The translations under genes and the position numbers were made by a program. This document shows positions 1 to 64,000 of a stretch of DNA of 64,000 nucleotides, in pieces; position 1 is the stretch's first letter; each line of letters begins with the position of its first letter. The stretch spans positions 3,456,001 to 3,520,000 of the forward strand of contig OY970166.1 in the NCBI GenBank assembly GCA_963706595.1. Direction: 5' to 3'. Origin of the DNA: an uncultured cyanobacterium (lineage in GTDB: Bacteria > Cyanobacteriota > Cyanobacteriia > Cyanobacteriales > Nostocaceae). The notes under the pieces were generated by a model, which did not search any database, was not told the origin of the DNA, and worked only from the letters and a program-made list of their open reading frames with translations.

Positions 1-743
1 TGATGCTTTCGGGCTTTATCGTTTAAGAGATTACCCACCTTACAGATGCAAATATCTCCGGCGGGATGACCGTATTGATCATTATAAAATTTAAAAAAAT
101 CAATATCACACAAAATCAGCGATAAAGGAGATTGTTCCTGTGCGGAATTAATCCACTGAGTATTAAGATAATAGTCAAAGCGACGACGATTAGCCAGCCC
201 AGTTAGCCCGTCTACGTTGGCAAGATGCTGCAAAGCCAGATTTGCCGCTTCTAACTGTTTATATACTTGTGCTTGTTGCAACAGTTTTCGTAATCGTTGA
301 CGCAGGACTGCCAAATGAATTGGCTTAGTCAAGAAATCTGTTGCTCCAGCATCAAAAGCACGGTTGACAGATTCCTGGTCATCCAAACTTGTAATCATCA
401 ATATAGGAGTGCGTTCCCATAAATTTGAGATCACAGTATTACCCAAAGGAGATTCAGTATCAAGATTGTCCAGTGCTGTCATCAAATTGTTTCTGGCAAT
501 TTGCAGCAATTTTTTACAGCAAGTAAAGCCATCCATCACCGGCATGATTGCATCTAGTAACACTATATCCGGTTTGACAGTTTGATAAGTATCTAAACAC
601 TGCTGACCATCAGCAGCCTCAACGACTCGATAACCTTCTTTTTCCATAGCTTCACGCAAAAGTAATCGGATGGTCTTGTCATCATCAGCCACCAGAATCA
701 CCGGAGGTTGCTTAGATAGAAAAAATGGGCTTATGCCTGACAT
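1..743 (-). CDS. REC-GGDEF response regulator / diguanylate cyclase, 3' part beyond the window edge
   Basis: Manual translation from the ATG at 743: MSGISPFFLSKQPPVILVADDD...LLDAIMPVMDG...DFLTKP (receiver domain), then LANVDGLTGLANRRRFD...LILCDIDFFKFYNDQYGHPAGD (start of a GGDEF domain). Absent from the ORF track because it runs off the edge. Confidence 0.9.
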   Translation of the reverse strand, partial: MSGISPFFLSKQPPVILVADDDKTIRLLLREAMEKEGYRVVEAADGQQCLDTYQTVKPDIVLLDAIMPVMDGFTCCKKLLQIARNNLMTALDNLDTESPLGNTVISNLWERTPILMITSLDDQESVNRAFDAGATDFLTKPIHLAVLRQRLRKLLQQAQVYKQLEAANLALQHLANVDGLTGLANRRRFDYYLNTQWINSAQEQSPLSLILCDIDFFKFYNDQYGHPAGDICICKVGNLLNDKARKH

Positions 744-1150
744 GAGTTGCGTTCCACTGAAAATGAGAATATTGGGTTGGGGAAAATTTGAAAACCCTCA
801 CCCTCATCAGTAAATCGCCTGCGGGGGAGAGTACTTTTAAAGTAGTTAAAAATGTAGCAACAAAATTGATGATTCAGTTGCTTTGTGTGCTTGAGACCAG
901 TAAAAATTGTGATTTCAAATAGATAGATTTATTTTTATTACAAAAGATAGGTGACTTTAGATGAAAAATATCAGTATACTACCTAAGACTGTACCGAAGT
1001 ATTAAATATAGATGAGTTAGCTGGGCAGAGAACGCTGATATTAGTCCGTAACAACACAGACTGTACCGATTATTTTTCCACAAAATCGGCTAAAAAAAGT
1101 CATTTCGCCATTCTATCTAAAAATTCCCACTTATTGCTAAGTTTTCTTAA

Positions 1151-1411
1151 ATGCCAGACTCACTAATGTATCAGCAGGACAATTTTGTTGTTCTAGAAAC
1201 AGACCAACCAGAACAATTTCTCACAACCAATGAATTATTGGACAAACTCAAGCTCGTGCTACAAAAAATGAGTCATCAGGAATTGCCCATAGATTTACAA
1301 AAATTTGATTCTCTAGATGCTCAAGCCCAATATTTAATTGACACCAGTTGTGAATTAGATGTTGGGACAGGAAGATATTTACAGTGGTACGCAGTCCGAT
1401 TGGAAAAATAG
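1151..1411 (+). CDS. crr7: Chlororespiratory reduction 7 (CRR7) family NDH assembly factor
   Basis: 86 aa; MPDSLMYQQDNFVVLE...EQFLT..ELL and C-terminal LIDTSCEL...LQWYAVRLEK typical of CRR7. Confidence 0.85.
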   Translation: MPDSLMYQQDNFVVLETDQPEQFLTTNELLDKLKLVLQKMSHQELPIDLQKFDSLDAQAQYLIDTSCELDVGTGRYLQWYAVRLEK

Positions 1412-1479
1412 TCTTAAACTCAGGGCTTAAGCATATTTTGAATCAGCTTCTGCCCATAACTGGGTGACTGTCTAGGGTA

Positions 1480-1509
1480 TTGAAGTGAGGACTTAAGTCC
1501 TCACTTCAA
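1480..1509. repeat. Perfect 30-bp palindrome between convergent genes (REP-like / bidirectional terminator)
   Basis: TTGAAGTGAGGACTT-AAGTCCTCACTTCAA. Confidence 0.8.
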
Positions 1510-1513
1510 GCCT

Positions 1514-2071
1514 TTAATTATTTACTGCTGGTTGAGTAATAATTGTTAACTCAATCATATCTTCTCCAACTTCAGCAATTTTAATATCTACTCCAGGTCC
1601 AAAATACCTCGTCATTTTCTCGTGTTTTTCCTGCCAATCATCAAATGAAATGAACGGCGAATCAAATTCTAAAATTAAGGCATAAGCCCCATTAATTTCC
1701 GTTTCTCGCAAACCTGTAACCTCTGGGCGATCTTCATCTGTGGGACTCAGGCCAAGATAAGATAGAGCTTCATCTAAATGAGCTTCCTGACCATAGCAGT
1801 ATCGAGTTATATCCTTGCGAATTTTATTTTGAGTGACAGTTGCTTGCTGTTCCCGCAAGAGTAATACTGATGGCGTTGTATCTTCGCTGAAGGGTATGGG
1901 TAGAATCTCATTGGCTTTGAGCGCCAGTCCTCCTAGAAAAAGAGGAAACCCATAAAAAAACCCGACAAGATTAAGCGTGGCATTATCAGCAGCATAGGCG
2001 ACGAAGCCAACAATGATTAATATACCGCCGATGGTTAAACCGATAGTCCCCAAAGAAATTTTACGTAACAT
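1514..2071 (-). CDS. DUF2854 family membrane protein
   Basis: Two N-terminal TM segments, GFFYGFPLFLGGLALK, RYCYGQEAHLD and YFGPG motifs. Confidence 0.8.
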   Translation of the reverse strand: MLRKISLGTIGLTIGGILIIVGFVAYAADNATLNLVGFFYGFPLFLGGLALKANEILPIPFSEDTTPSVLLLREQQATVTQNKIRKDITRYCYGQEAHLDEALSYLGLSPTDEDRPEVTGLRETEINGAYALILEFDSPFISFDDWQEKHEKMTRYFGPGVDIKIAEVGEDMIELTIITQPAVNN

Positions 2072-2243
2072 GAGCTGAGGATTTTATAAATTCTTAACAT
2101 CTTAGTTTTATTATCATCGCTTATTGGTTACAAGTTAAGGAAGAGTGACTTCCTATTCCCCTGATGCAAATGCGATTAATCGCGTCTCTACGCCATTTTG
2201 GGTTAACTTTAAAATTGAGGCTATTTCTAGACGGGAAAAAATA

Positions 2244-2426
2244 ATGGATTTACAGACTATTAAAGAACGAATTGCGGTAGTTCAAAGCAAACGCGAGTAC
2301 CTACTCAGCCTTTTAGAGCAGCCCAACTTAGGAACTTTGAGAATTGATGTCAACCAGGCTTTGGAAGAGATGGATGATTTAATTGAGGAATTTCAACGGA
2401 CTATTCCAGAAACAGATAATAACTAG
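2244..2426 (+). CDS. Small conserved helical hypothetical protein (60 aa)
   Basis: MDLQTIKERIA...LEQPNLGTLRIDVNQALEEMDDLIEEF; ATG at 2244 preferred over the ORF-track start, which overlaps a REP element. Confidence 0.75.
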   Translation: MDLQTIKERIAVVQSKREYLLSLLEQPNLGTLRIDVNQALEEMDDLIEEFQRTIPETDNN

Positions 2427-2516
2427 GCTTAATTAGGTATACTAAAACACATAACAGCGCCAATATAACCGTAGATTAGCGGTGACATGAGCGCTGTTTT
2501 TCTATAGATATAGCTG

Positions 2517-2593
2517 GGGAGTAGGGAGTGGGGAGTAGGGAGTAGGGAGTAGGGAGTAGGGAGTGGGGAGTGGGGAGTGGGGAGTAGGGAGTG
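2517..2593. repeat. STRR heptamer tandem repeat (GGGAGTR)x11
   Basis: 11 consecutive GGGAGTA/GGGAGTG units counted directly. Confidence 0.95.
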
Positions 2594-2626
2594 GGTTAAA
2601 ACCCGAATGGTGTCTAAGTTTGATTA

Positions 2627-2773
2627 GGGACTGCCAAATAAAAAAACACTGAACCACCTAACGTAAAAAATCTCTCAAACCCTGATTCCTCTGTGTCCTC
2701 TGCGCCTCTGTGGTACGCGCTACGCGCAAGCTACGCTAACGTTAATCCGGATAATTTATTTATTGGAAGTCCC
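2627..2773. mobile_element. 147-bp MITE with GGGAC terminal inverted repeats and a TTA target-site duplication
   Basis: Left end GGGACTGCCAAATAAA, right end (reverse complement) GGGACTTCCAATAAAT; TTA at 2624-2626 and 2774-2776. Confidence 0.75.
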
Positions 2774-2886
2774 TTATCCGTTTATGTCTTAACCTCCTTG
2801 GCGGTTGCTATATTTTCCAGGTTTCCGACTTGAAAGCAGCCAGGGCTAAAAGTTCACAACAATTTGGCAGCTTCACCTGTTTTTAG

Positions 2887-3291
2887 TTAAGCATTTCCGG
2901 CACTTTCCCCTAATTGCCTGACCAAAGCAATCAGTTCATTTGTGGGAACATCTTTTTGGCAAAAATTATCAAAATTAGGCATGGACTGAGCATTCAAAAA
3001 ATTCACATTTTCCACCGAGGAATAAGCCAGTATTTGAGTCTGGGGAGATATTGCTTTGATATGACTAGACGCAATCCACCCATCCATAACTGGCATTTGT
3101 AAATCTAAAACAATGACATCAGGTTGGCAGCTCTTAACCATTTCTATAGCTTCTTGACCATTGCTAGCTAACCCAACTACTTGGAGGTTTTCTTGAGCAG
3201 AAAAAGCTAGTTGTAAAGTTAAACGTGTAAGTTCATGATCATCGACCACTAGAACACGTAATGTCGTAGATTTACAAGAAAGCATTAACAT
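2887..3291 (-). CDS. Single-domain response regulator (NarL-type receiver)
   Basis: RVLVVDDH...DVIVLDLQMPVMDG; no output domain. Confidence 0.9.
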   Translation of the reverse strand: MLMLSCKSTTLRVLVVDDHELTRLTLQLAFSAQENLQVVGLASNGQEAIEMVKSCQPDVIVLDLQMPVMDGWIASSHIKAISPQTQILAYSSVENVNFLNAQSMPNFDNFCQKDVPTNELIALVRQLGESAGNA

Positions 3292-3447
3292 TTAAGGAAA
3301 TAAAAAATAGAGGCAATAACCCCTACAGTTTACGGGAAGACGCATTAACAATCACTCTATCTTACGGTTGAAAAATTGTCTTGAAGCTGATTAATTCATG
3401 AGAACAGGGGCAAAAAAATCAGATTTTGTGGATAGAACTTAATCTAT

Positions 3448-5679
3448 CTACTTGTCTGTGTAATAGTAACTTTTTTTGGCATCAATCAGGTTTGAGGCTA
3501 TACCAGTCGAACGTAATGCCATATTGATCAGAGTTTTTTGTGAATTAGTTTCTGGACAATCTACGGCTTCCCCAGTAACGCTATCACCTGGACGGCGCTG
3601 GATATAACTACCATCAGTTTGTAATTCCCAGGCTTGACGATTATCTGCTAACAGAATTCCCAAAATTTCTTGCAAATCTTTAGCAATATCTGGGTCTTTG
3701 ATGGGGGTAATTACTTCAACTCGGCGATCTAAGTTGCGACGCATCCAATCAGCACTGCCAATATAAATTTCTTCTTGTTCATTATTATGGAAATAATAGA
3801 TGCGAGAATGTTCTAAGAAGCGGCCGATAATGCTGATGACGCGAATATTTTCACTGATGTTTTTGAGTCCTGGACGTAAACAGCAAATACCGCGAATGAT
3901 CAGATCAATTTGCACTCCAGCGCGAGAAGCTTCGTATAAAGCGGCGATAATTTGGGGGTCTACCAGGGAATTCATTTTGGCAACGATGCGCCCAGAAAAG
4001 CCATTTTCGACATTTTCTATTTCACGACGAATTAATTCCAAAAAGCGATCGCGCATATTTACAGGTGCAACTAGCACTTCTCGATATGATTTTTGCCGAG
4101 AATAGCCTGTTAAAAAGTTAAATAAATCTGTAATATCTGCACCCAATTCTTCGCGACAGCTAAACAATCCCAAATCTGTATACAAACGCGCTGTTTTAGG
4201 ATTATAATTTCCAGTCCCTATATGCACATAGCGGCGCATCCGGTCTTTTTCTCTTCGCACCACCATGACGGTTTTGCAGTGAGTTTTTAGCCCTACTAAA
4301 CCATAAACAACGTGAACGCCGACTCTTTCTAAACTCCGCGCCCAGTAAATATTATTTTCTTCATCAAACCGCGCCTTTAATTCCACTAACACAGATACTT
4401 GCTTGCCATTTTCTGCCGCAGCAATCAGGGCTTTGACTATGGGCGAGTCTCCAGAAGTGCGGTAAAGGGTCATTTTGATCGCCAGCACATTCGGGTCATG
4501 GGCTGCATGGGTAATAAAGCGCACCACTGTTGAGGAGAAGGATTGATAGGGATGATGTACCAACAAATCCTTTTCTCGAATGACTGCAAAAAAGTCTTGA
4601 CCTTCTTCTAATTCCGAAGCATCTGGGCTTAAACTCGGTTCTCTCAACCTTTGCAAACGGGAAGGAACTACAGACTGGCGTGGTGGTTCTTTGAGTTCGG
4701 GTAATGGCAAAGCCATAAAATACATTAAGTCCCGGAGTCCTAAAAGACCATCAACTTCGTAGACATCATTTTCTGTTAAGTCTAAATCTTGCAATAACCG
4801 CGAACGTATTGGATCTGGGGTGTGGGATTTAATTTCTAGTCTGACGGGAGTCCCACCCATGCGACGTTTGCGGAGTTCTTGTTCAATGGCTAATAGCAGA
4901 TCATCTGCTTCATCTTCTTCTAAAGCTAGATCGGCATCACGGGTAATGCGGAAGGGATGATATTCTTGGATATTCATGCCTGGAAATAGAAACTCCAGGT
5001 TATGTGCGATCGCCTGTTCTAAGGGTACACCAGTCCAGTGAGCCGTTTGTCCAGTTTCAGAAGTTCCTAACTCTGGTGGTAAAGGCAAAAATCGCGGTAG
5101 CACACTGGGGACTTTCACCCTAGCAAAAAATTCTTCTTCGGTGTCGGGATTTTTGACCACAACTGCCAAATTCAGGCTGAGATTAGAAATAAAGGGAAAG
5201 GGATGGCTAGGGTCAACCGCTAAGGGAGTCAGAACTGGAAAGATTTGCTCTTTAAAGTAGTTATCTAAATAAGTCCGTTGTTTTTGATTTAAATTAATAT
5301 AGTCCAGTATGTGGATACGATGACTAGCTAGCAGGGGTTGTAGAACTTCTTCAAATTGCTGGTGCTGTTTGATAAACAGAGGACTGAGGGTTGATCTAAC
5401 GTCGTCTAGCTGTTTTTGTGGTGTGCGACCATCAGGCGTTAACTGGGCAACTTTCGCTTCTACTTGTTGTTTTAAAGCTGCAACCCTCACCATAAAGAAT
5501 TCATCTAAATTGGCACTAAAGATGGCCAAAAATTTTAATCGTTCTAAAAGCAGTGTCCGAGGGTCACAGGCTTCGTGCAGTACGCGACTGTTAAATTCTA
5601 ACCAGCTTAACTCGCGGTTAATGTAATATTGCGGATCGTTCAAATCAATGGGATTGGTGTTCTTCTTTGATTTCGCCAT
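3448..5679 (-). CDS. ppk1: Polyphosphate kinase 1
   Basis: YINRELSWLEFNSRVL, VHHPYQSF, ELKARFDEENN, GTGNYN, GRFLEHSR, GSADWM.RNL; likely start MAKSKK at 5679. Confidence 0.97.
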   Translation of the reverse strand: MAKSKKNTNPIDLNDPQYYINRELSWLEFNSRVLHEACDPRTLLLERLKFLAIFSANLDEFFMVRVAALKQQVEAKVAQLTPDGRTPQKQLDDVRSTLSPLFIKQHQQFEEVLQPLLASHRIHILDYINLNQKQRTYLDNYFKEQIFPVLTPLAVDPSHPFPFISNLSLNLAVVVKNPDTEEEFFARVKVPSVLPRFLPLPPELGTSETGQTAHWTGVPLEQAIAHNLEFLFPGMNIQEYHPFRITRDADLALEEDEADDLLLAIEQELRKRRMGGTPVRLEIKSHTPDPIRSRLLQDLDLTENDVYEVDGLLGLRDLMYFMALPLPELKEPPRQSVVPSRLQRLREPSLSPDASELEEGQDFFAVIREKDLLVHHPYQSFSSTVVRFITHAAHDPNVLAIKMTLYRTSGDSPIVKALIAAAENGKQVSVLVELKARFDEENNIYWARSLERVGVHVVYGLVGLKTHCKTVMVVRREKDRMRRYVHIGTGNYNPKTARLYTDLGLFSCREELGADITDLFNFLTGYSRQKSYREVLVAPVNMRDRFLELIRREIENVENGFSGRIVAKMNSLVDPQIIAALYEASRAGVQIDLIIRGICCLRPGLKNISENIRVISIIGRFLEHSRIYYFHNNEQEEIYIGSADWMRRNLDRRVEVITPIKDPDIAKDLQEILGILLADNRQAWELQTDGSYIQRRPGDSVTGEAVDCPETNSQKTLINMALRSTGIASNLIDAKKSYYYTDK

Positions 5680-5816
5680 GACGATCTCAGGGTAGCCAGA
5701 TGAGTTAATACAGCTGGGGGACAATAAATATAGTAGATGAAAGTGGCTATGGACGTAAGAGGGAAATTGTTTCTGGCTGTCTCACACGCGAAGGCTCAAC
5801 CGCCCGTATATTTACA

Positions 5817-5907
5817 TATAGCAATAGCCTGGGCGGTTAGGACATGAAAAAACTTCAAAACCAATTCACAGCCAGCATTTCACCTTTGAATTTTGACTTT
5901 GGCTACA
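5817..5907. repeat. Degenerate TATAGC-type miniature element
   Basis: Starts TATAGCAATAGCCTGGGCGGTTAGGACAT, similar to the end of the 2509-2812 element; ends GGCTACA. Confidence 0.45.
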
Positions 5908-6145
5908 CCATCCCATAAAAATCATTACAGTAAATACGAAACTTATAAAGTTTGGACAAAGAATTAAAATATTTTTTTACGTATCATTTCTGGTTACCAT
6001 GTTTTAAAAAGAGAGTTAAATTAGTTACACCAATGAAAGATGAGTCCTGAAAAGCTTCAGTAAAGCAAATTTTACAGATTTATCGAATTTATTGGTGGTA
6101 CAAATTTTGACAAACCCCTTAGAAAAATTAAGTAGTACATTGATT

Positions 6146-6563
6146 ATGAAACTCAAAGCAAAAATTGCGATCGCTCTAGTTGCAGCTACCACCAGTGTTT
6201 TTGGTCTAGGTTCTGGCGCGATCGCTGGTGAAGGTGGTGCTGCTGGTTCTGCTGCATTTACAATCGACGGTGATGGTGATGTCAGAGGTGTTGCTGTAGC
6301 TGCTGCGATCGGTAAAAACGATGCTTCATCCTATGCTTTTCAAGAAGACGGTAGAAACGTAGCAGACTGCTTTAGGTTCTGCTGGTGTTATCGATGTGGA
6401 CAACATACCAGGTGATGATGTTACCATGTATGGTGGTGAAGACCCAGAACTGGGAACCCCCCAAGCCAACAGCCTGACAAGTTCCACAATCCTGACAATC
6501 GGTAGTGTAATCGGATCTCCTCTATTAGTCCCTGATCGTGGAGACTTAGTTTTTGTCAAATAA
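6146..6563 (+). CDS. Secreted Gly/Ala-rich small protein, paralog A (+1 frameshift near 6365)
   Basis: Signal peptide MKLKAKIAIALVAATTSVFGLGSGAIA then GEGGAAGSAAFTI...AAAIGKNDA; removing one base at gcaGActgct restores AALGSAGVIDV...DPELGTPQAN...FVK*, colinear with paralog B. Confidence 0.8.
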
Positions 6564-6677
6564 TAGTTACCTTATAGCCTGTGGATAGTCCTAATTAACT
6601 ATTAAGGCTATGTCAGCTATTAACACAAACCTTTTTAAATAAAAGCTACCAGACATCAAACTGGTGCTAAATCAATT

Positions 6678-6702
6678 AAGGCTGCCTTTGCAGCCTTTGT
6701 TT
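6678..6702 (+). terminator. Probable intrinsic terminator after paralog A
   Basis: AAGGCTGC-CTTT-GCAGCCTT followed by TGTTT. Confidence 0.55.
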
Positions 6703-7153
6703 ATATATATGGGACTTACTCACTGTACAAGTTAAATGAAACGGTATATTTAATATCTATTTATTAAAAGTTCATATTTTCTGCTAAAAATTTCTATATT
6801 TCTTGATAAACATAGTGTTCATACAATCTTTGACTCCGCTATATTCGATGAAATAGCAAAAAACTGATATGAACATATAGCAATCACATTCCTGTCGTGA
6901 AAAACCTATCAGGATCATTTACAGCAGTTCGGGAAATTTCCCACAAATAAATTAATTAATTATTTAATCTTGTGGGGTGGACATTGTTACCACGGCAATT
7001 CTCAGGATATCTACCATCACAAAAAACATTCACATACTTTGTTATTTGGACATCTCTCAGCATAATTAATGACTAACAATCACTTCATCAGTTGTGTGCT
7101 GATTGCTATAGCCAGTCTAAAGTTTTTGCTAAATAACTAATAATGAAATACAA

Positions 7154-7561
7154 GTGATGAATCCTACAAACAAACTAGCCATCTCCTTATTTGTTGTTTT
7201 TGCTAGTGTCTTTGGGTTAGCAACTCAAACCCTAGCTGGTGAAGGTGGCGCTGCTGGAGCAGTAGCATTCACAATTGAGTCTGGGATGGTGACAGGTGTT
7301 GCTCAAGCCGCAGCAATTGGTAAAAATGATGCCGCCGCCACTGCTTTTAACATTTTGAGTATCTCTGGTAGTAGAACCAATTCAGCTGCTGCACTAGGTT
7401 CTGCTGGTGCAATCACTATTAGTAATCTGGGTAATTCGGCAGGTGTTCAAATGGTAGGTACAGCAGACCCAGCACTTCACACAGCACAGCTAAATCAGTT
7501 TGGTTCAAGTGTAACTATCAATCTGGGAACTTCCAGTGGAGACCAACTGATCAACTTTTAG
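7154..7561 (+). CDS. Secreted Gly/Ala-rich small protein, paralog B
   Basis: Signal peptide ending TLA, then GEGGAAGAVAFTI...AAAIGKNDA...AAALGSAG; start may be the ATG at 7157. Confidence 0.85.
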   Translation: MMNPTNKLAISLFVVFASVFGLATQTLAGEGGAAGAVAFTIESGMVTGVAQAAAIGKNDAAATAFNILSISGSRTNSAAALGSAGAITISNLGNSAGVQMVGTADPALHTAQLNQFGSSVTINLGTSSGDQLINF

Positions 7562-7612
7562 CTAAACTTCACTCAAGTAGTGAACTGACACAGTTAAAAT
7601 AGTGCATTAGGT

Positions 7613-7643
7613 GTAGGTTGGGTTGACGTAAGGAAACCCAACA
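7613..7643 (+). repeat. GTAG-type REP palindrome
   Basis: GTAG-GTTGGGTT-gacgtaagga-AACCCAAC between convergent genes. Confidence 0.65.
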
Positions 7644-7781
7644 TCCTCGCCAGCATTATTCAGTGATGCCTACAGCACAAGAGTTGTTAGCCGAGCTTTT
7701 GCATCGGCGTTTATCTGCGCTTTGTCACCTCTAGATAAAAGAACTATTTTAGGCTTGTCAGTCCACCACATTCAGAGCAAA

Positions 7782-10250
7782 TTAAGGTATTGCTGGCTGA
7801 GGATTAATTTGTTCCAATTCATTGAGGTTGCGTTCTCTTTGTAACTGTTCTACTCCTTGGTCAACTCCTCGCCTTAACCGTTCAGCAGTTTGTTGATCAA
7901 ATGGATTTGCTGGCTCTCCCATCTTAAACAAAATTCTAAACACGTTATTAGAAATGCTAAAGCCATTACCATCCGCATCTCTACCAAAGTTGTATTCATT
8001 GTTATTCCAAGATAAACTCAGAGATGGACTATTATAATCATTACCTAATTTAAGTTGCGCCCTAGTTCCATATCGGGAACGACTGCTAGTTTCATTAATA
8101 GGTGTGTAATAAGCCGACAAGCTAAAGTTTTTACTTAATTGCAGTTCTAAATCAGCTAAGAGAGTATTAGCAATTGAATTGGGCAAAATATCGCCAAAAT
8201 AGTTAACTAATCCCAAAGAAACAGAATTCATATTCAGTCTAACTCCCGTTGTCACCGAACTTCCAGGAGAAATACTGATAGTGCTACCAATTGTACTTTC
8301 TCGGTCAAGGGCATAATTGACTCCTGTGGATAAAACAAAATTAGTAGTACGATTTACAGGAATTCTTTTAGAAACACTACCTACCAATTGACTATAGTAC
8401 TCACGGTCTGGATTAATATAACCAATTGCTCCGGCTGAGTATGTCCAACCATTGGTTGTTCGATGAGTAAAGTCTCCGCCAAGATAAGCTTTAATTATGT
8501 CTCCAGTAATGACACCTGTGTAATATTTGAAGACATTTTGTGAACCTGTAATATTGCCAGTAAAGCTAAAATGGGGATGATAGATAGTTGTTTCTGTTAA
8601 TCTGCTACCATCTACAAAATTCACATCTTGCTGAAAATTTGACACATAAATTTGAGTGTAGAAATTTTGTAGATTAGCGGTAGAAAATTCTTGCCCATTC
8701 ACAGAAGATAGTAAACTAACATTGGAGTTTATACCTCCTTCTGCTCCTGCATTTGCCAAGACCCTCTGAGAACCAATAGGTTCATATCGATTGATCGATT
8801 CAATTCTGCGGAAGGTAACAGGTGAAAAACCAATCCAAATACTATTAAAAGTTGCATTAGGAACTTGATTTAAATTAGTTATATTTGTTGGGCTTTTGGC
8901 TTCTCCAACCCCTGCATGATATATAGCGAAACTATTCACAGGTAGCCTAGTATTATTGGCCGCTGCAAATAAATTTCTGTTAATATTCGGGTTAACCGGA
9001 TTTTTGCCTCCTGTAATTTTTGGATTAGCATCTGGTAAGACTGTATTTCCTAACTGAAAAATTGAATTAAGGGCTAAATTAGGATCATTTAAAATGAATC
9101 CATAACCGCGAATTGTCCGACCAATGACTGCTTTCTCATTATTAGCTTTGACAATCTGCCGTACTGTTGAATAAAAGCCAGTTGGTGTATTTTGATTATT
9201 TTCTTCCCTAGTAACAACAGATGTGTCTCCTGTGTTATTTCCAGGTAAAGCCCCAGCATTGGGAAAATATAAATCCATCCCAATTTCCTGACCATTTGCT
9301 CCCCTTTGAAAGCCAGGTAAACTCATAACTGCTAAAGATTCTGGTGTAACTACATCTCCTAGATTGCTGGTTTGATTAATGCGCGTTGGCACAAAAAAGT
9401 CTGGTTCAATACTATTTCTGTCAGTGACTAAGCCAGGTGTATATGTACATTGTTGGTCAGATGGAGTATTTGGTAAAATACAGGAACCGACAAGACTCAT
9501 TTGGATTTGTGTACCTAATAAAGTTTGTGGTTCTTTTCTGAGAGTTGTCACTTCACGAGAGGTTCTAAGAGTTTGTAACTGTACATAACTTCCTGTTTGC
9601 TCGACTGTAAAAATGTTATCTCTAGTCAAACTTTCTTGAATCTGACTATGTATTTTGAGAATACCATTATAATCTAAGCTTCCATTTTGATCTTCACCAA
9701 AACTAGTTAACCCAATAATTTCCCACTCTGTCAAATGACTAATAGGTATACCATTTAGCAGTAGACTGGTTGTAAGTGGGTTAATTCTTTCTTTAGGCGC
9801 AATTCGTGGCGGGATTAAGTAATTTGGATCTCCAGTTTCAATTTGCTGGGGAGTTTCTATTAATGGTCGCTCATCAAGTTCTGCAACCAGAGGTAAGTCA
9901 TTTGTCGGTTTAGCTGTGGGTAATTTCTGCTTATTGGCGAGTTCTGAAACACTAAACTCATATAGCGAGTCTGAATCCCATTCAGGCAAGATTGGGATAA
10001 TTTTAATACTTTGTTTTGAATTAGTATCAGCAGCTTCAATTGGTTGAACTTTTTGATCTAAGTCTGCTACTTTGGTCTGAGCATCAAGTTTGATAATATC
10101 CTGTTGGAATGGGATGTTAAAATTTAAATTAAATTCGGGAGCGCTATGAATATTTTGATTTTTAAATTCAGATGCTAATACAGGAAATTGGATAAAAATT
10201 ATAAATTTTAATAGAAGCAATGATAGTTCAAGCCAACGTATTGAAGTCAT
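7782..10250 (-). CDS. Large secreted protein with a putative C-terminal outer-membrane beta-barrel
   Basis: 822-aa ORF; N-terminal signal peptide (..FPVLA), disordered linker, Cys pair, and C-terminal ~250 aa with an alternating hydrophobic/aromatic strand pattern. Barrel is inferred. Confidence 0.7.
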   Translation of the reverse strand: MTSIRWLELSLLLLKFIIFIQFPVLASEFKNQNIHSAPEFNLNFNIPFQQDIIKLDAQTKVADLDQKVQPIEAADTNSKQSIKIIPILPEWDSDSLYEFSVSELANKQKLPTAKPTNDLPLVAELDERPLIETPQQIETGDPNYLIPPRIAPKERINPLTTSLLLNGIPISHLTEWEIIGLTSFGEDQNGSLDYNGILKIHSQIQESLTRDNIFTVEQTGSYVQLQTLRTSREVTTLRKEPQTLLGTQIQMSLVGSCILPNTPSDQQCTYTPGLVTDRNSIEPDFFVPTRINQTSNLGDVVTPESLAVMSLPGFQRGANGQEIGMDLYFPNAGALPGNNTGDTSVVTREENNQNTPTGFYSTVRQIVKANNEKAVIGRTIRGYGFILNDPNLALNSIFQLGNTVLPDANPKITGGKNPVNPNINRNLFAAANNTRLPVNSFAIYHAGVGEAKSPTNITNLNQVPNATFNSIWIGFSPVTFRRIESINRYEPIGSQRVLANAGAEGGINSNVSLLSSVNGQEFSTANLQNFYTQIYVSNFQQDVNFVDGSRLTETTIYHPHFSFTGNITGSQNVFKYYTGVITGDIIKAYLGGDFTHRTTNGWTYSAGAIGYINPDREYYSQLVGSVSKRIPVNRTTNFVLSTGVNYALDRESTIGSTISISPGSSVTTGVRLNMNSVSLGLVNYFGDILPNSIANTLLADLELQLSKNFSLSAYYTPINETSSRSRYGTRAQLKLGNDYNSPSLSLSWNNNEYNFGRDADGNGFSISNNVFRILFKMGEPANPFDQQTAERLRRGVDQGVEQLQRERNLNELEQINPQPAIP

Positions 10251-10747
10251 AAAAAATGTTTGTTGTTGAAGACACCTATAGATTAGTTATTGGCAAGATT
10301 TTTGCTATTTTTGATTAGGAAAAACTTGAGTAAATGGCCAAGATATTAAAGATTAACTATCTAAAGGCAGAAGCTAATGAGCTTATAGGCTTTTTTTAGG
10401 AAGCATATTATACCGTCAATAGAATTTAAACTCCTTGGAGAATATCCGGCATCAGTAAATTTTCTTATTTTAATGTAAAGATTGATTGAAGGCAGTAAAA
10501 TTGCTATTAATTGACCAACAGGTTCATAAAATCTTAATTTTATGTCTAGCAACTTAATTATTTTGAATAGAGACAATTTTATATTTAATTTTCGAGGACA
10601 AATATCGTCGTAATTTCAAGAAGCGCCTCATCAAGAACGATATGCAGTGTAATCATTTTCGGTTACGATTACTGTCGTAGAAGTATTTGTCTCAACCATA
10701 ATTTAACATTCAAGAAGAATAACAACAGAATTTCTCTGCGCTGCTAA

Positions 10748-12153
10748 ATGTTTAAAGCTACTCGCCGCCGTCTTGCTATCTGGTACACTGCCGTCACTGC
10801 GGTTTTACTTTTACTATTCGCCAGTGGTGTATATTTATATGTCCGCAGTACATTAATTGAGCGTGTTGATGATACCCTCAATCACGTAGTGGAAATTGTC
10901 GAGCGATCGCTAGTAATTTTGCCAGTCGATGGGGATGTGGAAAAATTGCGCGTTAATGTAGAAGCCAGTTTTCGCGACAATACCAGCACTGTAGAAGATG
11001 ACCACATTGACCTAGAATGGTTTAACCCCAATGGCAAATTACTTTGGTCTACCCTATCGGAACCTTTAAATATTCCCATTCATGGTAACTGTCTGGGTGA
11101 AACCGTCCGAATATTCAAACCACAAACAGACCACTCCCCTCTTTTACTGCGACAAGTTACCCAGCGTGTGGAAATGGGACGGCAAGTATTAGGATATCTG
11201 CGTGTTAGTCATCCCTGGTTTGAAGTCACTAAACCTAGTCGCCAGTTAATCATTGATTTGGCGTTAGGTACTTGGTTCATGGTGCTGTCTGTGGCTGGAA
11301 GTGGCTGGTTCCTTTCAGGTAAAGCAATGGAACCAGTGGGGGAATCTTACCAACGGCTAAAACAATTTACTGCTGATGCTTCTCACGAACTCCGCAGTCC
11401 TATTACTTTGATTCAAACTAATGTGCAAGTTGCGCTGGCTGATTTAGAATTGGTAGATTCACAAAATGAGAGTTTTGTCAACTATCGTCAACAATTAAAA
11501 ATCGTGGAACGGCTAACGCAGCGCTTGGGTAAGCTAGTCAATGATTTATTGTTTTTAGCCAGACAGGATAGTGGTATTAGCAAAGATGTGTTTTCATCTT
11601 GTCCCCTGGATGCTTTACTCATGGAAGTAGTTGAAGAACAACAACTATTAGCCAAGGAAAAAAAAATTAGTTTAACTCTGGACTTGGTTGATCCTCCCAC
11701 CTCGGAAACTAGCCCCGAATTATTAGAAAATTGGTTTACACTCCAGGGAAAATGGGATCAATTGGTACGGTTATTGACAAATTTAATTAGCAATGCATTA
11801 CAGTATACCCCAGCCGAGGGAGAGGTGTATGTACAATTGGCGCGTCTAGAGGGTAGCAATCGCGTTTCTAAAATTCTTTACAACACAGCTTTATTGCAAA
11901 TTAAAATTAGCGATACTGGGATTGGTATTCCCGCCGAAGCCTTACCCCGCTTATTTGACCGCTTTTATCGGGTAATCCAGCCCGGACTCATAAGACAGCA
12001 AAGACCAATACAGAAAGTTCTACAGGTTCAGGATTAGGACTAGCGATCGCTGCGGCCATTGTCCAACATCATCAAGGTCATCTGCAAGTTGAAAGCAATA
12101 TTGGCGCAGGTACAACTTTTACTGTCACTTTACCAATCACTCTGGAGTATTAA
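10748..12153 (+). CDS. Membrane sensor histidine kinase (ManS/RppB-like), -1 frameshift near 11975
   Basis: Two TMs, [14 protein letters not shown]-box, NLISNA N-box, DTGIGI G1, LFDRFYRV F-box. The G2 box (GSGLGLAIA...[11 protein letters not shown]) continues in another frame to TAA at 12153. Confidence 0.88.
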
Positions 12154-12466
12154 ATTTATTTTTAATATTTGTTTCTTGTGATAGATGAAAAAGTATAAGT
12201 TTATTTAATATATTAAGTAATAACGCTTGTAAAAAATTTCCTTTCAGACTAAAAGTTTAGGACTACACAAACTAATTCTGTACGGGAATTTCAGGCAACC
12301 TGTGCAGGTAATTTGAGTCTGGATGGCTGCGATTTATGCTCGCTTGAAATTTTTGCTGACAGTTTAATATTGCTACTTTGCAAACTTGATTGCGTAGTTA
12401 TATCAACTGCTAGCTTTAGCTTGGCTAAATACTTACATAATAAAAAATTTTTGGAGGTCTGTCTAT

Positions 12467-13315
12467 ATGCCTATTAGTATCAGAAAAGATATTGCTTATA
12501 TTCTGCTCAAAAAAATTAATGATACGGGAGAAGGAATGCACGAGGTGAGATTTAATGAGGCTGATTTAGCCAGCCGTAAATTAACACCCGCCGAATTTTT
12601 AGGACATTTAGATTATTTGAATCAACAGGATTATATTAACGCTGAGTTTACAGGTAATGCTTATGCAAATAACGATGTTCCTGATTTTATAAATCCCCAA
12701 GAAATCGCCAATCATAATGGTGCGGGTGGAGTTTTACCTCACTTGATTACCTTTAAAAAGGCAGAATTAACAGAAAAAGGGGAGAAAATGCTCAAGAGAC
12801 TGGATGCGAATCCTCCTGAAGGTTTAAAAGCAGGTTCATCGGTTCCCATTGCTACGAAAGATATGCCTTTTTTGGAAAAGGTAATGTTGAAAAGTGGTTT
12901 AAACGATATTTTCGATGCTAGAGACATTACAGAAGTAGTATACCGGGTGATGCGCGACTTGATGACCACAGCCGCCGCCGACCGAGTAGAAGAGGAATTA
13001 CACAAACCAATTGAATCCACCAATGATAAATCGCTACAAATGGAAATTGCTGATTTGTGGCATGATACAAATCCAATTGTGGGATTTTTGAGTCGGGTAC
13101 GTCCACCTTGGCAAGGTCCTGGTATCTTTAAAATTGATAGTGATCGCTTCTTATTTAGAGTAGCAAATGAAGGCGGAATGCCACCCAATGCAGACCGGGA
13201 ACAAGTGGTAAAGGCGATATTTTCTGCTACTAAAGATGAATTATCACCGGAAAGAATTGAGGAAATTGCTAGTTGGTTACCTGAAAAAGTCCGCCAACTC
13301 TGGGAAGAAGCTTAA
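12467..13315 (+). CDS. DUF2267 domain protein with an N-terminal winged-helix-like extension
   Basis: GGAGG RBS; C-terminal FLEKVM...DARDITEVVYRVMRDLM...VKAIFSATKDELSPERIEEIASWLP. Confidence 0.75.
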   Translation: MPISIRKDIAYILLKKINDTGEGMHEVRFNEADLASRKLTPAEFLGHLDYLNQQDYINAEFTGNAYANNDVPDFINPQEIANHNGAGGVLPHLITFKKAELTEKGEKMLKRLDANPPEGLKAGSSVPIATKDMPFLEKVMLKSGLNDIFDARDITEVVYRVMRDLMTTAAADRVEEELHKPIESTNDKSLQMEIADLWHDTNPIVGFLSRVRPPWQGPGIFKIDSDRFLFRVANEGGMPPNADREQVVKAIFSATKDELSPERIEEIASWLPEKVRQLWEEA

Positions 13316-13346
13316 AGAATATTCAGGACATAAATAAAAAATAAAT

Positions 13347-13375
13347 ATCCCCGACTTCTTAAATAAGTCGGGGAT
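13347..13375. repeat. ATCCCCGACTT/AAGTCGGGGAT palindrome (copy 1 of 3), likely 3' stem/terminator
   Basis: Same stem at 19436-19468 and 40190-40222, always just after a stop codon. Confidence 0.8.
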
Positions 13376-13621
13376 TTTAGTCTCTCAGTGTTTGCTAATT
13401 ATTTCTTATTTAATAACCTCAGCCTTCAGATTGAAATAAAGGCTTAAGTTTAGACTGATTCCGTTACTCTAGTTAGATTAAATAACTCAAGTTAATTGCT
13501 ATATTTTAATTATCTAGTAATTTGAAATTAATTATCTCATATTTTAGGATTGTCTTACCTAATTTAAATAGATTGAGAAATTTTTAAGGCAATGAAAGTT
13601 AAGATGTTTTAGGAGTGAATT

Positions 13622-14449
13622 ATGAATAAACATACCCAAAAGGTTCGCAAGTATGCTGGATTATTCAGCGCTATTTGTGGTGGATTATTAATTAGCGCGC
13701 CAGCAATTTCTCACAGGGCTGTAGCACAACAACCAACTTCTCAAATCAATCCTTGTCCTAGTATTTATTACGAAGAACCACACAATAGCCGGATTTTAGT
13801 GCCACAGGGATGTCCTCCCAATGCCCTAACGCGAAAATTAGCGGCGCAAGGGATGCTTCCACCTCCTACCGCCCCGGCTACCCCCGCACCTAGTCAAATA
13901 CCGTTAGGCGTGGGCGGTGAAGCACCTGATTCAAAACCCCTGGTAGTCAATCCCTGTCCGCGTATTTACTATGAAGAACCACACAATAATCAGGTATTAG
14001 TACCAGAAGGATGTCCTCCCAATACTTTCACGCAACAACAGCAAGCACAAGGGATTTCACCCAGTCAAGCTGTACCAATGCGTCCACCAGTTACCGCAAT
14101 TCAACCACCATTACCAGCAGAACAACAACCACCCAGCGCCAAAATTGCTCTCGCTGATGGAAGGGTAAATATCCGCTTGGTGAATGATAGTGGGGCTGAG
14201 GTGACTTATGAGGTGGTTGGTGATACACCAGCGCGATCGCTTGAGGGAAAATCAGATATAATGCTCCGAGATTTAACTGCACCAGTAACTGTGACATTCT
14301 TTCGTGAAGATGGCGGATTAATTCAGGTGACTCCCCAACCTTCTGCGGAAACAGGAATGATAGAAGTCAGATTGAACGCTACAACTGATGTCCAGCAAGA
14401 TAAAAATGCTGTGCGGATTCAAGAGGATGGTACGGTGTTCTTGAATTAG
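13622..14449 (+). CDS. Secreted Pro-rich protein with two Cys-bracketed repeats
   Basis: Signal peptide; NPCPxIYYEEPHN-x-VPxGCPPN occurs twice; C-terminal beta-rich domain. Confidence 0.8.
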   Translation: MNKHTQKVRKYAGLFSAICGGLLISAPAISHRAVAQQPTSQINPCPSIYYEEPHNSRILVPQGCPPNALTRKLAAQGMLPPPTAPATPAPSQIPLGVGGEAPDSKPLVVNPCPRIYYEEPHNNQVLVPEGCPPNTFTQQQQAQGISPSQAVPMRPPVTAIQPPLPAEQQPPSAKIALADGRVNIRLVNDSGAEVTYEVVGDTPARSLEGKSDIMLRDLTAPVTVTFFREDGGLIQVTPQPSAETGMIEVRLNATTDVQQDKNAVRIQEDGTVFLN

Positions 14450-14498
14450 AACCCCACCCCCAACCCCTCCGGTGCAAGCGAGGAGGGGAGAAAGATTC

Positions 14499-14525
14499 AA
14501 TTACGCATTACGAATTACGAATTAC
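14499..14525. repeat. STRR heptamer (AATTACG)n
   Basis: aattacgcattacgaattacgaattac, preceded by a CCCCACCCCCAACCCCTCC...GGAGGGG palindromic element. Confidence 0.75.
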
Positions 14526-15547
14526 TTCTTCAGCATTTGAGTCAATCTATCAATTAATTGCACTTCCTGTTTGCTATCTGCAAGGGTTTGTGCTAGGACT
14601 ATCGCCCGTTCATAAAAATTACGCGCGGTTGAGTAATTACCTAATTTCTCGTATAAATGAGCATAGGATTCAAAAGACTTTAATTCTTCTCTGAGGTTTT
14701 GTAACCCCTGGGCAATTCTTAAACGTTGTTCTAGTAAGTCAAAGGCGCGCTGATAGCGTCCGACAACACTGTGGGAGAATACTAAACCGTCAATTGCACG
14801 TAATTGATTAATGCGATCGCGGCTAGTTTGAGCAATTCGCAATGCTGCACCATAAGTGCCAATTGTCTCTTGATAATCTCTGGCTTCTAAGTAAGCATCA
14901 CCTAAGTTATTCAGCGTATTGGCTTCACCGACGAGATCACGAGTTTGACGGCGGAAGGTTAGGGCAGTTTCATAGAGTTTAATGGCTTTGTTATACTCTC
15001 CCTCTCTAATTGCTACCAAACCTAAATTACTTAAAGATAGTCCTTCGCCTTCAATGTTTTTGACATGACGCGCAATTGTCAAGGCTTCTTCAAGGGTTTT
15101 ACCTGCGGCTGCGGGTTCACCTTTTTGCAGGAACAAGGTGCTGAGATTATTTAAGCCAAAAATTTGACCTTGAAAGTCTTTTGTATCACGAGCGATCGCT
15201 AAACGTCGGCGCATGACATTTTCCCCTTCTTTGAGGCGATTTAGCTGGATATAAGACATTCCCAGCAAATCATAAGTCATTCCTTGCGCCCTGAAATCGC
15301 CAATTGCCTGATAAATCTCCAACGCTTCTAAACCCGATGTCACTGCTTTATCAGCGAATCCAGAAGCATATTGTTGTTCACCGATCCGCAGCAATGTATC
15401 AGCTTGTTCTCTAGATTGTCGCCGACTCGAACTATTCACAGGGCTGTGGAGTTGTTGGGTAATATCAGCAGCACTCGCCACAGTAGGACTCAGTAAACCA
15501 ATAAAAACTAAAGCGTAACACCCTGGTAATAAATACTGTTGTTTCAT
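14522..15547 (-). CDS. Secreted tetratricopeptide repeat protein
   Basis: Signal peptide plus repeated GEGxSLSNLG / GEANTLNNLG TPR units. Confidence 0.9.
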   Translation of the reverse strand: MKQQYLLPGCYALVFIGLLSPTVASAADITQQLHSPVNSSSRRQSREQADTLLRIGEQQYASGFADKAVTSGLEALEIYQAIGDFRAQGMTYDLLGMSYIQLNRLKEGENVMRRRLAIARDTKDFQGQIFGLNNLSTLFLQKGEPAAAGKTLEEALTIARHVKNIEGEGLSLSNLGLVAIREGEYNKAIKLYETALTFRRQTRDLVGEANTLNNLGDAYLEARDYQETIGTYGAALRIAQTSRDRINQLRAIDGLVFSHSVVGRYQRAFDLLEQRLRIAQGLQNLREELKSFESYAHLYEKLGNYSTARNFYERAIVLAQTLADSKQEVQLIDRLTQMLKK

Positions 15548-15562
15548 AAATTTTAAGTATTT

Positions 15563-16201
15563 TTATATAGGCGATGATTGCACCAAGTCTTCGCCCAAGT
15601 AGATAACACGGATATCTGCGGGTAATTTGTCCTCTAGCATAGAATAGCCTTCCTGGAGCAAATTGGCTACTTCGAGCGGGGATATTTTTTCTCCTTCGGC
15701 TTGCAGGTAAGCCGCAATTCTCGTTTCACTCCAGTGGAAAGTTTGAGCCATTAAAACTATTAAGCGCAACATGGGGGGTAGTTGGTCTAAAGCCTGTTCT
15801 ACATAGCACCATAGCGGCGGGGAAGTGGCTGAAAGGGAATAATGAATGGCTTCGGTGGGCGGTAGTTGAATCTCGTTGATACAGAAAGCGGTGATATTAA
15901 TTAGCCAATTTTGCAAAGTTAAATTTTCTAAACTCGATGAGGGTTCAGCTAAATTTAGTCCCCCAAGTTCGTAGTAGATATGTTTCCAAGTCAGGGCGAA
16001 GAGATAATCTGCTTGCACAGGCGATCGCGCGGAATGCTGAATCAAGGTGTAAACTATGGGGCTATAACGGCAAAAAATCACCGTAAAATACTTGCCAGCA
16101 TCGGGATAACTCTGAAATAAATCCAGCAGTTCCTGATCATTGTGATGAAACAGCGACTTCACTAAAGGGTGATTAGCTTCGGGAAAATGGGGAATTTGCA
16201 T
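15563..16201 (-). CDS. Sigma-70/ECF-like protein (region 2 plus region 4 HTH)
   Basis: FTVIFCRYSPIVY...DYLFALTW...LQNWL and ALDQLPPMLRLIVLM...WSETRIAAYL; likely start MQIPHF at 16201. Confidence 0.7.
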   Translation of the reverse strand: MQIPHFPEANHPLVKSLFHHNDQELLDLFQSYPDAGKYFTVIFCRYSPIVYTLIQHSARSPVQADYLFALTWKHIYYELGGLNLAEPSSSLENLTLQNWLINITAFCINEIQLPPTEAIHYSLSATSPPLWCYVEQALDQLPPMLRLIVLMAQTFHWSETRIAAYLQAEGEKISPLEVANLLQEGYSMLEDKLPADIRVIYLGEDLVQSSPI

Positions 16202-16390
16202 AGCTGGAGAGTAGATAGTAGTTAAAATAGTATTTTTCATCCCAACGTTGTGCTTATCTGTATAAAATCCATGTCTTGGTCTGTTCGGTACTCAAACTCA
16301 GACTACTTTAGTATTGATAAACTAGGAACAAGGACTTAAATTTAGTTCTATCGACAATAATAAAAGCGCTCCCTTATAGAATTTTTTGGT

Positions 16391-16993
16391 TTGTTCATGG
16401 TTATAGCAGCTAATGTGATGCCTTTCTTCTTCGCCCCTCTGACTTCAGGCTCTTTTTTGTCTTCCTTGCCCTTGGATAGCTTATTCTCCACCCAAGGCAT
16501 TATGGTGATGTTGCTGGCGGCTTATGCTGGCGCTATGTGGATGTTCCTCACCAGTGCGCCCAAAGTCCACACAGTCATGGTGTCTGACTTGGAAATTGCC
16601 CGACAGTTGTATGAAGGGCTGCTAGATTTGCCAGCCGCCGAAGTACCTTTGCACTACTACTACAACTACGAACAAACTTTAGGCGCAACTGGTATTGATC
16701 CACTGTATATGTCTACCAGTCCCAGTTGGTCTAACAAGGTGATGAATAATGCTAATGATGGGTTGTGGTATCAAATGAAGAAAAATACCCAGTTGCACGT
16801 CATTACAGGGGCTAGTTTGGGTAATAAAAATCAGCAACGTCATGTCTGTTTTGACCGCGACTGCTTGGATCTGATTTTATTACGAGTGGAAATGCGCGGT
16901 TTGAAGTTCAAGATTCGCAACCAAAAGCCGCTCAATTTTTTGGTGAAGGACTATGAAGGGCGCGTGATTGAAATCGCCGAAGTCGCAAATTAA
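16391..16993 (+). CDS. Membrane-anchored glyoxalase/VOC-like protein
   Basis: VHTVMVSDLEIARQLYEGLL...QLHVI...RHVCF...FLVKDYEGRVIEI VOC pattern; exact start uncertain. Confidence 0.8.
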   Translation: MFMVIAANVMPFFFAPLTSGSFLSSLPLDSLFSTQGIMVMLLAAYAGAMWMFLTSAPKVHTVMVSDLEIARQLYEGLLDLPAAEVPLHYYYNYEQTLGATGIDPLYMSTSPSWSNKVMNNANDGLWYQMKKNTQLHVITGASLGNKNQQRHVCFDRDCLDLILLRVEMRGLKFKIRNQKPLNFLVKDYEGRVIEIAEVAN

Positions 16994-17208
16994 TCATGTT
17001 GGGTGTTGCAGTTTTGAACTGATCAACACCCAATTTGTTTATATAATCGAACCGCCAAGTCGCCAAGTGCGCCAAGTGAAGAAGGATGTACACCTCACAC
17101 CGATATGAAACTGAATTAAACTTAAAATAAAATAGTTAATTCCCAAGTGTTAATTTTCCAAGCTTTAACTCTCATCGTCAGCAATGGTTATTGTTTCAAG
17201 GTGAAGTC

Positions 17209-19425
17209 ATGAGTGCTGAGAAAACACCAGATGTCGGTGGCGGAATGCCTGTGATTAAATACTGGGCAGAAAAAACCATCTCTGCTGATGGTGTCCAGGT
17301 TTGGCAGAAGTTATTTCACAAAAGTGCTTGTCTTTCCTGCGCGTGGGGGACAGGTGGGCAAAAGGGCGGTTTTGTCAATGAAGATGGTGAAGTTTTACAA
17401 CGCTGCGCGAAAAGTGTAGAAGCGATCGCCTCGGAATTACAAGCCGCAACTACGTTTGAAAAGCAGTATAATCTAGAACAATTACAACAGTTAAATTCTC
17501 AGGCAGCGAATAATTTAGGCAGATTAAGTCATCCTTTAATTTTACGGGCTGGGAGTTCCCACTATGAGCGGATTTCCTGGGATGAAGTGTATGAAATTGC
17601 CGAGACAGCATTTCAAAAACCACCACAGAAATTAGCTTCTTACAGTTCCGGGAGATCATCGAATGAAGCGGCATTCTTGTTACAATTGATGATGCGATCG
17701 CTTGATTCCAATAACCTCGCCGACTGTTCAGACTTGTGTCATGCAGCTTCCACTGTCGGATTAAATCAAATGTTCGGTTCTGGGACTTCCACGGTAAGTT
17801 TAGAAAGTCTCAAACAAGCCGATTGTATAGTTTTAATAGGTTCAAACGCCCCCGCCAACCATCCCCGATTAATGAATGAATTAATCAAATTACGGGAAAG
17901 AGGCGGAAAAGTAATCATTGTTAACCCCACAGTAGAAGTTGGTTTAGTAAAATTCTCCTCCCCAGCCTATCCCATCAAATCTTTACTAGCTGGTGGTTCC
18001 GAAATCTCCTCACTGTACTTGCAACCAATACCCGGTAGTGATGTCGCTTTATTTGTCGGGATTCAAAAAGCATTAATAGCCGAAAATTTAATTAAACGAG
18101 ATTTTCTCCAAGCCTATACCGAAGACTGGGAAAACATTATTCAAAATGCCGAAGCTACCCCTTGGGAAAGCATCACTGCAACTTGTGGTATTTCCCAAGC
18201 CGAAATTATCGCCGCCGCCCGGATAATTGGTACATCGACAGGCGTAGTATTTGCTTGGGCGATGGGAGTCACGCAACAAGAAAACGGTGTTGATAACATT
18301 CATAGTATTGCCAATACTGCCCTGTTAACCGGAAATATTGGTAAACCCGGTGCAGGTACAATGCCGATTCGCGGACACTCAAACGTCCAAGGATTTGGCT
18401 CTATGGGTGTCACCATCAACTTAAAAAAGGAAATTCAGCAAGCTCTAGAAAAACTCCTACAACGTCCTCTGAGTCGCATTCCTGGCTATGATACCAGAGC
18501 ATTAATTACAGCTGCGGAGAAGGGAGAAGTTGACACATTGATTTGTTTGGGAGGAAATCTCTATGCAGCCAACCCAGATTTAAACCAAGCAAAACGCGCC
18601 TTGGGAAAAATTGCCACGATTTTTTATGTCGCCACTAAACCCAATCTCGGACATTTTCACGGTTTAGCCAAGCACAATACAATTATTCTGCCAGTATTTA
18701 CGCGCTTTGAGAATCCCCACAAAACCACCACCGAATCGGGTAATAATTTTGTCCGTCTCAATGATGAGGGAAAAACTCATTTAAAAACGGCTGATTTGAT
18801 TTCTGAAATCGAATTAATTACGCAAATTGCCCATAGAGTTTTAGGAGATACGCCGATAGATTGGCGTAGACTCCAAGATCCAAAATACATCCGCGAACTG
18901 ATTGCAAAGACGATTCCCGGTTACGAAAAAATTGCCGAAATTGATCAGACAGGCGAAGAATTTACAATTGCTGGTAGGATTTTAGATACACCCAAGTTTG
19001 CCACATCAACAGGTAAAGCTAAGATGTTTGTGACTGCTTTACCAAAGTTAAATTTACCAAATAAAACAGACTTTGGTTTTACAGAATCAACCCCAGGAAT
19101 TATCTTAATTTTGGGAACAGGTAGAAGTTATTCCCAGCACAATACAGTTGTTTATAAAGAGGGGGATTATTATCGAGGAATGCCTCACCGTAACTGTATT
19201 TTGATGAATCTTCAAGATATAGAAACAGCAGGTTTTAGCGAACATCAACGAGTGACGGTGCAAGGTGACGCAGGTACGTTAGAAAATGTAGAAATTATTT
19301 GCGGAGACATTCGCGCAGGTGCAGCAATGATGTTTTATCCTGAAGTCAACGTAATTTTTAAAGCCAAAATTGACCAGCGTTCTGGTACACCTGCTTATAA
19401 AAGAGTGCCTGTATTTGTTTATTAA
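17209..19425 (+). CDS. FdhF/YdeP-family molybdopterin oxidoreductase
   Basis: CLSCAWG, YSSGRSSNEAA, NNLADCSDLCH, NAPANHPR, PIRGHSNVQG, TGRSYSQHNT, GTPAYK; likely start MSAEK at 17209. Confidence 0.92.
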   Translation: MSAEKTPDVGGGMPVIKYWAEKTISADGVQVWQKLFHKSACLSCAWGTGGQKGGFVNEDGEVLQRCAKSVEAIASELQAATTFEKQYNLEQLQQLNSQAANNLGRLSHPLILRAGSSHYERISWDEVYEIAETAFQKPPQKLASYSSGRSSNEAAFLLQLMMRSLDSNNLADCSDLCHAASTVGLNQMFGSGTSTVSLESLKQADCIVLIGSNAPANHPRLMNELIKLRERGGKVIIVNPTVEVGLVKFSSPAYPIKSLLAGGSEISSLYLQPIPGSDVALFVGIQKALIAENLIKRDFLQAYTEDWENIIQNAEATPWESITATCGISQAEIIAAARIIGTSTGVVFAWAMGVTQQENGVDNIHSIANTALLTGNIGKPGAGTMPIRGHSNVQGFGSMGVTINLKKEIQQALEKLLQRPLSRIPGYDTRALITAAEKGEVDTLICLGGNLYAANPDLNQAKRALGKIATIFYVATKPNLGHFHGLAKHNTIILPVFTRFENPHKTTTESGNNFVRLNDEGKTHLKTADLISEIELITQIAHRVLGDTPIDWRRLQDPKYIRELIAKTIPGYEKIAEIDQTGEEFTIAGRILDTPKFATSTGKAKMFVTALPKLNLPNKTDFGFTESTPGIILILGTGRSYSQHNTVVYKEGDYYRGMPHRNCILMNLQDIETAGFSEHQRVTVQGDAGTLENVEIICGDIRAGAAMMFYPEVNVIFKAKIDQRSGTPAYKRVPVFVY

Positions 19426-19435
19426 AGAACAAGAA

Positions 19436-19468
19436 AGATCCCCGACTTCTTGTAGAAGTCGGGGATCT
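19436..19468. repeat. AGATCCCCGACTTCT/AGAAGTCGGGGATCT palindrome (copy 2)
   Basis: Perfect 15-bp stem between convergent genes. Confidence 0.85.
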
Positions 19469-19633
19469 GAACCTCGCGCTGTTTACAGTGATGTGTTTTT
19501 TTATTAAGAATTAACGAACCGCAAAGGGCGCAAAGAGCGCTAAGAAAGAAGGAATGAAGAGAAAGAAAAAGGTTGAGTTCTAAATAATAGAATATTTGAA
19601 ATTTACTTGTGAAGCGGGGATATTACCTGCTAA

Positions 19634-22561
19634 TTATCTTAAACCCTGACAGATAAAAGCAGACCAGTAATGAGGAGCAGAAAAAGGAAATTGCTGGGTA
19701 GAGTTTTCGATTTCATTAATTCGTCTGTTAAATTTGGCATACATATTATATTCAGACTCCCATTGCTTATATTCCACGGAACCTGAAATATATTTTTTTC
19801 TATTTCTTATCAGTTCTTTTTCTCTTGGTTCTACTTGCTGAAATATTTGTTTGAGGTCTATTTTTGTAAGTTCGCGTAGCTGAATTTGGGCTTGTCTTAG
19901 TGCTTCAGTACGACTTTGACCTTGTTTTCGGTGCTGGTAGTAGAAAATGGCAAATATTGCTGTCGCTACATCATCTACTTTCCAAAGACTACTGATAACA
20001 CTTCTCGCACCAGCACACAAAAAACCTGTGGAGAGGGTAAGAATATCATCAGTTAAAGAAGGTGTACCTAAATTAGTTTCGCAGCAAGATAGAAACACTT
20101 CTACAAGTTGAGGTAATCGCCAACTTGGTGTCATCAATTGTCCCAAGGTGATGCTGCTACCATGCGCTAATGTTAACTGTGATTCTAAAGGATTATCGAG
20201 GCGAGATTGGGCATGGTGACAGGAATGAAGTCCTTGGACTTGTTGTGCTAACTTGCGATAATTCTTAGAAGTCGCTTGATTACTGCCGATTAATCTATTT
20301 TCTCGTGGAATATTATACATTTTGGCAATTTCTTCACCTTCAAATATGGAGCAGGGAAGGTCATCTTCTGCATCTTCCACGGTTCCATATTGTAGAGACA
20401 TTTGATTAGATGTCTCTATGGTTTTATGTGGTTGACAAAATTCTAAAATTTGGCAGCTTGGAGTGTAGCGAATCAGAAATTTATCTCCTAAATATTCCTG
20501 ATATTCTCCTGTAGGTAAAGCCGCGAAGGGAATCTGATGAAGTAACAGGTGAGGGACTAAAATTAATTCTTCTATTCCTTCAAGATGTTGGGATATAAGT
20601 TCAGCTATTTGCAAGCGTTCAGCTAGTTCGTGGAGAATACTGTGAATATCAGTTTCCCATTTTTGGGGTTCATTCATATAAGGCAATAACCAATTCTGGT
20701 TAATCCAGCCTTGCAATGTTTCTAGCCCTTGTCCTGTGCAAGTGTGGAGACTAATTTGGCTTTGCTGAACGACAAAAATATGGGTGTCGCTGTTGGTGGT
20801 ATAAAAACTGAGGATAGCTGTATTAGGTAGGTCAATTAGCTTCTGAATTTCTGACAAGCTGAGGGGGTTAACTTGAATTTCTCCAGCTAATACGGGATCT
20901 TCGCGTCTGAGATTTTCCCAAACTTGTTGTTTGTCTGTTTCTAAAGATGCGATCGCTTCATTATAAGCGTCCCAAGCAGCCCGTGTGTCACTACGTTTAT
21001 TTTCAGATTTATGGCGTTGGCGTTCTTCGTCAATTTGTCGTTGCAATTCTTCATACTGCTGCAATAACTCTTGGACTTTTGGAGGAATTTCGCCACCTTG
21101 GTAGAGGTCATTACTTGCCATTAAGTCTACCAGACGTTTGGAACGCGATCGCTCTGAATATTCAAAAGCTTTTTCTATTTGTCCAGCGTTGATGCAAGCT
21201 TGCACCATATTTTCGTAAATACCGATGGATTTTTCCAGGATTTCCTGACGACGATATTCAGATTTTGTCCAAGAACGACTAGTTTCTACAGCTTGAATAG
21301 CTAGTCCATATCCTGCGATAGCTTCTGACCATAATTCGGCATGAAAAGTCATATTGCCTAGATTATATGCAGAGTTGAGGGACATAAGTGGAAAAGCAGT
21401 ATGTGTGTATACTTTTAGTGCTGACTTAAACTTTTCTATTGCTTTATCAATTTGTCCTTTATCACGGTAGGCAGCACCTAAATTATTTTGTGTGGTTGCC
21501 CATTCTTCGGGAAAATCTTCTATGGTACGAACTTTCAAAGCTTGTTCATAATAGCGGATAGCTGATTCTATATTTTGTGGCTTATCGCCATCAATCCGAG
21601 TACAGTAAGCATTTCCCAAATTATTTTGAATTTTAGCCCAATATTGTGGAAATAAAGGTCTTGTAAATACTTGCAATGCTAATTCATACATTTTGATAGC
21701 TTCTTCAATATTATGCGCTCTATTAATACCAATTGTTTGGCAGTAGGCATTACCCAGATTTATATTTATTTCAGCCGATTTTTGAGTCAATTTGTGCTGA
21801 TTATATGTTTGTAAAGCATTTTGATAGCAAATAATCGCTGTTTCTAAATTTTCAGATTTATCGCCGTAACTAATTGCAAGATAAGCACTTCCTAAATTAC
21901 TTTGTGTATCTGCCCACCTTTCAGGGAATATTTCCCGTTTATAAACTTGCAAAGCATTTTGATAGCAAATAATCGCTGTTTCTAAATTAGAAAATTGTTC
22001 ACCATGAATTCTATCAAGATAGGCATTTCCTAAATTAATCTGTGTATCTGCCCACATTTCAGGCAATTTTTCATAGTTACGAACTAGCAAGGCATTTTTA
22101 TAACAAAGAATCGCTGTTTCCAAATTTTTATCTCGTTCTTCACGTAGCCTTTTACAGAATGCATTCCCTAAACTGTTTTGGGCAGTAGCCCATTCTTCTT
22201 TATATATTTTTTGGCTGAAAACACTTTCAACTATTTGGTAGCCAATAATAGCAATTTCTAAATTAATAGCTGGAACGCCCAAGGAAAAATCCTGAATAAC
22301 ATTGCTGAAGTTGACAATATCAACTGCAATTGCATATGCATTTTTTTCGTCTACTCTAGATAAGGTATCTAATGTCCAACTTCGCCATACTTGAATTAGC
22401 TGATCATCCAGTTTATTCAGGTTAGTTTGCAGTAATGAAGATATTGCCTGGGAGTTACCGTGGCTGTTGTGAGTTATCTGCAATACTTCAAGCAAAAAAT
22501 CAAGATAATACTTGCGGTTTTTTTTACCCTTTTTTAGTTCAGAGCCGAATCCTTTCGCCAT
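19634..22561 (-). CDS. TPR-repeat plus CHAT (caspase-like) protease
   Basis: ~46-aa TPR-like repeats (WAxTQNNLGxAY), AFEYSERSRSKRL linker, LVPHLLLHQIPFAALP, His motif LHSCHHA, Cys motif VFLSCCET, SSLWKVDD, PHYWSAF. Confidence 0.95.
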   Translation of the reverse strand: MAKGFGSELKKGKKNRKYYLDFLLEVLQITHNSHGNSQAISSLLQTNLNKLDDQLIQVWRSWTLDTLSRVDEKNAYAIAVDIVNFSNVIQDFSLGVPAINLEIAIIGYQIVESVFSQKIYKEEWATAQNSLGNAFCKRLREERDKNLETAILCYKNALLVRNYEKLPEMWADTQINLGNAYLDRIHGEQFSNLETAIICYQNALQVYKREIFPERWADTQSNLGSAYLAISYGDKSENLETAIICYQNALQTYNQHKLTQKSAEININLGNAYCQTIGINRAHNIEEAIKMYELALQVFTRPLFPQYWAKIQNNLGNAYCTRIDGDKPQNIESAIRYYEQALKVRTIEDFPEEWATTQNNLGAAYRDKGQIDKAIEKFKSALKVYTHTAFPLMSLNSAYNLGNMTFHAELWSEAIAGYGLAIQAVETSRSWTKSEYRRQEILEKSIGIYENMVQACINAGQIEKAFEYSERSRSKRLVDLMASNDLYQGGEIPPKVQELLQQYEELQRQIDEERQRHKSENKRSDTRAAWDAYNEAIASLETDKQQVWENLRREDPVLAGEIQVNPLSLSEIQKLIDLPNTAILSFYTTNSDTHIFVVQQSQISLHTCTGQGLETLQGWINQNWLLPYMNEPQKWETDIHSILHELAERLQIAELISQHLEGIEELILVPHLLLHQIPFAALPTGEYQEYLGDKFLIRYTPSCQILEFCQPHKTIETSNQMSLQYGTVEDAEDDLPCSIFEGEEIAKMYNIPRENRLIGSNQATSKNYRKLAQQVQGLHSCHHAQSRLDNPLESQLTLAHGSSITLGQLMTPSWRLPQLVEVFLSCCETNLGTPSLTDDILTLSTGFLCAGARSVISSLWKVDDVATAIFAIFYYQHRKQGQSRTEALRQAQIQLRELTKIDLKQIFQQVEPREKELIRNRKKYISGSVEYKQWESEYNMYAKFNRRINEIENSTQQFPFSAPHYWSAFICQGLR

Positions 22562-22576
22562 TTATTTAGGTACTTT

Positions 22577-23311
22577 CTATTTATGATTATCAAAAACTTC
22601 TGCCAACTTCTCCACCAGTTCCTCTGCTAAATCCAATAACTCAATTTCATCAATTTCATCAACTTGATCAATAGTTCCGCGATTCCTTTCTCCAACTGCC
22701 ACATTACCAACTAAGATATTTTTTACATAAAAAATCCGGTCTTCTTCCTCCGAAAGACTCAGACATTTTTCCAACTCTACAGCAACTTCCTGGGTTGTCC
22801 TTGCACCTAAACGCGCTCTCACTTTCACCGCTACTAAATCGTCACTTTCCAGGAATTTTACCAAAGCTATTCTCAGTCCATCATCCTGCTTAGAAAACTT
22901 CTCAATTGCTGCACAAACATATTCCCGCACACTCATGTTTGCCGCCAATGCCTTTTGTCCAACTACATCTGGGACATCTACCAGTAATACACCTTCATTA
23001 TCGCTGGCTTGATATAATTCATCCTCTTTTTTCACAGCTACCAGCAAATCAGCACCCAACGCGTGTAAATAGTGCAACACTGATTCCAACTCATGTTCCT
23101 TTAACGCCGACTCCAATTTAGACACCGCCGCTTGCTGCACTCCTAGTTTTTCCGCTAGCTGCGCCTGAGTCAATCCTGCCTTATTACGTATTTCCCGCAT
23201 CGCATCTGTTAGATATAGACGCAGGTACTCTAACTTACCCGCCAAAATCACTTCTGGATCTTCGCTGACCTGTTGCTGTAACCAAGCTTGAAAATTAGGC
23301 TTTTTCATCAC
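22577..23311 (-). CDS. XRE/HigA-like antitoxin fused to an RHH-like segment and an acidic C-terminal domain
   Basis: REIRNKAGLTQAQLAEKLGVQQAAVSKLE HTH; ATGA overlap with the toxin stop; 244 aa, about twice a typical HigA. Confidence 0.85.
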   Translation of the reverse strand: MMKKPNFQAWLQQQVSEDPEVILAGKLEYLRLYLTDAMREIRNKAGLTQAQLAEKLGVQQAAVSKLESALKEHELESVLHYLHALGADLLVAVKKEDELYQASDNEGVLLVDVPDVVGQKALAANMSVREYVCAAIEKFSKQDDGLRIALVKFLESDDLVAVKVRARLGARTTQEVAVELEKCLSLSEEEDRIFYVKNILVGNVAVGERNRGTIDQVDEIDEIELLDLAEELVEKLAEVFDNHK

Positions 23312-23712
23312 TGTTCCCTCTGCTGCAATTCACGCAATCTTACTCTTGCAGGTTCTTTGTCTCTATCTTTGATAGCGCCGTCGTATTTTTTCATAAAGGC
23401 GTGCAACACAATAAACTTCTGAGGAGTAGCAGCCGTTAAGATAAACCGGGGATTATGTTCACTCTTAGTCATACGTAACTCATACAGGTCATCTTCCAGC
23501 TTCTCAAAGATTCCACTGGTCAGTGATAACAGTCCTTTGTTGCACAGGTAGCCGAGATTAACTTGCAGACGCTTAGTTTCGGAAGCACTCAGTAATGGCT
23601 TTGGTGGATTCTCTGGTTGTTCCTCTGGCGGAATCATGCGAATGAAAAAAGCAAGTAAATCTTTGGGGATTTCCCCATCGATATCTTGATAAAGTTCCCA
23701 ATTCCAACTCAC
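23308..23712 (-). CDS. RelE/ParE-superfamily toxin (Gp49/HigB-like)
   Basis: FEKLEDDLYELR...PRFI...FIVLHAFMKK...ARVRLREL; toxin-before-antitoxin order as in higBA. Confidence 0.85.
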   Translation of the reverse strand: MSWNWELYQDIDGEIPKDLLAFFIRMIPPEEQPENPPKPLLSASETKRLQVNLGYLCNKGLLSLTSGIFEKLEDDLYELRMTKSEHNPRFILTAATPQKFIVLHAFMKKYDGAIKDRDKEPARVRLRELQQREQ

Positions 23713-23724
23713 TTCCTACCTCAC

Positions 23725-23777
23725 AATATATTATTCCTTAGCAGGAATGTCAATATGTTTATTCTTTACAAGGAATA
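23725..23777 (-). promoter_or_regulatory. Sigma70 promoter with two tandem operators
   Basis: TTGACA (23753-23748), 17-bp spacer, TATATT (23730-23725); ATTCCT-N4-AGGAAT at 23733-23748 and ATTCTT-N4-AGGAAT at 23761-23776. Confidence 0.8.
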
Positions 23778-23829
23778 TCATATAAAATAAGTGAGTGCAA
23801 CTAAGCTAATCAAAGATTTAGCCATAAAA

Positions 23830-23861
23830 ATGGCGCGTTAGGCAAAACCAAAACGCACCAT
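23830..23861 (-). terminator. Stem-loop downstream of lysS
   Basis: ATGGCGCGTT...AACGCACCAT imperfect inverted repeat, followed by a T-run on the - strand. Confidence 0.55.
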
Positions 23862-23883
23862 GTTAGTTGTATATTTAAGTACC

Positions 23884-25569
23884 TTAACTCAATTGTTCAT
23901 GCTTAAATTTCCCTTTAATGGATTTGTTAAAGTATTGACCTTTAGACGGTGCATTGTCTAAGTCTTCCTTGACGCTAGGAGGTACTTTGAAATACTCGTA
24001 AACACTGCCACTATCAAATTCAATAGTCAGTGTTTGAGTTTGGGGATTATAGCTAAATTGCCTAATCACGCTGCCTTCTGGCTTGAGTAACGGAAAGGCG
24101 ATCGCATCCCGAATACTGGCACAATCAGTTAATAGCATCACTAACCGATCAATCCCAATCCCCAAACCACCTGTAGGCGGCATTCCGTATTCCAAAGCTG
24201 TGATAAAGTCCTCATCGACACCTTGGGCTTCTAAATCACCAGCAGCTTTCAGCGCCGCTTGGGCTTCTAAACGTTCTCTTTGATCTACTGGGTCTGTTAA
24301 CTCAGAGAAACTGTTAGCAGTCTCACGCCCCACGATAAATAATTCAAATCGTTCTACCAAACCCGGCTGAGAACGATGAGGTTTAGCTAAAGGTGAAATT
24401 TCTACAGGATAATCTGTGACAAAAGTCGGCTGAATTAAGTTTTCTTCTATCTTTTGTTCAAAAGCTGCATTCAAAAGTTTGCCAATTGTGGGGATATCTT
24501 CTATACCATGAAGCCCCGCATTTTTACTCGCCGCTTTCGCCTCTTCCAATGTCGAGAAAGAATTGAAATCCAAGCCTGTATATTCTTTAACTAAATCGTG
24601 CATCGTCACCCGTCGCCAAGGTGCTGATAAATCTATCGGTCTGCCTTGGTAGGTAATTTGTAGTGTGCCGAGTACCTCTTGGGCAACAGTGGTAATAATT
24701 CCCTCTGTCAGCGCCATCATATCGTTGTAATCAACGTAGGCTTGGTAAACCTCAATTGAGGTAAATTCGGGATTGTGGCGAGTTGATACGCCCTCATTCC
24801 GAAAAATTCGCCCTAATTCAAACACCTTTTCAAAACCACCGACAATCAACCGTTTTAAATGCAGTTCTGTAGCAATTCGTAGATACAACTGCATCTCTAA
24901 GGTGTTGTGGTAAGTCACAAACGGACGCGCATCAGCACCGCCAGCTTCACTTTGCAAAACAGGCGTTTCAATTTCCAGAAAATCCCGTTCTGTCAAATAG
25001 CGGCGAATCCCCGCAGTAATTTGGGCGCGACGGCGGAAGGTTTGCCGCACTTCGGGATTAACAATTAAATCAACATAGCGCTGACGGTAGCGTTTCGCCA
25101 CATCCGTTAAACCATGCCACTTGTCGGGTAGAGGCAACAGGGATTTTGTCAGGATGCTGTATTCTTTGACGTAAACAGATAATTCGCCCTTTTCAGTCCG
25201 TTTAATAGTGCCTTTGACTCCCAGAATATCACCTGCATCTGTAAGTTGTTTGAGGTGAGCGAAGGCATCAGCATCAGCCTCTCCCATGCATTCTTGGATA
25301 CGGCTTTTCTCTAAATAAAGTTGAATAGTGCCAGTTTCATCTTGCAGCGTGAAGAAAGCCAGTTTACCGAAAACACGACGCGCCATAATGCGCCCAGCAA
25401 CGGCAACATCTAGATCAACTTCTTCACCACTGGGTAAATCAGCAAATTTTGCTTGCAATTCGGCTGTGTGATGAGTAGACTCCCAACGATAGGCGTAAGG
25501 ATTAGATCCTAGCTGCTTGAGTTGGTTGACTTTTTCCAGCCTAGCGGCACGGATATCTTCTTCCGACAT
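23884..25569 (-). CDS. lysS: Lysine--tRNA ligase (class II) with C-terminal KTSC domain
   Basis: OB fold, [18 protein letters not shown]...[21 protein letters not shown]-terminal [24 protein letters not shown]...[11 protein letters not shown] is KTSC. Confidence 0.98.
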
Positions 25570-25634
25570 GGTAAGGGACTAAATAGGGCAACATATATTA
25601 TAGATGCTGCAAAAGTTGACAGTCATAGATATTT

Positions 25635-25960
25635 TTGACACTCTGCGGTCTGTTCGCGCAGCGTCTCCCCTTGGGAGAAGACGCGCAGATTCTCTAAGGC
25701 TTGGCTTAAAAGCGATAGTCAAATATCCCCCTAGACGCTCAAAACAACTACCAGTAGTATCCGGTATTGCAATTGCGCTTACTTGAGATTTTAATTAATG
25801 CTTTGGGAGTTCATCACTTACCAGTTCGGTACGCTCCATGTTTTCCCATTACTTGTTTATCCAGGGCTACAACTTGTGTAGGTACGAGATAAATCAGGGG
25901 TTACTCCTTACAAAACACTTCAAAACGTAGATGATTATTCCTACTCACAATCTTATATTA
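25635..25960 (-). mobile_element. Non-autonomous IS200/IS605 remnant (tnpB 3' end, right end, omegaRNA-like region)
   Basis: - strand ends AGAATCTGCGCGTCTT[26-bp insert]AGACCGCAGAGTGTCAA, matching the right end of the tnpB element near 31110; residual frame ..GGYLTIAFKPSLRESARL resembles TnpB tails; left boundary approximate. Confidence 0.65.
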
Positions 25961-26025
25961 TCATTTTTGACCCTTCTCTGCGAGACACTACTTAAATTCT
26001 GTATGGGATATATTCCATGAGACTT

Positions 26026-26454
26026 TCAATTTTGCCCTATTTGTAGCGAATTCCGAGATGAAATAGCCTGCATTTTCAGGTTAGTAAATTCCATGATCGC
26101 ATTTACCAGGTCTTTTTGTTCTGGTGGCAAGTTGAGTTTTTTTAAGCCCTGATTGATATCATCGCCAGAACGCATATTGTGAGACAGTTTGGTTCGCTGA
26201 GATGAATTCAATACTGCTCCGATTTCTCGGTTTCTTCTCTGACGTACAGCTTGGATTTGTTGCTGCTGTTGCGGTGTCAGGTTAGTATCCGAAAATAAGC
26301 TAGACCCAGTATTTGTGTTGTCAATTTGGGCAATCATGATACTAGGAGCAGAATGGATTTGAACTGGTGCAGCCAAGGCAATTCCCGGAATCAAAATCAC
26401 AAAGGTCAGAATACTAGCGAATACGGTTAGCCGTTTTATCAGGTGAATTGCCAT
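26026..26454 (-). CDS. Secreted helical protein, Spy/CpxP-like
   Basis: Signal peptide, NLTPQQQQQI and VLNSSQR LTxxQ-like motifs. Confidence 0.65.
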   Translation of the reverse strand: MAIHLIKRLTVFASILTFVILIPGIALAAPVQIHSAPSIMIAQIDNTNTGSSLFSDTNLTPQQQQQIQAVRQRRNREIGAVLNSSQRTKLSHNMRSGDDINQGLKKLNLPPEQKDLVNAIMEFTNLKMQAISSRNSLQIGQN

Positions 26455-26562
26455 ATTTTGAAGTGCCTACATCGAATTTTCTGCTGAGATTATATTTCAG
26501 CAATTTTCCACTGTGTTAGTTAAGGGGACAGCAGTCCACCTAGAAAGTATTATCTAACGTCA

Positions 26563-26734
26563 GGGAATCTTGAAAGATAAATTATGCTACAGCCTCTGTC
26601 TATAGGTAAGGTGTTTACCCTACAAAAATGGTGGGAAAATATTTATTGAGTCATAAAATATACTAACGTTAGCGGGCAAGATGCCCGCTCTACAAGAAAT
26701 TTAAGTTTGGGATATTTTTTTATTTGTCAATCCC
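26563..26734. mobile_element. Degenerate MITE of the GGGAC-TIR family with an internal REP palindrome
   Basis: Ends GGGAATCTTGAAAGATAAATTATGC and (reverse complement) GGGATTGACAAATAAAAAA resemble the TIRs of 2627-2773; internal AGCGGGCA-AGA-TGCCCGCT. Confidence 0.5.
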
Positions 26735-26891
26735 AAAAGCCTCTACATTGCCTATACCGCTATCTTATGCAGGTGAAAAGTTTAATCATCTGAAAAACAT
26801 CTAGTTTGCATTGAAATTTAGATGAAACTCTTGTGGGGTGGGCATCTTGCCCGCCCAGATTATGGAAGCTAAATGTGGAAAACCTGATCGC

Positions 26892-27851
26892 CTAATCAGA
26901 CCTTTTCATTTTGTTAATTTCTTGTTGCAATTCTTCAATTTGTTTTCGCAAAGTTTCTACTTCCTGTGGGGAGGTGTCGGCGGCAACATTTACCGCACCC
27001 GATTTCGTTCGCTGGTAGTTTCCTTGGCGAATTTGCTGGTATTCTTCTGATACTGACCATTCCTGTAAATACCGCAAGCGTTCCACAGGGAAAGGATGGC
27101 TCAACATCGTACCTTGAGCGCCATTGTAAATCAAGAATTTATAGACCTGATTCAGTCCATCGTCATCGAGTGCATGATAATTTTCGGACTGCTTCATAAA
27201 CTCCGGCAAACTGCACTCATGAGCATATTTGATACTGCCACCAGAAACTTTCATCATGGATGACATGACAGTATTTAAGTCATCTATGACTAAGAAAGCC
27301 GCCCGATCTGCGGTTAACTCGGCTTTGCGTCGCCATTCAAAAAAGGCATAAATCAACGCTTGAGAGACGAAATTGCCAATTCCAAAGGTTAAATCTCCCA
27401 AGGCGGAAGCAGCACTCATCGCCCACATCGCCATTTGAATTAAAATAGTATGACCACACTTAATATGCCCCAGTTCATGGGCTAACACTGCCCGAATCTC
27501 GGCTTCGTCGAGTAAGTCTAGTATCCCTGTATTTATGACTATGTAAGGATTCTCTTGCCCCAGGGCATAACTATTGGCTTGGGGGTTCTGCACGACAAAC
27601 AAAGCAGGTTCTGGGTAAATGTCCAAATCTCGCACGCATTCGCGGAACATCTGGTAAATAGTGGAATATTGCCTCGGCCCTACTTGGATGGCGTTGCCCA
27701 TTAGATAGACTAACTGAGGGCGTTCGTAGACAAATTCCACAAATTTACGAGCTATTAAATCAAATCCCGGTAAATTTCGTAAAGCTTCTTCGGCTTGGCG
27801 ATCCAGTGGATGCCTGAAGGCTTCGCTGGAGATTCCTTTGTATGTTGGCAT
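26892..27851 (-). CDS. M48-family zinc metallopeptidase
   Basis: AHELGH (HExxH), AELTADRA, SHPFPVER; C-terminal coiled coil. Confidence 0.92.
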   Translation of the reverse strand: MPTYKGISSEAFRHPLDRQAEEALRNLPGFDLIARKFVEFVYERPQLVYLMGNAIQVGPRQYSTIYQMFRECVRDLDIYPEPALFVVQNPQANSYALGQENPYIVINTGILDLLDEAEIRAVLAHELGHIKCGHTILIQMAMWAMSAASALGDLTFGIGNFVSQALIYAFFEWRRKAELTADRAAFLVIDDLNTVMSSMMKVSGGSIKYAHECSLPEFMKQSENYHALDDDGLNQVYKFLIYNGAQGTMLSHPFPVERLRYLQEWSVSEEYQQIRQGNYQRTKSGAVNVAADTSPQEVETLRKQIEELQQEINKMKRSD

Positions 27852-27961
27852 AATTTAGGGTAGTAACAACTAATGTCTAGACGTGATGAATCGCGTCTCT
27901 ACAAGATAATGGAAATGGGGCGATTGGAATTAGAAATCACTTTGTATGGGATGAAAAGCTT

Positions 27962-29512
27962 GTGATTGAGGCTGAAGTTCATTTGTCACTACATAACTTC
28001 CTGCGATCGCAGGCGGGGTTTCCTTCCTGGCCCCATCATTTAACGATGGCACGGTTGGTAGCACGCGCCTTGCGTTTAGGACGTAGTGCCTTAATTCAAG
28101 TGGGGGCGGTTTCTGGCTATCAAGGTCGTTATCGCACGAGTTTTGTGGCATCGGCTTTGATGTGGCATGGACCTGTAATTATTGTCGCCTCAGCAGCAGT
28201 ACAGCAACGTCTCCTGCAAGTGGAAATTCCCCGTCTCCAACCGTGGCTACAAGCGAATAAACCCATTAGGACAGGTGCAGTTTGGCCGGGAAATGATTTT
28301 CAAGGATTACTCCTCACTTCCCCGGAAGCTTGGTTAAAAGGGCAGTTCACATCTGCTGATAGTTTTCCTCCCGGCATTCCCACAATTATTGATGGGGTAG
28401 ATGATCTAGAAGATTGGGTACGTGATCAGCTTACCCAAGATATTCAACCCCATGATTGGGATCAACTCATGTTAGCTTGTCCCGACCAAGCCGAAATAAT
28501 TCGCACTACACGGGCGCAGCTAACACATAAATTGTTTCAGCATCCACCTAATCCATATCAGTGCTATCTGATTTCCCAGGCAGAAGTAGAGATTCTCAGT
28601 GATTTATATTCACAACTGGAGTCGGTGGAAACATTACCACACCCCTGGAAAGATTTCTGGCAGCAATTCTCTACCAGTAACGAAAATCTCCCGCCATCTA
28701 ATCTCTTCTGGGCAACGATCGCCCGTCGTCAAGGGTTATTTTCTTTACATTACACCCCGATTGAATTAGGCGAAAGTCTCAAGGCTATTTGGCAGAGGCA
28801 ACCAGTGGTATTAATTGGTAGTGCTTTAGAACCTGAAACTGAAGCCCCTCTATTTCGTCAGCGTTTGGGTTTAGATGACGTAACTTGTTTGAAGTTTTCC
28901 AATGATCATCAAGGGACAGCAATTCAATTGTATGTCCCCCATAAGTTACCTTTACCCAATACTCCAGAGTTTCAAGCCGCATTTATTCACAAGGTTCGGA
29001 CACTGCTTTGTCTGAGTGCCGCAGCCCCAGGTTTAACGGTGGTATTAGTGGGAGATGTGCCACTGAAGGCTCAAGTAGGTGCTATTTTGGCTTCAGAGTT
29101 CGGTTCACGGGTACAGGTGGAAAAAACTTGTTTGGATGAGAATGGGATTTTGATCAGTGGCTGGGAATTTTGGCGATCGCATCAATCGGTTTTACCAGCC
29201 CCCCATCTATTAATTATTGCCACTTTGCCGTTACCATCTTTAGAAAATCCCCTGGTGGCTGGTAGAGTTGCTCATTACAAGCGATCGCATCAAGATTGGT
29301 TTCGGTTATTTTTGTTACCAACGGCTTTGAATGAATTACAACGAGCGATCGCACCAGTCAGAGAAAGTCAAGGTATTGTGGCTTTACTAGACAGCCGTGT
29401 AGTTAATCGTAGCTATGGCGCACAAGTGCTGGCTGTTCTTAGTCCTCTAGCACGGATTAACTACCTTGATCCCAGCCTCTTTTCCCATCCGAGTGAAGAA
29501 GATCCCGGATAG
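27962..29512 (+). CDS. DinG-like helicase C-terminal domain protein with degenerate motor motifs
   Basis: LIIATLPLPS, LQRAIAPVR, VALLDSRV..RSYG (DinG motif V/VI-like). Confidence 0.8.
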   Translation: MIEAEVHLSLHNFLRSQAGFPSWPHHLTMARLVARALRLGRSALIQVGAVSGYQGRYRTSFVASALMWHGPVIIVASAAVQQRLLQVEIPRLQPWLQANKPIRTGAVWPGNDFQGLLLTSPEAWLKGQFTSADSFPPGIPTIIDGVDDLEDWVRDQLTQDIQPHDWDQLMLACPDQAEIIRTTRAQLTHKLFQHPPNPYQCYLISQAEVEILSDLYSQLESVETLPHPWKDFWQQFSTSNENLPPSNLFWATIARRQGLFSLHYTPIELGESLKAIWQRQPVVLIGSALEPETEAPLFRQRLGLDDVTCLKFSNDHQGTAIQLYVPHKLPLPNTPEFQAAFIHKVRTLLCLSAAAPGLTVVLVGDVPLKAQVGAILASEFGSRVQVEKTCLDENGILISGWEFWRSHQSVLPAPHLLIIATLPLPSLENPLVAGRVAHYKRSHQDWFRLFLLPTALNELQRAIAPVRESQGIVALLDSRVVNRSYGAQVLAVLSPLARINYLDPSLFSHPSEEDPG

Positions 29513-29627
29513 TTGAGTATTTACGTTTTGTCAATTCTAGAGCGATCGCCTCCTAGAGCTTGCTATCATCAATTTTGGTGCAAGTTATGTTTAAACCTAA
29601 AACCTCATTAAATTTGAATTCCTAATT

Positions 29628-29840
29628 ATGGGTGAAGCAAAGCGTCGTAAAACTACACTGGGAGATAACTACGGTCAAGATACACGCATCTTACCTTGGG
29701 TTCCCATCACCAAAACCCAATCTCAAAAGTTTATGGAGTTAACTACTCGTAGTACTTGGTTCTGTATTGGTGCGATCGTTGTCGCCTGGATAACTATCCG
29801 TTTTATCGGTCCCGCCTTCGGTTGGTGGGAAGTAGTATAG
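29628..29840 (+). CDS. DUF2839 family small membrane protein
   Basis: MGEAKRRK...RFIGPAFGWW. Confidence 0.85.
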   Translation: MGEAKRRKTTLGDNYGQDTRILPWVPITKTQSQKFMELTTRSTWFCIGAIVVAWITIRFIGPAFGWWEVV

Positions 29841-30549
29841 TGAACATTTCTCAATTTTGAGTTTCTGGGTAGCTGTTGCAGCATCACCTCAAGAAATGAA
29901 CACATACTGGCGAAATGGCAACATACTTATTCAATGTCCAGTTATTCTCAGTGTTAAGCCATAGCTATTGAGCATACTTATTAGCTCATGTTCGTAAAAT
30001 TACCTCAGTAATTCTTAACTATTCCTCCCACACAGCCCAATTAAATTATCCACCCAACTCTATAGTTTTAGGAGGATTACACTCTGTGTACCCAATACTT
30101 TAACCGCCCTAAACTTTTATTAAGAGACGCATAGACTGACAACATCATTAGGGATATAAAAAATACTGAAGTGGTTTTAAAGCCTTTGCCAGAGAAGAGC
30201 TTGGCAGTATATGTCAAAAAAAAATCCGCTCCGTAGCTTTTATGTTGTTTACCAATACCAAATTTGCGTTACGCTTAAGACGGAATACCTTGAGCTTAAG
30301 CATTTAATTAGACAGACATACTCTGAAAAAAGGTTAAATTTATCAAATCTGTCTGATCAATCAAACTGAAAAATTGAATAGTTTGATACGGTAAGCTGAA
30401 TATTTATCTACTACCCTAAGCAAGGTAGTCATCTAACGATTTCGTGAAATTCTGGTAAATGTAATCAATAGTTTACAATACCAGTGGATGAAAAAAGCTA
30501 AAAAAAATATAAAAGAGACTAAAATCACTGTGGTGTCTGGAGGAAAAAC

Positions 30550-30894
30550 GTGTTTCTGAGACTAGCGCATCAACACCGACAATTCGTCCAAGACTTGGTA
30601 ATGAACCTACAAGCCTTGGCAATTGTACTAGAACGACGCGGATATCCTGCGTCCTGTTACACCTGCGGCGACCAGATGAATAGTGCTTCGTTTATGGTTA
30701 GCTTGGGCGACAATCACTTGATTCGATTCTTGGTATCCGATTACGGGATTACTTGGACCGAAATGCGAGACGACCGCGAGTTAATGAAACTAGAGGGTGC
30801 AGAAGCAATTAATCAGTTGCAAGAACTGGCTAATCTTGTCAAACAATTTACACCAGCTAGTTCAGGTAATAAAACCCTGGCCAAAAAGTGCTAG
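30550..30894 (+). CDS. DUF1815 family protein
   Basis: MFLRLAHQHRQFVQDLV...ASCYTCG...IRFLVSDYGITWTE. Confidence 0.85.
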   Translation: MFLRLAHQHRQFVQDLVMNLQALAIVLERRGYPASCYTCGDQMNSASFMVSLGDNHLIRFLVSDYGITWTEMRDDRELMKLEGAEAINQLQELANLVKQFTPASSGNKTLAKKC

Positions 30895-31124
30895 GGCTGA
30901 CTGTATCTGATGCAGGTACTTCAAAACAGGTTCCAATAGTCGCTCTCGCATTGGAAACCTATGGCTAGTAATTGGTAATAGGTAATTGTGGCTGAGTTTG
31001 CCATACCACATTACCTATTTAAAATTACTCGGAAATTATTTGCTTATTGCTGGGCTGTCAAGTATTTTAAGTTCGTTAATTAAAACTTTATGAGACAATT
31101 CTTTCAGATTTAAGCTTCTCAGGT

Positions 31125-32402
31125 CTAAAGACACTGAGATTTCTGAAGAGTCCATAAAAGAACTTTCTTAGGCTGACTCAAACAGCCTCTACCTACTCCA
31201 CTTAAGTTAAACTTAAATATTGTAGCTACTTTGCGGATAATATTTGCAGCACCGTTACAGTCTGCATTTATTTTGATTCCAGTTAAAGTTTTAAACAAAC
31301 CGCGATTTGTTCTGATACCACTACTTTTCCACCTTTCGGGTTTTGCACCAAATGTAGGTAGAACATCATTATCTAAAAACGATGATTTTGAGGTATAGCT
31401 TTCTTCGGTTTCAATAAAATCTATTCCGTATTGTTCACATAACTGTTCAATACGGTTTTTTAGTTTGGCTGTGGGGATTTGAACAAACTTTTGATTGTTC
31501 TTTTTACCCATATCAGCACTGTCTTTCTGATCTGTATTCCAACCAAAAACAATTGAACCAATTTTGTTTTCTAAGCAGTGGTTGATTATAATTCTCGCTG
31601 CTTTATTTACAGCCTCGCGCATCTGTCTATTACGCCTTTCTGTGATTGCCGCAAGTCTGTTAGACCAAAAACCTTGAGGTTTATTCTCTTTGATTTTGGC
31701 GACCGATTTGTTGTACCACTGATTTAAGCTTTTGAGATGTAATCCATCCACAATAAAGGACGTACCTACATTAGAAACACAGGTTAGCCAATTGTTTATT
31801 CCGTGGTCAATCCCTAAAACTTTTGATTTATCAAGTTCGATAGTTTCTGTCTGTTGTTGATCAACAAACTCGGCATAAAAACACCTGTTTCGCGGTAAGA
31901 TTCTCACTTCTCTAATAGATTTAAAATCCAGGTTTGATGGCATTGGGAGATAAAACGCATCAACATCAAACCAGGTTTTCACCAAACTACCTAGCGGAAA
32001 CCGTATTTTTCCGTCTTTTAATTTAAGAGAGCGTCCGGTGAAAGTTGCTAATGCTAAACCACCCGATACTCTGTAATTTGGTAATCTTGGCTTTTGAGTA
32101 ACAGTTCCTTTTTTTATACCTTTTAGCAGCCCCACGTAGGACTTAAAGGACTCAGCCACTCGAGTTAATATTTGCTGCGCTGTATCAGAGTACAAAGCTT
32201 GATAGTGCTTGTTTTTCTGAATAGTGCCTAATTGTTTATGTAAATCAGCTTTGCTAGGAAATTTGCCAGTCTTAAAATAATATTGACGACTGTAATAAAC
32301 TCCACAATTAATCAAGTTATTTGCTTCTGTACAAACATATTCAAGCAAAGCTTTTAGTTTGTTGTCTGGACTAATCAGATTTTGCTGACATCCGTAAAGC
32401 AT
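31125..32402 (-). CDS. tnpB: RNA-guided endonuclease TnpB (InsQ/OrfB family)
   Basis: VLGIDHG (RuvC-I), ETEESYTSK, INADCNGAANI (RuvC-III); 425 aa, uninterrupted. Confidence 0.95.
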   Translation of the reverse strand: MLYGCQQNLISPDNKLKALLEYVCTEANNLINCGVYYSRQYYFKTGKFPSKADLHKQLGTIQKNKHYQALYSDTAQQILTRVAESFKSYVGLLKGIKKGTVTQKPRLPNYRVSGGLALATFTGRSLKLKDGKIRFPLGSLVKTWFDVDAFYLPMPSNLDFKSIREVRILPRNRCFYAEFVDQQQTETIELDKSKVLGIDHGINNWLTCVSNVGTSFIVDGLHLKSLNQWYNKSVAKIKENKPQGFWSNRLAAITERRNRQMREAVNKAARIIINHCLENKIGSIVFGWNTDQKDSADMGKKNNQKFVQIPTAKLKNRIEQLCEQYGIDFIETEESYTSKSSFLDNDVLPTFGAKPERWKSSGIRTNRGLFKTLTGIKINADCNGAANIIRKVATIFKFNLSGVGRGCLSQPKKVLLWTLQKSQCL

Positions 32403-32458
32403 TTTTTAACTTACAATGTTACTATATATTAGTATATCAATATAAAAAGCAAATAGCA

Positions 32459-32641
32459 ATGCCGTTTCAAAAAAAGCATAAACTAGGCTTTACAAGCAAT
32501 CAACCGTTTGATAAAAACCCCGTTTGTTTTAAAGTTCCGCCCGGTGTCAAGGACAAACTAAAAACTATCCCTGACTGGCAAGAACGATTAAGAGAGTTTG
32601 TTGATAGACTTATTGATGAGGTAAAGATTGAAGGCGATTAA
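32459..32641 (+). CDS. Small ribbon-helix-helix-like protein divergent from tnpB
   Basis: 60 aa; PVCFKVP (strand), GVKDKLKT (helix), WQERLREFVDRLI (helix); lies inside the element. Confidence 0.65.
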   Translation: MPFQKKHKLGFTSNQPFDKNPVCFKVPPGVKDKLKTIPDWQERLREFVDRLIDEVKIEGD

Positions 32642-32648
32642 AATCGTT

Positions 32649-32785
32649 TCTCCTTCGGAGACGCTACGCTGTAAGCGTATCGCTAAAGCGAAAGCTCCGC
32701 TAACGCGGTAGCGTGCCGGAGGCTCTAGCTATGCCGTTGGCGTTCGCGTAGCGTGTCGCAGACAAGCCTCTCGAAGAGAAGGCTT
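32649..32785. repeat. Cluster of nested small dispersed GC-rich repeats (SDR-like)
   Basis: TCTCCTTCGGAGACGCTACGC, AAGCTCCGCTAACGC, GTTCGCGTAGCGTGTCGCAGACAAG, CCTCTCGAAGAGAAG; relatives near 2716, 25652, 54671, 55770 and 61047. Confidence 0.7.
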
Positions 32786-32878
32786 TACGTGTCGCTTACC
32801 TCTCAGCACTGAAGTGAGTGAGCTTCCCGCATACCGTGTATTTTTGTGAAAAATTCATAGCTGTTAAGAAACTCAAAA

Positions 32879-33379
32879 ATGTCGGAAAAACAACCAATTC
32901 CAGCACAATTACCACCAACCAGCGCCATTGAAATTCCATCGAACCAGGAATTTGAGAGTTGGTTTGAATATCCGGTGAGAGTGCAACCCCATCATACTGA
33001 CTATGCTGGTGTCGTCTGGCATGGTAGTTATATCGCTTGGATGGAAGAAGCACGCGTAGAATGCTTGAGATCCATCGGCATTGATTTTGCTGATTTAGTA
33101 GCATTAGGCTGCGACTTACCAGTTGTAGAACTTTCAGTCCGCTATCACCGTTCAATTCAGTTAGGAATGGCTGTAATTGTCAAAATACGCATCACTGAAG
33201 TCACTGGTGTCCGCATGAACTGGGATTATGGAATTGTCTCAACTGATGGACAGCAATTATATACTACGGCTAAAGTGACATTAGTAGCACTGGATCGCGA
33301 AAGAGGTAAAATAATGCGTCAACTACCTGCAACTGTTAAAGACGCGTTAGCTAAGATTTCCACGTTACCCAATAATTAA
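32879..33379 (+). CDS. Acyl-CoA thioesterase (YbgC/4HBT hot-dog family)
   Basis: VRVQPHHTDYAGVVWHGSYIAWMEEARVE. Confidence 0.92.
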   Translation: MSEKQPIPAQLPPTSAIEIPSNQEFESWFEYPVRVQPHHTDYAGVVWHGSYIAWMEEARVECLRSIGIDFADLVALGCDLPVVELSVRYHRSIQLGMAVIVKIRITEVTGVRMNWDYGIVSTDGQQLYTTAKVTLVALDRERGKIMRQLPATVKDALAKISTLPNN

Positions 33380-33524
33380 CAACACAAGGGTGAAGAATGC
33401 AGATGCTTGGCAAACAGATGATTGCAGGTTTGCTGGAAGATATTCTTCTTCATCCTTGGTTCTGTTGCAAATTATAGCCGTATTCACATAAGCACTCTCT
33501 TGTAAAGAAGCGATAAATCGCGTC

Positions 33525-33719
33525 TTAGTTCGGCGAAATTGTTTGAGCAATAAGCATGATCTGATGCCAAATATCTTGAGGTGTAATCCCAAAACCGATA
33601 TTTAATAAAACCAGGATTGCCGCAATTGTTAAGGCATTCTTCAAAGTAGTTTTAATAATTTTAAACAAGATTACGAATACTATCCAAGCCAGAATTAGGG
33701 TAGGAATCATCAATATCAA
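33525..33719 (-). CDS. Small two-TM hypothetical protein
   Basis: Two hydrophobic helices and FGITPQDIW motif; start uncertain. Confidence 0.7.
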   Translation of the reverse strand: MILMIPTLILAWIVFVILFKIIKTTLKNALTIAAILVLLNIGFGITPQDIWHQIMLIAQTISPN

Positions 33720-33984
33720 TTCCTTAAAAATATCCCTTGTTTAAGGGTTACAGTAAATATTTATTGAGCGAACAATTACTGTTAAATAATTTGTTTTATC
33801 CAAACTGTAATAACTCTTACTACTAAGTTTTTACTAGAAGTTTGAAGTAATTGTTATATGCTAAGTATACTAGAAAAGTTTCCTAAATTTTGGCTGAACA
33901 GAGTCTTTTATATAATAAATTAGTAAATTTTTTGGCTTGATTGTTAAATATATATAAATTATTGAATTACATCAAGCTGAAAAC

Positions 33985-34021
33985 TAGTGAGGAGTGGTTG
34001 CTGAAATAACCATCCTCACTA
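33985..34021 (-). terminator. Stem-loop downstream of dxr
   Basis: TAGTGAGGA...TCCTCACTA inverted repeat, followed by GTTTT on the - strand. Confidence 0.5.
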
Positions 34022-34044
34022 ATATTTTTGTGCTATCGAGTTGT

Positions 34045-35241
34045 TTAGTGTAACGAAATCACCTGCGAAGAAGATTCTAACTTGTTAGCGACTGTTAAAA
34101 CTTCTTGCCTTGCCCATTTATCTGCTGCCAAAATGTCATCTAAAGCCGGATTTGTACAGTTATCATTTTGATGGCGATCGCACACCAATTCGATACATCG
34201 GGGAATATCTAAAAATTGAATTTTCTCCTCTAAAAATAACGCCACAACCTGTTCATTGGCAGCATTTAACACCGCCGGCATCGAACCCCCAGCCCTACCA
34301 GCCGCATAAGCCAACTGCATACAAGGATACTTCTGATGGTCTGGTTCACGGAAAGTTAAATTACCAGCTTTCACCAAATCCAGCCTTTCCCAGTCAGTGT
34401 AAATCCGCTCAGGCCAAGATAAAGCATAGAGTAAAGGTAAACGCATATCCGGCCAACCAAGTTGAGCTAAAACAGATGTATCTTGCAACTCAATCAGCGA
34501 GTGAATAATACTCTGGGGATGAATGACAATATCAATATCTTCATAATCCAAGCCAAACAGAAAGTGAGCTTCAATCACTTCCAGACCCTTGTTCATCAAA
34601 GTAGCCGAGTCTACGGTGATTTTCCGCCCCATCGACCAGTTTGGATGCTTCAGCGCATCAGCAACCTTCACCTGGGCTAACTTTTCTACATCCCAATCAC
34701 GGAAAGCCCCACCCGAAGCCGTGAGCAAAATTCGCCGCAAGCCACCCTTGGGAATACCTTGGAGACATTGAAATATGGCTGAATGCTCAGAATCAGCAGG
34801 CAATAATTTTACACCATGTTTTTCTACTAGAGGTAAAACCACCGGACCACCAGCAATCAAAGTTTCTTTATTGGCCAAGGCGATATCTTTACCAGCTTCA
34901 ATCGCGGCGATGGTTGGTAATAAACCAGCACAACCCACAATCCCTGTAACCACAGTTTCTGCATCACCATAACGAGCGACTTCTATCACCCCAGAAATAC
35001 CAGCGAGTAGAATCGGTTGGGGATCAAGGTCTTTGATTGCTTCTTGGAGTTCTGGCAATTTCTCCTCAGCCGAAATCGCCGCTATACTTGGTCGAAACTG
35101 CCGAATTTGAGCCGCCAACATCTCCACATTACTCCCAGCAGCCAATCCCACAATCCGAAACTGATCTGGATACTGAGTAACGATATCTAAAGTTTGAGTA
35201 CCGATGGAGCCAGTAGAACCAACAAGAGTAATAGCTTTCAC
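34045..35241 (-). CDS. dxr: 1-deoxy-D-xylulose-5-phosphate reductoisomerase
   Basis: [40 protein letters not shown]; likely GTG start at 35241. Confidence 0.98.
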
Positions 35242-35460
35242 AATTGCTTTAAAATTTACAAACAACTTCCAGTTTGACATTCTCCCGCCCCAGATGGCTG
35301 ATGATTCTGAGACTGAATATCGCCCCTCTGGGTTTTTCTCATCTATAGTTGACACCTTTGCACCCAAAATTTTGAAATAATACTTGGGATTGTAGTTTCA
35401 GTAGTTTTAGGCAATAATTAGGAGAATACAGGTAGTTAATTATGTTTTTCAAATATTAAA

Positions 35461-36882
35461 ATGCTGACTAAAGATATGTTTTTAGGGCGATGGCACAAAG
35501 GACTCATTAAACCTAGTGCTGTTGCTTGGATGATTGGTGTGAGTACTTTAATTTTATTTGCCGCTAGTAGTTTAAGACATAGTTTATTTCAATCAACTGC
35601 TTTTGACTTAGGTATTTTTGACCAAGCCTCTTACTTAATTAGTCAAGGTCAAAGCCCTATCTCTTCTTTCATCGGATTCCACATTTTCGGTGATCATGCT
35701 GCTTGGATTTTTTATCCTTTAGCTCTATTTTATAAAATCTATCCCAGCGTTTATTGGTTATTTGCCATCCAAGCGTTTTCTTTATCTTTAGGTGCTTTAC
35801 CGACGTATTATTTAGCCATTGTAGCAGGATTAAAAGAGAGCCAAGCAATGGCTATGGCTGTTGTATATTTGTTGTATCCAGTTGTTTTTAATGCCAACTT
35901 ATTTGATTTCCATCCTGAAGTTATTGCTGTTCCTTTACTGCTAAGTGCAATTTTAGCAGCACGCCAACGAAAGATAGCTTGGTTTTGCTTATCGATGATT
36001 GTAGTTTTGGGATGTAAAGCAGTACTTTCCCTGACTGTTGTAGCAATGGGTTTTTATTTAATCTTGTGTGAGAAGCGACGTTTGTGTGGTGCGATCGCTA
36101 TTTTTTCAGGTGTGAGTTGGTTTTTAATCGCTACTCAAATAATTATTCCTGTATTTAGTGGTAGAGAAGCAGCAGCAGTAGGGCGTTATAGCTACTTAGG
36201 TAATTCAGTTTTTGAAATTGTTAAAAATTTAATATTTAACCCAGGAGTAATCCTTGTAAATCTTTTTTCACTAGATAACTTTGGATATTTAATTTTGTTA
36301 TTTTTACCTATAATTTGGGGTCTTTCCTCTGCTAGCTTCAAACCCTTAATACCTGCTATTCCCTGTATATTACTTAACTTATTAGCTGATTATCAAGCCC
36401 AAAAAGATTTGGTTCATCAATATTCATTACCAGCTTTACCATTTCTAATACTAGCTGTAATTGCTAGTTTGGCTGTAGGTAAAGGATGGCTGCAACATAG
36501 ACGAGGAATTATTATCTGGTCATTAATCGCATTTCTGTGTTTGGCAAAATTCACCCATTTTGGCGGTAGATATTTGAGATATTTAGATAATTTGCAAGCC
36601 ACACAGCAAGCAGTTTCCTTAGTGTCACCCCAAGGAGGTGTTTATACAACAGCCCAAATTTCTCCACATTTAAGTCACCGCAAACTAATTAAGTTCACAG
36701 ATGCTAGTTCTCCTGCAATTGACTTGCATATTTTTGATTATGTATTATTGAATGTACGTCATCCAGGTTGGGGAAGTAATGAAGAATTTGCTAATAGCTT
36801 AGTAAATAAACTAAAATCTGAACCTAGATTTAAATTACAATTTCAAAGTGACGATGTGTATTTATTCAATAAGCATTTATAA
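35461..36882 (+). CDS. DUF2079 family multi-pass membrane protein (GT-C-like)
   Basis: AFDLGIFDQ, GDHA, FDFHPE motifs; many TM segments. Confidence 0.85.
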   Translation: MLTKDMFLGRWHKGLIKPSAVAWMIGVSTLILFAASSLRHSLFQSTAFDLGIFDQASYLISQGQSPISSFIGFHIFGDHAAWIFYPLALFYKIYPSVYWLFAIQAFSLSLGALPTYYLAIVAGLKESQAMAMAVVYLLYPVVFNANLFDFHPEVIAVPLLLSAILAARQRKIAWFCLSMIVVLGCKAVLSLTVVAMGFYLILCEKRRLCGAIAIFSGVSWFLIATQIIIPVFSGREAAAVGRYSYLGNSVFEIVKNLIFNPGVILVNLFSLDNFGYLILLFLPIIWGLSSASFKPLIPAIPCILLNLLADYQAQKDLVHQYSLPALPFLILAVIASLAVGKGWLQHRRGIIIWSLIAFLCLAKFTHFGGRYLRYLDNLQATQQAVSLVSPQGGVYTTAQISPHLSHRKLIKFTDASSPAIDLHIFDYVLLNVRHPGWGSNEEFANSLVNKLKSEPRFKLQFQSDDVYLFNKHL

Positions 36883-36909
36883 CTTTGGTCAAACATAAAA
36901 ACCCAAAAA

Positions 36910-38460
36910 TTATGAAACTGGTGGCGAAATTAAGGTAAATTCTTCAGATGTGCCTAAGACTCGACCGCCAGATAAATTGAGATTCTGTAAACTGGCATGA
37001 TCTAATAGTAAAGAAGATTTATTTGACCACATTTGTTGTAAAACTTTGATATCTGCGGGAATGACTTGACAATCACAGTAAAAATCTAAACTAGGACGCT
37101 GATATGCAAAAGAAGTATAAATTTTAGTTCCTGGGGAAATATGGGCGCGAATTAATGTCGCCACAGGCTTGACCGGAAATGCTTCATTTAACTCCCAAAT
37201 CCAGGATTGCGAACTCATTAATAGTCCTAAAACTAAATACATCCCCGAAAATAGCACAGGAATAAACAAGCGATTTTTCTGTTTAATTAGCCATGCTGCT
37301 ATACTCATGCTGATTGCCAAAATCAGACTCATGGTTATTAACACAGGTTGAGGATCTGCAATAGCAAAGTAAATACATCCTCCGACACCTGCTAAACTAA
37401 TAATAACTAGAAATACTGCCCAATATTTGTTAATTAAATAGCGATGCTGCCAAACTTCGCTCAATTGCGCCCCAATTGCTAAAGCTAAAAAGGGATAAAT
37501 AGGCATGATATACCACGGCAGTTTTGTTCTCATCAAAGAAATGGTGAGAAAATAAACAATTGTCCCGATGAGAACTAGACGCGCCCAAGTAGTATGACGT
37601 TTTTTTGCAGCTAAATATAATCCTCCCGGCAAAAACATCAACCAGGGAAAAGCGTATTTGATTAACTCAATTAAATAGTACCAAGGAGGCGCACTATTAC
37701 CTTCCACAGAAGTTGTGAGACGGTTAAAGGTTTGTGCTTGTAAATTTATTTCTAAGAAATTATTGCCATAATATTGCCATTGGGCAACATACCAAGCCAA
37801 AGGTGCAACTGTACCGAAAAACATTCCCACCCAAAAATAGGGGTTTTTCCACAAAGTTAATTGTCCCTCAGCGATCGCAAATAAACAAGCGATCGCACCT
37901 AGCAACAAAACCAGCATTCCCTTTGTCAGAGTAATTAGCCCCAAGCAAATCCCCACACCCAAAGCATAGGATTTATTTTGACGCGCCTTTAGTAAAAAAA
38001 ATAACAATAATAAGAAAAAAGTAATACTCGCGCCATCTAGCATCGCCAGTCTACCATGACGGACTACAGGCAACATTGTTAAATAAACCAAAGCGGCAAA
38101 CACAGCTGGCAAATTTTGCTGAAACACCAAACCTCCGACTAAGTACAGTGTGGGTACTCCCAAAGCCGTTAGAATTGCACTAGGTAAGCGTGTTGTCCAC
38201 TCATTCACTCCTCCGAGAGAGTAAGCCCAAGCGATTAGTAAGTGGATTAGAGGTGGTTTGTTATGATATGGTTCATCTCCCAACATGGGATAAAGCCAAC
38301 GCATCGAACCAAGGGGGGCGCGCCAAATTTCACGCGCAACTTGTGCTACAGTACCCTCATCCCAGTCACGTAAAGGTAAGTTTCCCAAAAATATTAGCCA
38401 GAGAATCAGAGATCCTACAACCAAGCTAAATAGCCATTCTTTTTCTCGAAATGGACGCAT
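36910..38460 (-). CDS. ArnT/PMT-family (GT39/GT83) glycosyltransferase
   Basis: DWDEG, KPPL, RLPSA, RLAMLD, TKG, KLPWYIMP. Confidence 0.9.
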   Translation of the reverse strand: MRPFREKEWLFSLVVGSLILWLIFLGNLPLRDWDEGTVAQVAREIWRAPLGSMRWLYPMLGDEPYHNKPPLIHLLIAWAYSLGGVNEWTTRLPSAILTALGVPTLYLVGGLVFQQNLPAVFAALVYLTMLPVVRHGRLAMLDGASITFFLLLLFFLLKARQNKSYALGVGICLGLITLTKGMLVLLLGAIACLFAIAEGQLTLWKNPYFWVGMFFGTVAPLAWYVAQWQYYGNNFLEINLQAQTFNRLTTSVEGNSAPPWYYLIELIKYAFPWLMFLPGGLYLAAKKRHTTWARLVLIGTIVYFLTISLMRTKLPWYIMPIYPFLALAIGAQLSEVWQHRYLINKYWAVFLVIISLAGVGGCIYFAIADPQPVLITMSLILAISMSIAAWLIKQKNRLFIPVLFSGMYLVLGLLMSSQSWIWELNEAFPVKPVATLIRAHISPGTKIYTSFAYQRPSLDFYCDCQVIPADIKVLQQMWSNKSSLLLDHASLQNLNLSGGRVLGTSEEFTLISPPVS

Positions 38461-39245
38461 ATCTGAAATTAATATAACTTTTGATCATGATTAGATAATA
38501 GCTTTCAGTATTGCTGAGAGCTAACAAAACATCTTTTTAGCTGAGTCTGGCTTTGGCTTGTGCTGAAGGCGATGAAATATATAAAGATGCTTAAGTTATC
38601 CAACATCCTCTAAATTACGTATTTATCCTACATCTACATCCATTAAAATTCTGATCGTAACGATCTATTTATTGACAAGTAAAAATATTCTCAAAATTTC
38701 AACTACCTTTAGGTAGAAGTTGCCTGAAGTTTCAACATCTATAAAATAACTGAGATGCTGATCAAAATTCTGCGGAATAAATGAGTAAACAGTATAGAGA
38801 GTAACGGCTTAGTTTACCTTAATAATGAGAAACTATATAGAGTTGATTATCATCCGTCTACTTTGTAGCAGTTAAAAGGTCGCAGTCAATAAGTTAAAAA
38901 TTTAACTTTTTCTTAAAAATGAAGCAATCAATGGCAGTCAACATTAAACTATACTCTACCCACTAGACAACCCAAATTTAAAAACATAATTGCTTAAGTA
39001 CAATTAGGTATTATTGTTAAAAATTGACAAATATTGTCTGGCTATTGTTCATCTAAAACCAGATAATTTAGGTTACAGTTGAAGCCTTATCAACCATAGC
39101 CCATATTTCTTAAATTTCTGTAAATCTGTATCTAAAAGTTCTGGATTAGCAGTTAAATTCTGTGTATCTAATATTTAGAGGCAAGTGTGCTGTAAAGTAC
39201 CGTCAGAATTGTGACTGGTGGTTCTACCCTTGAAGGAGCTATGAA

Positions 39246-40157
39246 GTGGAAAACAGTAAGTCGTTTCTTTGGCCGCAAGGAATATTAATTGCGCTACTGG
39301 CCTTGAGTGCTACTTTAAGCATGAGCTTAATGTTACTCATCAAGCCAGATGCTTCTGACGCTCAGAAAAAACAAACTATAGATATAAATAATTTATCTGC
39401 TGCTAAAGTTGGGACACAGCAGCGCATTGAAGCATTAAAGACGGCGATGTTCACCAGTTGGCAGGAAGAAGCCAACATGAAGGGTTTAGCCTCTGCTGCA
39501 CCTCCACGCTTTCAAGGAGCAACCATTAAGGAGGCAAAACTAATTAAAGGTAAGAAAGTAATTGCTCTCACCTTTGATGATGGACCTTGGCCAGAAACTA
39601 CTGCACAAGTGCTGGATATTCTCAAACAAAATAATATTAAAGGGACATTTTTTGTCGTTGGACAGAATGTGAAGAATTATCCCCACTTAGCAAAGCGGGT
39701 GGTTGCTGAAGGTCACTCTATTGCTAATCATACTTGGCATCATTGGTATCATTACATGAATCAAAAGGCGGCTGCTTATGAAGTTGATCACACCTCAAAT
39801 TTGATTTATCAAACTACAGGTGTAAAAACAAATTTGTTTAGACCACCTGGGGGGATCATGCATAATGGGGTAGCTGCCTATGCTAGAAATAGCAAGTATG
39901 CCATCATTATGTGGTCATCTGATTCATTAGATTATTCACGCCCTAGTGTTCCAAACTTAGTTAATAATGTTTTCAGGAACGCCACACCCGGAGGTATTGT
40001 TTTATTACACGATGGTGGTGGTAATCGTTCCCAAACTGTGCAAGCATTACCAGAAATTATTAGTAAGTTTCGCCAGCAAGGCTATAGTTTTGTGACTGTT
40101 CCAGAACTTTTAATGATGGAAGATAAGGAGCAAAGATTGTTAGCAAATAAAAAGTAA
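39246..40157 (+). CDS. Polysaccharide deacetylase (NodB/CE4)
   Basis: LTFDDGP, NHTWHH, FRPPGG, DSLDY, IVLLHDGG. Confidence 0.95.
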   Translation: MENSKSFLWPQGILIALLALSATLSMSLMLLIKPDASDAQKKQTIDINNLSAAKVGTQQRIEALKTAMFTSWQEEANMKGLASAAPPRFQGATIKEAKLIKGKKVIALTFDDGPWPETTAQVLDILKQNNIKGTFFVVGQNVKNYPHLAKRVVAEGHSIANHTWHHWYHYMNQKAAAYEVDHTSNLIYQTTGVKTNLFRPPGGIMHNGVAAYARNSKYAIIMWSSDSLDYSRPSVPNLVNNVFRNATPGGIVLLHDGGGNRSQTVQALPEIISKFRQQGYSFVTVPELLMMEDKEQRLLANKK

Positions 40158-40189
40158 TATTTATTTGGTTTGTGAATATTATAAAGTTT

Positions 40190-40222
40190 AGATCCCCGAC
40201 TTTTCTAAAAAGTCGGGGATCT
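40190..40222. repeat. AGATCCCCGACTTTT/AAAAGTCGGGGATCT palindrome (copy 3), probable bidirectional terminator
   Basis: Lies between convergent deacetylase and glutamate synthase genes. Confidence 0.85.
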
Positions 40223-40234
40223 TTTGGTTCGCAA

Positions 40235-43200
40235 TTAAACTGAACTCAACTGTTTTTCGAGAACAGCTTGGGGATTTGCTTCGGGACTATCAGCTTCAGA
40301 AGGTGGAACCAATTGCCAGAACTTAGGCAAATATTCTGACCAATTTTGCAGAATCATTTTCGCTTTTGGTGAACCAGTGCGATCGCCATGAGTTTTAATT
40401 AATTCTTGCAGTTGTTTTGCACCGGCGGCTGTCAGCACTCGCTGGATTTTGACAATTTCAGGATTAACTGATTCCGGGAATGAATTGTCTTCATCTAAGA
40501 AATATGCCAGTCCCCCAGTCATCCCCGCGCCGACGTTACGCCCAACTTTGCCGAGGACAACAATCACGCCACCAGTCATGTACTCGCAGCAATGATCCCC
40601 AGCGCCTTCAATTACTGCCATACCTTTAGAGTTGCGTACAGCAAAGCGTTCTCCGGCTAAACCGTTGGCAAACAATACTCCACCGGTAGAACCATAAAGA
40701 CAGGTATTGCCAACTATCACATTTTCTGCTGGGTCATAAGTGGCATCAGCCGGGGGTTTGATGATAATTTCACCACCGTGCATTCCCTTACCTACGTAGT
40801 CGTTGGCTTCTCCTTCTAATGAGAGAATCATGCCAGGAAGGTTGAAAGCACCAAAGCTTTGTCCCACACTACCTTGGAAATTGAGGTTAATTTGTCCTTC
40901 AAAACCACTATCACCATATTGGGAAGCGATCGCACCTGCCAACCGTGCGCCCACTGTTCTATCGGTATTGACTAACTTTAAGCTTTTGCTAACAGTGGAT
41001 TGATTACTAATAGCCGCTTGAATTTCGGGATCAGCCAGGAATTGGTCATCTATCACCGCACCGTTGCTGTGAACTTCTTCATGTACCAACCAGCTACGAT
41101 CATTTTTGGCATCTGGTAGCTGAAGTAAACAATCAAGGTTGAGTCCTTGGGTTTTAGTAACTGTTGCATCGGCGCGTGTTGTTAACAAATCAGCACGTCC
41201 CACGATATCCAACAAAGAACGGTATCCCAGTCTAGCTAAAAGATGACGCACTTCTTCAGCTATAAAGCAGAAGAAATTCACAACGTGTTCCGGCATTCCT
41301 GTGAACCGTTTGCGGAGTTCTTCCTTCTGAGAAGCAACACCCACAGGGCAGTTATTCGTGTGGCAAATCCGCGCCATAATACAGCCTTCAGCAATCATGG
41401 CGATGGAACCAAAACCGAATTCCTCACCACCCATTAATGCACCTATTACCACGTCCCAACCACTTTTCAGCCCACCGTCTACACGCAAAATTACTCTGTC
41501 TCGCAGGCCGTTTTGCATCAAAACTCGATGTACTTCACTTAAACCCAGTTCCCACGGTGAACCAGCGTGTTTAATGGAACTCAGAGGTGATGCACCAGTA
41601 CCACCATCATGACCAGATACTTGAATGATATCGGCGTTAGCTTTCGCAACACCCGCCGCAATCGTCCCAATACCAATTTCTGCCACCAATTTCACTGATA
41701 CCTGGGCTTTGGGGTTAATTTGGTGCAGGTCAAAAATTAGCTGTGCTAAATCTTCAATGGAATAAATATCATGGTGCGGTGGTGGTGAAATCAGTGTCAC
41801 ACCGGGTTTGGAACGCCTTAACATCGCAATGTAAGGACTAACTTTTGGACCCGGTAACTGTCCACCTTCCCCAGGTTTTGCACCTTGGGCAATTTTGATT
41901 TCGATTTGTCTGGCGCTGCTTAAATATCCTGGTGTGACACCAAAGCGTCCTGATGCGACTTGTTTAATGGCACTAGAAGCTGTGTCACCATTTCGCAATC
42001 CATGTAAATGGGGCAGAGTTGGAGATTTACCTGCTGCATCTACATCATTCAGCACCTTATAGCGGACTGGATCTTCGCCGCCTTCGCCTGAGTTAGATTT
42101 TCCGCCAATGCGGTTCATGGCGATCGCCAAAGTTTCATGGGCTTCTCGTGACAACGCGCCCAAAGACATCCCACCAGTGCAGAAGCGTTTGAGAATCTCA
42201 CTGACTGATTCTACTTCTTCTAAAGGAATGGGCGAGCGATCGCTTTCAAAATCCAGCAAATCACGCAAAGCTGTCACCGGTCGGCCTTGGAGATGCTGTT
42301 TGTAAACCTCATAGTGATCATATTGCTTCCCATCCACAGCTTTATGCAGCGCCTTAGCCAATTCCGGGTTATTCATGTGGTACTCACCCTTGGGAAGACA
42401 CTGCACAAAACCCAAATTTTCTAACTTCTTCGCAGTCAGTTCGGGAAAAGCCTTGCTATGGAAAGACAGCACCTCTTGCGCCAATTCGCTCACACTTAAC
42501 CCACCAATGCGGGAAGTTGTGCCGTAGAATCCCAGTTTTAATAAATCCCCACCAATCCCAATAGCTTCAAAAATTTGTGCTGCTTGATAGCTGGAAAGTA
42601 AAGAAATTCCCATCTTAGAGAGAATTTTCAGTAACCCGGAATTTATGGCTTGACGGTAATTTCCGATAGCTTCATCTAAAGTCAGAGTAGCAATTTTACC
42701 CCGTTCCATGAAGCTTTGAGTTTTGGGTTCAAACCACCAATTGCGGACAGTATCCAAAGCTGTGTAAGGACAAACAGCATCCACACCATAACCAATCAGA
42801 CAAGCAAAATGATGTGTACTCCAGCACTGGGCTGTATTCACAATCAGCGAAGTTTTGGTTCGTAATCCTTGGCGAATCAAATAATGATGTACAGCACCTG
42901 CGGCTAACAAAGGCGGAATATAGGTATAGTCTGTACCGATACCATTTTCTCCTTCCAGGTGAAGGTCACTCAAAATTAAAATCTTTGCTCCTGCCTTGAC
43001 AGATTCCGCAGCTTGTGCTTGCAAAGACTCTACAGCATTTTTCAAACCATCGGGACCATTAGCAATAGCAAACAACGTCGATAATTGCGCCGTTGCAAAT
43101 CCTGATAATTGAATCGCTTCCAATTCCGTCTCAGTCAACACAGGCGATTCTAATTTCAGTTTTCGGGCGTGTTCTGGCTTCACTTCCAGTAAATTACCCC

Positions 43201-44914
43201 GTTCGCCCAGTTCCACATTCAGCGACATCACCAACTTTTCCCGTAACGGGTCAATAGCTGGGTTAGTCACTTGTGCAAAACGCTGTTTAAAATAGTCATA
43301 CAGCAGGTGAGGTTTTTCTGACAGCACCGCTAGAGGAATATCATCCCCCATGCAGAAAGTCGCTTCTTTACCCTCAGCCGCCATTGGCTGAATCACCATT
43401 TCTACATCTTCTGTGGTGTAGCCAAAGGCTAATTGATGACGTAGTAAGGTTTGTTTATCACTTCGACTCCGCTCAGTGTTAACAATTGTGTTTGCAGGAG
43501 AATGACTCTTGCCATTACCGTTAACTGATGAAGGCTGACTAACAAGGTGTTTCAGTTCTTGACGATATTGTTTTAACCATTCCCCATAGGGATGCTGCTT
43601 GGCGATACGTTGCTTAATTTCCCAATTCTTCAGCACTTCATGATTGACTAAATCTACAGCAATCATTTGTCCTGGGCCAAGTCTGCCTTTTTCCACAATG
43701 TTGGCTTCTGGGATTTCAACTACACCAGCTTCGGAAGCCACCACAATATAATCATCTTTAGTAATGATGTAACGGGCTGGTCTTAAACCGTTACGGTCTA
43801 AGGTTGCACCAACTTTTTCCCCATCACTAAATACTAAAAGTGCTGGACCATCCCAGGATTCTTGCAGACCACTGTAATATTCGTAGAAATCAACAATTTC
43901 TGGATATTTCTGCAAAGAAGGCTGATTTTGATATGCCTCTGGCACCATCATCATTAAAGCTTCCAAGGGGCTGCGTCCAGAAAGCACCATTAATTCCAGG
44001 ACGTTATCTAAAGTCGCCGAGTCACTATTATCAATGTGAACTAAGGGCTTGAATTCATCCGCGCGATTTCCCCATACTGGATGATTTAGGCTGGCTTCTC
44101 GTGCGGTCATCCAGTTGATGTTACCCAGTAGAGTATTAATTTCACCGTTATGACCCAATAGCCGCATTGGTTGGGCTAGAGGCCACTTCGGTAGTGTATT
44201 GGTACTAAAGCGGCGATGATAAACTGCAAAAGCACTTTTGTAAGCTGGATTTTTTAAATCTAGATAAAAGTCTCCCAAAATAGCAGAACGCACCATGCCT
44301 TTATAAACAATTGTGCGACTGGACAAGGAGCAAATATAGAATTCTTCGGAGATATTTTTGGTAGCTTTGAAAATTCTTCTGCGGGTGATATATAGTTCTC
44401 TTTCTAGTTCTTCACCACTCTTATCGGCTGATGCGAGAAAAACTTGTTCTATCTGGGGTTGATTTTCTCTTGCTTGTCTCCCCAGTAAATGAGGCTGCAC
44501 TGGTACTACTCGCCAACCCAGGACAGTGAATTTTTCTTCTGCGGCTATTTGCTCAATAGTGGCTTTAGCTTTTGCGGCTATTTCGGGATTTTGGGGTAAA
44601 AATAGCATTCCTACCGCCACATTTCCAGCAATATAGTCCTTTTGGAACAACTCCCAAGGGATAGCTGTCAATATTCCTGCACCATCACCAGAATCTTGGT
44701 CAGCGCTACAACCACCCCGGTGTTCTAAGCAGGTCAAAGCAGCTAAAGATTTTGTGACAATTTCATGGCTAGCATGATTCTGGCGATGAGCAATAAAACC
44801 TACACCACAGGCATCTCGTTCTTCTACTAACCACCTTTGTCCCTGATAATTCTCCTGAGAGTGAATATCTGAATTTTTCATTGTTTGTGATTGATGCATC
44901 GCTTTATCTTTCAT
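40235..44914 (-). CDS. glsF: Ferredoxin-dependent glutamate synthase
   Basis: ERDACGVGF (N-terminal Cys), [56 protein letters not shown] domain; no gltD adjacent; exact start Met uncertain. Confidence 0.95.
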
Positions 44915-45838
44915 AGCCTGTTCCTGAGATGGTTAGTCACAAATCTTGCCAGTATTTGTGAGAAAAATTTGCTAGTCCTGAGCGTAGCCCAAGGGCTAAG
45001 GTTGGTTCCCTGAGAAATACATAAACAACAACAACCGAAATTTAGGGAAAAAAATTTTAACTTCGGATTTCTTTTCTTCTTGTTTAACCCTGTTAAAATC
45101 TGTGCAGTACTTTTTTATACCTTTAGTGGGAATGATATGTGAGACTATACCGCCCTCACAGCCCTTTTATTTATATCGTGATAGCACCACGTAGGGTTAT
45201 CCATAGCTATTTTTTTGCTCAATTCCCTCTTCCCAGATTCAGATTAGCTTTCAAATAAAACGTGTTTGGCTTACAAATAACACAACCAGCGTTTTAAAGG
45301 CCAAAATAATCCTGATTCAGGCACAAAATCAAGGTATTATACAACATGACCAGTTGAAAATCCCTAGAAATATCTGTTGTTGTATATATTCTTTATTTTT
45401 TGCTGAACATTATTATCTGTATTGCAACAACACAGACCTCACTTAAATAGCAATCATCGGTGAGGATTAGATATTCTCACTCAGTTTGAAGCACTAAAAC
45501 TACTGTGTATAGTCCAACTGAAAAAAGTGATAGTTAAAACACTTAGTAACAGTGCTTTTAGTGGTATGATTACCTTTTAAGTTTTACAAGAGATAGATAG
45601 CCAATATACAGGCTATCATATTTATTCAAAAATAAAATCACTATTTTTTAAGGTTTCCTCACAATTAGTTAACTCAGTGGTGAGACTCAAACGCGATAAA
45701 TTACGTCTATTGAAGATATTGCGTCAGAGGAAAGGAGCGTGAGCATCGGACAAAATTCAGTGGCTTTATTGCTCAGAGCCATCAAAACTTTCCTCACAGA
45801 TCCAACTACCAGTAGATTTTTTAAAAGTAGCTGTAAAA

Positions 45839-47821
45839 ATGTCAAATCGCCTCATCAGAAAACATCACAGCCCTATTACTAAAAAGGCTAAACAAAAGTT
45901 ATTCCGGTCTATAGCACCAATAATCGTGGCTATTACGATCTTATCTTTATCTGCTACCCAAGCTCCTAGCGCCCAGAAATCGCCAATTCATCCTGAAGCA
46001 ACTCCACCAGAGTTAATTGTCCAGTCACCCACCCCGAACGCCGCAGCATTAGGGAATGGTAATCAAATTACCCTCAATGGTCGTACCTTGTCAGGGGCTT
46101 GGTTGCAGCAGCGCGGAACCGACGGACAGCTAAAAACTCATCTGAGTGATGGGGCTTTTAGGCAGTTTATTGGAGTCGATTTTTTAAGCAGCAACAGTGC
46201 AGCCAAACAACCAGTAGAGTGGTTTTCGTCAGTTAATCAACCACTGATTTTAGCTACAAGACTGTTAAAAGGGTATCGCTATGTGGATATTACTAATTTT
46301 GCCCAAACAGCAGGTTGGCAATTTCAAGCCAATGGTAATATTTTAGCGATCGCAATTCCACCAGCCCAGGTCAAAAATATTCGTCAGAGTCAGCAACCTT
46401 CAGGCGTAAGTCATCCTCCTTTCAACTCGGCTCGCATCGTCTTAGATTTAGATCGCCCAGTACCTTGGCAACTTTCCCAAGGCTTACCCATAAATAGACC
46501 TGTTGACTCTGACGGACCAACCACCCAAGCAACCACACCACTCAATAGAGAGTGGGTAGTGATCTTAGAAGGCACAGCCGACCCAGCTTTAATTCAACAA
46601 TATGCGCCGCCAACTTCACTCCCACAATTACCTGCACAACCAACTCCAGAACCACTAATTACAAAATTGGAGGTAGTCAACAACCGTACACTTATTAGTC
46701 TGAGTGTGCCTTTTGGGATGTCTCCCCAGGTGATGACTTTAGCAAACCCTAACCGCTTGGTAATTGACCTTCGTGCCGATGCGCTCGTACAACGAGATAT
46801 TACTTGGGCTTCTGGATTGCGCTGGCGACAGCAATTAGTCAATTTAGGTACAGACCGTTTTCCTGTAGTTTGGTTAGATATTAATCCCCGTCAAGCTGGG
46901 TTAACTTTAAAACCCATTGGCGCAGAACCCAACAACCAAACGGGTACTGCACCACTCATTCAAATGGCACAGCAGTCTTTAGCTGTAGCCGCAATCAATG
47001 CTGGTTATTTCAACCGGAATAATAGATTACCTTTAGGGGCAATTCGGCGGGATAATCAATGGTTATCAGGGCCGATTCTTAACCGGGGAGCGATCGCTTG
47101 GAATGATTCTGGGCAATTTTACTTAGGTCGTCTCACTTTACAAGAAACTTTAGTCGCTCCTAATAATCAGCGATTACCGATTCTATTCCTCAATAGTGGC
47201 TACGTTCAGAGTGGTATGGCTCGTTATACCCCAACTTGGGGAAGTAGCTACACGCCTTTAACAGACAACGAAATTCTCCTTGTTGTCCAAAAAGACCGAG
47301 TGACAAATCAGTTACCAGGTGGAAAAGCTGGTGCAACAGCCGTTCCCATTCCCTCAGATGGCTACCTATTAACCTTACGTGCCAACGCTACTAATACTGC
47401 ATCGAAATTACCTATTGGCACAGCAGTCAGTATTACTAGCAGCACTAATTCGGCTGAATTTAACCGCTATCCCCAAATTATGGGAGCCGGACCGCTGTTG
47501 GTACAAAATAATAAAATTGTCCTTGACGCTGAAGGCGAAAAGTTCAGTAAAGCTTTTAGTACACAAAAAGCGATTCGTAGTGGCATTTGTACCACAGCAA
47601 GCGGCTCTTTAATGATTGCGGCTGTTCACAATCGGGCTGGAGGATTAGGCCCAACCTTGGCGGAACACGCCCAATTAATGAAGAATATTGGTTGCGTGAA
47701 TGCCCTCAATTTAGACGGTGGTAGTTCAACTAGTCTTTATCTGGGAGGACAACTACTCGACCGTTCCCCAAATACTGCTGCACGTGTCCACAATGGTATT
47801 GGGGTTTTCTTGCCACAGTAA
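45839..47821 (+). CDS. Secreted phosphodiester glycosidase (NAGPA) family protein
   Basis: AAINAGYF, GAGPLLV, ALNLDGGSS; AMIN-like PNRLVIDL segment. Confidence 0.88.
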   Translation: MSNRLIRKHHSPITKKAKQKLFRSIAPIIVAITILSLSATQAPSAQKSPIHPEATPPELIVQSPTPNAAALGNGNQITLNGRTLSGAWLQQRGTDGQLKTHLSDGAFRQFIGVDFLSSNSAAKQPVEWFSSVNQPLILATRLLKGYRYVDITNFAQTAGWQFQANGNILAIAIPPAQVKNIRQSQQPSGVSHPPFNSARIVLDLDRPVPWQLSQGLPINRPVDSDGPTTQATTPLNREWVVILEGTADPALIQQYAPPTSLPQLPAQPTPEPLITKLEVVNNRTLISLSVPFGMSPQVMTLANPNRLVIDLRADALVQRDITWASGLRWRQQLVNLGTDRFPVVWLDINPRQAGLTLKPIGAEPNNQTGTAPLIQMAQQSLAVAAINAGYFNRNNRLPLGAIRRDNQWLSGPILNRGAIAWNDSGQFYLGRLTLQETLVAPNNQRLPILFLNSGYVQSGMARYTPTWGSSYTPLTDNEILLVVQKDRVTNQLPGGKAGATAVPIPSDGYLLTLRANATNTASKLPIGTAVSITSSTNSAEFNRYPQIMGAGPLLVQNNKIVLDAEGEKFSKAFSTQKAIRSGICTTASGSLMIAAVHNRAGGLGPTLAEHAQLMKNIGCVNALNLDGGSSTSLYLGGQLLDRSPNTAARVHNGIGVFLPQ

Positions 47822-48133
47822 TTAATTACGGAGTGGAGAGTAAAGAATTTGGGATTTTGGATTTTAGATTCCAGTTTAGTGACCAAGATCTAAAATTGAT
47901 TGACCAATGACCAATCCTTTTTAAAGTTAAGGATAAGCTGCCTGATGTTGGATGAAGACTTAGTATAGATATCCCAGTTTTAGCAGTAATTCTTTACACC
48001 TTTAAGTTTAATTTTGCTATGTTTAGCAAGGTATAACTAAATGAATGAATTTTACGGTTGTAAAATTACGCTAAATTTTTCCATTAATGTTTAAGACTAA
48101 TGACGGTTTGTTATGTCGATCAATGAGGTAACT

Positions 48134-48553
48134 ATGGCTCAACTTCAAGAAACCACACAAACTAACACTCTGCCTCTACCTGTGGCGATCGCTAATAAAG
48201 GCATTGCGGCCACGGAACTGCGTCCTTGGGGTTCTTTTACAGTCTTGGAAGAAGGGCGCGGATATAAAATCAAACGGATCGAAGTCAAGCCTGGACACCG
48301 CCTCAGTCTGCAAATGCACCATCACCGCAGCGAACACTGGATTGTTGTCTCTGGTACAGCTAGGGTCGTTTGTGGTGAGCAAGAAGTACTGTTGAGCAAC
48401 AATGAATCAACCTATGTCCCCCAATGTACGTCCCATCGTCTAGAGAATCCTGGTGTGATTCCTTTAGTCTTAATTGAAGTCCAAAATGGCGAATATTTAG
48501 GTGAGGATGATATCATTCGCTACCAAGATGACTATGCCCGGACTAAGGTTTAA
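48134..48553 (+). CDS. Mannose-6-phosphate isomerase type II C-terminal cupin protein
   Basis: RPWGSF, LSLQMHHHRSEHW, HRLENPG, EVQNGEYLGEDDI. Confidence 0.92.
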   Translation: MAQLQETTQTNTLPLPVAIANKGIAATELRPWGSFTVLEEGRGYKIKRIEVKPGHRLSLQMHHHRSEHWIVVSGTARVVCGEQEVLLSNNESTYVPQCTSHRLENPGVIPLVLIEVQNGEYLGEDDIIRYQDDYARTKV

Positions 48554-48937
48554 CACCGTCATAGCGCTACTAGGGGTGTAATAATTACAAGCTCACATAC
48601 TGATTATTTCTGCAACCCATCTGAAATAAATACAGTCAAAGAAGAGGAAAGAGAGTTAAGCCGGATAATTACAAAGTAATTTCAATCCCTCCTGCTCCCA
48701 GATCCTCTGCCTCTTCTGTCCCTACCGAAATTTAGGTGGGGACTAACACTCAATAGTGATATGCTTAGGTCATAATAGTAATTTATGAATAACAGGCAGG
48801 ATTAGAAGTGACTAGTCAAGCACAGACTCATATCTAGTCCAAAAAAATCAAAAAAAGATTTTTGGTCAAGTGTGATTTTTGTACTTCACCCGTCTGTAAG
48901 ATTTAAGATGGGCTTTTTTATGGCCAAAACTAACTTT

Positions 48938-49276
48938 ATGATTCACCTGAGTCAAGCAGCCATTAGTGAAATTGGGCGATTACAGTTAAAACAGCAACCA
49001 AATGCTTTGTTGAGATTAACAATTAAGCTGGGCGGCTGTTCTGGCTGGTTCTATGATATGTCTTTTGATGAAACTGTCAAAGCTAGCGATCGCGTCTTTA
49101 ACTTAAGCGGGATTAAAGTTGTCATAGATCACGAAAGCTTGAATTATGTAAATGGGTTGGCATTGGATTATTCAGAAGATTTAATGGGTGGGGGTTTTCG
49201 CTTCCACAACCCTCAAGCGATCGCTACCTGTGGTTGTGGTAATTCTTTCTCCATTGCTACACCCAGCTCTGTTTAA
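48938..49276 (+). CDS. HesB/IscA family Fe-S cluster assembly accessory protein
   Basis: GGCSG, LDYSEDLMGGGFRF.NP, TCGCGNSF; likely start MIHLS at 48938. Confidence 0.92.
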   Translation: MIHLSQAAISEIGRLQLKQQPNALLRLTIKLGGCSGWFYDMSFDETVKASDRVFNLSGIKVVIDHESLNYVNGLALDYSEDLMGGGFRFHNPQAIATCGCGNSFSIATPSSV

Positions 49277-49375
49277 TTAAAAAAAATCTATAAGTTTGAC
49301 ATAAAAGCCCAAAAAAAGATATAATCAGGATTTGTTAAAACTTAGAACTCTAAGCAGCTTTACGCGCTGTAACTC

Positions 49376-49760
49376 ATGCCAACAATACAGCAACTCATAC
49401 GTACTGAACGCGAAAAAGCGCGTCAGAAAACGAAATCGCCAGCTCTGAAGCAATGCCCACAACGTCGGGGTGTTTGTACCAGAGTATACACAACTACACC
49501 GAAGAAGCCGAACTCGAGCTCTACGTAAAGTAGCAAGAGTCAGACTAACCTCTGGATTTGAAGTCACAGCTTACATTCCAGGTATCGGTCACAACTTACA
49601 AGAACACTCAGTAGTCATGATTCGTGGCGGTCGGGTGAAAGATTTACCAGGTGTGAGATACCACATTATCCGTGGCACCTTAGATACAGCTGGAGTCAAA
49701 GACCGCAAGCAAGGGCGTTCCAAGTATGGAACCAAGCGCCCGAAAGAAGCGAAAAAATAG
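49376..49760 (+). CDS. rpsL: 30S ribosomal protein S12 (apparent +1 frameshift at 49516-49517)
   Basis: MPTIQQLIR...[12 protein letters not shown] from ATG 49376, then [13 protein letters not shown]...DLPGVRY in the next frame. Confidence 0.97.
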
Positions 49761-50135
49761 GAAATAAGCGATTAATCGTAATTGCATGACGATTGAGCGT
49801 ATTTGGTGGAAAGTGCGGAGAAACCGACAAATTAGCGGCGCTGGCTGTTTATTTGAAATCTCGCTAAATCCTGGATGAAGTGGGAAAAAGTAGGTAATTT
49901 TAACCAGTATCCAACAAAGCGTAGCTCGCCAAACTAGGCATCGCAGGGGTTGCATCTAAATATTAAAATTTATGATGTTATCGCCTTCTCTGGTTGTAGT
50001 GAGCAAATTAATCGGTCAGTCTCGCTGCAACTGTAGAGAAAAAAAGACAAAGTTTGAACGGCGGTTTTCTCCGCCCATATATCCAGTGTCTGATAGCATA
50101 TAATTTCGTTGCCAAATCCGAATTAAAGGTAAAGT

Positions 50136-50606
50136 ATGTCTCGTCGTGGTGTTATTCAAAGGCGTCCAGTTCCGCCTGATTCCGTATATAACAGTCGCCT
50201 GGTAAGCATGATAATCCGGCGGGTGATGCGTCATGGCAAGAAATCACTAGCTGCAAGGCTAGTTTATGATGCCATGAAAACTATAGAAGAACGCACTGGT
50301 GCTGCTCCTTTGGAAACCTTTGAAAGAGCAGTGCGAAACGCCACACCTTTGGTGGAAGTAAAAGCTCGACGAGTTGGTGGAGCAACCTACCAAGTACCGA
50401 TGGAAGTGCGTTCAGATCGCGGTACAACTCTAGCCTTACGCTGGCTAGTAAATTTTTCCCGGTCTCGACCCGGCCGGACAATGGCAAGTAAATTAGCTAA
50501 TGAGTTAATGGATGCTGCCAACGAAACCGGAAATGCAATTCGTAAGCGGGAAGAAACACACCGGATGGCAGAAGCTAACAAAGCTTTTGCACACTATCGT
50601 TACTAA
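50136..50606 (+). CDS. rpsG: 30S ribosomal protein S7
   Basis: [26 protein letters not shown]. Confidence 0.99.
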
Positions 50607-50749
50607 AAAAAGCGGCGGTATATCGTGGATCTAAAGACGGTATATCGCGGACTCACAAACATAAATACGGTTTTCCGTAGAAGTATAGAATCTTAACAAA
50701 GAGTAATATACAAGATATCATGAGGCAAAAACTATAATAGGAGGCTACT

Positions 50750-52828
50750 GTGGCACGTACCATCCCGCTAGAGAGAGTACGCAATATCGGTATTGCGGCG
50801 CATATAGATGCGGGCAAGACAACGACAACCGAGAGAATATTGTTTTACTCTGGCATTATTCATAAAATTGGCGAAGTTCATGAAGGAACTGCCGTCACCG
50901 ACTGGATGGAACAAGAGCGTGAGCGGGGAATTACCATCACGGCTGCTGCAATTACTACCAGTTGGAAAGATCATCAAATTAACATTATCGATACTCCAGG
51001 ACACGTTGACTTCACAATTGAAGTAGAACGTTCCATGCGCGTGTTAGATGGCGTAATCGCAGTATTTTGTTCTGTGGGTGGCGTGCAACCGCAGTCGGAA
51101 ACAGTGTGGCGACAAGCAGACCGCTACAAAGTACCTCGCATCGCCTTCATCAACAAAATGGATCGTACAGGCGCGAACTTCTATAGAGTTCACGATCAAA
51201 TGTGCGATCGCCTGCGTGCTAATGCCATTGCCATTCAACTGCCAATTGGTAGTGAAACGGAATTTCGCGGCATCGTTGATCTGGTACGGCAACGTGCCTA
51301 TATTTATAACAACGACGAAGGAACAGATATCGAAGAAACAGATATCCCCGCCGAAATGCAAGAAAAGACGGCAGAATACCGCACCAAGCTGATTGAAGCT
51401 GTGGCAGAAACCAGCGACGCTCTGATGAATAAGTACTTCGAGGGAGAAGAACTTACAGAAGCAGAAGTTCGGACTGCCCTGCGTCAAGGTACAATTGCGG
51501 GTAAGATTGTGCCAGTACTTTGCGGATCGGCATTTAAAAACAAAGGCGTGCAGTTGATGTTGGATGCGGTAGTGGATTATCTACCAGCACCAACTGAAGT
51601 ACCAGCAATTCAAGGTACATTACCGAATGGTGAGACTGTTGAGCGCAAAGCTGATGACAATGAACCTCTATCAGCTCTAGCGTTCAAGATTATGGCTGAC
51701 CCCTACGGTCGTCTTACCTTTGTTCGTGTTTATTCTGGTGTTCTGAAAAAAGGTAGCTACGTTCTTAACGCTACCAAGAACAAAAAAGAGCGCATTTCCC
51801 GTCTGGTGATTTTAAAAGCAGATGAACGCATGGACGTGGACGAAATGCGGGCTGGCGATTTGGGAGCAGCATTGGGGCTAAAAGATACCTTGACTGGTGA
51901 TACCATCACCGATGAAGGATCACCAGTAATTCTGGAATCTCTATTCATTCCTGAGCCTGTGATCTCGGTAGCGGTTGAACCCAAAACCAAGAATGACATG
52001 GACAAGCTCTCCAAAGCTCTGCAATCTCTTTCAGAAGAAGACCCCACCTTCCGCGTTCACGTTGATCCGGAAACGAATCAAACTGTGATTGCCGGCATGG
52101 GAGAGCTACACCTGGAAATTCTGGTAGACCGGATGTTACGAGAATTCAAAGTAGAAGCGAATGTCGGTGCGCCGCAAGTAGCTTACCGCGAAACGATTCG
52201 GAAACAAGTCACCAAAATTGAAGGGAAATTCATTCGCCAAAGTGGTGGTAAAGGCCAATATGGTCACGTTGTGATCAATTTGGAACCAGGCGAACCCGGT
52301 ACGGGCTTTGAATTTGTTTCTAAGATTGTTGGCGGTACTGTACCTAAAGAGTACATTAGCCCCGCAGAACAAGGAATGAAAGAAAGTTGCGAATCTGGTG
52401 TTCTGGCTGGGTACCCATTGATTGATGTCAAAGCAACTTTGATTGATGGGTCATACCACGATGTAGACTCTTCAGAAATGGCTTTCAAAATTGCTGGCTC
52501 AATGGCAATGAAAGAGGCAGTGTTGAAAGCTTCACCCGTACTTTTAGAACCTATGATGAAAGTTGAGGTTGAAGTTCCCGAAAACTACCTTGGGGATGTA
52601 ATGGGCGACCTTAATTCCCGTCGTGGGCAAATTGAGGGTATGGGATCTGATGATGGAATTGCCAAAGTAACTGCTAAAGTCCCATTGGCAGAAATGTTTG
52701 GTTACGCTACTGATATCCGCTCGAAGACCCAAGGTCGGGGCATCTTCTCAATGGAATTTAGCCGCTACGAAGAAGTACCTCGCAACGTGGCTGAAGCAAT
52801 CATAGCGAAAAGCAAAGGGAACGCTTAA
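50750..52828 (+). CDS. fusA: Elongation factor G
   Basis: [30 protein letters not shown]. Confidence 0.99.
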
Positions 52829-52850
52829 TTAAAAAAGGAAACGAGCATTC

Positions 52851-54080
52851 ATGGCACGCGCAAAATTTGAAAGGACTAAACCCCACGTTAATATCGGTAC
52901 AGTTGGCCACGTTGATCATGGTAAAACCACTTTAACAGCTGCTATTACCATGACTCTGGCCGCTTTGGGTCAAGCTACAGGTAAAGGCTATGACCAAATT
53001 GATAACGCCCCCGAAGAAAAAGCACGGGGTATTACCATCAATACGGCTCACGTTGAGTATGAAACCGAAGGTCGGCACTATGCTCACGTAGATTGCCCAG
53101 GACACGCTGATTATGTAAAAAACATGATCACTGGTGCGGCTCAAATGGATGGTGGTATTCTCGTAGTTTCTGCTGCTGATGGCCCCATGCCCCAAACCCG
53201 TGAACATATCCTGCTGGCAAAGCAAGTGGGTGTTCCCAGTCTAGTTGTCTTCTTGAACAAGGAAGATATGGTAGACGACGCAGAACTCCTAGAGTTGGTG
53301 GAATTGGAAGTCCGGGAGCTATTATCTAGCTACGATTTTCCTGGCGATGACATTCCCATCGTCACAGGCTCCGGTCTCAAAGCACTCGAAGCAATGACTG
53401 CTAACCCCAAAACTAAAAAGGGCGAAGATGAGTGGGTAGACAAAATCTACGCCCTCATGGAAGCAGTAGATTCTTACATTCCCACTCCTGACCGTGCTAT
53501 TGATAAGCCCTTCCTGATGGCTGTGGAAGACGTGTTCTCCATCACAGGTCGTGGTACTGTTGCTACCGGTCGGATTGAACGTGGTGTAGTAAAAGTGGGC
53601 GACAACGTGGAATTAGTGGGTATCAGAGACACTCGTAACACCACTGTCACCGGGATTGAGATGTTCAAGAAGAGTCTCGATCAAGGTATGGCTGGAGATA
53701 ACGCCGGTGTACTCCTACGCGGTATCCAGAAGGCTGATATTGAACGCGGTATGGTAATCGCCAAGCCCGGTTCCATTACTCCTCACACTCAATTTGAAGG
53801 TGAAGTGTATGTGCTGACAGAAAAAGAAGGCGGTCGCAAGACTCCATTTTTCTCTGGCTACCGTCCTCAGTTTTACGTGCGGACAACCGATGTAACTGGC
53901 ACAATCACAGCCTTTACTTCCGATGATGGTAGTGAAGCAGAAATGGTGATGCCAGGCGATCGCATCAAAATGACAGTAGAACTGATCAATGCGATCGCAA
54001 TTGAGCAAGGAATGCGCTTCGCAATTCGTGAAGGTGGCCGCACCATTGGTGCTGGTGTCGTCTCCAAAATCGTGAAGTAA
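52851..54080 (+). CDS. tuf: Elongation factor Tu
   Basis: [34 protein letters not shown]. Confidence 0.99.
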
Positions 54081-54099
54081 CACCTTTTTGTCCTATAAC

Positions 54100-54137
54100 A
54101 AAGGAGCAGAGATGGTAAAATTCCTCTCTGCTCCTTT
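54100..54137 (+). terminator. Stem-loop after tuf
   Basis: AAAGGAGCAGAGA...TCTCTGCTCCTTT. Confidence 0.7.
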
Positions 54138-54254
54138 CTCTTCCGTCTGGGATTATGTAAAATTACGGTTTACAAAAATCTGGCTGCTCAGGCCAAAATC
54201 CCCAAAAATTGTCGAAACAATCACAAATATTCATCAGAACCTGGAAAATTAAAG

Positions 54255-54572
54255 ATGGCAACTCTACAGCAGCAGAAAATTAGAATTCGTTTACAGGCTT
54301 TTGACCGTCGCTTATTAGACACATCTTGCGAGAAGATTGTAGACACGGCTAACAGGACTAACGCTACAGCCATAGGACCTATTCCTTTACCGACAAAACG
54401 CAAAATCTACTGTGTGCTGCGATCGCCTCACGTAGATAAGGATGCGCGGGAACACTTTGAAACCCGCACCCATCGCCGGATTATTGACATTTATCAGCCT
54501 TCTTCTAAAACTATTGATGCCCTGATGAAACTAGATTTACCCTCTGGTGTGGACATTGAAGTAAAACTATAA
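54255..54572 (+). CDS. rpsJ: 30S ribosomal protein S10
   Basis: [31 protein letters not shown]. Confidence 0.99.
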
Positions 54573-54597
54573 TTTAGTCATTGGTTATTAGTCAATC

Positions 54598-54846
54598 AAT
54601 TTTGGATTGACGATTTTGGATTTTGGATTTACTCCACCCTAAAATGGATAGCTCTGAGGATTTTAGATTGGCGTTAGCGAAGCGTAAGCAGCGCCGCGAG
54701 TATTTTGGATTAATTCCGCCCTGAAGAGGCGGGGCTTGTACCTAAAATTCGCAATCCAAAATCTAAAATCCAAAATCTAAAATTTTTCGGTCATTAGTCC
54801 TTGGTCATTAACACTAATGTAGAGACACGATTAATCGCTTCTCTAC
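54598..54846. repeat. Composite repeat region: inverted TTTTGGA/TTTTAGA heptamers, SDR, IS605-like hairpin and GTAG REP
   Basis: ttttggattttggatt ... aatccaaaatctaaaatccaaaatc; CCGCCCTGAAGAGGCGGGG; GTAGAGACACGATTAATCGCTTCTCTAC. Confidence 0.75.
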
Positions 54847-55078
54847 TAATGACCCGCGCATTCGCTCCACTTTTGATGAAAACATCACTGTCGCTTGTTT
54901 TCAGGGCTGGAGGATGCGTTAAATTCATTGCTATGAATATTTACCCAGCCCTGAAAAAATTTATCTCAGGGCTTTTTATTGCCTGGGAAACAAATGATAG
55001 AATGTAAACAAAGTAGGGGAAAAGCAGAGAATAATACAATTTTAAAATTAAATTTATACCAAGATAACCAAGATAACA

Positions 55079-55726
55079 ATGACATCTTCTTCTAAAATTG
55101 CAGTGCGCGAACTACCTCTGTTCCCGTTACCTGAAGTAGTTCTATTTCCCACTAGACCATTACCCCTACACGTCTTTGAATTTCGCTACCGAATCATGAT
55201 GAACACGATTTTGGAGAGCGATCGCAGGTTTGGTGTGTTGATGCTCGATCCAACTGAAGGTAAAATTGCCAACGTTGGTTGCTGTGCAGAAATCATTCAT
55301 TACCAACGGATGCCAGATGACCGCATGAAAATGTTGACTTTGGGACAACAAAGGTTTCGGGTGTTAGAGTATGTTCGTGAAAAGCCTTACCGTGTTGGCT
55401 TAGTCGAGTGGTTAGAAGACCAGCCCCCAACCAAAGATTTACGTCCTTTGGCTAGTGAGGTAGAACAACTGCTGCGAGATGTAGTGCGTCTTTCAGCCAA
55501 GTTAACTGAACAAAATATGGAACTTCCCGAAGAATTGCCTGCCCTGCCCACAGAACTTTCTTATTGGGTGGCAAGTAACCTCTACGGTGTGTCCTCAGAG
55601 CAGCAGGCATTGCTAGAAACACAGGACACTGTGCTTCGTTTAGAAAGAGAAGCGGAAATTTTGACTACTACTCGCAATCATTTAGCAGCCCGTGCTGTTC
55701 TGAAAGATACTTTTAATAATTCGTAA
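55079..55726 (+). CDS. LON peptidase substrate-binding (N-domain-only) protein
   Basis: LPLFPLPEVVLFP...LHVFEFRYRIM; no AAA+ or protease domain. Confidence 0.92.
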   Translation: MTSSSKIAVRELPLFPLPEVVLFPTRPLPLHVFEFRYRIMMNTILESDRRFGVLMLDPTEGKIANVGCCAEIIHYQRMPDDRMKMLTLGQQRFRVLEYVREKPYRVGLVEWLEDQPPTKDLRPLASEVEQLLRDVVRLSAKLTEQNMELPEELPALPTELSYWVASNLYGVSSEQQALLETQDTVLRLEREAEILTTTRNHLAARAVLKDTFNNS

Positions 55727-55755
55727 TTCGTAATTCGTAATTCGTAATTCGTAAT
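55717..55755. repeat. STRR heptamer (TAATTCG)x5
   Basis: taattcg tandem units overlapping the stop codon, followed by SDR-like inserts. Confidence 0.9.
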
Positions 55756-55823
55756 GCCTCTTTTTCTGCGGAAAGCTACGCGAACAGAGGAGCTACGCTA
55801 AGGTAATTCGTAATCACGGGTTA

Positions 55824-56690
55824 CTATTCAATGCTGATCGGTAGAACATGATAGCTGCCAAAAATCTTGATGATTTCGGCATAAGTAGTTAATTGTGCTA
55901 AAGCCGATTGCATTCTAGCTTGTTTAATGTCTGCTTCTAAGTCAACAAAAAACAAGTATTCTCCTAGCGATCGCTTTGTTGGTCTAGATTCAATTCGGCT
56001 GAGATTAATTCCTAATTGAGCAAATACTTGTAGCGGTTTGAGCAGCGTTCCTGGTAAGTTGGCAGGTACACTGAAGGCGAGGGAAGTGTGAGTAGCACTT
56101 GCTGAGATATTGATTAAATCGTCTTGACTTTGACTAACTACCCAAAAGCGAGTGCAATTTTCTGGATAGTCGTTGATATTACTGGCTAATATAGGTAGGT
56201 TATAGATTTGAGCAGCTCGGCTGGATGCGATCGCAGCTGCTGTTAAGTCCTGATCTAGTCGCTGTAGTGATTCAGTTGTAGAATTGCTTGCTATTAGCTG
56301 CACATCTGGGAGAATGCGCCCCAACCATCCTTGACATTGCGCCAAAGCTTGGGGGTGAGAATAAACCGTTTGAATACTATCTAAACTAGTGGCACTAGAA
56401 ATTAAGGCATGAGCAATGGGCATAACCAAGGCTGATTGAATTTGCAAGGTATCCAACTGCCACAGTGTATCCATTGTCATGGTGACACTGCCTTCAATAG
56501 AATTTTCAACTGGCACGACAGCCAACTGGGTTTGTCCGTCGGCAACGGCTTGGAGTGATTGGGCAATGCTGGAATAAGGACGACAGATTGCTTGAGTATC
56601 TGTTTGTTTAGCTAGCCAATTGGCATAAAAAACGGTTGCTTGTTCTGCGTAAGTGCCAGGAGGTCCTAAATGGGCAATGGATATAGTCAC
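55824..56690 (-). CDS. pheA: Prephenate dehydratase
   Basis: HLGPPGTY, PVENSIEG, SHPQALAQC, NCTRF, NLSRIESRP. Confidence 0.97.
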   Translation of the reverse strand: MTISIAHLGPPGTYAEQATVFYANWLAKQTDTQAICRPYSSIAQSLQAVADGQTQLAVVPVENSIEGSVTMTMDTLWQLDTLQIQSALVMPIAHALISSATSLDSIQTVYSHPQALAQCQGWLGRILPDVQLIASNSTTESLQRLDQDLTAAAIASSRAAQIYNLPILASNINDYPENCTRFWVVSQSQDDLINISASATHTSLAFSVPANLPGTLLKPLQVFAQLGINLSRIESRPTKRSLGEYLFFVDLEADIKQARMQSALAQLTTYAEIIKIFGSYHVLPISIE

Positions 56691-56847
56691 AACGTTAATT
56701 CCTGAGTTATGTTTTCGGTTTATACACTGTTTAAATCCTATTTTGCCAGAAAATTTTTCCAGTCGATTATGTATGATTAAATTAAAATTGATAAAACTAT
56801 AATTTAATTAATAATAGAAGTATTAAACAATTATGGCCCTTTAATTT

Positions 56848-57444
56848 ATGGCTACTCAGTTTACTGCCTCCCAAACTGTAAAAATTAATGTTCCACCACA
56901 GCCAATTCCTATTCAATACTACTTGCGTCAGCCTCAACGTCTAGTTAATGCTTTAGCTGACAACAGTCGGATAAACCAGCTTTCCGACGAAGTATTTCGC
57001 TTAAAAATGCGTCCCCTCACCTTTATGTCCCTGAGTATCCAACCTACTGTAGACCTGAAAATTTGGGCAGAACCAAATGGGACTATTAAATTGCGATCGC
57101 TCAGTTGTAAAATCATAGGTTTTGAGTACATTAACCAGCGCTTCGCTTTAAATTTACAAGGACATTTGTCTTTGCACCAGCTAAATAACACTACCAGCCT
57201 CCAAGGACAAGCCGACTTAGAAGTGCAGGTGGACTTACCACCACCATTTTCCTTTACTCCCAAGGCAATTCTCGAAGCCACGGGCAATGCTTTGCTCAAA
57301 AGTGTATTGTTGACAGTGAAACAACGCTTACTACATCAACTTTTAGCTGATTATCGCTGCTGGGTAACATCACAAATTTCCGAAAACTCGCCTTTATCCG
57401 ACGGTGCGGAATTGCCAATGGGTGAATCGGTGAATAATCTTTAA
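56848..57444 (+). CDS. DUF1997 family protein
   Basis: YLRQPQRLV, IQPTVDL, LEATGN.LL..VL, LLADY. Confidence 0.85.
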   Translation: MATQFTASQTVKINVPPQPIPIQYYLRQPQRLVNALADNSRINQLSDEVFRLKMRPLTFMSLSIQPTVDLKIWAEPNGTIKLRSLSCKIIGFEYINQRFALNLQGHLSLHQLNNTTSLQGQADLEVQVDLPPPFSFTPKAILEATGNALLKSVLLTVKQRLLHQLLADYRCWVTSQISENSPLSDGAELPMGESVNNL

Positions 57445-57509
57445 CCTTTTCACCAATTGTGCAACATTAGTCATACCAAGTTTAGTTAAGCAGTAATTAC
57501 GAGAGAGTC

Positions 57510-58212
57510 CTAGTCTTCACTCCCCACTTTTTCACTGATTTGACAAGGACGAAAAGATTTGCGATGCAGTGGTGATGCCCCGTATTGTTGCAGGGCTACC
57601 AAATGCTTTTGGCTACCATATCCTTTATTTTGCTCTAGATTGTATAAAGGATACTGCGATGCTAAACGCATAATCAAGTCGTCGCGCCAAACCTTAGCCA
57701 CAATACTAGCAGCTGCAATGGTTAGCGATCGCTCATCCCCCTTGACTATGGTTTCTTGCGGCACTCGCAAATCCTTGATAGGCTGATTACCATCAACCAA
57801 GCATAGCTGAGGACTGACTTTTAGTTTCAGTACCGCTCGCTTCATAGCCAATAAAGTGGCTTGCAAAATATTTATTTGGTCAATTTCAGCACTTGAAGCC
57901 CAACCAATTTGCCAATCTGTAGCCAACTCATAAATTTGCTCTGCCAGTCTGAATTCTCCGACAACTAGACAGCTTTTTGCTGTCTTTAATGTTGGATGCT
58001 ATCAGCTTTGGCAAGGCACAAGCAGGCAATATCACTGCTGCCGCTACTACTGGACCAAACAGCGCACCCCGCCCGACTTCATCTATCCCCGCAACTAATT
58101 CTGGAAGCTGTGATAAATTTGACTCTAAGGGTGGTGACAACTCCAGCCAAACCTGCAACTTTGGGAGGGCTGGTAAATAACTATTTGTGGCATTCAGCTT
58201 GATCTTCGCCAT
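57510..58212 (-). CDS. rnhB: Ribonuclease HII (apparent +1 frameshift at 57948-57949)
   Basis: [15 protein letters not shown] and DSKKL in one frame; [35 protein letters not shown] in the next. Confidence 0.95.
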
Positions 58213-58219
58213 GAAACGG

Positions 58220-60399
58220 TTAATTGTCCTCAGATGTACTGGAATCTGAATCCAGAGCAGAAGAACGACGGCGGCGGCGACGGTTGCCAATAGAAGTTTT
58301 ACTGACTAAATCGTTCTCGGTCTTTTCTGCGGAATTTGCATCTGCATCTGGTTGGTTCAGCTTTTCAACTACGGTCTGGGGGTTCGGTTCTGGCTCTACT
58401 GGGGATGTATCCACTTCATGACTTGCTGTTTTCACGGCGGTGGAATCTGAAGTTGATTCATTTGCTTTAGTTCTTAGAGCATCAGGGCCAATAACATTAA
58501 TAATGACGGATTTAGAGTTCTTAATTTCTTGGTCTAATTTCACTAAGGGAGAAACTCCCATTAAGGCAAACACATCTTGCTCTTCTAGGGTCATTTCTAC
58601 GCTTCTAATTTCCGGCGGTTCTACTACAGGCTTCACGGGATTCTACTTTCGTGATTTTAGTCCGTTCTGCCCTTTCATGCCAACCTGACTTCCCTAAGTT
58701 AGGAGAAGGAATTTCTGAGGTAGATTCTCCCAATTCTGGGATTGAGCGCGGCCGAAGTTCAGCGTTCGACTGAGCGCTGAGACCGAAGTCTTCAGCGTCG
58801 GTATCCAAATCTAGCTCGTTGTCAAAATCTACTGTTCTCGGAGTCACCCGATTGATGGCTACGCCACGCAAGCTATCATCTTTGGCATTGCTGCCATTAA
58901 TACTGGTGCGATTGCGACTAATGCGGGTACGGCGAGTTTTGTCACTTGGTTCTTGATAGCTGGGATGATTGATTAAATCCAATGAACTGATGTCGGAGAC
59001 AGCATGGAACATTTCCCCGAATGTCTCAGAGGTTTCCCGTGGTTCAGCTATGCGATTTGTAGGCAGGCGTGGTTCTTTCTGAGGTGGGGGTACTTTAGAC
59101 GGAGGGTAGCCAAAATCAGAACGTTCTGGTGATTCGGCAGTGATTGGCAGTCGCGGTTCTGTGTCTCCTGGCAGATGCACAATATGTCCCACACCATTAC
59201 AGGTTGGGCAAGTATTACCAAACAATTCGTAAATATTTTGACCTTGGCGCTTACGGGTCAGTTCTACTAAACCTAATTCGGTTAATTGGGCAATCTGAGG
59301 ACGGGCTTTATCTGCTTTCAGTGCTTTATTAAAGTGTTCTAGAACTTGCAATTGGTCACGCCGCGATTCCATATCAATGAAGTCAACGACTATTACTCCG
59401 GCAATATTTCGCAGACGTAACTGACGAGCAATTTCCGTGGCTGCTTCGCAGTTTGTCCACAAAACTGTTTCTCTGGCTGTGGCGGAACGAGTGAAGGAAC
59501 CAGAGTTGACATCTACTACTGTTAATGCTTCTGTGGGTTCAATAATAATATAACCCCCAGAAGGTAAGTCTACTCTGGGTTTCAGTGCTTCTTTAATTGC
59601 GGCACTAATGCGGAAGTATTCTAATATTGGGGAGCGATCGCGGTGATGGTCGAATCAAAACGCCTTGTGGTGTTTGACCTCCACTCCAGTTCTGCAAATA
59701 CTGCTTGACTCGTTTCAATCCAGTGCTGGAGTCTACTACAATGCGATTCACATCGGCACCGTACATATCTCGCAAAACACGCTGAATGAAGTCATCATCT
59801 CGATTCAGCAGGGCTGGCGCGCGGGTAGATTGTGCCTCTTGCACAATAGCGTCCCATTGCTTTTGCAGCAGTTCCAAATCTTCAATAATTGCTTCTTCTG
59901 GTTTGCCTTCGGCTTCAGTACGTACAAGTAAACCCATACCTGCGGGCTTAATCAAAATTGCTAAAGCGCGTAAACGGTTGCGTTCACTTTCACTTTTAAT
60001 CCGTCGGGATAAATTTACACCCCTACCATAAGGCATGAGCACTACATAGCGCCCAGGTGAGGTGATGTTACCAGTGAGCCTTGGCCCTTTTGACCCAGTT
60101 GGCTCCTTCATTACTTGCACTAACACTTTTTGCTGTGGTGCTAATAGTTCAGTAATTGCTGCTGCTGTGCGCTTCAGCTTCAATGGACCCAAGTCGGTGA
60201 CATGAATAAAGCCATTGCGCTCTGGGTCGCCAATATTCACAAAAGCCGCATCTATTCCAGGTAATACATTTTCTACTACACCTAAATAGACATCACCGAT
60301 TTGGTGATGACCAGTAGCAACAACGAGTTCTTGTATTTGATCTTCAGAAAAGACGGCAGCAATTTGATGCTGTTCGGCGATGATAATTTGCTTTGGCAT
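58220..60399 (-). CDS. rne: Ribonuclease E, split by two apparent +1 frameshifts (near 59652 and 58638)
   Basis: [11 protein letters not shown]1 domain [18 protein letters not shown] (in the gap between ORFs), [23 protein letters not shown]-terminal RRRRRRSSA. Confidence 0.96.
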
Positions 60400-61074
60400 T
60401 CAATTTCCTCAAAAATTGGCAGCACCAACGAGAGACATGGAGGTTATGTTATACCTTTTGCCTCTGCAGTTCCCTAAAAGGCGCTGCTGATCATAAAAAT
60501 TGTTGACTTCTTTGCTCAAATTAATGAGCTATTGACTAAAAATTGCGTTTACACGCTCTGATTATTCCCAAACGCCTGCGTAGTTTTCAGCAAATAAATC
60601 AACCGTCTTGGGTTGATTTTTTATGCGAACCATTACTACCTAGTGATTAGGCATTGAGCAGTTGTTTAAAAAGCATAGAGGAAGAGTTGCCGAGGAGCCT
60701 GTTGTTTAAGTTACTAGTTCACAAAATGGCTGTAGAGAGGAGTGGGTTCTTTAATCTGCCTCACCGTTGGGCTGGGGCTGATACGTTCGCCATTGGCGTT
60801 GCGTTCGCTTTGGTGTTACGAAGTCAACAAGCCTTGTCTGGGATACAATCTTAAAGTCACACTCTAATTTGGCTTTTGCTCTCGTGGTTATCACCAGTTT
60901 GTGAACTAGTGAATTTAATGCAGCACCAGAAAATTCTCTTCATTTGATTCTAACGCAACTGAGAAATCAATTTCCATAATGATGCTTTAGTCAGGGCAAG
61001 TCCTAGCCAATTGCCATCAGGCTCTGAGCGCAGCTATGCCAGTAGGGCTTGACGCTACGCTCTGCTATCAGGGA

Positions 61075-63669
61075 TTATACCCCTAAAACTAGCTGATTGC
61101 GGTGAATGTGCAGGAGTTGAAATTCTCCACCTGCTACCATCTCTAGCATAAACAGGATTTGTTCAGGACGCAATATGACACCATCATGGCGACAACTGCC
61201 TAGATAACGCAACACCACTGTGGATTCTGCCACTCTGGTGTCAGTTTCTACTAATTCCAGTTTAAACAAGCGCGATCGCAGATTTATTAAAGTCTGCTTG
61301 CCTGATTTGGTTGTTTTCTCCCACCAAAGTTCATCTTTGGCTTTAATTGCATCAATCCAGTGTTGCCATTGTGCAGCATCAACTGCTCTAGGTGTTGCTA
61401 CCGTAATTAAATAATCTGCCGCCTCCATGACTTGGTTAGCTGCTGGGTCTTTTAAATCTATATTACCAACATCATATATAGGGATTTCTGTGGGTAGTTC
61501 CTTAATCAGTTGTTGGCGGAAAGTCTCAACTTCCACGGTCTGGGTTAACTCAAAATCCACAATTTCCCCACTGCTGGTAGCTCCTAGAGCCAAGGCACTA
61601 GCGATCGCAATTCGTGGACCGGGATGAAATCCACCAGTAAAAGCAATTGGTAAACCCGCTCTGCGGATGACTCGATCAAACAGACGCATCAAATCCAAAT
61701 GACTCACCAAAGCCATTGACCCTTGCTTGCCAAACCAGACACGCAGTCTTTGGGCTTTAGTCGTATTAGGGACAAAATTACCAGCAAATTCTGGGATTGC
61801 CGGTGGCGGAATCACAATATTATGTCCAAAATCAGTGCCGCAGACACCGCAGTGTGAGCAACCTTCAAAAGAGCAATCAGGTACTATTGCGGCTTCTAAA
61901 GCTCGTTGTAAGTCTGACTGGAGCCATTTTTTATCAATGCCGGTGTCAATGTGGTCCCAAGGCAAAGGATTGATTTAAAAAATCTTCCCTGCTTCCTGTT
62001 CCATATGCAAATTCCACTGCCTTCTTCGACTTAAGCGGTATTTTCCATCTAAACCAGCTTCGGCTATGGCTGACTCCCAAGCACCAAAAGCTGCATCTAA
62101 ATTTTCGTACCAGGAATCCATCCCTGCACCCAATTCCCAGGCGCGACGGACGACTTTCCCTAAAGTGCGATCGCCTCTGCCCACAAAGTCTTCCATGGCC
62201 GAAATGCGGACATCGGTAAAATTCACCTTCACACCCCTAATCCGGCGAAATTCTTGTCTGAGCAGGTTTTGTTTTTGTTTGAACTCTGTAGTCGAAACTG
62301 AATGCCACTGAAAAGGTGTATGAGGCTTGGGTGTGAAGTTAGATATCGTCAAGTTAAAGTTTAAAGGTTTTCTACCTCTACCCCGACATTCTCGTTGTAG
62401 CCAGCTGACTGTTTCGGCGATGCCCACAACATCAGTATCAGTTTCACCCGGCAAGCCAATCATGAAATATAACTTGATTTTATCCCACCCTTGTTCCCAG
62501 GCAGTTTTTACACCTCTTAGTAATTCTTCATTAGTTAAACCTTTATTTACAATGTCCCGCATTCTTTGGGTGCCGGCTTCTGGGGCAAAAGTCAGACCAC
62601 CTTGCCGTGTACCACCCAGAATATTGGCAATATTTTCATCAAATCTATCCACCCGTTGACTGGGAAGAGTCAGGGAAATATTTTCGTCTTTTAACCGATT
62701 TTTGATTTCCATCCCCACAGCAGGTAAGGACAAATAATCAGAACAACTCAGGGATAAGAGGGAAAACTCATTGTAACCAGTTGCCCGCATTCCAGCTTCA
62801 ATGGCTGTCACCACTTGATCTGGTTCCACATCCCTAGCTGGACGAGTCAGCATTCCCGGTTGACAAAAGCGACAACCACGAGTACAACCCCGGCGAATTT
62901 CCAGTGTCAGGCGGTCATGCACCGTCTCCACATAAGGCACTAACCCAATAGAATAAGCGGGAATAGGAGTTGCTACCCGGCGCAGAATCCGTTTGGGGAC
63001 ATCTGAGTGGGAAGGATGAACTGAGCCATCAGCCGCCATATTGTAAAACTGAGGAACATATACGCCTGGTATCTGTGCCAAGTCCAGAAGCAAATTCTCC
63101 CGGTTCAGTTTTGCTTGCTTCCCTTCTGACAAGACTAAACCAACTTCTGGCAGTAGTTCTTCCCCATCTCCAAGGGCGAAAAAGTCAAAGAAATCGGCAT
63201 AAGGTTCAGGATTTGATGTTGCTGTTTGTCCCCCAGCAAAAATTAACGGGTAGTTACCCTTGGCTCTTTCTTGCCATGTAAGGGGAATTCCCGCCAAATC
63301 CAACATTTCTAGGATATTAGTTGCTCCCAGTTCGTAACTGAGACTAAAACCCAAAATGTCAAATTCTTGGAGCGATCGCTGGGATTCTACGGCAAACAAT
63401 GGTGTATTAGTAGCCCGCAGTTTAGCCGCCAGATCAGCACCTGGGAGATAGGAGCGATCGCATAATTGCTGAGGCTGGGCATTCAAAATGTTATAGAGAA
63501 TGATATGCCCCAAGTTGGAAGAGCCGACTTCATATACTTCTGGGTAGGTTAAAGCCCAACGTATTGTTGCCGTATCCCAAGGTTTATGTACTGCCAAGTG
63601 TTCGTTACCCAGGTAACGCGCTGGCTTGAGAATATCCGGTGTGATTAATTTTTCAACTGCAACAGCCAC
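61075..63669 (-). CDS. TIGR03960-type radical SAM protein fused to a TIGR03936/DUF2344 domain, interrupted by indels at about 61965-62035
   Basis: KPARYLGNE, RGCTRGCRFCQ (CxxxCxxC), APEAGTQRMR; downstream LPWDHID, CSHCGVC, SHLDLMR, GFHPGPRI. Confidence 0.9.
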
Positions 63670-64000
63670 TATGCTATCTTCTAGCTACCTTAATTACAGC
63701 TTACCAAATCTAACTTAGCATTAAGTTAGGCTTTTCAGTAGAGTTGATCGCTGCAACTTACAACTCTTTTACACAAATTTACTTTTCGACTGTTGATGCA
63801 CATTATGTGCTAGAGGGGAACTTGAATTTTTAGACACCACAGGACTATTTGCATATTGACATCCCCATCTAATTAGAGTTATTGAATCTTTAACCCGGAT
63901 TTCTTTGAACATAAACTGTTATTTCTGATTTCGATCAAACTCTTCCGGTGTCTTTGCTAAATCTTTATGACTGACATGGGTGTATTTAAAGATTGTCATA

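Follow-up and report, generated by a model that had tools for sequence, protein, structure and literature searches.

The window, by which we mean the whole stretch of 64,000 nucleotides that was analysed, comes from an uncultured cyanobacterium of the Nostocaceae and contains an operon-like group of three genes, flanked by lysS and a gene for a molybdopterin oxidoreductase. The ORF listing and the Pfam matches confirm an earlier note on this DNA, which had described a toxin, an antitoxin and a TPR-CHAT protease, in this order and all co-oriented. The features, read along the minus strand, are:

23759-23780 and 23731-23752, strand not assigned: two operator-like 22-nt repeats (direct repeat D1, 82% identity; inverted repeat I1)
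23725-23753, minus: promoter-like site, -35 TTGACA, 17-nt spacer, -10 TATATT (11/12 matches)
23308-23712, minus: toxin gene, 134 aa, GTG start, Gp49/HigB-like, RelE/ParE superfamily (PF05973)
22577-23311, minus: antitoxin gene, 244 aa
23027-23311, minus: antitoxin aa 1-95, N-terminal helix and XRE/HTH_3 DNA-binding domain (Pfam, Foldseek, N15 gp48 match)
22871-23026, minus: antitoxin aa 96-147, class-specific middle segment (antiM HMM)
22580-22870, minus: antitoxin aa 148-244, the antiC module (HMM searches, AlphaFold2)
22679-22681, minus: codon of Arg211, candidate P1 residue in a disordered loop (conservation)
19634-22561, minus: TPR-CHAT protease gene, 975 aa
21302-22276, minus: TPR array, about aa 96-420 (TPR_12, E 1.1e-17, and other TPR families)
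20213-20218, minus: codons of His782/His783, invariant in the alignment
20081-20086, minus: codons of Cys826/Cys827, invariant in the alignment
19643-20608, minus: CHAT domain (caspase-like, clan CD), aa 652-973 (PF12770, E 9.6e-42)
19436-19468, minus: terminator-like hairpin with a 15-bp stem, 166 nt past the CHAT stop codon, between convergent genes

The genes are tightly packed. The toxin and antitoxin genes overlap by 4 nt with the GTG start and by 1 nt with the ATG start at 23306-23308; the junction reads GTGATG rather than the ATGA noted previously. The distance from the antitoxin stop to the CHAT start was measured as 15 nt, in agreement with the earlier value. A single promoter for all three genes is plausible, judging by the strong site upstream of the toxin gene, but this claim needs to be qualified since a second promoter-like site (9/12 matches, 22614-22586) immediately precedes the CHAT gene. 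The region as a whole has no excess of promoter-like sites (18 vs 12.6 in shuffles, sd 3.6). The layout of the promoter upstream of the toxin gene is kept in 15/15 orthologous loci compared. Each of the 22-nt repeats contains a palindrome of the ATTCC..GGAAT type, and the proximal repeat fills the promoter spacer. A palindrome between the -35 and -10 elements was seen in all 15 of these loci, from the Nostocales to the Oscillatoriales. These palindromes may be the binding sites of the antitoxin.

The identification of the first gene as a RelE/Gp49-like toxin is borne out by a match to Gp49 (PF05973, E 4.7e-9, 36.6 bits with a cut-off of 23.9). The antitoxin matches HTH_3 at aa 38-69 (E 9e-10), and its best Foldseek matches are XRE, HigA2 and HipB structures, with E about 1e-2; the DdrO structure 6jq1 is also listed (E 7e-2). 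The product of gene 48 in phage N15, gp48, matches aa 32-89 with 38% identity, and PADLOC recognized the HTH part weakly as related to the defence-operon regulators capH (E 9.5e-5) and HTH_VI (E 5e-9). The long extension beyond the XRE domain is real and amounts to about 150 aa beyond the HTH domain because the HTH_3 match covers aa 38-69 only. The antiM HMM for the middle segment matches this class of antitoxins only, including a truncated 163-aa protein at locus L048. This segment is kept in the natural truncated forms and is presumed to bind the toxin.

Both of the previously reported motifs, LHSCHHA and FLSCCET, were found in the translation of the 975-aa protease. Residues H782, H783, A784, S825, C826, C827, E828 and T829 are invariant in 26 aligned orthologues, which indicates that the predicted catalytic His/Cys dyad is intact. 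The TPR array diverges more than the CHAT domain (48% vs 81% identity in the orthologue at L032), and the orthologous ORFs range in length from 803 to 1735 aa. The NCBIfam model for Csx29 yielded 65.6 bits, with a cut-off of 300. Ten CHAT-domain genes are present in the genome, and the one gene that belongs to this CHAT subfamily is the neighbour of the antitoxin.

The C-terminal part of the antitoxin is a portable helical module that is separate from the antitoxin core. It consists of three helices (aa 159-200), a loop without ordered structure (aa 201-218) and, at the C-terminus, an acidic helix that is highly conserved, while a long helix at aa 128-155 starts upstream of the module and ends within it. 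In the AlphaFold2 model, the pLDDT values are 82-90 for the helices of the module and 42-47 for the loop. No Pfam family was matched by antiC, even at E up to 10. Arg211 in the loop is invariant in the A1 alignment of 26 sequences; among 198 unique antiC domains of all classes, conservation of the loop arginine is about 80%, so that it is not universal. The antiC HMM (aa 148-244) also matches proteins with other N-termini that are encoded between the antitoxin and the CHAT gene. More broadly, genes of this CHAT subfamily are closely preceded by genes for several further proteins that end in the module, including DUF1822-N proteins, a TRADD-like_N (TRADD-N) protein, proteins of 155-196 aa and partners of small unnamed proteins. 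In other genomes, a sigma-like gene (weak Pfam matches to Sigma70_r3 and r4_2; Atlas score 0.96) precedes the DUF1822-N proteins with antiC. The presence of the same module on unrelated proteins directly upstream of the CHAT subfamily ties the appended part of the antitoxin to the protease, as had been surmised earlier.

The module was also used by itself to pick 60 further places, 59 of which hold an antiC ORF. A CHAT gene of the same subfamily is located directly downstream in 24/59 and directly upstream in 3/59 of these places, whereas 32/59 are without an adjacent CHAT gene on the same strand, so the module can be maintained without the protease nearby. One of these 32 is the other antiC gene found in this genome, which codes for a 148-aa protein; carriers other than this protein and the antitoxin were not found in the genome.

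In filamentous cyanobacteria, the three genes are conserved as a unit. In our main sample, comprising the best 80 of 117 antitoxin relatives with one genome per GTDB species, a homologous toxin ORF was located upstream of the antitoxin in 79/79 loci and a CHAT gene was located downstream on the same strand in 63/73 testable loci. The CHAT ORF is at least 700 aa long in 55 of these 63 loci and within 350 nt in 33, and an additional antiC ORF sits between the antitoxin and the CHAT gene in 20 of them. The locus L049 has three carriers. A first sample, which partly overlaps with the main one, had a CHAT gene in 18/19 testable loci from eight GTDB families. The upstream flank is lysS in the Nostocales, Stigonema and Scytonema, and other genes in the Oscillatoriales. 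The search for this gene order, which the earlier note had suggested, has thus recovered a recurrent arrangement in differing genomic contexts, and a one-off fusion is refuted. Because the genomes are related, there were fewer independent events than these counts suggest. In the reverse direction, we took the best 99 CHAT-domain matches in 401 genomes, 87 of which were testable. For 59/87, an antiC ORF was identified on the same strand no more than 3.5 kb upstream, while 28/87 had no detectable antiC partner.

The exceptions are also informative. Ten of the 73 testable loci have a toxin-antitoxin pair with no CHAT gene within 6 kb; nine of these ten keep antiC and two contain TPR remnants. At L048 and L238, the antitoxins are only 163 aa and 156 aa long (the N-terminal part of the latter is 93% identical), and both lineages lack antiC as well as the CHAT gene, while the toxin is intact. 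Such antitoxins coexist with intact toxins, so the toxin is probably not released merely by losing antiC.

Could all of this be due to an ordinary toxin-antitoxin pair beside one of the many cyanobacterial CHAT genes? Although toxin-antitoxin pairs are numerous in cyanobacteria and the genome has 10 CHAT-domain genes, the outcome of the forward and reverse tests, the differing flanks, the loss of antiC together with the protease and the placement of the sole subfamily gene next to the antitoxin make chance adjacency extremely improbable, and we consider it excluded by comparative genomics.

We also co-folded the CHAT protein (aa 80-975) with antiC (aa 148-244), along with three controls. The ipSAE scores were 0.39, 0.38 and 0.39, compared with 0.00 for the best control, the runs shared at least 95% of the contacts and the pLDDT of the partner was at least 74. 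The calibration mark of the tool was reached by 116/157 solved complexes and 2/215 mismatched pairs, but scores of 0.60 or lower comprise only 18 of the 157 solved complexes and both of the passing mismatches. The prediction thus passes its controls at a low score and lends weak support to a contact between antiC and the protease.

Since antiC marks partners of the protease and a CHAT gene almost always adjoins the pair, the protease probably controls the antitoxin. The hypothesis that we favour, and to which we give about an even chance, is that the unit is a type II pair in which the antiC-tagged antitoxin is addressed to, and cut by, the neighbouring TPR-CHAT protease. The core would be an ordinary autoregulated pair like gp49/gp48 of phage N15, with a Gp49/HigB-like mRNA-interferase and an XRE antitoxin that probably represses the operon via the palindromes overlapping the promoter. 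The antitoxin would then have acquired the portable module, which addresses it to the adjacent protease. The subsequent steps, from binding and trigger to cleavage, its site and the outcome, are what we infer: antiC may dock on the protease, perhaps via the very conserved acidic C-terminal helix; a signal read by the fast-evolving TPR array may activate the protease and lead to cleavage of the antitoxin, most likely after Arg211 in the exposed loop; and degradation of the fragments would free the toxin and derepress the operon. It is unlikely that removal of antiC by itself frees the toxin, which counts against the simplest version of the model; given the truncated antitoxins, cleavage would have to destabilise the whole antitoxin or fall elsewhere after docking. 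The overall interpretation in the earlier note is thus partly supported, namely with regard to the conserved unit, the tie between antiC and the protease and the intact dyad. That CHAT cleaves the antitoxin and that the TPR array may sense a phage protein are putative steps, and the truncated antitoxins speak against the simplest version.

XRE repressors that are inactivated by a dedicated neighbouring protease, switching on the operon, are represented by CapH/CapP (CBASS), ImmR/ImmA and DdrO/IrrE. The proteases of the CapP, ImmA and IrrE type are metallopeptidases, and to our knowledge none of these systems involves a toxin partner or the antiC module. The toxin matches Gp49 and the HTH part of the antitoxin matches gene 48 of phage N15, but ordinary members of this type consist of two genes with antitoxins of roughly 100 aa, whereas the antitoxin in the window has 150 additional residues and a linked protease. 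The toxin-first order is as listed for the Gp49 (PF05973) family in PMC11980606. TAC systems are described as combining a HigB/Gp49-family toxin, a HigA antitoxin with a C-terminal addiction extension and a SecB-like chaperone (PMC9098466; PMC11980606). They share with our locus the tripartite operon and an antitoxin extension that is absent from two-gene relatives and predicted to be recognised by the third product. However, the third gene encodes a TPR-CHAT protease rather than a SecB-like chaperone, and the antitoxin extension folds into a helical module instead of being a short aggregation-prone segment.

The closest precedents for the proteolytic step are HetF and Craspase. HetF, a CHAT-domain protein with a transmembrane segment and periplasmic TPRs, is reported to cleave the specific substrate PatU3 after R117 in Anabaena sp. 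PCC 7120; the cut is followed by degradation of the PatU3 fragments and is prevented by each of the substitutions R117A, R117D and R117H (Xing et al., 2022, PNAS; PMC9457339). In that switch, a cyanobacterial CHAT protease cuts one specific inhibitor after an arginine, and the processes then released from inhibition are cell division and heterocyst development; no toxin is set free (PMC9457339). The protease in the window has the same domain and dyad, and antiC has a conserved arginine in a disordered loop; it is by analogy with PatU3 that Arg211 may have a role in cleavage. Since the antiC carriers of the genome are the antitoxin and the 148-aa protein only, this likeness does not demonstrate homology between PatU3 and antiC. 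In type III-E CRISPR, the TPR-CHAT protein Csx29 cleaves Csx30 in complex with Csx31 and RpoE, so that a TPR-CHAT protease is encoded beside a substrate that holds a regulator, and a site-specific cut starts the response (reviewed in PMC11127173). The sister cassettes, made up of a sigma-like gene, a gene for a DUF1822-N protein with antiC and a TPR-CHAT gene, follow the same logic. The locus in the window differs in having no Cas7-11, CRISPR array or Csx30, and its activation cannot be RNA-guided.

The wiring might also run in reverse, with the toxin-antitoxin pair as the sensor and the protease as an effector that the labile antitoxin keeps inactive through its antiC tail. When synthesis of the antitoxin stops, for example during phage host shut-off, the toxin and the protease would both be released and the latter would attack other cell proteins. 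This seems unlikely to us, yet the co-occurrence, the co-loss and the weak co-fold fit it equally well, it accounts for antitoxins that work as such without antiC, and single-gene CHAT defence proteins have been described, such as Borvo (bioRxiv 10.1101/2024.10.26.620412). A difficulty is that several antiC-tagged proteins often precede one protease, as in the 20/63 loci and, with three carriers, at L049, and that antiC genes are also located far from any CHAT gene; many carriers, some of them distant, are more naturally explained as many substrates of one protease than as many inhibitors. Furthermore, the neighbour or partner protein is reported to be the substrate in both HetF-PatU3 and type III-E CRISPR (PMC9457339, PMC11127173), and the conserved arginine of the exposed loop would be left without a role.

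Alternatively, and with clearly lower probability, the coupling is transcriptional only: the XRE antitoxin, together with the toxin, would regulate the downstream protease gene, like the regulators that precede immune operons, and antiC would serve the repressor for oligomerisation or ligand sensing without touching the protease directly. The conserved promoter and operator-like palindromes before a tightly packed operon fit well with this idea, as do the weak PADLOC matches to capH and HTH_VI. Against it stand the antiC-tagged proteins without a DNA-binding domain before the same protease subfamily (DUF1822-N, TRADD-like_N and 155-196 aa proteins), the loss of antiC together with the protease gene at L048 and L238, where the repressor part is kept, and the co-fold, which passed its controls, albeit weakly.

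Slightly less probable still is an analogue of the chaperone addiction in TAC, in which the tail would destabilise any antitoxin not bound by the TPR part, a trigger that titrates the TPR protein would release the toxin and the protease activity would have some other function. The architecture is indeed TAC-like: the toxin is of the Gp49 family, the HTH antitoxin is extended at its C-terminus and there is a third gene. Acidic C-terminal peptides are common ligands of TPR domains, and an acidic C-terminal helix is the most conserved part of antiC. But a pure holder would not need a dyad that is invariant in 26/26 aligned orthologues, and nine loci with no adjacent CHAT gene keep an antiC antitoxin beside a toxin that is intact or nearly so, which an addicted antitoxin would not tolerate unless a copy is provided in trans.

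The earlier note had put the operon forward as a candidate defence system. No PADLOC model matched the system, no clear defence-island context was seen among the flanking genes of the loci and no relatives were found in viral contigs, which leaves a defence role without direct support. The suggestion that this is not a named system is correct in so far as no PADLOC model matches and no description of the toxin-antitoxin-coupled form of the CHAT cassette was found in the literature searched. As for the sister cassette, neighbourhoods of caspase, ECF sigma and DUF1822 genes have been catalogued in multicellular bacteria (Kaur, Iyer, Burroughs and Aravind, 2021, eLife; PMC8195603); the available text of that study makes no mention of the coupled form. 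The two arrangements share the CHAT subfamily, preceded in the sister cassette by the sigma-like gene and the DUF1822-N protein ending in antiC, whereas the partners in the window are a toxin and an XRE antitoxin with no Pfam match to DUF1822. Other antiC-tagged inhibitors, such as the DUF1822-type partners of the sigma-like proteins, would appear to be controlled likewise by the same protease subfamily. The sigma/DUF1822/caspase cassette was thus known already, and it is the toxin-antitoxin-coupled form for which the literature searched gave no description.

The three genes of the cassette are packed and co-oriented on the minus strand, with the ORFs that an earlier note, made from the bare sequence, had claimed:

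23759-23780: distal 22-nt repeat, an ATTCC..GGAAT-type palindrome
23753-23725, minus strand: near-consensus promoter-like site (TTGACA, 17 nt, TATATT)
23731-23752: proximal 22-nt repeat, an ATTCC..GGAAT-type palindrome within the promoter spacer
23308-23712, minus strand: toxin ORF, 134 aa, GTG start
22577-23311, minus strand: antitoxin ORF, 244 aa
19634-22561, minus strand: TPR-CHAT protease ORF, 975 aa
19468-19436, minus strand: hairpin with a 15-bp stem, 3' of the protease gene

The toxin was assigned to the Pfam family Gp49 (PF05973; E 4.7e-9; score 36.6 bits, cut-off 23.9), the HigB-like branch of the RelE/ParE toxins, and only an XRE-type HTH_3 domain at aa 38-69 was recognized by Pfam in the antitoxin (E 9e-10). 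In the protease, a TPR array is combined with a CHAT domain at aa 652-973 (PF12770, clan CD; E 9.6e-42; score 143.8 bits, cut-off 24), and the residues H782/H783 and C826/C827 are invariant in 26 of 26 aligned orthologues. The TPR part diverges faster than the CHAT part, with for example 48% versus 81% identity in the locus L032 from another genome. The antitoxin gene lies directly 3' of the toxin gene and is translationally coupled to it, with an overlap of 4 nt if the GTG start is used or 1 nt if the ATG is used; the toxin stop sits inside GTGATG, and not in the ATGA overlap previously described. The claimed distance of 15 nt from the antitoxin stop to the protease start was recovered exactly. 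The G+C content is 0.33-0.41 over the protease gene (window 19500-22500) compared with 0.42-0.48 in the flanks, which fits a repeat-rich or horizontally acquired gene.

Palindromes that overlap the promoter are typical of toxin-antitoxin operons that repress themselves. Here, the layout of -35 hexamer, palindrome, -10 hexamer and start context is kept in all 15 orthologous loci displayed, from Nostoc to Okeania, and the operator palindromes are predicted to be bound for autoregulation. The -10 hexamer ends only 12 nt 5' of the GTG start of the toxin (window 23707-23725), and the leader would thus be a few nucleotides long if this promoter and this start are used.

Because the source genome, a single contig of 5.57 Mb, contains 10 genes for CHAT-domain proteins, chance adjacency was checked by conservation. 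The antitoxin was searched for in 401 genomes of the same order and 20 places were taken for comparison, one of which ends inside the antitoxin; in 18 of the remaining 19 loci the toxin, the antitoxin and CHAT-coding DNA follow in order on one strand, the CHAT gene being fragmented in one of the 18. The loci in this first sample span 8 GTDB families. A second sample, which shares about a dozen places with the first, was drawn from one genome per species across 185,579 species, and the best 80 of 117 relatives were kept. By label these 80 are cyanobacterial except for two, a 5.6-kb contig binned as Acetobacteraceae and an "uncultured bacterium," and two of the loci belong to Nostoc plasmids. 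Among these best 80, the 79 loci with an antitoxin ORF all contain a toxin ORF as well. Seven of the 80 loci have too little downstream DNA; among the 73 testable for CHAT, 63 contain a downstream CHAT-domain ORF on the same strand (55 of at least 700 aa and 8 fragments; 33 within 350 nt), and 10 have none, two of these showing TPR remnants. The order of RelE-type toxin, XRE fusion and TPR-CHAT protease, for which the earlier note had suggested a search, does recur (63/73 and 18/19 loci), in counts that come from related, non-independent genomes with mechanically called ORFs. The closest named homologue of the antitoxin is from Nodularia chucula (94%).

Two variants of the locus were also observed. 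Three Okeania loci (L241, L242, L244) have kept the toxin and an antitoxin with its C-terminal module, and no CHAT gene lies within 6 kb; the downstream genes there belong to the Uma2 family (putative restriction endonuclease). In a Symplocastrum torsivum MAG (L043:6031-7155, the same place as L233), the antitoxin ORF reads in frame into TPR repeats, giving 374 aa, and a 937-aa TPR-CHAT ORF is located 3' of it; the long ORF is a natural fusion of antitoxin and TPR repeats, or else the 5' end of the protease gene has been rearranged.

The window cassette is flanked by housekeeping genes: upstream lies lysS, extended by a KTSC tail, and downstream a gene for a molybdopterin oxidoreductase in convergent orientation. 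The C-terminal KTSC domain of this lysyl-tRNA synthetase (window 23884-25569, minus strand) matches PF13619 with E 1.8e-22, and several Nostocales loci, among them one from a record for Nostoc carneum "plasmid1," have the same lysS-KTSC fusion upstream of their cassette. While lysS is the upstream neighbor in Nostocales, Stigonema and Scytonema, the cassettes in the Oscillatoriales are flanked by genes for PAS proteins, a resolvase, ParA/ParB or a Dam methylase, or by plain metabolic genes. These differences between lineages indicate that the cassette travels as a unit. No obvious defence island was seen in the flanks of the compared loci.

In an alignment of 26 antitoxins, the HTH domain falls in the first of three parts (aa 1-95); the second (aa 96-147) is a middle segment specific to the class, and the third (aa 148-244) is a C-terminal helical module, here called antiC. 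In many loci, an HMM for antiC also matches proteins with other N-termini that are encoded between the antitoxin and protease genes, and an extra antiC ORF is present in 20 of the 63 CHAT-bearing loci among the best 80 of 117 relatives. Some of the extra genes have another toxin-type gene as partner, namely MazF/PemK in L047 and L049, a PIN-like DUF5615 gene in L046 and a second Gp49 gene in L049. Among 60 places picked solely by their antiC match, an antiC ORF was confirmed in 59; a CHAT gene of the same subfamily, with E 1e-125 to 1e-172 in a CHAT HMM built here, immediately follows the ORF in 24 and immediately precedes it in 3. The carriers fall into several classes: proteins of about 253-264 aa with a Pfam DUF1822 match in the N-terminal half, DUF1822 proteins of full length in which antiC is embedded, proteins of 155-196 aa, XRE proteins encoded behind Gp49 toxins, and one TRADD-like_N protein. 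A 372-aa protein in L071 (6458-7576) has tandem antiC modules at aa 194-278 and 282-366, and there is no adjacent CHAT gene on the same strand. Neither antiC nor three other carriers matched Pfam at E up to 10, and 15 accessory proteins had no match in NCBIfam. We also considered a homotypic adaptor, with antiC present within the protease as well; the antiC HMM matched no CHAT ORF in the ORF sets searched, and this idea was rejected.

The association also holds when approached from the protease side. The CHAT part was searched for in the 401 genomes, and the best 99 matches were taken without regard to antiC; 12 of them lie at contig ends. In 59 of the 87 testable cases, an antiC ORF precedes the CHAT gene on the same strand at a distance of at most 3.5 kb and usually no more than 500 nt, and the 28 negatives are mostly more distant CHAT matches; the HMMs were built from the class found in the window, and divergent copies of antiC or CHAT may escape them. 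Two relatives have an intact toxin gene, no CHAT gene and an antitoxin reduced to its first two parts, HTH and middle; it is 163 aa long in L048, and in L238 it has 156 aa, with 93% identity to the window antitoxin over the retained part. The joint absence of antiC and CHAT in these two loci ties antiC to the protease, and judging from the intact toxin genes an antitoxin that lacks antiC probably still works as an antitoxin.

In the source genome, the window protease is the only gene of its CHAT subfamily and antiC occurs in only two ORFs, the antitoxin and a 148-aa protein, the latter a candidate trans substrate of the window protease. The gene for this second carrier (own-genome contig, 4782520-4782966) lies outside the window behind a 236-aa ORF of a family here called A, and the pair (4781738-4782966) is remote from CHAT genes. 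The conserved proteins of family A, about 231-243 aa in length, are encoded ahead of antiC proteins of 150-190 aa (L032:5369-6100, L051:6068-6763 and 6 more). The family has no match in Pfam or NCBIfam. An Atlas search gave a lead to restriction-endonuclease-like families (0.88-0.90); with an AlphaFold2 model of pLDDT 67.8, a wide structural search returned generic helical matches (best Z 7.2), and the C-terminal alpha/beta part (aa 157-243) showed a weak likeness to Vsr endonuclease (Z 4.8).

A second family, B, consists of proteins of 207-240 aa encoded directly upstream of a DUF1822-N+antiC protein and a TPR-CHAT protease (L076:7784-8485, L077:5832-6530, L081:7816-8439 and others). Its members are probably divergent sigma factors. 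Atlas placed the family with 0.96 in a cluster named sigma-70 family, while the Pfam matches to Sigma70_r3 and r4_2 are weak and from single members (0.055 and 0.12) and the profile matched PDB sequences at chance level only (E 1.5 and 1.8). As the PDB and Pfam matches are feeble, the sigma reading draws on the Atlas lead and on Kaur et al. (2021; PMC8195603), where caspase genes are described as adjoining an ECF sigma factor and DUF1822. The cassette of putative sigma factor, tagged inhibitor and protease parallels the toxin-antitoxin cassette.

The AlphaFold2 model of the antitoxin, built on the 26-sequence alignment, is mediocre overall (mean pLDDT 62). The helices of antiC are modeled with confidence (blocks of pLDDT 82-90) and surround a loop at aa 201-218 with pLDDT 42-47. 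Arg211 in this loop is invariant in the alignment and retained at about 80% across a set of 198 unique antiC domains from every class, and the acidic helix after the loop is at least 90% conserved over the same set. A Foldseek search of the whole model against the PDB matched only the HTH part, and nothing at E of 0.001 or below. Co-folding of protease aa 80-975 with antiC gave ipSAE values of 0.39, 0.38 and 0.39 compared with 0.00 for the best control, with a contact agreement of at least 95% between runs and a partner pLDDT of at least 74. Of 157 solved complexes, 116 reached the calibration mark, as did 2 of 215 mismatches, and the range up to 0.60 held only 18 of the 157 solved complexes along with both passing mismatches; the co-fold thus lends weak support to a protease-antiC contact. 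All things considered, a physical interaction between antiC and the protease seems quite likely to us.

In its sequence features, the gene pair fits the Gp49(HigB-like)/HTH class of type II toxin-antitoxin systems. In type III-E CRISPR, Csx29 genes are accompanied by Cas7-11, Csx30 and an array, whereas the window neighbors are lysS and a molybdopterin oxidoreductase gene, and the window protease scored 65.6 bits against a cut-off of 300 in the NCBIfam Csx29 model. The window antitoxin and the DUF1822-N proteins have antiC in common; however, the cassette of Kaur et al. (2021) has a sigma gene where the window has the Gp49 toxin gene upstream of the antitoxin, and neither the window antitoxin nor antiC matched DUF1822 at E up to 10. 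No system-specific model of PADLOC-DB 2.0.0 matched the three proteins, only generic HTH and TPR models, along with weak matches (NsnC 0.0071; TPR 0.0013). The literature searched, mostly non-subscription articles without bioRxiv supplements, does not describe a CHAT protease coupled to a toxin-antitoxin pair, and neither do passages from individual papers, one of them a 2025 survey that covers ten families of protease-effector modules. Within these sources, the view that this is not a named system stands. Relatives of the antitoxin were absent from viral contigs, and a phage collection gave HTH-only matches; a defence role for the cassette is only an analogy. In its proposed logic, the cassette would be a protease-gated inhibitor cassette of a known sort, but with an antitoxin as the inhibitor, and antiC is a previously unannotated shared module that joins it to its sister cassettes.

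Two experimental precedents suggest how such a cassette could operate. The TPR-CHAT protease of type III-E systems cuts Csx30, which forms a complex with Csx31 and RpoE, a sigma factor (PMC11127173), and the CHAT domain of HetF cuts the specific substrate PatU3 after Arg117, changes of which abolish cutting, and the fragments of cut PatU3 are then degraded (PMC9457339). By analogy, the conserved Arg211 in the low-pLDDT loop of antiC may be the counterpart of Arg117. The genome of this heterocyst-former contains just the two antiC ORFs. The best-supported reading, which we judge to have an even chance of being correct, is that antiC would direct the protein carrying it to the TPR-CHAT protease, which, once activated, would cut that protein. 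The common logic would be a partner, an antiC-tagged inhibitor and a protease, with toxin and antitoxin as partner and inhibitor in the window version and a sigma-like gene product encoded before the DUF1822-N+antiC protein in the sister version. Since antitoxins that lack antiC seem functional, a cut in the loop must doom the whole antitoxin, as in PatU3, or the cut lies elsewhere. One rival is a reverse wiring in which the antitoxin tail would restrain the protease; the weak co-fold fits this equally well. Another is pure transcriptional coupling of the packed genes, against which the shared loss of antiC and CHAT speaks. A third is a holder role as in TAC systems, with which the window shares a C-terminal extension missing from the two-gene relatives L048 and L238, but the third gene of TAC codes for a SecB-like chaperone and that of the window for a TPR-CHAT protease.

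The trigger of type II toxin-antitoxin systems is a long-standing question, and to our knowledge few bacterial CHAT proteases have known substrates. Here, comparative genomics ties an antitoxin module to one specific caspase-like protease with an intact dyad, which offers a defined and testable route of toxin release instead of general turnover by Lon or Clp. The shared module predicts substrates for a whole CHAT subfamily, in cis and in trans, along with a candidate cleavage loop, and it joins three themes that are mostly discussed separately: tripartite toxin-antitoxin systems, protease-gated regulators of the Csx29/Csx30 and HetF/PatU3 types, and the caspase conflict systems of multicellular bacteria. 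If antiC alone suffices for recognition, it would also be usable as a portable protease-addressing module. A bolder hypothesis, which we consider possible and rather doubtful, is that antiC is a portable address tag by which a single TPR-CHAT protease per genome controls tagged inhibitors, nearby and elsewhere, through Arg-directed cleavage. The tagged set would then include the antitoxins of Gp49 and other toxin-like partners, the DUF1822-type inhibitors partnered with sigma-like factors, and TRADD-N adaptors, and one sensed signal would lead to several outputs, such as growth arrest and transcription programmes. With such an arrangement, multicellular cyanobacteria would have a caspase-like pathway of cell fate whose tagged substrates are interchangeable.
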